Virus record (IMG/VR): IMGVR_UViG_3300029945_000585
From: a virus
DNA: 32,551 nt
Reading direction: 5' to 3' (one strand)
Made by a program: the position numbers and the translations under genes. Positions 1 through 32,551 of the stretch are shown piece after piece; within the stretch, counting starts at the first letter, position 1; every line of letters begins with the position of its first letter. The notes below the pieces were generated by a model. It saw only the letters and a program-made list of their open reading frames with translations. It was not told where the DNA came from and did not search any database.

Positions 1-9359: not shown

Positions 9360-9660
9360 TGCAAGACCGAGGCTTCGTAGCCCGACCGAGGGCTGGTAGC
9401 GCAGTCTTCTTCGAATGGACCGACACGTATTTTCTCGTAGCCCTACCGAAGGCGGGATGGATCGGATCACTGAATTCTGTGGATGGTATGCCAATATCTC
9501 GGTTTCTTGCCAAAGATTTTGTACAAGAAATCGGGGACGGGATATTGCTCCTGGGCAGCGTCATAGCCATCCCGCCAACGAACCGCATCATGATTGGCGC
9601 GCTGTTCGGCCATGTGACGCTCATACGCGGCGTAGCCCTCGCGGACGAACCGCTCGCCGC
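9360..9660 (-). repeat. Further decayed repeat-like units beyond the putative leader
   Basis: cgaggcttcgtagcccgaccgagggctggtagc (9365), ttttctcgtagccctaccgaaggcgggatggatcgg (9432), cgtcatagccatcccgccaacgaaccgc (9560), gcgtagccctcgcggacgaaccgc (9628). Spacing is ~63-65 bp. Confidence 0.4.
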
Positions 9661-9919
9661 AATCATGCGCGGCTTGCTGCGAATAAAGCCCGTGTTTAAC
9701 GACATAATCGTCCCCCATATTGCTATGGATCGTCACGCCCCATTTTTCCTGCGCTATCACGACCGGCGCTGGAACCGGTGTCGCGAGCGGCTGCTGACGT
9801 GGCTGAGCAAGTTGGCTCGTTTCAAACCCCTCGGCCGCCTGTTGTTCTGCGAGGCCTTCATCCAACATGCGTTGAATTTCCTGTATGAGTTCGTCAAGGG
9901 TAATCGGCTTCGCGGTCAT
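9467..9919 (-). CDS. Hypothetical protein (N-terminal ~90 aa protein-like; C-terminal part overlaps decayed repeats and may be spurious)
   Basis: ORF MTAKPITLDELIQEIQRMLDEGLAEQQ... The C-terminal GYAAYE-type segments are translation of cgtagcc repeat remnants. Confidence 0.25.
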   Translation of the reverse strand: MTAKPITLDELIQEIQRMLDEGLAEQQAAEGFETSQLAQPRQQPLATPVPAPVVIAQEKWGVTIHSNMGDDYVVKHGLYSQQAAHDCGERFVREGYAAYERHMAEQRANHDAVRWRDGYDAAQEQYPVPDFLYKIFGKKPRYWHTIHRIQ

Positions 9920-9982
9920 GTCGGCAAACCCTTGAAGGTTTCGATCATGCCGAGACGACCCAGCATGATCGATCCTGTTTCG

Positions 9983-10132
9983 TCAGTGCTTGCCGACCTG
10001 GATGTTGGAGATGGTGCCGCGACCATACATCGCTTCCAACTGATCACGGGCGCGATCGGAATTCATCGCATCGACGGAAACCCGTTGCGTGGAAACACCA
10101 GGGCGGGGCTGAAACGTGGCGGTATAGGTCAT
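9983..10132 (-). CDS. Small hypothetical protein (~49 aa)
   Basis: Internal Met of ORF 9983..10246 (MTYTATFQPRPGVSTQRVSVDAMNSDRARDQLEAMYGRGTISNIQVGKH). GGAG 9 nt upstream. Confidence 0.3.
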   Translation of the reverse strand: MTYTATFQPRPGVSTQRVSVDAMNSDRARDQLEAMYGRGTISNIQVGKH

Positions 10133-10205
10133 AACAAAAAGTCTCCGGTTGGCACACTCGGTCTCAGATGACCGTCCATTAGAAATACCAGATAATCTCG
10201 TTTTG

Positions 10206-10487
10206 TCAATCGTTTTGTGAACTGCGATGGTGTGCGGGATCGTCAAGCTGGATACCCCGACTGCCGATGGCGATCAGACATTGCAGCAAAAACGCAGCGG
10301 TAAAGCCGCCCCGACTGATCTTATTGGTTAGATTGCGCGCGGTCTCATCAACGCCGATGGCAACGAGCCTTTCCGCCAACTGGCCGTAGGTGATGCCCTG
10401 CCGCTTCAATTCACCTTTCAATAGTTTTTTCACCCGAGCCTCGTATTCCCGCGTGATGGGGGCGTGCTTCCATTTGTTGATTGCCAC
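10206..10487 (-). CDS. Small helix-turn-helix-like DNA-binding protein (GTG start)
   Basis: From GTG: MAINKWKHAPITREYEARVKKLLKGELKRQGITYGQLAERLVAIGVDETARNLTNKISRGGFTAAFLLQCLIAIG. HTH-like pattern (ITYGQLAERL...ETARNLTNKISRG). Family assignment from memory only. Confidence 0.4.
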   Translation of the reverse strand: MAINKWKHAPITREYEARVKKLLKGELKRQGITYGQLAERLVAIGVDETARNLTNKISRGGFTAAFLLQCLIAIGSRGIQLDDPAHHRSSQND

Positions 10488-10515
10488 TCTGGCCTGCTCT
10501 GGCTGATTGGGATCG

Positions 10516-10827
10516 CTAGTCGTGGCGGTCTTGGTCGATACCGTTATGGCCGGTCTGCACCGCTGTCTGTAAATCGACGATAAACTCCTTCTGCAAGACC
10601 ACCAATTCCTCATAGGCTTTGTTCAGTTCGCGCGACTTGGCGATGTGCCGGTCCTGGATATCCACGATGTCGGAATACGACCCGATCATGCTGCGCGCCT
10701 TGTCCATCTGCTGTTCCTGAAGATCAATCGTTTCCTTCAGGACAAGCAAGTTCGCTTGAAGCTGGGTGATCATCGTTTCCTGTAATTTGATCATATTCTG
10801 CAACTGAGCCATGGTGACGATCGCCAT
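10516..10827 (-). CDS. Coiled-coil protein, paralog A
   Basis: MAIVTMAQLQNMIKLQETMITQLQANLLVLKETIDLQEQQMDKARS... GGGAAAGAG Shine-Dalgarno upstream. Heptad-rich. Confidence 0.55.
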   Translation of the reverse strand: MAIVTMAQLQNMIKLQETMITQLQANLLVLKETIDLQEQQMDKARSMIGSYSDIVDIQDRHIAKSRELNKAYEELVVLQKEFIVDLQTAVQTGHNGIDQDRHD

Positions 10828-10899
10828 TGTGAACTCTTTCCCGCAGTTCCTTGCGAGAAGTTTTACCTGATCCGGCATGCCCTGCCAAGACCGGCAATC

Positions 10900-11175
10900 T
10901 TATGCAGGTTGTGCCCCAAACTCTGAAAGGCAGCGCGCGGGACTGCCCTGACGTTTAAGGCGCTGCACGGCCTGCAAATTGGCAATAAACTGCCTCTGCA
11001 AGATCACCAGTTCCCCATAGGTTTTGTTCAATTCGTGCGCTGTTTTGATGCGCTGCTCCTGGAGCATAAGGGTTTCTTTCAGGGTGACCACGTCCGCATG
11101 AAGCTGGGCGATCGTCGCGTCCTGTAAGTCGATCATTTGCTGCAACTGACTGAGTGTGGGGGTGACGGAGGCCAT
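10900..11175 (-). CDS. Coiled-coil protein, paralog B (tandem duplicate of 10516..10827)
   Basis: MASVTPTLSQLQQMIDLQDATIAQLHADVVTLKETLMLQEQRIKTAHELNKTYGELVILQRQFIANLQAVQ. Collinear similarity to paralog A (QLQ.MI.LQ...I.QL.A....LKET..LQEQ). Confidence 0.55.
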   Translation of the reverse strand: MASVTPTLSQLQQMIDLQDATIAQLHADVVTLKETLMLQEQRIKTAHELNKTYGELVILQRQFIANLQAVQRLKRQGSPARCLSEFGAQPA

Positions 11176-11269
11176 TGCGAAACCCTTTCTTGCAGTTTCG
11201 TTCAAGGTTTCACACGATCTGTCAATTCTTCACTTTTTGCAAGACCATCTTGAACGCCATTGCGGCCTG

Positions 11270-11464
11270 CTAAATACTCTCGCAGAGGATCAGGAGCGGG
11301 CGAAACAGCCGGTCAATTTCCGCTTGACACTCGTCATCGAGACCGCCGTTCACCTCGGCCCAGAGCAGTTCGCGACTGCGCGTGAGATGATAGCGCAGGA
11401 GGCGAGTGACATTGCCCAGTGCTGCATCATCCGGCAGGCGACGCTTTTGGAACGCGCCGATCAC
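11270..11464 (-). CDS. Small hypothetical protein (64 aa)
   Basis: ORF MIGAFQKRRLPDDAALGNVTRLLRYHL... Same strand as neighbours. An alternative overlapping + ORF exists. Confidence 0.25.
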   Translation of the reverse strand: MIGAFQKRRLPDDAALGNVTRLLRYHLTRSRELLWAEVNGGLDDECQAEIDRLFRPLLILCESI

Positions 11465-11548
11465 TTGCTTTAGTGCCAGATAATCGTGTTTCCATGCTCG
11501 GTCATGCGACTATTTTAGAAGCCGCGACCTCTTTAGGGTCGCGGTAGT

Positions 11549-11995
11549 TCACATTTCTGTCGCGAGGTCCAGAGGCCATAGAGCCGCTTCAGGAGGCGGT
11601 TGCGGTTCGCCGGGGTCAGTGCTGCCAGGAATGCCTTCTCGAACGTCTGGAGGGCCTTGCTGAGCCAGCGTTTGGCCGGTTCTGCGAACCAGCACGCCTT
11701 CGCCAATCTTGCGCGCTTGATTAAGATCGATTATCGATCCCGACATCGACCCATAAGCCCCCATGTAACCGATTGCGAGATCGCTGTATTTCGGCATGCC
11801 GAGATCGGCTAGCGTGGTGTATCCCAGCGGTAGTTCAATCGGTGTGCGATTGCGGCCACGATAGGTCGTCCAGACCGCCTTGCGCGGCTCCGCCTCCAGC
11901 AGACGGGCCGCGATGTCACGCAGGATACGCCGGGCATGATTGCGTTGGGTGCGATCGCTGGCGGCATCCTCAGCGAGGAGTTCAAAATAGCGCAT
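11549..11995 (-). CDS. CTS-like N-peptide family protein; possible R-S-E-type ART-like (YRG, GSMSGS, GEGVLV)
   Basis: MRYFELLAEDA... N-terminus. CCTAAATA then 6 nt then ATG. TTYRGRN, YGSMSGS and KIGEGVLVRR are partly consistent with Arg / S-x-S / Glu ART motifs, but the catalytic Glu register is shifted. Confidence 0.55.
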   Translation of the reverse strand: MRYFELLAEDAASDRTQRNHARRILRDIAARLLEAEPRKAVWTTYRGRNRTPIELPLGYTTLADLGMPKYSDLAIGYMGAYGSMSGSIIDLNQARKIGEGVLVRRTGQTLAQQGPPDVREGIPGSTDPGEPQPPPEAALWPLDLATEM

Positions 11996-12046
11996 GAGCG
12001 ATATTTAGGTGATCCAGCCTGCTGCCCGATCGCTTCGTCATGTCGC

Positions 12047-12610
12047 TCAGCGGTACTTCAAGCGGGCCTTGGAACCGACTTTGAAGTGTTGTTTGATCTG
12101 CTTCACTTCATCTGAGGACATAGTCCGCGCGTCTTTGTCGTACTTGTAGTCCTTAAACCGATGGTGACGGTCCGTAATCTCTTGGCCGGTATCGAATTCG
12201 TGACCGTGGCTGCGTTCAATCCAACCATGCCCGCCATACTTTTCACGCGCAATGACATCCAAAGGAACCACGCGGTTGACCTTGAGCTTTTCAAATTGAT
12301 CAGCCGGGATGAAAATTTCGCTGCTCCAACGTCCAACTGTATCATGCTCAAGAGCCGATGGATCAGCATATATCTCAGCAACAAACGCTCTCAGATAATC
12401 GTGGCCGTTAACCCAGGGTTCAACGTCACGAGTAAGGTAGATGCCCTTATGTCCCGAGCGTGGGGAAATGGACAAGGCGTTGTCCTCAGGTGCGTAGTTC
12501 GGATTGAGTTTGAAGTTGGCCTTGTTGGTGATGTGATAGAGCTTGACCGGACCAGCGGGCGTGTCCTCGTCTTCAGTCACAATCTCTATGAAGCGGCGGA
12601 TGTCGTGCAT
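12047..12610 (-). CDS. CTS-like N-peptide family protein; possible H-Y-E-type ART-like
   Basis: Start at MHDIRRFIEIVTEDE (ATG 12610). CCTAAATA then 4 nt then ATG. VKLYHITNKANF, GIYLTRD and WSSEIFIP are arranged like the YHGT/Y/E motifs of the 5080 gene. Confidence 0.55.
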   Translation of the reverse strand: MHDIRRFIEIVTEDEDTPAGPVKLYHITNKANFKLNPNYAPEDNALSISPRSGHKGIYLTRDVEPWVNGHDYLRAFVAEIYADPSALEHDTVGRWSSEIFIPADQFEKLKVNRVVPLDVIAREKYGGHGWIERSHGHEFDTGQEITDRHHRFKDYKYDKDARTMSSDEVKQIKQHFKVGSKARLKYR

Positions 12611-12639
12611 GCGATATTTAGGCACAGCCCAACAGGTCC

Positions 12640-13287
12640 TTATTTCCTCTCGCCCAGACGCAGTTTGACGTCCTGGCGGGACAGAAAATAGGTTTTGCCT
12701 TTGATGCGAACATGCGGATGCCCGAGGGTCATCGAGGTCACCACGCCGGACTGACCGCTGAGATGTCCGTAGCTCTCCCGCGCATGCTCATTGGTCCACT
12801 GATCGGTCACCGTGACCTTGGCGCCGGGCTGGAGCGTCGTGATGACCGGCGGTGGGATGTTGATCTCGACCTGTTTGACATAGGCCGGGAAGACGCAGAC
12901 CTGCCGGATGTCTTCGTTGCCGACCGCCCGGCCTTCCTTGATGACGATGCCATCATGCTGCTGGCGACAGGCGGCCAAATCGAATTGCTCGAACGTCGCG
13001 GCACTGGCCGTGGCAAACACATAGGGATTATACAGCACGATGCGGCATTGCACGGGATCGCCAAAGCGTTTCGCCATCAGTTTTGTCGGCGCGGCGTAGA
13101 GGCCATCGCCCAGCAGATATTGGCGTTTGAGTTTGGCCTGCCATCGATCGCTCAACGGGGTGCTGGTGCGGCCCTGGCCCCGCCATGCATAAAACAGCGC
13201 GGGCTGACCGGTTTGCAATTCATGCCAGGGGGTCTCCGGCGGCAAGCCCCGGACGCCCGTTTCGGCGATGATCTCATGATAGCGCAT
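12640..13287 (-). CDS. CTS-like N-peptide family protein; weak R-S-E ART-like motifs
   Basis: MRYHEIIAETG... N-terminus. TTTAAATA then 6 nt then ATG, with TTGACA 17-18 nt further upstream. ALFYAWRGQG and LYAAPT are weak Arg / S-T-S-like motifs. Confidence 0.55.
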   Translation of the reverse strand: MRYHEIIAETGVRGLPPETPWHELQTGQPALFYAWRGQGRTSTPLSDRWQAKLKRQYLLGDGLYAAPTKLMAKRFGDPVQCRIVLYNPYVFATASAATFEQFDLAACRQQHDGIVIKEGRAVGNEDIRQVCVFPAYVKQVEINIPPPVITTLQPGAKVTVTDQWTNEHARESYGHLSGQSGVVTSMTLGHPHVRIKGKTYFLSRQDVKLRLGERK

Positions 13288-13455
13288 AGGCTGTATTTAA
13301 ATCGCTGACCAGTTTTGCTGTCAAGTCTTCTTGATCGGTGTAACGAAGCGCTTAGTCGCGAAGCCGATGAACTGTGACGAGATACGTCATGCGTTTCCCG
13401 AGAGTTCTCCTCGGCATGGCGGCGCACGCTTAGGAATTGGTTTAAATAAACCTAA

Positions 13456-13812
13456 TCACGCGTCGGATCGTCGATTGAATATCGTTTTCAAAAACTTTAT
13501 GCGATCACGCGCGCTCTTGATGCCATCCAGCGCTTGGTTGTGGACGCGGCGTGGCGCAAAGCGTAATACGCCACCCAGCGCTTCCATTTCGCTCGTGAGC
13601 TTGTCTTCGAGTGCGTCCAATGCGCTATTCATAAGCTCTCGATCGTCATCTGACCAGTCGGTCATCAAGCTTGCTCCATAGTCAGCCCCATGACGGACAG
13701 ACCCGTGCTGAGCCATATAAACCGCTCGTTGCGCCTTTTCAGCCGTGATTGATGCCTCAGCCCTTCGCATGGCCTCAAGCATGGCTTTATTTGCCAGTCT
13801 CCGATTGACCAT
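13456..13812 (-). CDS. Hypothetical protein
   Basis: 118-aa ORF on the same strand as the downstream family genes. No recognisable motif. Confidence 0.35.
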   Translation of the reverse strand: MVNRRLANKAMLEAMRRAEASITAEKAQRAVYMAQHGSVRHGADYGASLMTDWSDDDRELMNSALDALEDKLTSEMEALGGVLRFAPRRVHNQALDGIKSARDRIKFLKTIFNRRSDA

Positions 13813-13932
13813 AATACAGCATCTTTTGTGAGGACGCTGAGTATTCGATCATAGCCTATTGGCTGTCAATCGCGCTGTTGAACCGTCGGCGCCTCCGGTC
13901 ACGCGGCGCGTCCACGCCAGTCTAAATATGCC

Positions 13933-14517
13933 ATGAACGATCTCAGGAAATGGATGCAATTGACGGAAGCGCTGGAACCCGATCCCATCGAGGACGAGCG
14001 GCCGGATGAGCTTGCCGAGCTATTAAGCGAATGGATCGACACTGATCCGAACATGACGGATGATTACCGTCAGCAAAAGGCGAGTTTGGCCCAGAGCCTG
14101 TTGCGCTATGACGATATCGCCGCCAAGTTCCGCGAGGTTTCCGCTCCGGTGCTCTATCGGGGGATCAGTCTGCGTAAACCGCGTTTTAACCTGGAGCAGC
14201 ATTTGCTGGTCAAGCCGCGCCGGACCGATGTGTTTGAATCGTGGACGATGCAGCGCCCGATGGCGGATTTGCATGCCATGCGCCCCTGGCTGGTGGATGC
14301 GTCGCTGCGCACCCGAACCATGAGCCGATCGGCATATCCATTCATCATTGCGGAACAAGTGGCCCGGCTGCCGATCTGGATCAATATCTCAACTTTCATG
14401 CATTGGGCGGGCAAGACCACGAATGAGGGCGAGGTCCTGGTGCGGGCCGCGCCACGGGCCTATGCCAGGGTGTATGATGCGCCACGGGTGCCAGGGATGC
14501 CAAATCGTGACAGGTGA
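13933..14517 (+). CDS. CTS-like N-peptide family protein; R-S-E clade ADP-ribosyltransferase (cholera/C3/iota/T4 Alt-ModB type)
   Basis: MNDLRKWMQLTEALE N-terminus. TCTAAATA then 4 nt then ATG. Motif 1 PVLYRGISL (aromatic-R). Motif 2 FESWT (S-x-T). Motif 3 TNEGEVLVR matches the [QE]-x-E-V-L hydrophobic catalytic loop of C3/iota/Vip2. Confidence 0.7.
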   Translation: MNDLRKWMQLTEALEPDPIEDERPDELAELLSEWIDTDPNMTDDYRQQKASLAQSLLRYDDIAAKFREVSAPVLYRGISLRKPRFNLEQHLLVKPRRTDVFESWTMQRPMADLHAMRPWLVDASLRTRTMSRSAYPFIIAEQVARLPIWINISTFMHWAGKTTNEGEVLVRAAPRAYARVYDAPRVPGMPNRDR

Positions 14518-14968
14518 TCTCAGAAAATGGCTGCGGCTGGTTGAAGCAGCAGGGTCGTTTACGCCTGAACAAGCGCGTGAAATCGGCAGTTGCGCGATTA
14601 TCGCCATGGCGCATATCACCGGACTATCCTGGGATCAGGTGTGGGAACAGGCCAAACCGTACTATACCCGCTTTGGCATGGACGCTGGCGCGATTGGTGC
14701 GACCATGCGCGAACTTGGCTGGAAATACGGCGATAAATCGAATTGGAAGCTGCTCGGTATGCCGGTTGGTCTGGCGAGTGCCAAGGCGATGACTGTCCAG
14801 CAAGCGCAGGTCTATCTGCAAGAACATGAGCCGGATGCCCGCTTGATATGCCTGATTCACGCGCGCGGTGTCCCCCATTCGATCGCGTTCGCCGATGGGC
14901 AATTTCATAATGTCGAAGGGGCATGGCGGGCCAGAATACGTTTGGCGTATTATTGCACGCAAGATTGA
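14507..14968 (+). CDS. CTS-like N-peptide family protein, GTG start overlapping the upstream stop by 11 nt; possible Cys-His (papain-like) enzyme
   Basis: GTG at 14507 gives (M)TGDLRKWLRLVEAAG, matching the family motif. Overlaps the TGA of 13933..14517 (translational coupling). GSCAIIAMAHITG and VPHSIAFADGQFHN suggest a Cys/His dyad. Confidence 0.5.
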   Translation: MTGDLRKWLRLVEAAGSFTPEQAREIGSCAIIAMAHITGLSWDQVWEQAKPYYTRFGMDAGAIGATMRELGWKYGDKSNWKLLGMPVGLASAKAMTVQQAQVYLQEHEPDARLICLIHARGVPHSIAFADGQFHNVEGAWRARIRLAYYCTQD

Positions 14969-15055
14969 ACCGCGCGCGTCGCAGGCCAAATCATAAGTTG
15001 ACAGTTCCCAACAGGAGGTTCATCGTCCGATTCGCGAAAATCAGGGGACGATCAC

Positions 15056-15574
15056 ATGACAAATCAACGGTTGGGTGTGGTATTGGCACTCACTGTCACC
15101 GGCTGTAACGCGATGACTGATTTGCGAGTATCGCAGGCAACACCCCAAGGTCAATCGACGATCATGCCTGGAACCGTGCATCGATGCGCCTGGGACACTG
15201 AGCGCGTCGCGTTTGCCTATCAGGCGCTGCAAACGCAGATGATGGAGGCGGCATTATCCTGCGGTCAGGAAGCCCCCTACAATCGTTTCGTTAATCGTTA
15301 TCGTCCGGCGTTGTTGGACTCGATAAAACAGATTACGATGCATTTCGCGCGGATCAATGGGGATGATGGCGAGGCTGAACGCGACGCCTACATCACCGAC
15401 CTTGCGAATGTGCAATCGCAAGGCCACGGGCCGACATTCTGTGAGTTGATGATCCCGCTCGTCGATGAAGCCGTGACCTTGGAGAGTGGGGCTGAGGTCG
15501 CGCAGTTCGTTGCCGATCATCAAATCGCCACGTCCGATACGATGGTCTCCTGTACAGAGACAGCCAGTCACTAG
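15056..15574 (+). CDS. Lipoprotein (hypothetical)
   Basis: Signal peptide MTNQRLGVVLALTVTGC with a lipobox-like VTGC. AGGGGA upstream. Confidence 0.55.
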   Translation: MTNQRLGVVLALTVTGCNAMTDLRVSQATPQGQSTIMPGTVHRCAWDTERVAFAYQALQTQMMEAALSCGQEAPYNRFVNRYRPALLDSIKQITMHFARINGDDGEAERDAYITDLANVQSQGHGPTFCELMIPLVDEAVTLESGAEVAQFVADHQIATSDTMVSCTETASH

Positions 15575-15781
15575 TATCTGCCGCAAATCGTTCGCGCATT
15601 TTGTCGAACGGCAGTATCCGATATCGTGAGTAGGAGCATCGAGAGTTCTGATTGACTGAGATATATGATGCGCCCATCGTGTTCTCGGCGGTGAATTTTC
15701 ACGCGCTTAAAACATTGCAATGAAATATTTTTCGCGGCAGCAATGTTCGCAGAAGCAATCTTTGTCAAAAGGAGTCTCAAC

Positions 15782-17740
15782 ATGGCCCTCAGTCCCACAG
15801 CGAGCCTGACACCCACAGCAACAATCACTCCCACGCCAACTTTGCCAAGTCCGACTGTGACCCCAAGCCCAACCGTGACTCCGAGTCCAACCATAACTCC
15901 AAGTCCGACTGTGACTCCAAGCCCAACCATAACTCCAAGCCCAACGATGACCCCAACTGGGACGATAACTCCAAGCCCAACCATAACTCCAAGCCCAACG
16001 ATGACCCCAACTGGGACGATAACTCCAAGCCCAACGATGACCCCAAGCCCAACCATGACTCCCAGTCCGACTGTCACTCCAAGCCCAACGATGACTCCAA
16101 GCCCGACGATGACCCCAACTGGGACGATGACCCCGAGTCCAACTATAACTCCAAGCCCAACGATGACCCCAACTGGGACGATGACCCCAAGCCCAACCAT
16201 GACTCCCAGTCCGACCATAACTCCAAGTCCAACCAGAAGTATGACAGGAACTGCAACGCAGTCGCCGACCGCAACTTCGACGCCCAGCCCGACCCTGCCA
16301 TCGACAACGGTCACAAGCACGCAGAGTCTGATTATAAAGAATCCAGTCAACCAATCATTACCGGTGATTGCCCTGCCGCCGACTATCACATCGACGCTAT
16401 CGGTCACGTTAAGCCCCACGATACCGATTGCGACCCTGACTGGGACAAATACGGTCACCTCGGTCGCAACGGTCTCCGGCACACTGTCGCCCACCCTGGC
16501 CGGACAAAACATCGCGGTAGCGACTGGCACTACCCTGATGACTGGCGGCAATGCGAAAGGCAGCATTGTGAGCCTCCCGCCTCCCATCCCCGGTCCTACA
16601 CCTGCTCCGGCGACCAACATCGTAGTCAATGTCTCGGATTCGCTCACTGTGGTGGCGGGATCAAACGGCAACATCACCGTCGATGAATCAAGTGATATCA
16701 ATATTGTCGAGCAGGAAAACAGCGGGGCTTTGCTGACCATCAACGTGGCGCAAAACGTCATGGTCAGTGGCAATTTCCTGCCAAGCAGTGCGGGCACCGG
16801 ACAGGCAGACCAACTGGTCATCACGGGCGGCACCAGTGCGACCTATCAGCATTGGGGCGATACCGAATTCCAGGTCAATTCGAGCGCCAGCATCGATGCC
16901 AATCTGACCGGTTGTGGCACGTTCACATTCTCTTCGAGTACGGCGTTGCAGGTTCAAGAAGGTTGCGGAAACGGCCAAGACTTCTATGTCAGTACCGGCC
17001 TCATGGTGATCGATCAAGTCAGCAGTTTTGGTGGGTATATCTCGCTCGATTCGACGACCGATGTCAGTGCCAGCACTGGCGGCGGGCAGGTAATGTTGAT
17101 GGGGGTCACTGGTATCACGAGCTATCAGTCTTATGATGGGCATCTGCAACTATACAGCGGCACGACCTTGATGGAGTCGCTCAATGTTGATGACAAAGGC
17201 GGGTTTGGCGCGATCCAGACCGCAACCGGTGTCGAGTTGCAAACTGGATCGAGTGTCACGCCGACAAATGGAACACTGATCGCGAACACGACAACCACAA
17301 CCGAAATATCAGAAGGCTTAAACATCAATCCACAGGGACTGACATTCGATTCGATGACGTTCATTCATGATTCGTCCGGAATTATGGCCTCTGACGCAAG
17401 CACGATTACCGCCTCGGCATCCGCGTCAATTGGGTTTACGTTTACGGGCGGCTCCGACGCGGATGTGTTTGGCTGCGACGGGCTTGGGAGCAACACCGTG
17501 ATCAACTTCCATGCGTCCGATATTTTTCAGATTGCCAGTGTCAATTCGTTGAGCGATACCTTCTCATGGCAACAGGTCAGTCTCGGGAGTGAAAATGGCT
17601 TGGTCCTCACCGCGACGTCTAAAGTGAACCTATCTGAAACGACGAGCTTCTTGTTTGCCGGATACGCCTCGGCGGACATCAACACGCGATTGGTGCTAGC
17701 CGATACCACCACGGGTAGTGTCGTCACCGCCAAAGCGTGA
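15782..17740 (+). CDS. TPSPT-repeat linker protein with C-terminal beta-helix-like (adhesin/tail-spike-like) domain
   Basis: AAGGAG 8 nt upstream of ATG 15782. ~22 tandem TPSPT[VIM] hexapeptides. ~450-aa C-terminal region rich in G/S/T/N/V beta-strand repeats. No classical signal peptide seen. Confidence 0.7.
   Translation: MALSPTASLTPTATITPTPTLPSPTVTPSPTVTPSPTITPSPTVTPSPTITPSPTMTPTGTITPSPTITPSPTMTPTGTITPSPTMTPSPTMTPSPTVTPSPTMTPSPTMTPTGTMTPSPTITPSPTMTPTGTMTPSPTMTPSPTITPSPTRSMTGTATQSPTATSTPSPTLPSTTVTSTQSLIIKNPVNQSLPVIALPPTITSTLSVTLSPTIPIATLTGTNTVTSVATVSGTLSPTLAGQNIAVATGTTLMTGGNAKGSIVSLPPPIPGPTPAPATNIVVNVSDSLTVVAGSNGNITVDESSDINIVEQENSGALLTINVAQNVMVSGNFLPSSAGTGQADQLVITGGTSATYQHWGDTEFQVNSSASIDANLTGCGTFTFSSSTALQVQEGCGNGQDFYVSTGLMVIDQVSSFGGYISLDSTTDVSASTGGGQVMLMGVTGITSYQSYDGHLQLYSGTTLMESLNVDDKGGFGAIQTATGVELQTGSSVTPTNGTLIANTTTTTEISEGLNINPQGLTFDSMTFIHDSSGIMASDASTITASASASIGFTFTGGSDADVFGCDGLGSNTVINFHASDIFQIASVNSLSDTFSWQQVSLGSENGLVLTATSKVNLSETTSFLFAGYASADINTRLVLADTTTGSVVTAKA
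15845..16240 (+). repeat. Tandem 18-nt coding repeat (ACTCCAAGCCCAACCRTR...) encoding TPSPT[VIM]/TPTGT[IM] units
   Basis: Direct reading of near-identical 18-nt units. The long antisense ORF 15571..16833 (GLGV repeats) is its mirror artifact. Confidence 0.8.
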
Positions 17741-17761
17741 TGCGCAATATGATTCCTGTTT

Positions 17762-17788
17762 AGTCCGCCTTCGGGCGGACTTCTTTTT
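17762..17788 (+). terminator. Rho-independent terminator after the repeat protein gene
   Basis: AGTCCGCC-ttcg-GGCGGACT followed by TCTTTTT, 22 nt after the stop at 17740. Confidence 0.7.
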
Positions 17789-17801
17789 GAGGGCTTTGCC
17801 T

Positions 17802-18869
17802 ATGCGGATTGGCGTTTACACGATTGCTTTGAATGAGGCGCAGTTTGTTGATCGCTGGTTCGAGTCCGCCCGTGCCGCCGATTACTGGCTCGTCGCCGAC
17901 ACTGGTTCGACTGACGGCATGCAGGAACGTTTGCAGGCATACGGGGTGGACGTTCGCTCGATCGCGATCCGGCCCTGGCGCTTTGATGATGCCCGTAACG
18001 CGGCTCTGGCGATGGTTCCAGCCGATATCGATGTGGTCGTGGCCTTGGATATGGATGAGGTGCTGAGACCCGGCTGGCGCGAACGGGTGATCCGCCATTG
18101 GACAGAATGCACACGGCTACGCTATCGCTACGTGTGGTCCTGGACGGAGCACAAGCAACCGGACGTAATGTATTATGATGTCAAAATAACCACCCGCCAT
18201 GGATGGCGTTGGAGGTATCCAGTTCACGAGGTGCTGTTCCCCACAATCTCCGATGCCATGGTTACCTGTGATGACATCCTCGTTGAACATCATCCGGATT
18301 ATACCAAGCCACGTTCGCAATATCTGCCTTTGCTGCAACTGGCGGTGCAGGAAGATCGGCACGACAGTCGATGCAGTTTTCTGCTCGCACGGGAATATTT
18401 CGCACAAGGGCAATACGCCGAAGCGATTCAGCAATACGAAAGCTATTTGGCGTTACCGGCCGCCAATTGGTTTGTGGAGCGAGCGGCAGCGATGCGCCAC
18501 GTCGGGAAGAGCCACGAAGTGCTCGGCAATATCTCGGCCGCCCATACGTGGTTTTCACGGGCGACCATTGAGGACCCGACCTCGCGCGAAGTATTGGTCG
18601 ATGCTGGCCGCTTCCTCGCCGGGCAAGGACGTCATCACGCGGCGATCGACCTGTGTGAGCGGGTCATGCATCTATCGAATGAAATGAGTCCGCAGCAGGA
18701 CGAACGCTATGCCCGTGCCGAAGGGGCGTATGATGTCGCCGCCGTCGCCTATTTCAGTTTGGGCGACTACCCTCAGGCTGTGGCAATGGCGGAAAAGGCG
18801 GTGGAACTGAATCCGCATGAGCCACGCTTGCAGGCAAATTTGGAGATGATCCGCACGAAGCTGCGATGA
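17802..18869 (+). CDS. Family-2-like glycosyltransferase with C-terminal TPR repeats
   Basis: MRIGVYTIALNEAQFVDRWFES... is typical of GT-A/GT2-like proteins. C-terminal YAEAIQQYESYLAL...LGDYPQAVAMAEKAVELNP are TPR-like repeats. Confidence 0.65.
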   Translation: MRIGVYTIALNEAQFVDRWFESARAADYWLVADTGSTDGMQERLQAYGVDVRSIAIRPWRFDDARNAALAMVPADIDVVVALDMDEVLRPGWRERVIRHWTECTRLRYRYVWSWTEHKQPDVMYYDVKITTRHGWRWRYPVHEVLFPTISDAMVTCDDILVEHHPDYTKPRSQYLPLLQLAVQEDRHDSRCSFLLAREYFAQGQYAEAIQQYESYLALPAANWFVERAAAMRHVGKSHEVLGNISAAHTWFSRATIEDPTSREVLVDAGRFLAGQGRHHAAIDLCERVMHLSNEMSPQQDERYARAEGAYDVAAVAYFSLGDYPQAVAMAEKAVELNPHEPRLQANLEMIRTKLR

Positions 18870-19034
18870 AGTACATTGACAGTTTCCTGCATATAGGCGC
18901 ATGCGTCTGTTTAGGCGTTATTCAGAAACCGGCAATCGCCGACGCCTCGCTCGCAACCAGAGATATTTTTCAAAGCGACTTTGATCGACGCCGACGTATT
19001 TGACGCCCGCATTCGACAACGCAACGCGAGCCGC

Positions 19035-19188
19035 TTCAGCGTGTATCGTAGATGTGGTCGAGCAACCGAACGTAAGCCCCGGCTGGTCCCAGCCCGGTTG
19101 GCGTCGAGTCACCATTGAGACTGGAACAAGCATCGATCACAGAGCCACATTTACCGCACATAAACGGCTTATGACGTGTTTCCTTCAT
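19035..19188 (-). CDS. Small Cys-rich (zinc-ribbon-like) hypothetical protein, 50 aa
   Basis: Read from the minus strand: MKETRHKPFMCGKCGSVIDACSS... with GGTGAGG upstream. Below the ORF-track size cutoff. Confidence 0.25.
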
Positions 19189-19203
19189 ATGGCCTCACCA
19201 CAA

Positions 19204-19389
19204 CTAGGGACCGGTCTTCTTCACGCTCGTAAGCCGGAACACATCGACCTCTTGCATGTCCGAATAATCCGACCACGCTTCCTGTTCGCCATAGGCCTCG
19301 ATCTCAGCACGAGCGGCGGCGGCCGACGCCGCCGAGACCCGGATTCGCCGGGTTATCTTTCGCTCGATCGTTACCAAGAAATCAGCCAT
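19204..19389 (-). CDS. Small hypothetical protein (61 aa)
   Basis: ORF immediately downstream (8 nt) of 19397..19933 on the same strand. Confidence 0.4.
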   Translation of the reverse strand: MADFLVTIERKITRRIRVSAASAAAARAEIEAYGEQEAWSDYSDMQEVDVFRLTSVKKTGP

Positions 19390-19396
19390 AATTTAC

Positions 19397-19933
19397 TCAC
19401 CGGGGCTCGTCGCTTACGCCAACAATCGCAAATAGGGCCTCGAACTCGTCCCGGTGCAATTCCATTGGGCTCGACTCGACGATTTCCTGCGGGACACCAA
19501 GGGCAAGGGCTTCCTGTTTTACGCTCTCAAACCACTCAGGAGTCAAATCCCACCTTTTGGCACGGATTTTGTTGGCGAAATACAACCCACCCAGATGTTG
19601 ATCGGCTCCGGCCGCAAACCATCCGGCCCGCAATGACAACTCCGCATAGGCGCGATCCATTTTGCGATCCTCGGTCATTTCGCACCTGACGCCCAGGGCG
19701 CGCTTAAATGTTGCGTCAACGACTGCCTTCGATCCGGCTGATGACGGCGGCAGGAAAAGGCGAGGTCCGCCCTTGCCGTGCTTGTTCGTCGGCGCCCAGC
19801 CCTTGTCGCCAGCAGCCTTGACCTGCTTGTAGCAGTCAGGCCCGACCCACGGCAGTTGTCCGCCATCCTCGGTCATAACCACGTATGTCTTGCCGCTGAG
19901 GATTTTGCCGCAGGCGAAGCAACGTTCGGTCAT
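19397..19933 (-). CDS. Hypothetical protein with N-terminal CxxC
   Basis: 178-aa ORF MTERCFACGKILSGKTYVV... Confidence 0.5.
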   Translation of the reverse strand: MTERCFACGKILSGKTYVVMTEDGGQLPWVGPDCYKQVKAAGDKGWAPTNKHGKGGPRLFLPPSSAGSKAVVDATFKRALGVRCEMTEDRKMDRAYAELSLRAGWFAAGADQHLGGLYFANKIRAKRWDLTPEWFESVKQEALALGVPQEIVESSPMELHRDEFEALFAIVGVSDEPR

Positions 19934-19959
19934 CTGGTTAGTCCTCCGTTTAGGGTCCG

Positions 19960-20163
19960 TTACCGAGAGGGTAGCGAATGGCAGTGGACCAAATAGTCAA
20001 CGGCATCCTGCTCTGTCGGGAACCACTTTTGCTCATGGAACCCTATGGGGTGCGTCCAATACTCACCGCCCGGTGGGCGCGGCCGGTCTATGCGGCCCAC
20101 AAATCTTTCGCCGACGAAAACACCAGTGCGATAGTCGCCTTCGTTCTCGGTACGCACTGACAT
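19960..20163 (-). CDS. Small hypothetical protein (67 aa)
   Basis: Internal Met of ORF 19960..20331 (MSVRTENEGDYRTGVFVGERF...). GGAG 9 nt upstream. Confidence 0.35.
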   Translation of the reverse strand: MSVRTENEGDYRTGVFVGERFVGRIDRPRPPGGEYWTHPIGFHEQKWFPTEQDAVDYLVHCHSLPSR

Positions 20164-20409
20164 TTTGGATTTCTCCGCTTGAGTGAAGGGGCCAAAGCCC
20201 CCTTTGCAGGTTAGTAGGATACGGGGACGGCATCTGACTTTCTCCGTCCGTTTGGGTTTTGGAAGCCGGTTTCTGCACCGTCCGCCATTTCTGATTGACA
20301 ACATGCACCCACTCCTGTAAAAATGCAACAAGAGATTTATGCAGGATGAAAATCAACATAGACCGGCGGGGCGTTCCTGTCGGTGAAAAGTTCACAGGGA
20401 AGACGGACC

Positions 20410-20736
20410 ATGGCATCGCCCAATGATACCATCATTACCCTCGCGATGGGCGGCACTCTCGTCGATAGCAGCGGCAACCAATGGACCATCACCAGTGGTG
20501 GTCAGGCAGCAGAGAATGGCGTCACGGACACCGGCACCAATCAGGTTGTCGAGATGGCTTACGTAAATGGTTTGGTGTGGCAGGAGAGTGCCGCTGGTCT
20601 AGAATTCGAACATCCGACAAAACCGATCATCATAGAGCGTCGCGATCGCATCCCGGTTGGCGCTAAAGCGGCGCCGCCAATGCCGCAATGTTTGCGCATA
20701 GTGCAGACCGAGAATTTCGATATCGGTTATCTTTAA
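20410..20736 (+). CDS. Hypothetical protein (overlaps the 3' end of the cfa fragment in antisense)
   Basis: MASPNDTIITLAMGGTLVDSSGNQWTITSGG... The 3' part may be spurious. Confidence 0.25.
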   Translation: MASPNDTIITLAMGGTLVDSSGNQWTITSGGQAAENGVTDTGTNQVVEMAYVNGLVWQESAAGLEFEHPTKPIIIERRDRIPVGAKAAPPMPQCLRIVQTENFDIGYL

Positions 20737-21078
20737 ACCGGTTCGTTCCACCGCTGGGAGAACTTCGGAGAGGGCCGGGGCATAGCCGCCAGGGAAAATA
20801 TATTTGCGGAGCCAGGGATTGGTACTGCCCGGTCCCCGGCTGCGCCCGATCGCATGGATAAGCGCGATGCCATCCGGTTTCAGACAGCGGTGGATCGCAT
20901 CGAAGTACGCTTGATAATGGCCGATCCCGACATGTTCGAACATGCCGACCGAGACGACGCGATCGAAGGTCCCGGTGATCGCCCGGTAATCCAGCAACCG
21001 GAAGTGCACACACTCGGCCAAACCCGCCGCCTCGGCCCGGCCGCGCGCCTCGCTGAGTTGTTCGGCTGACAAGGTGAT
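20599..21078 (-). pseudogene. cfa: Cyclopropane-fatty-acyl-phospholipid synthase (CFA synthase family methyltransferase), C-terminal fragment
   Basis: ITLSAEQ...DYRAITGTFDRVVSVGMFEHVG..YQAYF....LKPDGIALIHAI are CMAS-family motifs. Homology begins abruptly at the ITLS codon (top at 21078). Confidence 0.7.
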
Positions 21079-21219
21079 CGACCGACCACAACATCCCGGC
21101 GCCAGGGGCATTCTGCGCACGGGATCGGCATGCAAAAATCATTCATCTTCACGCTCCCATCACAGCTATTGTTCGAACAGTGGTTTTCGGTAGGATCACG
21201 ACAGTTGGAAGGGTTACCC

Positions 21220-21510
21220 ATGTCACAGGCGGACGAAACACAAATCGCGGCTTTGCTCGAAAGTCTGACCGACGAGCGGCTGAATGCCATGACGGAAGCT
21301 GAATTGGATGCCGCTTTGGCTATCGTAGGAATTGATAGCACAAAGTTGCTCGAAGGGGCGGCAAAGCTAATTGATCAGGCACGGATCATGGGCAAGATCG
21401 ATGACGTGGAGACGCCTCGCATTTCACCCGAGCGAGCGTTGAGGTTGTTTTACGGCCGTTCATCGCCTTGTGGTGAGCATCCGGGCGATAATGCCGACCA
21501 CGATCATTAG
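21220..21510 (+). CDS. Hypothetical acidic protein
   Basis: MSQADETQIAALLESLTDERLNAMTEAELDAALAIVG... GGAAGG upstream. Confidence 0.4.
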   Translation: MSQADETQIAALLESLTDERLNAMTEAELDAALAIVGIDSTKLLEGAAKLIDQARIMGKIDDVETPRISPERALRLFYGRSSPCGEHPGDNADHDH

Positions 21511-21678
21511 CAAACTCCAAACGATGGCCGCAGGGATGCTGTGTGGTGGCGGCATCAGGTTAGCGGCAGTCGCCACCATAATGAGTTGCAGATAAAATCC
21601 CCGCGATATGACCCCTGCTATGCGTGCGGCAAGCATCACCACGTAGAATGCCAAGAGCAGCCAGCCTACTCCTCCCAT
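21460..21678 (-). CDS. Small membrane protein (2 predicted TM helices, 72 aa)
   Basis: MGGVGWLLLAFYVVMLAARIAGVISRGFYLQLIMVATAANLMPPPHSIPAAIVWSLLMIVVGIIARMLTTRR. Confidence 0.35.
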   Translation of the reverse strand: MGGVGWLLLAFYVVMLAARIAGVISRGFYLQLIMVATAANLMPPPHSIPAAIVWSLLMIVVGIIARMLTTRR

Positions 21679-21691
21679 ACCACACCTCAGG

Positions 21692-21838
21692 TCACCGGGA
21701 GAGTCCAGTATCAGAATGCCACTCGCTGCGCGAATCGTGTTCGCCCCCAAAGAACGACCAAAACGACGTGAACAGCCAGAGCATCGCCACCACAATCACG
21801 GCGGTCGAGATGCGAGGATGGCGCCGGAAAATTCCCAT
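21692..21838 (-). CDS. Small membrane protein (1 TM, 48 aa)
   Basis: MGIFRRHPRISTAVIVVAMLWLFTSFWSFFGGEHDSRSEWHSDTGLSR, 13 nt upstream of the previous small membrane gene. Below the ORF-track cutoff. Confidence 0.3.
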   Translation of the reverse strand: MGIFRRHPRISTAVIVVAMLWLFTSFWSFFGGEHDSRSEWHSDTGLSR

Positions 21839-21843
21839 TGTAT

Positions 21844-22452
21844 TCACTCCGGGTCAATGGGCCGCTGCGACGCTCCCACCTCATCGGCATCCTTTGAACC
21901 CGAGTATTCACCGGTTTGAAATCCAACCGGGAATCGGAACTTTGGATCGGCCACGGCCCAAAGGTGGTACTGGTTGGAGGCATCCATGAGGCGTGATCGA
22001 GCCGGGTATAGCTCGATAGCCTCACACTCAGGTCCCACCAATTCATCTTTACAGCGCTGCAAATCACGCCAATCGTGAATCGGCGTTTGATCGAGGCGCT
22101 TGATCGACAGATATACCATGTTGTCGCCGCTTTCCCGCAGGAGCACTTGATAGCGCGAGTTGACGAACAGCTTGCTCGCGGTCTGCTCTGCAAAATGGGC
22201 GAGCACCTGGGCTTCGGACAGATCGGTTTGTTTCATAAACGCTTTGATCTGCGCGGTGGTCAGAGGCCGATGCGTGCGTTCCTCGAACGGTGTCCAGGGC
22301 GCCTGTTCGATCAGGCCACGATCCGCCCGATCCAGAACATCCCGCGCCATTTTATAAACTGATCCATTGCGGATCGCCGCAACCGTGTCGCTGATATCGA
22401 TGAGCCGCAGCAAGGCTGCCAGTGCACCTGTTAAATCACGCCGACTACTCAT
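21844..22452 (-). CDS. Hypothetical protein
   Basis: 202-aa ORF within the insertion. Confidence 0.5.
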   Translation of the reverse strand: MSSRRDLTGALAALLRLIDISDTVAAIRNGSVYKMARDVLDRADRGLIEQAPWTPFEERTHRPLTTAQIKAFMKQTDLSEAQVLAHFAEQTASKLFVNSRYQVLLRESGDNMVYLSIKRLDQTPIHDWRDLQRCKDELVGPECEAIELYPARSRLMDASNQYHLWAVADPKFRFPVGFQTGEYSGSKDADEVGASQRPIDPE

Positions 22453-22489
22453 GGTTCCAATGTTCCCTTCAACCCAGCGCGGTGGCTGG

Positions 22490-22897
22490 TTAATCCAATC
22501 TCAACTGTGTATTCAGCGACTTCGGACGTACCTTGAACCAGATGTGTAGCTCGCGTTCAAGGAAGGTGAAATCGTCCGGTTTATCGTCTTGTAGCGCTCG
22601 CCATTCAAAATCGCTGTAATGTGTTGGATGCATCGGCACATCAAAATTGTCCCGATTGGGAAATTCGCGAGTGCCAGACCCAAGCCGATAGATCATCAAT
22701 TTGGGCGTCCAGTCTTCATCGGGAGTCTCCCGTTCCAAATACACCCGATGCAGCTTGGCTGGATGGGTGAACGCCAGTCCGACCCGCATGCCGGGCGCTA
22801 CGATCTCAAAGGTAAACCCATACCGCATGAGCAGATCAGCATAGCGCTTATGTGCGGCATCCTCGTAGTGGATGGATAGGCTTTCGTCGATTGACAT
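22490..22897 (-). CDS. Hypothetical protein
   Basis: 135-aa ORF within the insertion. Confidence 0.5.
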   Translation of the reverse strand: MSIDESLSIHYEDAAHKRYADLLMRYGFTFEIVAPGMRVGLAFTHPAKLHRVYLERETPDEDWTPKLMIYRLGSGTREFPNRDNFDVPMHPTHYSDFEWRALQDDKPDDFTFLERELHIWFKVRPKSLNTQLRLD

Positions 22898-22967
22898 GAT
22901 CAGGCCCTCATCAATTCATCAGTGACAGGAATCTTGCGCGTACCAAACTTGACCTTTTTGATATCGC

Positions 22968-23528
22968 CTAGCATGGCGGTGCAGCCGGTTGCAGAGCCAG
23001 GATACGGGCCGCTTCGGTGCGGCATTGCGCTGCCCGATCGGGGTTGCCCATCCCATCATAGATCGCGGCGGCCGTTTCGTAATAGCCTGCGGCCTTAGCA
23101 TAGCGCCCAGCTTCCTCGCTGTATCCGGCGTTTTCTTCGGCCCGCTCGGCTGCGTCCCGTTGCTGGCGGACCGCCTCAGCATCCCGCGCCTTTTGGAACA
23201 ACATCGAGGCAGACCCCGCCAGATTCTGCTTGCGCCCCATCCACTCGCCTACCATGGCACTTTCTTTGGGTGAAAGCATGCCTTCACCGATCCAGGCATC
23301 AACCAACTGGCCCTCCGCGACCGGACCAAAGCCGGGGATAAACCCGCTGCTCATCGCCTTGCGCCATTGGACATGGCCCTTGGGGTGGCCCTTGTTCTTC
23401 CCGGTTTGGAGGATCGGCAGGCTGGCGATGGCTTCCTCGCCAAACAGCTTCGTCGCCCACTCGCGTCCAAAGTCGGAAGACAGCGCGGCGTGCTTGGTAA
23501 GAAGCTGAACAGTGGGGCGACGAGCCAT
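22968..23528 (-). CDS. Hypothetical protein with C-terminal TPR-like helical repeats
   Basis: AAGGA 8 nt upstream of the ATG at 23528 (MARRPTVQ...). C-terminal AGYSEEAGRYAKAAGYYETAAAIYDGMGNPDRAAQ. Confidence 0.45.
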   Translation of the reverse strand: MARRPTVQLLTKHAALSSDFGREWATKLFGEEAIASLPILQTGKNKGHPKGHVQWRKAMSSGFIPGFGPVAEGQLVDAWIGEGMLSPKESAMVGEWMGRKQNLAGSASMLFQKARDAEAVRQQRDAAERAEENAGYSEEAGRYAKAAGYYETAAAIYDGMGNPDRAAQCRTEAARILALQPAAPPC

Positions 23529-23717
23529 AACCAACATCCTTGAAAGACAGGATGTTCATACCACGTTCGAAGCGTTTGTCAACTGAATTGGTTCGGAATC
23601 GGACAGACTGCTGTGTGCTTAATTAGTTTAGGTTGGTCGGGTAGCCAGGAAATCCGCGTACTGTCCAAGACGGCCGCCACGCCCTCGCAGGCTTCGGTTT
23701 GGCCCAGGTTCGGGCTT

Positions 23718-24338
23718 CCCCGTTACCTGGGCGCCATACTCACGGGCCAGCGTCAAGGCCATGCCGCCCCAGCCACAGCCGATATCGAGCACGTGTAAAT
23801 CAGATCGATCGAGGCGTAATTTGGCGGCGATGCGATGTTTCTTCGCGGTCTGGGCTTCGTCCAAGGTTTCGTCGCCGCGTGCGAAATAGCCGCAGGAATA
23901 TTGCCGGTCCCGATCGAGGAACAGACTGTAGAGACGCCCATTCAGATCGTAATGGTGCGCCACATTGCGTTGGGCGCGCGCGACGGGATTGTACTGCGTG
24001 AGTGTGCGCAGAAGGTTCGCCAGCCATTGGCGAACCCGAAACATCGGATGGCTGGTCGGATCACGCTCTAGATTGGTCAGCAGCACGTGCAGCACGTCGT
24101 AGATGCTGTCGCCGCGCTCGCAATCCACGGTGATGCTTCCGTCCATGTAGCCCTCGCCCAGCCCCAGGGAGGGGTTCAGCACCAAGCGGCGAATGGTTCG
24201 CTGATCATGCACTTTGAATTTGGCGCGAGGCATGCCCCCATGTTGCCCGTAGCCGGTCTGCGATCCATCGGGCCAAACGACGGTTAACCGCCCGACGACA
24301 ACGAGACGTCTGAAGAGGTGATCCAGAATCTGTTGCAT
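23718..24338 (-). pseudogene. cfa: CFA synthase N-terminal fragment (through the SAM-binding motif VLDIGCGWGGMALTLAREYGAQVTG)
   Basis: N-terminal ...WPDGS... and the VLDIGCGWGG motif I. Reading continues into non-homologous inserted sequence before a stop at 23628. Confidence 0.7.
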
Positions 24339-24393
24339 AGGAGTCTTTTACCGTGCGTCTTATAGAGATGCTAGAAGTTTCCGAGGTGTCAGC

Positions 24394-32551: not shown

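Follow-up and report, generated by a model that had tools for sequence, protein, structure and literature searches.

Eight small genes of an uncultured jumbo phage begin with a common N-terminal tag of about 10 residues. We consider it probable (roughly 0.7) that this tag is a head-targeting, protease-cleaved peptide similar to the capsid targeting sequence (CTS) of phage T4, borne by late-expressed, injected effectors of a Rak2/PA5oct-like jumbo phage. The window (the whole stretch of 32,551 nucleotides analysed, IMG/VR record IMGVR_UViG_3300029945_000585) contains the following features; genes are named after their start positions.

1..487, + strand: C-terminal end of a 3549-aa giant virion (baseplate-associated) protein, phrog_10938
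481..3842, + strand: TAAATA box (481-486) and Shine-Dalgarno sequence (SD), then an operon of a 65-aa gene, a 180-aa gene and an MVP homologue (1353-3842; Pfam)
4405..4659, + strand: tag gene, 84 aa, MTLRELLQITE, predicted cut before R
5080..5838, + strand: tag gene, 252 aa, N-terminus MSIRAWMRLVEA (MSIRAWMRLVE, predicted cut before A)
11549..11995, - strand: tag gene, 148 aa, MRYFELLAED, predicted cut after MRYFELLAE, before D
12047..12610, - strand: tag gene, 187 aa, N-terminus MHDIRRFIEIVTED, predicted cut MHDIRRFIEIVTE, before D
12640..13287, - strand: tag gene, 215 aa, MRYHEIIAET, predicted cut after MRYHEIIAE, before T
13933..14517, + strand: tag gene, 194 aa, N-terminus MNDLRKWMQLTEA, predicted cut MNDLRKWMQLTE, before A
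14507..14968, + strand: tag gene, 153 aa, N-terminus VTGDLRKWLRLVEA, predicted cut VTGDLRKWLRLVE, before A
25910..26281, + strand: decayed tag gene, N-terminus MHVFRKWMRLFEA, predicted cut MHVFRKWMRLFE, before A

A sequence-only reading of this DNA had listed seven shared N-terminal peptides, and all seven were located at the ORF starts it gave (5080, 13933, 14507 and 25910, and 11995, 12610 and 13287 on the minus strand); the eighth gene, 4405, was absent from that list. Within the first 9-13 residues the tag takes the form M-(x0-4)-[R/K]-x-aromatic/hydrophobic-x-x-[L/I]-x-E and occurs in two variants, 'RKWMRLVE' and 'MRYxEΦΦxE'; its ends in the eight members (LVE, LTE, LFE, LAE, IAE, ITE and VTE) all fit [LIV]-x-E. 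When the six frames of the window were searched with a strict regular expression, matches fell solely at the ORF starts of tag genes and 100 shuffles gave 0 matches, while a loose expression averaged 0.26 matches per shuffle; a loose N-terminal expression, applied in the six frames to each internal Met start followed by 50 aa or more, returned only six matches, all of them true members. The tag is conserved as protein, its members using CGC, AGG, AGA and CGA for Arg, CTG, TTG and TTA for Leu, and GAG and GAA for Glu. The alignment proposed earlier for the seven is not fully gapless, since the Glu of 12610 falls into line only after a shift by one residue. Outside the peptide, neither hhalign nor BLAST revealed similarity between members; the peptide thus does not belong to a globular fold common to all of them, which had been named as an objection to the reading.

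The tag was compared with its proposed T4 counterpart, MKTYQEFIAE (PMC8442874). Propeptides of T4 internal proteins are 10-19 aa long, with residues 4 and 7 serving in targeting and residues 8 and 10 required for processing (PMC9026906), and the internal proteins themselves are diverse defence proteins with nothing but the CTS in common (PMC3012670). The tag likewise is a short peptide at the extreme N-terminus, common to otherwise unrelated proteins, and has a gp21-type [L/I]-x-Glu end with hydrophobic/aromatic residues upstream. The resemblance claimed in the sequence-only reading was borne out and extends to the N-termini of the gp21 substrates gp24 (MAKINELLRE), gp22 (MLKEQLIAE), gp21 (MNEPQLLIE) and gp67 (MEGLIE), taken from the T4 genome.

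Six of the eight tag genes have no SD and carry a [C/T]TAAATA box 4-6 nt upstream of the ATG, namely 4405 (box at 4394-4399, 5-nt spacer), 11995 (12002-12007, 6 nt), 12610 (12615-12620, 4 nt), 13287 (13294-13299, 6 nt), 13933 (13923-13928, 4 nt) and 25910 (25898-25903, 6 nt); other genes in the window do have an SD. The TAAATA box of 5080 (5046-5051) is followed by a 28-nt leader and a GAGGA SD, and 14507, which has a GTG start overlapping the stop of 13933 and no box of its own, is probably co-transcribed with that gene. The box appears to be a T4-type late promoter in its Aeh1 variant (CTAAATA, -12 to -6): the T4 late promoter is TATAAATA at -13..-6, Aeh1 uses CTAAATA from -12 (PMC1524935), and the late promoter of the Rak2-like phage CBB is ATAAATA (PMC5259590). 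Late expression is thereby indicated at the sequence level, by boxes that match these published promoters. With 4-6 nt between box and ATG, the first transcribed nucleotide is predicted to be the start-codon A or a neighbour of it, and this spacing alone predicts leaderless late mRNAs for the six genes; a start 6 nt downstream of the box would be compatible with the missing SD and the spacing. On sibling contigs L007, L011, L013 and L015, wherever TAAATA-N2-9-ATG led into an ORF of 40 aa or more, that ORF was a tag gene, and in 78 IMG/VR genes the spacer was 5 nt (40 genes), 4 nt (29), 6 nt (8) or 7 nt (1).

The proteins behind the tag differ. In 5080 the tag is followed by a Pro-rich linker and an ART-PolyVal domain (Pfam PF18760, residues 39-218, E=7.3e-24, 85.6 bits against a gathering cut-off of 31.2). 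A second such domain is decayed: 25910, which abuts the end of cas3, reads WYHGT in frame 0, while its GFFFTSDEHHA falls in frame +1, and is therefore a frameshifted, truncated ART-PolyVal-like remnant. Pfam gave no ART-PolyVal match at E<=1 for 11995, 12610, 13287, 13933 or 14507, and none at E<=0.01 for 4405. The LYHIT and GIYLT motifs of 12610 suggest an H-Y-E ART-like enzyme; in hhalign against the ART-PolyVal profile its best segment was just the YH.T part (probability 2%), and its AF2 model had a pLDDT of 37. A TYRG motif is present in 11995, which has no Pfam or PHROG match, and 13287, which has no Pfam or PDB match, contains FYAWRG, GLYAAPT and DGIVIKEG and is linked by BLASTP to a YHGT-containing tag protein on another contig (L044:1456-1992). 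The 13933 family (8 sequences) conserves L[YF]R[GA], SW[TS] and EGE[VL]LV, a candidate for the Arg, Ser-x-Thr and Glu-x-Glu triad of R-S-ExE ADP-ribosyltransferases (Alt/C3/CT-like), has no Pfam or PDB profile match, and gave an unusable AF2 model (pLDDT 36). The protein encoded by 14507 has a Cys/His-containing domain, matches phrog_3754 (E=2.9e-5; a PHROG with no function assigned) and has no PDB match. The 84-aa 4405 gene, called at that length on five independent contigs (L011-L015), has no Pfam or PHROG match. Of the earlier description of the set as mostly ART-like, Pfam upholds 5080 alone, and 25910 is a remnant; in 12610, 13287, 13933 and 11995 the resemblance lies at the level of motifs, and 14507 and 4405 have no ART motif. 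Seven homologues of 13933, drawn from 1.84 billion representatives, were aligned; five bear a tag of either class and two have none, suggesting that the tags are interchangeable on this cargo.

The ORF ending at position 487 matches phrog_10938, 'virion structural protein' (E=0, 1062 bits), and in tblastn the protein is 26-31% identical to 93 jumbo phage records; its PA5oct homologue, gp355, is positioned after the baseplate wedge genes. On this homology the window is that of a Rak2/PA5oct-like jumbo phage rather than a bacterium; contigs reach 259 kb. Members of the Rak2/PA5oct-like group encode a portal, a gp21-like protease, a scaffold and a capsid protein of T4 type. In PA5oct, which also has a late sigma factor, the module comprises portal, gp333, gp332, head maturation protease (gp331), scaffold (gp330) and major capsid protein (MCP; gp329), and protease, scaffold and capsid genes are also found in CBB and IMG/VR head modules. 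None of these three genes was found in the approximately 42 kb of this phage's DNA examined, and the sibling contig was not among the returns of an MCP-based IMG/VR search.

Within these head modules, the gene in the gp67 slot itself begins with tag-like residues. PA5oct gp333, which occupies that slot and was detected in virions by ESI-MS/MS, starts MKINDIITE, and 66-aa orthologues of gp333 sited between portal and protease start MRYKEVIKE. In 50 head modules chosen by MCP alone, the gp67-slot gene starts M[IK].[RKN][ED][LFM][FLY]; about two thirds of these genes have ATAAATA, 5 nt and ATG, and about one third have an SD. The MTLRELL of 4405 resembles the MILRELF of such proteins. In addition, an MRY-class family is homologous to PA5oct gp279, a virion protein by ESI-MS/MS that starts MKLFEVFT. 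Many gp67-slot proteins (MILRELFYFD...) have no Glu at positions 9-11, so that cleavage directly after the tag is not universal.

A scan of IMG/VR for the box plus MRYxEΦΦxE returned 101 stretches where, by our own estimate, fewer than one was expected, whereas a control hexamer scan gave only 1-2 real ORFs. The tag-positive contigs are up to 607 kb long, often hold several tags each, and belong to phages spanning 28-57% GC. Clustering of 68 tag proteins by BLAST gave 40 clusters, i.e. about 40 unrelated protein families; the prefix does, as had been proposed for checking, occur on other proteins in metagenomes. Pfam identified ART-PolyVal in five tag proteins (5080 and four from IMG/VR), DUF3990 in one and Tpt1/KptA in one, and PHROGs added a kinase inhibiting host transcription and a deoxyribonucleotidase; of 104 tag proteins, 15 had a YHG[TS]/YRG motif, as against 32 of the 982 ORFs that served as background. 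Outside the bog lineage the RKW variant is rare, and it is less like the T4 CTS than the MRY variant. A small MRY protein family with the same box was also observed in alphaproteobacterial chromosomes, one beside a serine recombinase; its context is not obviously that of a lytic jumbo phage.

The eight gene products are most likely head-packaged, protease-processed, injected effectors, a reading in which we infer the transcription start site, core binding, cleavage, packaging, injection and most cargo activities. The tag genes would be transcribed late from the T4-type [C/T]TAAATA promoter, six of their mRNAs starting at or next to the start-codon A and having no leader. The tag would tie the protein to the scaffolding core during prohead assembly, as the T4 CTS does, and a gp21-type prohead protease would cut after its [L/I]-x-Glu; the released enzyme would remain in the head and enter the next host with the DNA. 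The cargo would consist of enzymes for host takeover or anti-defence, in an assortment that changes, with those of ART fold as the class most easily recognised. The earlier idea that a T4-CTS-like peptide loads a diversified effector set into the capsid is supported and agrees with each line of evidence examined.

The same peptide might instead be a propeptide or docking helix, either for a chaperone or inhibitor that silences toxic enzymes or for the tail or baseplate. Toxic ARTs need restraint in the producer cell, the tag genes adjoin baseplate genes rather than head genes, and some gp67-slot tags have no nearby Glu; we nevertheless judge this unlikely, as the peptides nearest to the tag in sequence all belong to T4 head-core proteins or gp21 substrates, the conserved tag carrier lies in the head module, and all eight window members end the tag in [LIV]-x-E. 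It is less likely still that the 5' coding sequence is conserved as an RNA-level or translation signal, for the 5' end of a leaderless mRNA and not for the peptide. Box and tag do co-occur tightly, and a leaderless mRNA is predicted for six of the eight genes, but codons vary synonymously (including CGN versus AGR for Arg), and the tag is also found on 5080 with its ordinary leader and SD, on the translationally coupled 14507, on PA5oct gp333 and on those gp67-slot genes, about one in three, with an SD. That the tag is a relic of common ancestry, i.e. the better-conserved N-terminus of paralogues with no targeting role, is scarcely credible: the genes do form clusters, and ART-like members are among them, but no similarity is detectable beyond the tag, the same tag is found on some 40 families across the GC range given above, and homologous cargo bears different tag variants.

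The window also encodes an MVP homologue (Pfam MVP_shoulder 4.7e-18, Vault_3 8.3e-6), and the sequence-only reading had offered, as an alternative, that the tagged proteins are cargo of a co-encoded vault. The tag would then direct enzymes into a vault-like shell of the MVP homologue, by analogy with vPARP. In favour of this, the homologue lies in a late-type operon directly upstream (0.6-1.2 kb) of two tag genes, and one tag cargo is an ART, as is vPARP of eukaryotic vaults. However, at least 100 viral contigs bear the tag, yet IMG/VR yielded no close relative of MVP; the tag begins the conserved gp67-slot head protein beside portal and protease; and MVP is 8-22 kb distant from six of the eight tag genes. 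Moreover, vPARP binds MVP via its C-terminal INT domain, not through an N-terminal decapeptide, and Pfam detected no INT-like domain in the tag proteins. With the tag widespread without MVP, the vault alternative is disfavoured and very improbable; equally slim are the chances that the tag delivers ART-type enzymes, not or not only to the head, to an MVP vault-like compartment during infection, which, if true, would give a prokaryotic or viral vault its first cargo-targeting signal.

Among known systems with which a head-targeting tag may be compared, encapsulin cargo-loading peptides and vault INT are likewise short tags with a linker that send diverse enzymes into a protein shell. Encapsulin tags, however, are mostly C-terminal and uncleaved, and INT, also C-terminal, is a domain of 160 residues; no encapsulin was encountered, and the tag's occurrence does not follow that of MVP. 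In poxviruses the late promoter TAAATG overlaps the start codon and transcripts gain a 5' poly(A) head; there, as in the tag genes, a late-promoter element abuts the ATG, although polymerase and virus are unrelated. The giant phages phiKZ, 201phi2-1 and SPN3US, whose protease motif is S/A/G-x-E, pack many proteins into the head, as the tag phage would; the processed proteins (head, inner-body and ejection proteins) have long multi-site propeptides and share no short decapeptide at the N-terminus, and these phages rely on RNA polymerases and promoters of their own. In phiKZ-type giant phages a gp21-related protease cleaves after Glu (PMC9026906). Polyvalent proteins, whose injection with the DNA has been inferred in the literature (PMC7824862), share the ART-PolyVal domain (PF18760) with 5080 and the four IMG/VR tag proteins; the tag ART, by contrast, is a small stand-alone protein behind a tag and not a module of a multi-thousand-residue polyprotein.

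The T4 CTS of IPI, IPII, IPIII and Alt, cut by gp21, differs from the tag in several respects. The tag phage belongs to another clade (Rak2/PA5oct-like jumbo phages, GC 56%), has two tag variants, RKWMRLVE among them, and has a promoter joined directly to the start codon, from which leaderless mRNA is predicted, whereas ordinary SD-type leaders precede the T4 head genes examined; ART-like enzymes are commoner in the tag cargo, and the tag system is known here from sequence alone. In both, however, a peptide of about 10 residues at the N-terminus, with a basic and an aromatic/hydrophobic residue and a terminal [L/I]-x-E, is borne by unrelated, fast-evolving, late-expressed proteins whose number includes an ART (Alt in T4), and the peptides are very close in sequence, MKTYQEFIAE against the tags MRYHEIIAE and RRFIEIVTE.

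The seven N-terminal peptides reported by the sequence-only reading, on genes starting at 5080, 11995, 12610, 13287, 13933, 14507 and 25910, were all present at the positions claimed for them, and an eighth tag gene, which that reading had overlooked, was identified:

4405-4659, 84-aa protein beginning MTLRELLQITE..., with gene calls on five independent contigs

When all six frames of the window were searched with a strict regular expression for the common motif, only the starts of these ORFs were matched, and no match was obtained in 100 shuffles; a looser N-terminal expression, tested at each in-frame Met followed by 50 aa or more, recovered six tag genes and nothing else. Outside the peptide, no similarity between the tag proteins of the window was found by BLAST clustering or hhalign.

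Six of the eight tag genes are without a Shine-Dalgarno (SD) sequence, in contrast to ordinary window genes, which carry one; in these six, a [C/T]TAAATA box ends 4-6 nt 5' of the ATG (spacers of 4, 4, 5, 6, 6 and 6 nt). Gene 5080 carries this box as well, at 28 nt upstream and with an SD after it; 14507 is translationally coupled to 13933. On the sibling contigs scanned, each TAAATA-N2-9-ATG that opened an ORF of 40 aa or longer belonged to a tag gene. In T4 the late promoter, TATAAATA, occupies positions -13 to -6, and that of the T4-like phage Aeh1, CTAAATA, runs from -12 (PMC1524935). With a 5-nt spacer, +1 therefore coincides with the A of the start codon; the predicted late promoter of the Rak2-like phage CBB is ATAAATA (PMC5259590). 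From this spacing, the box-abutted tag genes of the window are predicted to be leaderless late genes. The same layout is present in at least one virion protein gene of PA5oct, a cultured phage:

L019:17986-18855 region (L137 coordinates), gene for PA5oct virion protein gp262, ATATAAATA + 5 nt + ATG, without SD

From the fusion of promoter to ATG, late phage mRNAs of a leaderless class are predicted, of which no description was found in the literature searched.

The same prefix also occurs on other proteins in metagenomes; a scan of IMG/VR for TAAATA-N3-7-ATG-MRYxE-Φ-Φ-x-E returned 101 stretches, where an information-content estimate gave less than one by chance. The matches, often several per contig, spanned a GC content of 0.28-0.57 and contigs of up to 607 kb, and nearly all started ORFs of 60-670 aa; with the box swapped for AATTAA as a control, 11 stretches were returned, with real ORFs in only one or two. 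BLAST grouped 68 tag proteins into 40 clusters, and in the flanks of the IMG/VR tag loci 104 of 155 distinct box-abutted ORFs had a tag-like N-terminus, RRWMRLxE forms included. The second variant of the tag, the RKW form (RKWMRLVE-like), was mostly restricted to the peat-bog lineage of the window phage; among the metagenomic matches listed for an RKW-class pattern most were due to chance, with about four plausible members. Both forms occur on a 152-kb sibling viral contig from the same sample (IMG/VR UViG_3300045771_000049). For the cargo of 13933, a direct homologue search gave 2 matches, and seven homologues drawn from 1.84 billion representatives were aligned; five carried a tag of either form (MESDLRRWMRLVE, MKIADIISE, MKMREIM..., MPSMRELMSLTE and MLTMRELME) and two did not. 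Judged from these sequences, such variety is the behaviour that would be expected of an exchangeable targeting module. Related genes were also found on bacterial contigs:

L140:5739, L143:6798 and about 12 more genome_contigs loci, small basic MRYxEΦΦxE proteins of 64-95 aa, [C/G]TAAATA 4-5 nt upstream

Their hosts are high-GC alphaproteobacterial chromosomes (Sphingobium, Brevundimonas, Phenylobacterium, Methylobacterium). One of the genes adjoins a large serine recombinase (another neighbours aroA), and such genes may belong to integrated elements sharing the promoter-tag layout.

Pfam assigned ART-PolyVal, an ADP-ribosyltransferase (ART) domain, to 5080 and to four IMG/VR tag proteins, with DUF3990 and Tpt1/KptA once each, and PHROGs annotations of tag proteins included a kinase inhibiting host transcription and a 5'-3' deoxyribonucleotidase. 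YHG[TS] or YRG was present within residues 11-70 of 15/104 tag proteins, compared with 32/982 background ORFs. Of the window genes, 25910 is an ART-PolyVal remnant with a frameshift; 12610 contains LYHIT and GIYLT, 13287 contains YAWRG, GLYAAPT and DGIVIKE and is linked by BLAST to a YHGT protein, and the 13933 family has a conserved R / SW[TS] / EGE triad. No Pfam, PDB or structure-based confirmation as ART was obtained for 12610, 13287 or 13933: phmmer and profile searches of the PDB (13933, 14507, 13287 and the 13933 family) and a Pfam search with the 13933 family gave no match, single-sequence AlphaFold2 models of 13933 and 12610 (pLDDT 36 and 37) were too low in confidence for use, and an ART-PolyVal profile aligned by hhalign to these three only over the tag or YH.T segment. 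When tag-stripped window proteins were compared with all ORFs of the IMG/VR loci by local phmmer, relatives were found only for 5080. The description of the window set as mostly ART-like, firm for 5080 and the remnant 25910 and resting on motifs in 12610, 13287 and 13933, is therefore only plausible; in the wider tag family, no recognisable class is larger than the ARTs, which are nevertheless a minority.

The window also carries the following features.

520-3842, operon for a 65-aa protein, a 180-aa protein and a major vault protein (MVP) homologue (1353-3842; MVP_shoulder 4.7e-18, Vault_3 8.3e-6)
6588-8300, decayed repeats, about 1.7 kb, adjoining the CRISPR array
6588-9223 and 26285-32008, phage-borne type I-C CRISPR-Cas, with cas3 (minus strand) followed by cas5c, cas8c and cas7c
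8314-9223, CRISPR array, repeat GTTTTCGTAGCCACCCAACGATAGGGTGACTGCAC, 17 kb from the cas genes
10516-10878 and 10900-11205, minus strand, two adjacent paralogous coiled-coil proteins with common QLQ..I.LQ..TI.QL.A....LKET..LQEQ
15743-18869, 665-aa protein with about 30 TPSPT-type repeats, then a GT2 glycosyltransferase-TPR protein
about 21200-24338, cyclopropane-fatty-acid-synthase-like (CMAS) gene, apparently split, with the N-terminal part at 23628-24338 (minus strand) and the C-terminal part about 2.4 kb further left

The MVP operon has a TAAATA box ahead of it and immediately follows the giant baseplate-type protein whose ORF ends at 487, at the position of PA5oct gp356-gp358 (gp10-like); viral MVPs have been described in two human-gut phages in a 2023 preprint (bioRxiv 10.1101/2023.11.10.566534), the sole report found by literature search. 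No cas4, cas1 or cas2 follows cas7 in the sibling contig L007. The coiled-coil pair has a DUF6471 protein as its neighbour and is situated between the tag-gene cluster and the CRISPR array. The TPSPT-repeat protein is possibly a structural or fibre protein that is O-glycosylated, with the glycosyltransferase as its partner. Between the CMAS halves lie a DUF7694 gene and three ORFs without a Pfam match, and this DNA looks like an insertion.

A bacterial-chromosome reading, prompted by the CRISPR-Cas and MVP genes, was rejected on the ORF ending at 487, which is the tail of a 3549-aa giant phage virion protein (phrog_10938, 'virion structural protein', E=0) with 26-31% identity to its giant counterparts in jumbo phages of the Rak2, 121Q and PA5oct types; the PA5oct protein, gp355, is located after the baseplate wedge genes. 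Identical genes are carried by peat-bog contigs of up to 259 kb (ENA ERZ27250025 k141_1547704), and the window is phage DNA.

A late sigma factor is encoded by PA5oct, whose T4-like head module comprises the portal, gp333, gp332, the head maturation protease, the scaffold and the major capsid protein (MCP); CBB has homologues of gp20, gp21 and gp23 (PMC5259590). In the position of T4 gp67, PA5oct encodes gp333, a 73-aa virion protein with the N-terminus MKINDIITE|G; its 66-aa orthologues at nine IMG/VR loci begin MRYKEVIKE and lie between the portal gene and protease-scaffold-MCP genes 55-68% identical to those of PA5oct. Across 50 head modules picked by MCP alone, the gene in this slot had the N-terminus M[IK].[RKN][ED][LFM][FLY], and about two thirds had [G/T]ATAAATA + 5 nt + ATG. 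PA5oct gp279, which starts MKLFEVFT and was confirmed as a structural protein by mass spectrometry, has homologues in one MRY-class family. In an alignment of PA5oct-like MCPs, A-L-x-E-G is invariant at residues 16-20 and is likely, from its sequence, to be where maturation cleavage occurs, the site being of the same [L]-x-E kind. An MCP-profile search of IMG/VR yielded the best 80 PA5oct-like loci, the bog sibling contig not being among the matches listed; PA5oct-like capsid genes occur in at least 600 IMG/VR stretches.

We reasoned that the tag genes would be expressed late, mostly from leaderless messages, that the N-terminal tag would dock on the prohead core, that a gp21-type protease would cut after [L/I]-x-Glu, and that the freed enzyme would remain in the head and pass into the next host along with the DNA. 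This whole mechanism, inferred with head-gene parallels taken from relatives, was given a probability of about 0.7.

The conserved 5' coding sequence of the tag genes could instead reflect an RNA-level signal; members, however, encode the same residues by different codons (Arg by CGC, AGG, AGA and CGA; Leu by CTG, TTG and TTA; Glu by GAG and GAA), which places the conservation in the peptide, and since some tag genes also have an ordinary SD, this explanation is disfavoured. The sequence-only reading had offered an alternative in which the enzymes are cargo of the co-encoded vault. That proposal is likewise disfavoured, because the tag is widespread in IMG/VR, where no close MVP relative was found, and because a head-module protein bears it. 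Less probably than to the prohead core, the tag may dock to a different partner.

Should the tag act as the T4 capsid targeting sequence (CTS) does, it would be a sequence 'zip code' by which head-packed, injected proteins could be marked from raw metagenomic DNA, throughout a clade of T4-related jumbo phages that is very large and mostly uncultured. The injected effector repertoire would then be directly enumerable (so far ART-fold enzymes, one kinase and one nucleotidase, besides dozens of unknown families), and the tag could serve as a portable label by which foreign proteins are loaded into the heads of jumbo phages.

The T4 CTS is MKTYQEFIAE (PMC8442874), and the propeptides of T4 internal proteins comprise 10-19 residues, with residues 4 and 7 serving targeting and residues 8 and 10 processing (PMC9026906). 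The window tags (MRYHEIIAE|T, MRYFELLAE|D, RRFIEIVTE|D, LRELLQITE|R and RKWMQLTE|A) are laid out like N-termini encoded in the T4 genome (gp24, MAKINELLRE|S; gp22, MLKEQLIAE|A; gp21, MNEPQLLIE|T; gp67, MEGLIE|A). The principle of a head-targeting tag is already known from T4; what appear to be new, no description having been found in the papers searchable, are the use of such a tag, in two variants, by jumbo phages of the Rak2/PA5oct-like clade, a late promoter fused to the start codon, and the broad range of tagged proteins.

What the first reader, a model, noticed from the sequence alone, without database searches (positions are those of the whole stretch)
11990..13935. Conserved [CT]TAAATA element 4-6 nt upstream of the ATG of every family member, replacing a Shine-Dalgarno sequence
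The observed instances are TCTAAATA-tgcc-ATG (13933), TCTAAATA-atcgct-ATG (25910), CCTAAATA-tcgc-ATG (12610), CCTAAATA-tcgctc-ATG (11995), TTTAAATA-cagcct-ATG (13287) and TTAAATA 28 nt upstream of 5080. The spacing predicts a transcription start at or next to the ATG, giving leaderless mRNAs. The motif resembles the T4 late promoter core TATAAATA (recalled). Alternatively, it is the conserved 5' edge of a recombining cassette.
Basis: seen in the sequence. Interest (0 to 1): 0.7.

Follow-up and report, generated by a model that had tools for sequence, protein, structure and literature searches.

The report
Leaderless late promoter on capsid-targeted phage genes
In this uncultured giant phage, a T4-style late-promoter box (TAAATA) sits 4-6 bases before the ATG of a set of unrelated small genes that all start with a T4-like capsid-targeting peptide, so these are probably leaderless late messages for proteins that are packed into the phage head and injected; the same compact signature marks such genes in many uncultured large phages.

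Summary
YTAAATA occurs 11 times in the window against 2 expected. TAAATA-N4-6-ATG occurs 6 times against 0.5 expected, always at the start of an ORF with a shared 9-13-residue N-terminal peptide. "Every member" is not exact, because one head-bearing ORF (14507-14968) has no box.

The window comes from a jumbo phage of at least 273 kb, distantly related to the Rak2/PA5oct/CBB group. It is not a cellular genome.

In related phage contigs the distance from TAAATA to ATG is bimodal. There is a sharp peak at 4-6 nt and a broad hump at about 19-35 nt, the latter with Shine-Dalgarno-like leaders in front of virion and other genes. CTAAATA at -12..-6 is the published late promoter of T4-like phage Aeh1, which places +1 on the A of the ATG.

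The shared peptides (MRYHEIIAE, MNDLRKWMQLTE...) resemble the T4 capsid targeting sequence MKTYQEFIAE and end in the prohead-protease motif hydrophobic-x-Glu.

Best reading: a portable module of late promoter, leaderless start and capsid-targeting propeptide on hypervariable injected-protein genes, one of which is an ART-PolyVal ADP-ribosyltransferase. Transcription starts, sigma factor and packaging are inferred, not shown. I rate it a new variant of known kinds.

The parts
11993..12008 (-). CTAAATA box, 6-nt spacer and ATG of ORF A
11549..11995 (-). ORF A, 148 aa, head MRYFELLAE|D. No family hit.
   Evidence: The same start is used by the gene caller of the public collection.
12608..12621 (-). 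CTAAATA box, 4-nt spacer and ATG of ORF B
12047..12610 (-). ORF B, 187 aa, head MHDIRRFIEIVTE|D
13285..13300 (-). TTAAATA box, 6-nt spacer and ATG of ORF C
12640..13287 (-). ORF C, 215 aa, head MRYHEIIAE|T. This is the closest match to the T4 IPII/IPIII capsid targeting sequence MKTYQEFIAE.
13922..13935 (+). CTAAATA box, 4-nt spacer and ATG of ORF D
   Evidence: The box and its spacing are kept across an upstream indel between strains.
13933..14517 (+). ORF D, 194 aa, head MNDLRKWMQLTE|A. A 70%-identical homolog in L015 has TAAATA-N5-ATG and head MESDLRRWMRLVE.
14507..14968 (+). Head-bearing ORF (V-TGDLRKWLRLVEA...) that has lost its own ATG and box. It overlaps the 3' end of D.
4393..4407 (+).
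4405..4659 (+). ORF H, 84 aa, head MTLRELLQITE|R
5045..5082 (+). TTAAATA box with a 28-nt leader containing GAGGA, then the ATG of ORF F. This is the leadered arrangement.
5080..5838 (+). ORF F, 252 aa, head MSIRAWMRLVE|A, followed by an ART-PolyVal ADP-ribosyltransferase domain
   Evidence: Pfam PF18760, E 7e-24
25897..25912 (+). CTAAATA box, 6-nt spacer and ATG of ORF E
25910..26281 (+). ORF E, 123 aa, head MHVFRKWMRLFE|A, then a WYHGT motif. No Pfam hit.
480..522 (+). TTAAATA box with a 33-nt leader containing GGAGG, then the ATG of a 65-aa ORF. It lies directly after the giant virion-protein gene and is a leadered arrangement.
1..487 (+). 3' end of a 3549-aa virion structural protein gene, which identifies the window as jumbo-phage DNA
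   Evidence: phrog_10938, E 2e-94. tblastn matches giant virion proteins of 121Q, PBECO4, PA5oct and CBB. The carrying contig is 259 kb.

Best explanation
The window is part of an uncultured jumbo phage distantly related to the T4 superfamily. (C/T)TAAATA is proposed to be the core of its T4-type late promoter: a -10-region box with no -35 element.

In one class of genes the box sits 4-6 nt before the ATG. Transcription would then start on or next to the A of the ATG and give a leaderless late mRNA that needs no Shine-Dalgarno sequence.

These genes encode unrelated proteins that share only a 9-13-residue N-terminal amphipathic peptide ending in hydrophobic-x-Glu. This peptide is proposed to be a capsid targeting sequence like that of the T4 internal proteins. 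It would dock the protein to the prohead core, be cut off after the Glu by the gp21-type prohead protease, and leave the mature protein in the head to be injected with the DNA. One example is an ART-PolyVal ADP-ribosyltransferase.

Box, leaderless start and targeting peptide together form a module of about 50 nt. It can be placed in front of any cargo gene and serves as a homology patch for cassette exchange.

**Shown:** motif enrichment, fixed spacing, the bimodal distance distribution, association of the head peptide with the leaderless arrangement, phage identity, and similarity to T4 heads.

**Inferred:** the transcription start, late timing, the sigma factor, and packaging and cleavage.
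For: **Enrichment and spacing**
- Motif enrichment in the window.
- In the window plus high-GC relatives the ORF-start counts by distance are d4 = 9, d5 = 11, d6 = 6, with none at d0-3 or d7-10, and a second hump at d24-37.
- In 79 further IMG/VR loci, with search seeds excluded, d4 = 16 and d5 = 31 against a background of about 2.75 per distance (Poisson p 4e-22). Control hexamers show no such peak.

**Agreement with T4-type late promoters**
- T4's late box lies at -13..-6, and Aeh1 uses CTAAATA from -12 (PMC1524935).
- CBB and GAP32 have ATAAATA before structural genes, and CBB has a gp55-like sigma (PMC5259590).
- The leadered class shows T at -3 and A/C at -1. Bases +1..+5 are G-poor and mostly T or A, and there is a purine switch at +6. 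52 of 82 have SD-like 4-mers.
- The box plus a leader precedes a virion structural gene (L019), a portal gene (L043) and PA5oct gp151.
- No sigma-70-type promoter is found at these starts.

**Start codon**
- The start codon at d4-6 is ATG in 131 of 136 cases.

**Head peptide**
- Heads occur in 26 of 61 unseeded leaderless-class ORFs, against 57 of 665 control ORFs (p 4e-11) and 10 of 118 leadered ORFs (p 2e-7).
- T4 N-termini, read from the T4 genome record: IPII/III MKTYQEFIAE, Alt MELITELFDE, gp22 MLKEQLIAE, gp24 MAKINELLRE, gp21 MNEPQLLIE. gp21 cleaves after L/I-x-E, and the CTS is 10-19 residues (PMC9026906).
- A 66-aa MRY-head gene with ggTAAATAttaatATG lies between the portal gene and a Peptidase_S77 gp21-type protease gene in at least eight IMG/VR contigs.
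- Its PA5oct homolog gp150 (MKINDIITE..., 45% identity) is annotated as detected in virions by ESI-MS/MS.

**Phage identity and cargo**
- Phage identity of the window.
Against: - No transcription start data exist for this or any close phage.
- No gp55, gp33 or prohead protease gene could be examined in this genome. Only the window and about 6 kb to its left were reachable, and tblastn with T4 gp55 found nothing in the fetched loci.
- T4's own IP genes are different. They carry leaders with an SD and early-promoter-based cassettes (PMC2839356). No TAAATA-N4-6-ATG start was found in about 54 kb of T4 or in the sampled pieces of PA5oct, Tunturi_5 and two cyanophages.
- The spacers here are GC-rich, whereas T4 late promoters are AT-rich downstream of the box.
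- The same box-plus-MRY-head signature occurs on small genes next to recombinases in GC-rich alphaproteobacterial and Acidobacteriaceae genomes. No T4-type late machinery is expected there.
- About half of the leaderless-class ORFs have no head (HNH, GIY-YIG and SGNH-like genes), so box and head can be uncoupled.
- Head similarity rests on very short peptides.
Confidence: 0.55

Rival explanations
1. TAAATA is a -10-like element read by the host RNA polymerase with its primary sigma factor, or with another non-gp55 sigma factor. It would give leaderless transcripts that are not late-specific. The head-bearing proteins would be made early as cytoplasmic anti-defence or takeover factors, and the shared peptide would have some other role, such as stability or translation efficiency of leaderless mRNA.
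For: - The same signature occurs in bacterial mobile elements next to integrases and serine recombinases in GC 59-68% genomes, where a gp55 system is unlikely.
- T4 IP loci are associated with early-promoter-based cassettes (PMC2839356).
- ORF C has a perfect TTGACA 19 nt upstream of TAAATA.
Against: - TAAATA lacks the T at the last -10 position, and no -35 is conserved. The sigma-70 scan finds nothing at these starts.
- The motif is identical to the published late promoter variants of T4-like phages. It precedes portal and virion genes in relatives.
- The heads match the N-termini of T4 prohead-protease substrates.
- A head-bearing homolog is a virion protein in PA5oct.
Confidence: 0.2
2. The box is not a promoter. 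It would be an RNA-level translation signal: an A/U-rich, non-Shine-Dalgarno ribosome-binding or S1-binding element inside longer polycistronic mRNAs.
For: - It sits where a Shine-Dalgarno sequence would sit, and these genes have none.
- A, B and C are co-oriented and closely spaced, so they could form an operon.
Against: - The same hexamer shows a second, independent peak 19-35 nt upstream of starts, with a normal SD-like sequence in between and a purine switch at +6. A ribosome-binding element does not explain this.
- It also precedes a tRNA gene in a T4-like cyanophage.
- Its sequence equals known late promoters.
Confidence: 0.08
3. The box and head are only the conserved edge of a duplicated or recombining cassette. 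They would be kept by recent common descent or gene conversion and would have no regulatory or targeting function.
For: - There is extended lineage-specific junction homology: L015 CGACTCAC...TAAATA, and L025/L016 GGTTAGCACA..GTATG..TAAATA.
- Orphan, tandem and decayed heads occur.
Against: - The 6-mer, its 4-6 nt spacing and the head pattern persist across phage contigs of 32-57% GC whose flanking sequences are unrelated.
- Codons of the head differ synonymously between copies while the peptide is kept.
- The box also precedes genes without heads, and heads occur without the box.
Confidence: 0.07

Closest known systems
T4 internal proteins (IPI, IPII, IPIII), Alt, and their capsid targeting sequence
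   Same: - Unrelated, hypervariable small proteins share only a short N-terminal propeptide ending in hydrophobic-x-Glu.
- The sequences are similar (MKTYQEFIAE against MRYHEIIAE; Alt MELITELFDE against MLIESLFRED and MLMYELFE in relatives).
- The genes are clustered and their 5' junctions are repeated (T4 ipII and ipIII share about 90 nt).
- One cargo is an ADP-ribosyltransferase, like Alt.
   Different: - T4 IP genes have a leader with an AAAGGAAA Shine-Dalgarno sequence and no adjacent late box. Alt has TATAAATA 28 nt upstream.
- Here the box abuts the ATG.
- There are several head classes (MRYxEIIxE, MxxDLRRWMRLVE, MKMRxIIRIVE).
- Packaging and cleavage are not demonstrated here.
T4-type late promoters: TATAAATA in T4, CTAAATA in Aeromonas phage Aeh1, ATAAATA in jumbo phages CBB and GAP32
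   Same: - Same sequence.
- No -35 element.
- Found before virion genes in relatives.
- Geometry of 5 nt from box to +1.
   Different: - In the known cases I could read, the box lies about 25-35 nt before the ATG with an SD in between. A systematic class with the ATG at +1 was not found in the literature searched or in sampled cultured genomes.
- Dependence on gp55 is untested here.
Mobile regulatory cassettes (PeSLs) and IP-locus elements of T4-type phages (Arbiol 2010; Repoila 1994, as cited there)
   Same: Short conserved regulatory sequences flank variable genes and mediate modular shuffling.
   Different: - PeSLs are an early promoter plus a stem-loop, and they are non-coding.
- Here the module is a late-type box plus a coding head. 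No stem-loop was detected.
Polyvalent ART-PolyVal proteins of phages and conjugative elements (for example Tunturiibacter phage Tunturi_5 gp225, next to the portal gene)
   Same: The ART-PolyVal domain occurs in phage proteins that sit beside the portal gene.
   Different: Here the domain is a stand-alone 252-aa protein with a short targeting-like head. It is not part of a protein of more than 1000 aa.
Leaderless mRNAs (for example lambda cI from PRM; common in Actinobacteria and Deinococcus; from general knowledge)
   Same: A -10-type element lies a fixed short distance before an ATG, there is no SD, and ATG is strongly preferred.
   Different: The proposed promoter is a phage late-type box, and the arrangement is tied to a particular N-terminal peptide.

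Membership tests
T4-type late promoter | 8-bp TATAAATA-like box | tested here: met
   (C/T)TAAATA matches 6-7 of 8 positions and is identical to the Aeh1 variant CTAAATA. Leadered sites in relatives show T at -3 and A/C at -1.
T4-type late promoter | Box at -13..-6 relative to a mapped transcription start | not testable with these tools
   There are no 5' end data. The indirect evidence is a modal 5-nt spacer and a purine switch at +6 in leadered sites.
T4-type late promoter | No conserved -35 element | tested here: met
   Upstream sequences are unrelated between lineages. The sigma-70 scan finds nothing at these starts.
T4-type late promoter | Located before late (virion) genes | tested here: met
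   In relatives it precedes the L019 virion protein, the L043 portal gene and PA5oct gp151. In the window the only such case is the box at 481, directly after the giant virion gene.
T4-type late promoter | Genome encodes a gp55-like late sigma factor (with gp33 and a clamp in T4) | tested here: inconclusive
   tblastn with T4 gp55 finds nothing in the window or fetched loci, but most of the genome (at least 273 kb) is not available. A gp55-like factor is reported for the distant relative CBB.
Leaderless mRNA | 5' end of the transcript at or within a few nt of the start codon | not testable with these tools
   Needs dRNA-seq or 5' RACE.
Leaderless mRNA | AUG start codon and no Shine-Dalgarno sequence | tested here: met
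   ATG in 131 of 136 cases. Only 4-6 nt separate the box and the ATG.
T4 capsid targeting sequence / internal proteins | Short N-terminal peptide (10-19 aa) shared by otherwise unrelated proteins | tested here: met
   BLASTP finds similarity only in the first 9-16 residues. More than 100 further examples were found.
T4 capsid targeting sequence / internal proteins | Peptide ends in the prohead-protease motif L/I-x-E | tested here: met
   The window heads end in IAE, LAE, VTE, LTE, LFE, LVE and ITE. The motif is 5-fold enriched over controls.
T4 capsid targeting sequence / internal proteins | gp21-family prohead protease encoded by the phage | tested here: inconclusive
   Peptidase_S77 genes lie about 1.2 kb from an MRY-head gene in L043-type contigs. 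The corresponding part of this phage's genome could not be fetched.
T4 capsid targeting sequence / internal proteins | Protein present in virions and N-terminally processed | not testable with these tools
   The only support is indirect. PA5oct gp150, a homolog of the 66-aa head-bearing protein, is annotated as detected by ESI-MS/MS in virions.
PeSL-type mobile regulatory cassette | Early sigma-70-like promoter plus stem-loop flanking variable genes | tested here: not met
   No sigma-70 promoter or terminator-like hairpin is found at the junctions. The conserved unit is a late-type box plus a coding head.
ART-PolyVal (PF18760) | Pfam score above the gathering threshold | tested here: met
   ORF 5080-5838 scores 85.6 bits against a cut-off of 31.2, E 7e-24.

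The most novel reading that the evidence does not exclude
TAAATA-N4-6-ATG followed by M-[RK]-x-x-E-h-h-x-E (or the DLRRWMRLVE variant) is a portable 'express late, translate without a leader, load into the capsid' tag used across a very large clade of uncultured T4-related and jumbo phages (contigs up to 561 kb). On this reading, simple pattern matching would list the whole injected-protein arsenal of these phages. The same tag on small genes beside recombinases in bacterial genomes would mark satellites or prophage-like elements that tap a helper phage's late transcription and capsid.
Probability: 0.2. Interest if true: 0.8.

Novelty: new variant of a known kind. Interest (0 to 1): 0.62.

Why it matters
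**Gene expression.** If the model is right, a well-studied promoter type (the T4 late promoter) is used in a way not described for it: to make leaderless mRNAs. This bears on how phages translate late in infection and on gene calling in phage metagenomes.

**Discovery.** The box-plus-head signature would be a cheap sequence tag for proteins that are packaged and injected. That class is rich in anti-defence and host-takeover functions, with T4 IPI and Alt as precedents and an ART-PolyVal enzyme here. In uncultured jumbo phages such proteins are otherwise unrecognisable ORFans.

**Engineering.** It also suggests a minimal module of about 50 nt for loading foreign proteins into capsids of non-model phages.

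Tried and rejected
- **Cellular origin.** The window first looked cellular (cas genes, a cfa gene, a glycosyltransferase, and no megablast hit to phages). I rejected this after the giant virion-protein match and the 259-kb contig.
- **Vault or encapsulin cargo peptide.** I considered this because an MVP-shoulder protein lies at 1320-3842. There is no supporting co-occurrence: a viral-contig search with the MVP protein found nothing, and related head-bearing loci do not carry it.
- **T7-like promoter.** The CGACTCAC string in L015 suggested this. It is lineage-specific and absent from the window and other relatives.
- **Translational coupling through the TAA inside the box.** Rejected because the upstream stop codons lie 22-40 nt away.
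- **The window's own genome in IMG/VR.** An exact 37-mer gave no match.
- **Homologs of ORF D.** Only one distant homolog exists.
- **Strain variants.** L001-L014 and L028-L032 are too similar to test conservation.
- **Rfam and tRNA scans.** Both found nothing.
- **gp55.** tblastn with T4 gp55 against all fetched DNA found nothing.
- **Literature.** Searches for leaderless late transcripts in T4-like or jumbo phages, and for CTS-like families in uncultured phages, returned nothing relevant. The library is incomplete, so this is weak evidence of novelty.


Full report
**1. The observation**

YTAAATA occurs 11 times in 32.5 kb against 2.0 expected from dinucleotide-preserving shuffles, and none of 100 shuffles reaches 11. 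TAAATA-N3-8-ATG occurs 6 times against 0.5 expected. All six are at the starts of ORFs that the public collection's gene caller also starts there.

Of 12 TAAATA hexamers in the window, 6 abut an ATG at 4-6 nt. Two more lie 28 and 33 nt before an ATG with GAGGA or GGAGG in between, at 5046 and 481. Most other genes have G-rich Shine-Dalgarno-like sequences.

**2. What the 'family' is**

The motif-bearing ORFs are not paralogs. BLASTP finds similarity only in the first 9-16 residues:
- MRYFELLAE
- MRYHEIIAE
- MHDIRRFIEIVTE
- MNDLRKWMQLTE
- MHVFRKWMRLFE
- MSIRAWMRLVE
- MTLRELLQITE

Codons differ synonymously between copies, so the peptide itself is under selection. One cargo is an ART-PolyVal ADP-ribosyltransferase. 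The others have no Pfam or PHROG hit. One further ORF (14507-14968) keeps the head GDLRKWLRLVEA but has lost its ATG and box, so 'every member' is not strictly true.

**3. Where the window comes from**

It is phage DNA.
- The window starts inside a 3549-aa gene. The last 2026 residues of that gene hit PHROG 10938 'virion structural protein' (E 2e-94). They also hit the giant virion proteins of the Rak2-like jumbo phages 121Q and PBECO4, and those of PA5oct and CBB.
- Near-identical DNA lies at the end of a 259-kb peat-metagenome contig. The genome is therefore at least about 273 kb.
- The window also carries type I-C cas3, cas5, cas8c and cas7 and two CRISPR arrays.

**4. Related sequences**

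- A 70%-identical homolog of ORF D lies in L015, in a tandem array of unrelated genes. Three of its junctions are mutually homologous over about 90 nt and read TAAATA-N5-ATG, MES/NDLRRWMRLVE.
- A pattern scan of IMG/VR for the box plus the RRWM-type head found true members in viral contigs of 11-152 kb. One of these, L019, carries a gp32-like SSB, a UvsX 52% identical to that of PA5oct, and a virion protein.
- A second scan for box plus MRYxEhhxE found 82 stretches, 67 of them unique. They come from viral contigs of 32-57% GC and up to 561 kb.

**5. Promoter or something else**

The distance from TAAATA to the ATG of ORFs of at least 50 aa is bimodal.

| Data set | d4 | d5 | d6 | Neighbouring distances | Second hump |
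|---|---|---|---|---|---|
| Window plus high-GC relatives | 9 | 11 | 6 | none at d0-3 or d7-10 | d24-37 |
| 79 IMG/VR loci, seeds excluded | 16 | 31 | 2 | about 2.75 per distance (Poisson p 4e-22) | d19-34 |

Control hexamers show no such peak.

Leadered sites have these features:
- T at -3 and A/C at -1, which resembles TATAAATA or CTAAATA.
- G-poor bases, mostly T or A, at +1..+5.
- A switch to purine at +6.
- SD-like 4-mers in 52 of 82.

Published data place T4's TATAAATA at -13..-6. They also give CTAAATA from -12 as the late promoter of T4-like phage Aeh1 (PMC1524935). ATAAATA precedes structural genes in jumbo phages CBB and GAP32, and CBB has a gp55-like sigma (PMC5259590). With 5 nt between box and +1, the A of the ATG is +1 in the modal class (d5 69, d4 50, d6 12).

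The box with a leader precedes a virion gene in L019, a portal gene in L043 and the structural gene gp151 in PA5oct. It also precedes neck and sheath genes in a cyanophage and a tRNA in another. A ribosome-binding role does not explain the second hump or the tRNA case. A sigma-70-type scan finds nothing at these starts. ATG is the start codon in 131 of 136 leaderless-class sites.

**6. The head peptide**

T4 N-termini, read directly from the T4 record:

| T4 protein | N-terminus |
|---|---|
| IPII / IPIII | MKTYQEFIAE |
| IPI | MKTFKEFTS... |
| Alt | MELITELFDE |
| gp22 | MLKEQLIAE |
| gp24 | MAKINELLRE |
| gp21 | MNEPQLLIE |

The literature says these 10-19-residue propeptides target proteins to the prohead core and are removed by gp21 after L/I-x-E (PMC9026906). 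It also says the T-even internal proteins are diverse defence proteins sharing only the CTS (PMC3012670). MRYHEIIAE differs from MKTYQEFIAE by one deleted residue and conservative changes. It keeps the positions reported as important for targeting (Y, F/I) and for processing (I, E).

A simple head definition was used: hydrophobic-x-E at positions 7-14, preceded by at least 2 hydrophobic residues. It is met by 26 of 61 unseeded leaderless-class ORFs. That compares with 10 of 118 leadered ORFs and 57 of 665 control ORFs (p 2e-7 and 4e-11).

In at least eight IMG/VR contigs a 66-aa MRY-head gene with ggTAAATAttaatATG lies between the portal gene and a Peptidase_S77 (gp21-type) protease gene. Its PA5oct homolog gp150 (MKINDIITE..., 45% identity over the full length) is annotated as found in virions by ESI-MS/MS.

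**7. Cassette behaviour**

Within a lineage the junction homology extends 30-45 nt upstream of the box (L015, L016, L025). L021 contains a 37-aa orphan head, a 5-codon stump and tandem heads. The window has a head fused to the end of ORF D. T4's ipII and ipIII likewise share about 90 nt of upstream sequence plus the CTS. The T-even IP loci are described as flanked by shuffling-promoting regulatory elements (PMC2839356).

**8. Caveats**

- No transcription start, timing, sigma factor, protease or virion composition is known for this phage.
- T4's IP genes are not leaderless. No TAAATA-N4-6-ATG start was seen in the cultured-phage DNA sampled.
- About half of the leaderless-class genes lack heads (HNH, GIY-YIG, SGNH-like).
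- The scan of bacterial genomes gave 11 hits. They include three families of 68-91-aa MRY-head genes with the box in GC 59-68% Sphingomonad, Phenylobacterium and Acidobacteriaceae genomes, next to serine recombinases, an integrase and a lysozyme. This is unexplained. It weakens a strictly gp55-dependent reading.

**9. Verdict**

It extends into a coherent model: a compact module made of a T4-type late promoter, a leaderless start and a capsid targeting sequence, placed on hypervariable cargo genes of a jumbo phage and widespread in uncultured relatives. Each component is known. The leaderless fusion of promoter and targeting peptide, and its breadth, appear undescribed in the literature I could search. 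I rate it a new variant of known kinds, with interest of about 0.6.

Noticed in passing
window 32195-32551: CRISPR array: 37-nt repeat GTTTCATCCGTCCTTCGGGACGGGTGTGGATTGCAAC, at least 5 copies, spacers of 33-35 nt. It runs off the window end, directly after type I-C cas3 (26285-28669, -), cas5, cas8c and cas7. No cas1, cas2 or cas4 lies within the window. This is a phage-borne interference-only system.
   Followed up: partly
window 8326-9217 (degenerate copies 4626-9432): Second CRISPR-like array: 36-nt repeat GTTTTCGTAGCCACCCAACGATAGGGTGACTGCACC, 13 well-kept copies, spacers of 26-30 nt. Many decayed copies of the core TTTTCGTAGCC extend over about 4.8 kb (40 on the + strand, 4 on the - strand). 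ORFs listed there are probably spurious, and the public gene caller left about 6472-9468 uncalled. It is not adjacent to the cas genes.
   Followed up: partly
window 20599-24338: A cyclopropane-fatty-acid synthase (CMAS) gene is split. The N-terminal part is at 23628-24338 (-) and the C-terminal part at 20599-21135 (-). They are separated by about 2.5 kb carrying a DUF7694 ORF and two unknown ORFs.
   Followed up: no
window 1320-3842: An 840-aa protein has major-vault-protein shoulder and repeat domains (PF11978, E 5e-18) in a jumbo phage. It lies just downstream of the giant virion protein gene. No relatives were found in IMG/VR by the close-relative search.
   Followed up: partly
window 15845-16233: An 18-nt tandem repeat of about 21 copies lies inside ORF 15743-17740. 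The ORF length differs between strains (665 aa here, 499 aa in L007).
   Followed up: no
L119-L123, L126, L127, L129 (bacterial genomes): Small 68-91-aa genes with TAAATA-N4-5-ATG and MRYxE(I/L)xxE heads occur in GC 59-68% Sphingobium, Croceicoccus, Novosphingobium, Phenylobacterium, Caulobacteraceae and Acidobacteriaceae genomes. In the three loci whose neighbouring genes were scanned (L119, L122, L123) they lie next to serine recombinases, a tyrosine integrase, a C5-methylase and a phage lysozyme. They may be prophage or satellite genes. This is unexplained.
   Followed up: partly
L115 (Dickeya phage JA13) 4401-6368: A cluster of four adjacent genes, including the ART-PolyVal homolog, shares a different N-terminal head: MQIVFSLSK, MELLISLSK, MQVLISLSK, MQILVSLSN. 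This suggests lineage-specific targeting-like peptides in another jumbo phage genus.
   Followed up: no
L021 7901, 9868, 10705: Decayed cassette heads: a 37-aa MRYHEIIGE remnant, a 5-codon MENGI stump followed by a frameshifted ART-like ORF, and two tandem heads before one gene.
   Followed up: partly
window 13438-13451: The palindrome GGTTTAAATAAACC contains the box. It lies between the stop of ORF 13456-13812 (-) and the start of ORF C. That upstream ORF has a good sigma-70-like promoter (TTGACA-18-AATACT at 13869-13840).
   Followed up: no
L027 (Tunturiibacter phage Tunturi_5) 19416-23204: The best cultured-phage match of the window's ART-PolyVal is a domain of a 1262-aa polyvalent protein encoded immediately before the portal gene of an Acidobacteria jumbo phage. 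No TAAATA-N3-8-ATG site occurs in 40 kb of that phage.
   Followed up: partly

Follow-up and report, generated by a model that had tools for sequence, protein, structure and literature searches.

A predicted mono-ADP-ribosyltransferase of a new sequence family, with a leader peptide common to neighbouring ORFs, from a probable jumbo phage

Phage ADP-ribosyltransferases and capsid-targeting tags

ADP-ribosylation is a main weapon in the conflict between phages and their hosts, and few phage ADP-ribosyltransferases (ARTs) have known targets. Bacteriophage T4 offers the closest described precedent for the gene reported here. Its Alt protein, an injected ADP-ribosyltransferase of RNA polymerase, is an R-S-E/ExE enzyme and, of Alt and ModB, is the only one known to be packaged in the T4 head. 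The T4 prohead protease recognizes the site (L/I)-x-E, and Alt loses a propeptide of 7 residues. The capsid-targeting tag of T4 (the CTS, MKTYQEFIAE in IPIII) is common to unrelated internal proteins; packaging needs no more than its first 10 residues, and residues 8 and 10 govern processing. The T4 late promoter reads TATAAATA at positions -13 to -6, and a putative late promoter of the T4-like phage Aeh1 reads CTAAATA from position -12 (PMC1524935).

ART domains have also been reported in polyvalent proteins that are injected together with phage DNA (PMC7824862). In enzymes of the R-S-E class, core strand 1 carries the arginine, core strand 2 the serine, and core strand 5 the glutamate, and the ARTT loop follows the pattern X-X-phi-X-X-E/Q-X-E (PMC7827354). 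The gene described below adds a new sequence family to a kind already known. The gene lies in the IMG/VR virus record IMGVR_UViG_3300029945_000585, and by the window we mean the whole stretch of 32,551 nucleotides that was analyzed.

A jumbo-phage setting and three ART motifs

The window opens inside a gene for a 3549-aa protein that matches phrog_10938, annotated as a virion structural protein (E 0, 1117 bits). In tblastn searches, this protein matches the giant virion protein of Agrobacterium phage Atu_ph07, Phosso, PA5oct, and large (350-380 kb) E. coli jumbo phages. Positions 1320-3842 encode an 840-aa MVP-shoulder protein, a homologue of the major vault protein (MVP), and in turn homologues of this phage protein occur in the phage collection only in phages of 462-735 kb; the neighbors of this gene are not similar to those in the 735-kb phage, and a megablast search of the whole window against the phage collection gave no match. 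The type I-C cas genes of the window, which are present without cas1/2/4, were also counted for a phage origin. From these similarities, we hold with high confidence that the gene under study belongs to an uncultivated jumbo phage. Group 2.2 jumbo phages, Atu_ph07 included, have been described as having a T4 gp21-type prohead protease (PMC7824862). The stretch of the present phage that was covered includes no head, scaffold, protease, or gp55-type late sigma factor gene, and we assume by analogy with such relatives that the phage of the window likewise has a gp21-type protease and late transcription.

The gene is an ORF of 194 aa that runs from ATG to TGA (13933-14517, plus strand). The three motifs that a first-pass annotation had read in it, PVLYRGISL, FESWT, and TNEGEVLVR, are present exactly as described. 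LYRG (L74-Y75-R76-G77; 14152-14163) supplies the motif-1 arginine, R76, with a predicted role in NAD binding; ESWT (E102-S103-W104-T105; 14236-14247) is an S-x-T variant of the STS motif; and EGEVLVR (E165-G166-E167-V-L-V-R; 14425-14445) contains E167, the predicted catalytic glutamate. The equivalent of the ARTT loop, G160-K-T-T-N-E165-G-E167 (14410-14433), has the pattern X-X-phi-X-X-E-X-E. Ahead of the S-W-T strand lies a predicted turn, P95-R96-R-T-D99 (14215-14229); all of these elements are on the plus strand.

Approximately 10 members of the family are known. In a family alignment of nine sequences (A3), which are 26-41% identical to the window protein, R76, W104, E165, E167, and V170 are invariant, and the motifs are thus not a product of chance. 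S103 is kept in eight of the nine and is replaced by glycine in P0004, and position 105 is threonine or serine in every sequence. The ARTT loop's phi position is aromatic in only three of the nine (tryptophan in P0003 and P0009, phenylalanine in P0006) and is threonine in the window protein. Two further sets of residues are invariant across the family: P, R, and D of the P-R-x-x-D turn, for which no counterpart has been assigned, and L27, W34, and D38 (EWIxxDP) in the N-terminal helical lobe.

Searches beyond this family returned little. Neither the window protein nor any of the nine family members matched a Pfam model at E <= 1, and profile searches of PHROGs, NCBIfam, and the PDB returned nothing. 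With phmmer and hmmsearch against the PDB, nothing meaningful was found, the best match being CutA at E 1.1. A single-protein query of GTDB genomes and IMG/VR found no related loci, and the ART had no tblastn match at E <= 1 among 50,697 phage records. An hhalign comparison of the target family with the ART-PolyVal protein encoded in the same window gave a nonsignificant E of 0.17. By these searches, no described ART family is linked to the target at the sequence level, and the family of the target is new.

Predicted fold and comparison with R-S-E enzymes

An AlphaFold model from the single sequence was unusable (pLDDT 36), and the model used here is the one based on the family alignment (pLDDT 86, pTM 0.77), in which the blocks that bear the motifs reach pLDDT 91-95. 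It predicts an N-terminal helical lobe of two helices, residues 23-36 and 45-66 (13999-14130, plus strand), followed by an ART core of residues ~70-185 (14140-14487, plus strand), a combination of helical lobe and core lobe that has also been described for the SdeA/SidE ARTs (PMC7827354). Strands of the modeled core span residues 73-80, 91-93, 101-105, 135-142, 148-151, 167-171, 175-177, and 180-182, with a helix at 108-124; an insertion at ~121-134 is of low confidence and unique to the window protein. The model has the ART core fold of six strands plus a helix, and in the numbering of core strands used below the short strand 91-93 is taken as extra.

The motifs fall at the expected places of this predicted fold when mapped to it at the level of secondary structure. 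R76 lies within strand 73-80, which is core strand 1; S103-W-T105 ends strand 101-105, core strand 2, ahead of the core helix; and E165-x-E167 follows a loop, so that E167 opens strand 167-171, core strand 5. The model thus contains both the ART fold and, on its first, second, and fifth core strands, the R, S, and E of the class, the two points on which the first-pass assignment had been said to depend. On this model, an ART fold of the product is well supported; we consider it very likely that the product is an ART enzyme, a small ADP-ribosylating protein that had not been classified before.

Compared with small toxins of the R-S-E class, the target stands apart in several respects. Its identity to Vis of Vibrio splendidus (4xzj), HopU1, C3, Tre1, and TreX is only 9-15%. 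Unlike Vis and the other small toxins, it has no secretion domain or signal, and it resides in a phage rather than in a secreted-toxin locus. Its middle motif is S-W-T with an invariant tryptophan, and the invariant P-R-x-x-D turn is an additional element.

The glutamate at E165 would predict arginine specificity by analogy with characterized enzymes (PMC7827354). An improbable alternative is that the protein has an ART fold but is not a protein-arginine transferase, being instead an NAD+ consumer, a modifier of nucleic acids or small molecules, or inactive. The R-S-E enzymes pierisin, ScARP, and Scabin do target DNA, the KptA/Tpt1 RNA 2'-phosphotransferases are among the best structural matches of the target, and the extra turn without an assigned counterpart would fit such a divergent activity. 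However, all three catalytic motifs are kept across the family, which speaks against an inactive protein, and the DNA-targeting ScARP has glutamine at position 6 of the loop, where glutamate goes with arginine targets (PMC7827354).

A leader peptide and a late-promoter-like box

The target begins with a leader peptide, MNDLRKWMQLTE (residues 1-12; 13933-13968, plus strand), which is modeled as a helix (residues 2-14) and is followed by an acidic, proline-rich linker, ALEPDPIEDERPDE. Seven other ORFs of the window have this leader in common. On the plus strand, these are an ORF of 84 aa beginning MTLRELLQITE (4405-4659), with CTAAATA 5 nt upstream; an ORF of 252 aa beginning MSIRAWMRLVE (5080-5838), an ART-PolyVal protein (PF18760, E 7e-24) with TAAATA 28 nt upstream plus a GAGGA Shine-Dalgarno sequence; an ORF of 153 aa immediately downstream of the target (14507-14968), which has a GTG start, begins (M)TGDLRKWLRLVE, and matches phrog_3754, of unknown function (E 2.9e-5); and an ORF of 123 aa beginning MHVFRKWMRLFE (25910-26281), which adjoins cas3 and has CTAAATA 6 nt upstream. 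On the minus strand, they are ORFs of 148 aa beginning MRYFELLAE (11549-11995; CTAAATA 6 nt upstream), of 187 aa from the ATG at 12610, beginning MHDIRRFIEIVTE (12047-12610; CTAAATA 4 nt upstream), and of 215 aa beginning MRYHEIIAE (12640-13287; TTAAATA 6 nt upstream).

The short N-terminal peptide is thus shared by at least eight ORFs whose bodies have no detectable similarity to one another, and a flexible linker follows each leader. The leaders end in LTE, LVE, LVE, LFE, ITE, VTE, IAE, and LAE, that is, in [LIV]-x-E, a pattern of low information content that would suit an (L/I)-x-E-type prohead-protease site. Regular expressions for the leader matched 5 and 2 times, always at ORF N termini, versus 0.005 and 0 in mononucleotide shuffles, a count that is partly circular because the patterns were derived from the same ORFs. 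The N-terminal peptide that the first-pass annotation called CTS-like is a real feature, and the CTS reading gains support from the setting: eight unrelated ORFs carry it, and two of its forms, MRYHEIIAE and MRYFELLAE, resemble the T4 CTS, whereas the commonest form in the window, xLRKWMxLxE, is different. We also considered the leader-bearing neighbors as ART paralogues and rejected this idea; since BLASTP and hhalign find only the leader in common, we do not claim these neighbors as ARTs, with the exception of ORF 5080-5838, which is assigned by Pfam.

Within the target family, the leader is also present in P0002, P0003, P0005, P0007, P0009, and P0010. The relatives on Rhizobium conjugative plasmids are without it, and in Atu_ph07, no such leader occurs in the 48-kb region examined. 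Because relatives occur on these plasmids and, in one case, next to an antitoxin gene of the ParS type, the enzyme family is not tied to virions. The settings of this family, which current profile libraries leave undetected, comprise a jumbo phage, Rhizobium conjugative plasmids, loci adjoining IS1595 transposase genes, and an antitoxin-linked locus.

A T4-type late-promoter-like box, CTAAATA, lies 4 nt upstream of the target ATG (13922-13928, plus strand). This heptamer occurs six times in the window against 0.82 expected, and [C/T]TAAATA stands 4-6 nt before the ATG in six of the eight leader ORFs, the target included. Such a box is a point of likeness with T4, but its distance of 4-6 nt from the ATG is not, since it implies a leaderless mRNA; for the target, transcription would start at or beside the start codon. 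A scan for sigma-70 promoters and terminators gave counts at or below the shuffle means, with no promoter-like site upstream of the ART ORF. The downstream ORF 14507-14968 overlaps the stop of the ART by 11 nt, has no box of its own, and is probably cotranscribed with the ART.

Box, ATG, and leader together form a cassette that is also found on the homologues P0003 and P0005 and, in unrelated metagenome contigs, on ART-PolyVal-like proteins. A pattern scan of metagenomes returned 117 matches, mostly chance, with real cassettes at only four loci; the metagenome protein L100, queried with a 60-residue fragment, matches ART-PolyVal at E 8.5e-7. Judged by predictions and homology searches, the shared cassette is well supported. 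ART-PolyVal proteins resemble the target in several ways: one of them is encoded in this window and begins with the leader, others have the cassette in different metagenomes, and, like the target, they belong to mobile elements, have the ART fold, and are thought to enter with the DNA. They differ from it in having a Pfam family, PF18760, whereas the target has no Pfam match, and the first motif of the window's ART-PolyVal protein is YHGT, of the histidine type, in contrast to the arginine type of the target.

The proposed likeness to injected ARTs of the Alt/ModB type is supported, with reservations. The jumbo-phage setting, the T4-like leader, and the late-promoter box are consistent with it, and both Alt and the target are phage-encoded ARTs with a short N-terminal propeptide ending in [LIV]-x-E. 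However, the target has no sequence match to Alt, ModA, or ModB, and Foldseek against Alt-like proteins in BFVD gave matches only at E 0.15 and 1.1. At 194 aa, the target is also smaller than these Alt-like matches (390-542 aa), and whereas Alt is packaged in the T4 head, packaging of the target is a prediction.

On balance, we lean toward the reading that the gene encodes a late-expressed, probably arginine-specific mono-ART of the cholera-toxin-like R-S-E class, from a jumbo phage, that may be packaged and injected; for virion packaging taken separately, by analogy with T4, we see the chances as even. The steps that we infer run from late transcription through packaging and injection to catalysis with arginine specificity. 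An mRNA would start at or beside the AUG from the T4/Aeh1-type late-promoter box, and the protein, consisting of the 12-residue leader helix, the acidic and proline-containing linker, the helical lobe, and an ART core of ~115 residues, would be made late and loaded into the prohead, where a gp21-type protease would trim off the leader. The protein would then be ejected with the DNA and, like T4 Alt, would modify its targets in the host as the next infection begins. R76 and S103 would hold NAD+, E167 would drive cleavage of the nicotinamide-ribose bond, and the ADP-ribose would pass, as predicted from E165, to an arginine of a host protein.

More useful is the cassette itself, in which a late-promoter box is followed within a few bases by a start codon and then by a leader of ~12 residues. 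Should the leader be a capsid-targeting tag, the proteins packaged and injected by an uncultivated jumbo phage could be listed by a simple rule of sequence, and the list for this window would be dominated by ART-like enzymes. The injected content of jumbo phages would then become testable from sequence, and the tags could serve as portable packaging signals for engineering.

The same cassette also admits a different, less probable account, in which the enzyme is unchanged but the 5' element serves for expression or shuffling. Such a cassette would combine a late promoter with a leaderless AUG and with a few conserved codons that favor leaderless translation or recombination, and the ART would act late in infection on host or phage proteins of the cell that produces it and would not be injected. 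The conserved unit is indeed not confined to the first ~12 codons but includes DNA upstream of the ATG, and it recurs whole on different cargo genes in other contigs. In addition, Met8, at which public gene calls begin (P0001, 187 aa, leader dropped), has an SD-like AGGA 5 nt before it; the target's own leader might therefore not be translated, and a leader-free product is permitted. Against this account, the arginine codons of the leader vary between copies (AGG, AGA, CGC, and CGA) while the peptide is conserved, and the linker behind every leader is what would be expected of a tag. Moreover, the leader occurs without a box in ORF 14507-14968 and with a distant box and a Shine-Dalgarno sequence in ORF 5080-5838, which argues that the peptide is conserved independently of the DNA box.

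The surroundings of some homologues suggest instead a toxin for conflict between elements, acting in a toxin-antitoxin, abortive-infection, or superinfection-exclusion system, with the overlapping downstream ORF as a possible neutralizing partner. P0007 lies 302 nt downstream of an antitoxin-type gene combining Xre-HTH and Xre_MbcA_ParS_C, the latter described as the toxin-binding domain of Xre/MbcA/ParS antitoxins; IS1595 transposase genes abut P0003 and P0005; and among the structural neighbors of the target are Tre1 and TreX, two small ART toxins with antibacterial action and structures determined together with their immunity proteins. The 11-nt overlap of the downstream ORF with the ART stop would also fit a gene pair. 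ParT/RES toxins have the ART fold and a similar size (160-190 aa), and ParT is among the weak Foldseek matches of the target. Yet RES/ParT profiles give no match to the target, no antitoxin-type domain adjoins the window gene, and among the homologues examined, only P0007 has such a neighbor. ParT has been placed outside the R-S-E class (PMC7827354), whereas the target family keeps the full R-S-ExE set. The downstream ORF bears the leader of the ART, which suits a second cargo better than an immunity protein; it has no similarity to the ORF downstream of P0006 and no PDB match. We consider a toxin of this kind unlikely to be the explanation.

Finally, the MVP-shoulder gene lies 560 nt upstream of the first leader ORF, and in the 462-735 kb phages that encode MVP homologues, many nearby ORFs begin with a common peptide, MKYIxEYEEF. 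The leader could thus conceivably address the ART and its neighbors, ART-PolyVal enzymes included, to a vault-like shell built by the phage from its MVP homologue rather than to the capsid, and eukaryotic vaults do carry an ART, PARP4. We regard this as very improbable. The argument is one of co-location, we found no evidence that phage MVP homologues assemble shells, and no MVP gene is present on the contigs with leader-bearing homologues, although these contigs are short; for the leader and late-promoter cassette, by contrast, capsid targeting in T4 is a direct precedent. If the leader did address a shell, the arrangement would be a viral counterpart of the PARP4-carrying eukaryotic vault.

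Motifs and fold of the predicted ADP-ribosyltransferase

The ORF at 13933-14517 (+), re-read from its ATG to a TGA stop, encodes a 194-residue protein whose translation contains PVLYRGISL (R76; LYRG at nt 14152-14163, +), FESWT (S103 and T105; nt 14236-14247, +), and TNEGEVLVR (E165 and E167; nt 14425-14445, +). The first-pass annotation, which had called this ORF an R-S-E clade ADP-ribosyltransferase (ART), was correct in its coordinates and in the LYRG, ESWT, and EGEVLVR motifs. ARTs of phages are already known, as are a packaged one (Alt) and capsid-targeting sequences (CTSs). What is new here is an ART sequence family that no library recognizes, its R-S-E assignment as predicted from the modeled fold, and its place in a leader-tagged, putatively late-promoter-driven gene set of an uncultivated jumbo phage, a set in which ART-like enzymes abound.

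The window protein has no matches in Pfam, PHROGs, or NCBIfam, and sequence searches of PDB chains returned nothing meaningful (best CutA, E 1.1). Among 5.8 billion proteins, a word-indexed search retrieved just the identical public copy, P0001, and one fragment at 70% identity. HMMER, run exhaustively over 1.84 billion representatives, gave eight proteins, one of which was discarded as a spurious repeat protein, and a profile search brought in two further members. No family member matched ART models or other family models above chance, and the family profile retrieved no PDB chain. The members in our nine-sequence family alignment (A3) are 26-41% identical to the window protein, with L27, W34, D38, L74, R76, P95, R96, D99, W104, A115, L146, E165, E167, and V170 invariant, position 103 Ser in eight of nine, and position 105 Thr or Ser in all nine. 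The three motifs thus make up the family's conserved core, a pattern beyond chance. Directly before the S-W-T strand lies an invariant P95-R96-x-x-D99 turn (nt 14215-14229), and the Trp inside the S-x-T motif is likewise invariant; neither has an assignable counterpart among known R-S-E enzymes.

AlphaFold modeled the window protein at pLDDT 36 without an alignment and at pLDDT 86 (pTM 0.77) with A3, the motif-bearing blocks reaching 91-95; the sole poor stretch, at about residues 121-134, is an insertion that no other family member has. The closest structural neighbor is Vis (4xzj; score 7.5 over 127 residues at 3.2 Å), followed by KptA (6.2), HopU1 and TreX (both 5.6), Tre1, C3bot2, and pertussis S1 (all 5.5), Certhrax and CPILE-a (both 5.4), and C3stau2 and VIP2 (both 5.3); the ARTs ART2.2, Scabin, SidE, SpvB, ExoS, and LT are also listed. 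The Foldseek comparison that the first pass had proposed gave only weak matches, in PDB (KptA, cholera toxin, pertussis toxin, ParT) and in BFVD (a jumbo phage PTm1 protein, the Gordonia phage GMA2 ART, Alt-like RNAP ADP-ribosylases, an ART-PolyVal-like domain), but they point in the same direction as the modeled ART fold.

An ART core comprises six strands and a helix, with R, S, and E on strands 1, 2, and 5 (PMC7827354). In the model, R76 lies on strand 73-80 and S103 and T105 on strand 101-105, with a short extra strand (91-93) between them; a helix (108-124) and two strands (135-142 and 148-151) follow, then a loop, then strand 167-171, which E167 opens, and two last strands. The predicted secondary structure is the arrangement expected for an ART core, and the R, S, and E sit on the expected strands; the match concerns fold and secondary structure rather than individual atoms. 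The pairing of a helical lobe with a core lobe is reminiscent of SdeA and SidE, whose ART domains likewise have two lobes. The ARTT loop follows the pattern X-X-phi-X-X-E/Q-X-E (PMC7827354), with W at the phi position in family members P0003 and P0009, F in P0006, and Thr in the window protein. Taken as a whole, the evidence supports both the ART fold and the R-S-ExE set well.

According to the class rules, NAD+ binding would fall to R76 and S103, and E167 would be the catalytic glutamate. A Glu at loop position 6 goes with arginine targets (PMC7827354), and E165 would by the same rules make arginine the target. Another chemistry, that of an NADase or a nucleic-acid ART, would suit the place of KptA among the neighbors, but the Glu at loop position 6 speaks against it, and it seems improbable.

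Jumbo-phage origin of the window

The window is jumbo-phage DNA, and several metagenome assemblies contain the same element, in one case as a 259-kb contig. The window starts within a 3549-residue gene that matches phrog_10938, "virion structural protein" (E 0, 1117 bits). In tblastn, this gene matched 93 records, including the giant virion protein of Agrobacterium phage Atu_ph07 (34% identity), whose gene comes after a baseplate wedge gene, as well as Sinorhizobium phage Phosso, Pseudomonas PA5oct, and large (350-380 kb) E. coli jumbo phages. Atu_ph07 belongs to jumbo-phage group 2.2 of Iyer et al., and groups 1 and 2 have orthologues of the T4 gp20 portal and gp21 prohead protease (PMC7824862).

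An 840-residue protein (1320-3842, +) carries Major Vault Protein (MVP) domains of the shoulder and repeat types (PF11978, E 5e-18). Across phage and plasmid collections its only homologues come from uncultured phages of 735 kb and 462 kb (37% identity over 96%), with none in plasmids. A CRISPR array with a repeat of about 35 nt, GTTTTCGTAGCCACCCAACGATAGGGTGACTGCAC, spans about 6588-9214, with intact copies from about 8314 to 9214 at 62-66-nt spacing and decayed copies back to about 6588; breaks of public assemblies fall inside it. The type I-C genes cas3 (-), cas5d, csd1/cas8c, and cas7 (26285-32008, and in compared locus L018), with no cas1, cas2, or cas4 within the next 4 kb, are, judged by gene content, an interference-only system carried by the phage. 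A protein with a long repeat of PTxTPS units (15743-17740, +), 665 residues here and 499 in assembly L001, comes before a GT2-TPR glycosyltransferase (17718-18869; phage glycosyltransferase PHROG phrog_13126, E 7e-93). The distribution of the MVP homologues, the glycosyltransferase match, and the lack of cas1, cas2, and cas4 likewise speak for phage DNA. A cyclopropane-fatty-acid-synthase-like (CMAS) gene looks to have been split by an insertion, its halves (20599-21135 and 23628-24338, -) lying about 2.5 kb apart around three ORFs, one encoding a DUF7694 protein (21844-22452).

A shared leader and a late-promoter-like box

Eight window ORFs start with a related peptide: MTLRELLQITE (start 4405, +), MSIRAWMRLVE (5080, +; an ART-PolyVal protein, PF18760, E 7e-24), MNDLRKWMQLTE (13933, +; the ART), (M)TGDLRKWLRLVE (14507, +), MHVFRKWMRLFE (25910, +), MHDIRRFIEIVTE (12610, -), MRYHEIIAE (13287, -), and MRYFELLAE (11995, -). 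All eight leaders end in [LIV]-x-E and lead into an acidic or proline-rich linker, and the protein bodies are unrelated to one another. Arginine codons vary from copy to copy, indicating conservation at the protein level. The T4 CTS is MKTYQEFIAE. Its first 10 residues are enough for packaging, internal proteins have it in common, and gp21 protease removes the propeptides, 7 N-terminal residues in the case of Alt (PMC9026906). The first pass had called the N-peptide of the ART CTS-like; the leaders MRYHEIIAE and MRYFELLAE of two other ORFs are close to the T4 sequence.

A [C/T]TAAATA box lies 4-6 nt upstream of the ATG in six of the eight ORFs. In the window, CTAAATA occurs 6 times (0.82 expected) and TAAATA 12 times (4.6 expected), 8 of the latter upstream of ORFs. 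T4 late promoters read TATAAATA at -13 to -6, and CTAAATA from -12 is the proposed late promoter of T4-like phage Aeh1 (PMC1524935); at the Aeh1 spacing, transcripts would begin at or beside the AUG. Elsewhere in the ART family, P0003 (cATAAATA-taggt-ATG, leader MKIADIISE) and P0005 (cCTAAATA-gccgc-ATG, leader MKMREIMTVINE) have both box and leader; in the leaderless members (P0004, P0006, and a Rhizobium copy), the region before the ATG shows instead an SD-like purine-rich stretch or simply no box. Most hits of a metagenome pattern scan were noise, but six true cassettes of box, ATG, and leader remained, on four unrelated contigs (GC 0.47-0.54); four of the six proteins have YH[GVA][TGS] motifs like those of the window's ART-PolyVal protein, and one matches PF18760 (E 8.5e-7, first 60 residues). 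In these other sequences, box and leader travel together.

Taking the late-promoter box together with the shared CTS-like leader, the relatives of the phage, and the T4 Alt precedent, we infer that the ART would be made late in infection, packed into proheads via its leader, cut after Glu12, and ejected along with the DNA, and that its targets would be host proteins, ADP-ribosylated at an early stage of the next infection. Against packaging stand the SD-like AGGA before Met8, the public gene call from Met8 (13954; P0001, 187 residues), and the low information content of the [LIV]-x-E ending. The R-K-W-M codons, AGG AAA TGG ATG, imitate a Shine-Dalgarno sequence and start codon. The ART-PolyVal protein is likewise called from an internal Met14 (5119; 239 residues), so the shared leader is missing from database entries. 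That the cassette is a mere expression or recombination unit, with the ART working in the producing cell, would suit the Met8 start but not the arginine codons, which vary while the peptide is kept, and we give it perhaps one chance in a handful.

The huge MVP-gene phages (462-735 kb) have numerous neighboring ORFs that start MKYIxEYEEF; L021 and L022 (LR756501, LR756500) show ORF runs starting MKYIxEYEEFIxEA or MKYLEFINEA, another shared N-terminal family close to the T4 CTS. The box cannot be judged there because these genomes are too AT-rich. Co-occurrence of such peptides with MVP homologues would accommodate a leader that addresses proteins to a vault-like shell built by the MVP homologue, a reading we regard as very improbable beside the resemblance of the leaders to a capsid-targeting sequence.

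Three other leader ORFs hold ART-like strings: 11549-11995 (-; TTYRG...GEGVLVRR), 12047-12610 (-; LYHITN...GIYLT...SEIFIP), and 12640-13287 (-; FYAWRG...HDGIVIKE). They may be further ARTs; profile and pairwise tests of the three gave no support. The ORF overlapping the ART (14507-14968, +) has a Cys...His pattern (GSCAIIAMAH ... VPHSIAF) suggestive of a small cysteine-peptidase-like fold, and its sole PHROG match is weak (phrog_3754).

Other settings of the enzyme family

By tblastn, a leaderless ART homologue is found on two conjugative Rhizobium plasmids. On pCB3090_2 (locus L017, 531135-531656), it adjoins a disrupted gene of about 1800 codons for a methylase and SNF2 helicase, a ParB-family gene, a zincin-like metallopeptidase gene, and DUF736, with traG/traD/traC and traA within about 10 kb. 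P0006 comes after a DprA-like gene, and P0003 and P0005 each lie tail to tail with an abutting IS1595-family transposase gene (loci L015 and L025). P0007 (locus L024, 1175-1693) lies 302 nt downstream of an antitoxin-type gene with Xre-HTH and Xre_MbcA_ParS_C domains (441-872). These varied settings indicate that the catalytic module moves among mobile elements, at least once in a toxin-antitoxin-like setting, and they fit an enzyme harmful to bacterial cells. That the window ART is itself a conflict toxin with a partner would find its parallel in P0007, but the genes next to the window ART encode no antitoxin-type domain, and its downstream neighbor bears the leader too, better suited to a second cargo protein than to an immunity protein; we consider the toxin reading unlikely. 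After P0007 come genes whose domains are of MutL type (HATPase_c_3 and MutL_C), topoisomerase IV/gyrase A type, and NUDIX type.

Follow-up and report, generated by a model that had tools for sequence, protein, structure and literature searches.

The closest described counterparts of a gene split by gene-carrying DNA are the prophage-like intervening elements and phage regulatory switches (hereafter intervening elements), such as skin in sigK, SPbeta in spsM, phi10403S in comK, and the nifD, fdxN and hupL elements of Anabaena, which have their own site-specific recombinase and defined att sites, and whose precise excision restores the gene. Genes are also entered by insertion sequences (IS), composite transposons, and the IS200/IS605 and IS91/ISCR families, which lack target-site duplications (TSDs). 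A further route is illegitimate or homology-facilitated illegitimate recombination, known from the transformation of Acinetobacter baylyi and Streptococcus pneumoniae, as well as filler-DNA capture in end joining. Small genes of mobile DNA, in turn, are found in the early or leading-region arrays of phages and plasmids, which are one-directional small-gene runs with DUF3846, DUF932, Lar, ParB_N and Acr-like genes.

We analyzed a stretch of 32,551 nucleotides (the window) from the IMG/VR virus record IMGVR_UViG_3300029945_000585, in which a CFA synthase gene (cfa) is, as in the intervening elements, cleanly bisected into collinear halves by non-IS, gene-carrying DNA. The original prediction had described two collinear halves on the minus strand, and Pfam as well as tblastn with P0001, the nearest intact Cfa, bore this out. 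The cfa pieces and the insertion are as follows.

23718..24338, minus strand: cfa N-terminal half, residues 1–207 (Pfam CMAS positions 5–90 plus DUF7884; tblastn, 77% identity to P0001)
21079..23717, minus strand: insertion of 2,639 bp, with no target loss, a duplication of at most 1 nt and no terminal repeats
20602..21078, minus strand: cfa middle and C-terminal fragment, residues 208–366 (Pfam CMAS positions 90–253 of 273; tblastn)

Residues 1–207 of P0001 aligned to 24338..23718 and residue 208 onward aligned from 21078, and each half matched Pfam CMAS (PF02353). The N half consists of the DUF7884 domain, the CMAS start and SAM motif I; its junction with the insert was placed by alignment to the intact DNA of L017, and its ORF runs 29 insert-encoded codons past the break to a TAA at 23628–23630. 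The C fragment starts with ITLSAEQ, lacks an ATG start and ends with CRMFEF. The break lies exactly between AQVTG and ITLS, just past the SAM-binding motif VLDIGCGWGG and thus precisely in the segment that had been predicted, with no codons and no target bases lost. Uninterrupted, cfa across the break would read ..CAGGTAACGGGGATCACCTTGTC...

The rejoined cfa is 79–80% identical to intact P0001 and contains no internal stops. Its dN/dS against L017 is 0.16 (0.14 for the N half and 0.18 for the C half), with a dS of 0.78; because the ratio relative to the nearest intact homologue is this low, the inactivation is recent, purifying selection having acted until lately. Instead of the continuous CMAS domain of about 273 positions in one polypeptide, the window holds a domain split at profile position 90 and ending at position 253. 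Judged by its sequence, the window cfa is a pseudogene rather than a functional CMAS member. In class I methyltransferases, the Rossmann fold begins with the strand that forms SAM motif I. As the break parts this motif from the remaining methyltransferase domain, activity is not expected of either piece alone.

In addition to the two halves, the locus carries the ORFs of the insert, which are present as originally described: an acidic one, two small hydrophobic ones, and those for proteins of 189 aa (with a TPR-like tail), 135 aa and 202 aa. While the earlier account of the split itself stood, it had missed the second cut in cfa, at 20600/20599 (see below), and a truncated DUF6283 gene at one end of the insert. 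In the order of the operon, the insert reads as follows.

23583..23717, minus strand: first 135 nt of the insert, without homology to the related L101 module (blastn, tblastx)
23553..23582 (end approximate), minus strand: candidate promoter TTGACA-N17-TATGAA, 5′ of the 189-aa gene, conserved in L101
22968..23537, minus strand: 189-aa protein (gene calls of 186 aa in some contigs), its C terminus a helical-repeat tail with a weak SNAP/TPR-like match
22490..22897, minus strand: 135-aa protein, no Pfam, PHROG or PADLOC match
21844..22452, minus strand: 202-aa DUF7694 protein (PF24746, E=1.2e-15; phrog_7839)
21692..21838, minus strand: small hydrophobic ORF 1, 48 aa from ATG (51 aa from GTG at 21847), from the ORF list and gene calls
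21460..21678, minus strand: small hydrophobic ORF 2, 72 aa, no Pfam or PADLOC match
21220..21510, plus strand: acidic ORF, 96 aa (126 aa if the start is 21130), no family match
21079..21146, minus strand: start of a DUF6283 gene (MNDFCMPIPCAECPWRRDVVVGR), severed where it meets the cfa C fragment (tblastn, Pfam, DNA comparison)

The DUF6283 remnant comprises the first 22–23 codons and adjoins the cfa C fragment. It was matched by residues 1–25 of the L011 DUF6283 protein in tblastn (84% identity, E=2e-11) and by positions 4–20 of the Pfam DUF6283 profile, the latter below the gathering score. With a severed gene at its cfa-C-proximal end, the insert does not form a self-contained element.

Relatives of the cargo place it among mobile DNA. 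The 189-aa family has 166 library matches at E≤1e-3, mostly of 110–200 aa. In L101, a 59% identical homologue of the 189-aa protein precedes a relative of the 135-aa gene (a 184aa-139aa module), and the same promoter-like sequence is present there as TTGACA-N17-TATGAT; the candidate promoter of the insert, whose role we deduce from sequence, was missed by a simple consensus scan because its −10 hexamer ends in A. The 135-aa protein is 72% identical to a 138-aa protein in L011, where its gene is partnered with the DUF7694 gene; in L101, the partner is the 189-aa gene. This 138aa-DUF7694-DUF6283 module sits right at the margin of a small-ORF array containing Lar_restr_allev; an intact DUF6283 gene directly follows DUF7694, and small hydrophobic ORF 1, which has no family match, is missing between the two. 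The 202-aa protein scored 57.4 bits against the DUF7694 gathering cut-off of 27, and it has 457 homologues, with 19 columns invariant across 55 of them; its AF2 model (pLDDT 93.4) gave no significant fold match. Elsewhere, DUF7694 neighbors DUF3846, DUF5131, DUF1376, ParB_N, DUF932, AcrVA2-like and ribonucleotide reductase genes, and it occurs in cultured alphaproteobacterial phages, namely those of Rhizobium, Agrobacterium and Ruegeria.

The 189-aa, 135-aa and DUF7694 genes recur elsewhere as shuffled modules in phage- or plasmid-like runs of small genes, and the cargo is of the phage or mobile genetic element (MGE) type. The DUF7694, DUF6283, 135-aa and 189-aa families reside elsewhere in the arrays described above, whereas at cfa there is only a 2.6-kb excerpt, detached from any array. 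A donor, that is, an intact DUF6283 gene downstream of the exact insert operon, was not found. Annotation may benefit from placing DUF7694, DUF6283 and two small families as yet without names among the accessory arrays of phages and MGEs.

The original prediction suggested that the insert might be a mini-element or a defense/toxin island targeting cfa. This view was not supported, given the severed DUF6283 gene at one end and the lack of a recombinase, an att-type repeat and PADLOC support. PADLOC gave only a weak repeat-type match, of the 189-aa protein's helical tail to PDC-S39 (E=1e-4), and the only family that Pfam and PHROGs recognized in the insert was DUF7694/phrog_7839, leaving it without a known defense or toxin family, although its function may be novel. 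None of the other cfa genes among the matches examined has the same split, and the cargo homologues, placed in phage- or plasmid-like gene arrays, are never next to cfa. Among 5.8 billion protein clusters, no intact allele exceeded 80% identity, and DNA scans for an empty site gave no match, although these scans also missed their own positive control.

The ends of the insert, located exactly at 21079 and 23717 with a duplication of at most 1 nt, bear no terminal inverted or direct repeats, and they fold no better than shuffled sequence (z −0.7 to +1.7). Pfam, PHROGs and PADLOC detected no transposase or recombinase domain in the insert ORFs, and no tyrosine or serine recombinase was among the approximately 40 other window ORFs screened. 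The prediction of a 2.64-kb, gene-carrying but non-IS-like insert without a transposase therefore held. The locus resembles IS and transposon insertions in that a gene was entered and, as with the TSD-less families, no duplication was left; it differs from them in having no DDE, HUH or serine transposase, no terminal inverted repeats and no subterminal hairpins. It differs from the intervening elements in lacking a recombinase, in ending at a severed gene and in the further, irreversible damage to cfa. As for the first 135 nt, L101 matches the insert in blastn and tblastx only from nt 136 onward, and a reading-frame test of this segment as the 3′ part of DUF6283 was negative.

The second breakpoint in cfa lies between 20600 and 20599, leaving the window copy without its last 50 codons. 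It distinguishes two variants of the locus, the window being variant A.

20599..20601, minus strand: TAG stop created by the junction; the alignments of L001, L002, L004 and L006 stop at 20600
19657..20598, no strand assigned: segment specific to variant A; variant B has the cfa 3′ end, tRNA-Met and a 276-aa gene in its place

In variant-B contigs, 20599..20601 reads TAT and cfa continues, followed by tRNA-Met(CAT) and the 276-aa gene; L001 and L004 keep the full 209-residue C half. In the variant-A segment, a foreign plus-strand ORF (from 20383) is itself truncated at its 3′ end by the join to cfa. Homology to variant B resumes at about 19656 inside a 178-aa gene, as seen only in a 33-nt rejoin at the end of the L004 contig. 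L006 carries a further 3′ deletion of approximately 120 bp between 11-bp direct repeats (GATCACATGGT). The insert junctions, by contrast, are the same in about ten loci from ten samples (JGI and ENA; 22 contigs read, 43 index blocks), and the ten loci are 100% identical over 20600–24400 except for one SNP.

We estimate at roughly 60% the probability that cfa is a recently inactivated pseudogene into which a 2,639-bp fragment of phage or plasmid type was joined, between codons 207 and 208, by non-site-specific recombination. The fragment consists of an operon led by the candidate promoter (189 aa, 135 aa, DUF7694 and the two membrane ORFs), the antisense acidic ORF and the severed DUF6283 start; it has no mobility functions of its own and would have been joined into cfa by illegitimate recombination of the end-joining type. 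Selection would have relaxed after the insertion, such that cfa eroded further in the same population. In the variant represented by the window, other mobile-element DNA has replaced the cfa 3′ end, tRNA-Met and the neighboring gene. The exchange would have used two joins, an illegitimate one within cfa and a second within a shared gene, as in homology-facilitated illegitimate recombination. A different variant has lost approximately 120 bp between the direct repeats. The likeness to illegitimate capture lies in the arbitrary, gene-cutting ends, the 0–2 nt of homology, and the lack of a duplication, inverted repeats and a recombinase, and the likeness to the homology-facilitated form lies in the second breakpoint, where an illegitimate join in cfa accompanies a shared-sequence join in the 178-aa gene. 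The differences are that the 2.64-kb insertion shows no homologous anchor and is perfectly conservative, its mechanism being deduced from the anatomy. Several observations weigh against capture: no base was lost or gained, whereas end joining or microhomology repair usually deletes some of the target; the view of the insert as a fragment of a larger array relies on a paralogue that is 69–84% identical; the first 135 nt are unexplained; and the dinucleotide GA common to both junctions also fits a serine recombinase. On this reading, the locus reflects ordinary genome decay, not a novel mobile element or defense system. With three independent lesions in one nearly clonal population, it is a tidy example of a housekeeping-type gene that was destroyed and then eroded, and it shows that a gene-carrying insert that cleanly bisects a gene is not necessarily a dedicated mobile element, as one end here is a severed gene.

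Cargo of the phage/MGE type would also be expected if the insert were the remnant of a far larger prophage or integrative element in cfa, later shortened by internal deletion. The locus is demonstrably prone to deletions, the surrounding window is made up almost entirely of ORFans and also bears MGE hallmarks, and the L011 module sits at the outermost edge of an element of this kind. We nevertheless consider this origin unlikely: DUF6283 abuts the cfa C fragment with no base missing, so the deletion must have ended exactly at the boundary between element and target, and neither end retains an att repeat or an integrase remnant. Somewhat less likely again is a non-autonomous mini-element or satellite-like cassette that was inserted site-specifically by a recombinase acting in trans, such that cfa 207/208 would be attB and excision could restore cfa. 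A large serine recombinase would be the likeliest agent, because exchange at a 2-nt core leaves no visible duplication, and such a core would fit the serine-recombinase members of the intervening elements. Consistent with this idea, the target neither lost nor gained a base, and GA occurs at the uninterrupted cfa site (attB, GGG-GA-TCA), the cfa-N/insert junction (attL, GGG-GA-AGC) and the insert/cfa-C junction (attR, GTC-GA-TCA); a 2-nt match is, however, expected by chance 1 time in 16. No core of at least 3 bp is common to both junctions; since tyrosine recombinases call for at least 6 bp (serine recombinases for 2 bp), a tyrosine-type att site is absent. By eye, the inferred attP contains a weak dyad, GGTCGGTC-GAA-GCCCGAAC, with 6/8 positions matching. 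The circular junction of the insert would read ..GTGGTCGGTCGAAGCCCGAACC... Circularization would keep the DUF6283 start open for 45 more codons, with a stop just upstream of the operon promoter, but this continuation is not recognizable as DUF6283, and an open frame of 45 codons arises by chance in an estimated 10–20% of cases at this GC content. Cargo modules do adjoin chromosomal-looking genes at two other loci, but the unit itself is known from one site and lineage only, neither the insert nor the screened window ORFs supply a recombinase, no intact cfa allele is on record, and the continued decay of cfa in the population argues against a reversible switch. More doubtful still is the broader proposal that 189aa-135aa-DUF7694-(DUF6283) modules are small promoter-bearing cassettes moved as units, to chromosomal sites that are arbitrary or semi-specific, by trans machinery, e.g., a serine recombinase acting on the GA core, with a reversible insertion in cfa. 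If true, the insertion would be a hitchhiker element without a recombinase, a type so far undescribed, but a new mechanism would be opened only if excision or recurrence of the cassette were shown.

Far less credible than any of these is the idea that cfa is naturally split, or interrupted by a developmental program, and that its two pieces are still functional. Both halves are open and collinear and have a low dN/dS, but all relatives encode a single protein of 411–418 aa rather than two naturally separate genes, the break interrupts the Rossmann fold immediately past motif I, the C half lacks an ATG and, in the window, its last 50 residues (a truncation that by itself contradicts this idea), other alleles carry further lesions, and there is no excision machinery. 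Assembly chimerism, which the metagenomic origin alone would suggest, has an almost negligible probability and is already refuted by junctions that agree base for base in about ten independent JGI/ENA assemblies. A group II intron, an intein or another self-splicing insert was also considered and rejected: Rfam gave no match anywhere in the window, the insert is out of frame with cfa, with a stop after 29 codons, and its ORFs lie on both strands.

The island in the window is variable and contains two CRISPR arrays and many genes without recognizable relatives; almost all of the window ORFs are without a Pfam or PHROG match, and MGE hallmarks such as ART-PolyVal are present. The cfa gene, whose host is an uncultured bog bacterium, sits at the edge of this mobile, CRISPR-bearing island.

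The split of cfa on the minus strand is real. Both halves match the Pfam CMAS profile, and P0001 (415 aa), the closest intact homologue, was collinear with them by tblastn: its residues 1–207 correspond to 24338..23718, and the match from residue 208 onward starts at 21078. The two open reading frames are as follows.

24338..23628, minus strand: cfa-N, matching Pfam DUF7884 and CMAS profile positions 5–90
21135..20599, minus strand: cfa-C, matching CMAS positions 90–253 of 273

Comparison with the DNA of the nearest intact gene, at locus L017 (..GTGACCGGG ATCACCTTGTCA..), placed the break exactly at ..ACGGGG / ATCACC.., between VTG and ITLS and immediately past SAM motif I (VLDIGCGWGG), where the original prediction had put it. 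This comparison also fixed the insert ends at 21079 and 23717; the DNA between the halves (21079..23717) is 2,639 bp long, zero cfa bases were lost, and a target duplication, if there is one, does not exceed 1 nt. In the present arrangement, the insert end at the cfa-C side, GGGATGTTGTGGTCGGTCG, is followed by the ATCACC of cfa, and the end at the cfa-N side, AAGCCCGAACCTGGGCC, is preceded by cfa. The reconstructed uninterrupted gene (empty site) would read GCCCAGGTAACGGGGATCACCTTGTCAGCC, and a hypothetical circle junction of the insert GATGTTGTGGTCGGTCGAAGCCCGAACCTGG. A GA dinucleotide is common to the reconstructed target (GGG-GA-TCA) and the junctions GGG-GA-AGC and GTC-GA-TCA; it could reflect 1–2 nt of microhomology or the core of a serine recombinase, or have arisen by chance (1 in 16).

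In the assembly collection, 43 index blocks contain the exact 202-aa protein of the insert, and ten loci were returned. The source bog metagenomes include JGI 3300029955, 3300029954 and 3300045771 and ENA ERZ27250025 and ERZ27248668. All ten, from ten different JGI and ENA samples, carry the identical arrangement and are identical across 20600–24400 except for one SNP; an eleventh locus, L105, has the same arrangement. An assembly chimera, the artefact against which the original prediction had warned, is therefore refuted and can be given practically no probability.

The insert contains the acidic ORF, the two tiny membrane ORFs and the three further proteins, one TPR-like, that had been noticed from the sequence. 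It also contains the start of a DUF6283 gene, a fragment not recognisable in that first reading. Its features are as follows.

First 135 nt of the insert in minus-strand order: DNA of unknown origin
Upstream of the 189-aa gene: promoter-like sequence TTGACA-N17-TATGAA, conserved ahead of the homologous gene pair in L101
Minus strand: 189-aa protein ending in a helical-repeat tail, from a small family without assigned function
Minus strand, after the 189-aa gene: 135-aa protein
Minus strand: 202-aa DUF7694 protein (PF24746, phrog_7839)
Minus strand, after DUF7694: two small hydrophobic ORFs
Strand opposite to the rest of the insert genes: acidic ORF
21146..21079, minus strand: truncated DUF6283 start (peptide MNDFCMPIPCAECPWRRDVVVGR), the first 22–23 residues of a DUF6283 protein

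The peptide MNDFCMPIPCAECPWRRDVVVGR is 84% identical to the product of an intact 110-aa DUF6283 gene in L011, a 152-kb contig from one of the same samples, and ends abruptly at the cfa-C junction. Since the DUF6283 start is severed there, this insert end is an arbitrary break within a gene and not the terminus of an element. As predicted, we found no transposase, and searches of the insert ORFs against Pfam, PHROGs and PADLOC likewise gave no match to an integrase, a nuclease or a defence family. The insert ends have neither inverted nor direct terminal repeats, and folding of the terminal 100 nt, on either strand, did not exceed that of shuffled sequence. Nowhere in the window was there a match to an Rfam family, group II introns included.

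The cargo genes have relatives elsewhere. L011 carries an intact paralogous module, 138aa-DUF7694-DUF6283, with amino-acid identities to the insert of 72, 69 and 84%, respectively, at the margin of an extended series of small unknown genes, among them a Lar restriction-alleviation homologue. The 189-aa and 135-aa genes have adjacent homologues in L101, behind the same promoter-like sequence. More distant DUF7694 genes at the loci examined always lie within one-directional arrays of small genes, with neighbours that include DUF3846, DUF5131, DUF1376, ParB_N, DUF932, AcrVA2-like, DpnD-PcfM, ribonucleotide reductase and phage lysozyme; the family also occurs in Rhizobium phage RHph_I4, Agrobacterium phage Atu_ph08 and Ruegeria phage 45A6. 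Because the homologues sit in such arrays, and none of those examined lies beside cfa, we conclude that the cargo is phage- or plasmid-type accessory DNA and that cfa is not a recurrent target. The neighbouring genes suggest that the DUF7694 protein may be an early or anti-defence accessory; its AlphaFold model, a confident one (pLDDT 93.4), had no significant neighbour in a structure search.

Viral-contig scans contained no close relatives of the DUF7694 and 189-aa proteins, and megablast of 19000–26000 against plasmids and phages gave nothing beyond short cfa matches. A scan of the metagenome_contigs collection missed a 28-nt sequence that occurs exactly in JGI contigs L002, L003, L005, L009 and L010; the collection evidently does not cover these samples, and its negatives for an empty site or donor were given no weight. 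Two further arrangements were considered and rejected. In a circle rebuilding DUF6283 from the cfa-N-proximal insert end, the frame stays open for 45 codons and the peptide is unrecognised by Pfam. If cfa-C were itself an insertion into an MGE, the L011 gene order would continue in the DNA to its left; tblastn matched neither the 190-aa nor the 142-aa protein of L011 in the window.

The 3′ end of cfa carries a second lesion. In the window (variant A), cfa-C ends ..CRMFEF and then TAG, the final base of which is foreign. Four other contigs with the split gene (L001, L002, L004 and L006) match the window up to 20600 and diverge beyond. In these contigs (variant B; L001 11853–13050, L004 8067–9404), cfa runs to its natural stop, with a C half of 209 residues and 416 aa in total; tRNA-Met(CAT) comes next, and then a 276-aa gene on the opposite strand. 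The L004 tail rejoins the window at ~19656, within a 178-aa gene, so that ~0.94 kb of variant A (19657–20598) replaces ~1.3 kb of variant B. One join is illegitimate, lies in cfa and also truncates a foreign plus-strand ORF, and the other lies in shared sequence, an arrangement that matches homology-facilitated illegitimate recombination. The left part of the window retains no tRNA-Met remnant. In L006 (~8200–8300), the cfa 3′ end has a deletion between two GATCACATGGT repeats. The flanks of all variants are 99.5–100% identical, indicating that these events are recent. The rejoined gene has no internal stop and, against the L017 gene, a dN/dS of 0.16 (N half 0.14, C half 0.18) at dS 0.78; this points to a gene that functioned through most of its past and lost its function recently. 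Further short N-terminal Cfa fragments on record are partial genes at contig ends or frameshifted calls, and none has the same split.

We consider it probable (about 60%) that the insert is a non-autonomous excerpt of phage or MGE DNA captured in cfa by non-site-specific recombination: the excerpt would have joined into the gene and made a pseudogene, which is now eroding. The insertion itself, the pseudogene status and the MGE derivation are well supported; the joining mechanism is what we infer. On this reading the locus adds a further case to a known kind of event, the disruption and decay of a gene by captured mobile DNA. The main weakness of the explanation is the perfectly conservative character of the insertion. 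The proposal of a mini-element or defence island with cfa as its target was not supported, as one end is a severed gene, no recombinase, terminal repeats or defence match was found (the last also in the defence-system search that had been suggested, here run against PADLOC), and none of the cargo homologues examined lies beside cfa.

That the insert is the remnant of a larger element is unlikely, since a deletion would have had to end exactly at the boundary between element and target. The junctions would also fit mobilisation of a cassette by a serine recombinase supplied in trans and acting at a GA core, but no recombinase, recurrence, empty site or circle was found, and we regard this as somewhat less likely still; we rate a recombinase-less cassette moved in trans slightly lower again. 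A functional split cfa is contradicted by the position of the break in the fold and by the 3′ truncation, which leave it hardly any probability.

The nearest intact Cfa is only 79–80% identical, and the best matches among GTDB species genomes (66–68% identity) are from Acetobacteraceae (Acidiphilium, Acidocella, Acidisphaera). The flanks of related cfa loci, including L017, are unrelated to the window, and none of 20 related loci has tRNA-Met after cfa; conserved synteny of cfa with tRNA-Met or the HTH regulator was rejected on these loci and the L017 flanks. The window has no housekeeping genes, and ~20 ORFs in its left part, searched for evidence of a prophage, had no PHROGs match. It also holds an ART-PolyVal protein and many ORFans lacking Pfam or PHROG matches. 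The region is a variable, MGE-rich island or large mobile replicon, in which cfa is the odd gene out. Other features of the window are as follows.

1320–3842: 840-aa protein containing shoulder and repeat domains of the major vault protein
5080, 13933, 14348/14504 and 25910: proteins with a shared N-terminal motif
8325–9215, with a degenerate copy at 6870–6904: second CRISPR array, 14 copies of the 35-nt repeat GTTTTCGTAGCCACCCAACGATAGGGTGACTGCAC, spacers mostly 27–31 nt
15845–16233: tandem repeat of 54 nt (18-nt units), ~7 copies, very strong GC and AT skew
25495–25773: 92-aa ORF, located between the HTH regulator and cas3, in which a 39-nt tandem repeat encodes ..HEDPQKQKAQSL.. units
26285–32551 (L105 10909–15119): type I-C set, cas3 (minus strand), then cas5d, csd1/cas8c and cas7

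The type I-C set lacks cas4, cas1 and cas2. Directly after cas7 lies a CRISPR array with the 37-nt repeat GTTTCATCCGTCCTTCGGGACGGGTGTGGATTGCAAC, beyond which all genes are without Pfam matches. Its spacers are not the same in the window, L001 and L002, and the array is therefore turning over in the population. No cas genes are recognisable beside the second array, and the ORFs listed across it are spurious. No spacer of either array matches the insert or any locus examined.

Major-vault-protein shoulder and repeat domains are unusual in bacteria; the assembly index has no record of an exact copy of the 840-aa protein. The 54-nt tandem repeat lies inside a 665-aa ORF (15743–17740) without a family match. 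Several otherwise unrelated proteins share the N-terminal motif (D/E)(I/L)R(K/R)W(M/I)RL(V/F)E, among them the ART-PolyVal ADP-ribosyltransferase, the 276-aa gene product of L001 (12972) and the products of 161-aa and 222-aa genes in L011; it could serve the mobile element as a common signal for delivery or packaging.
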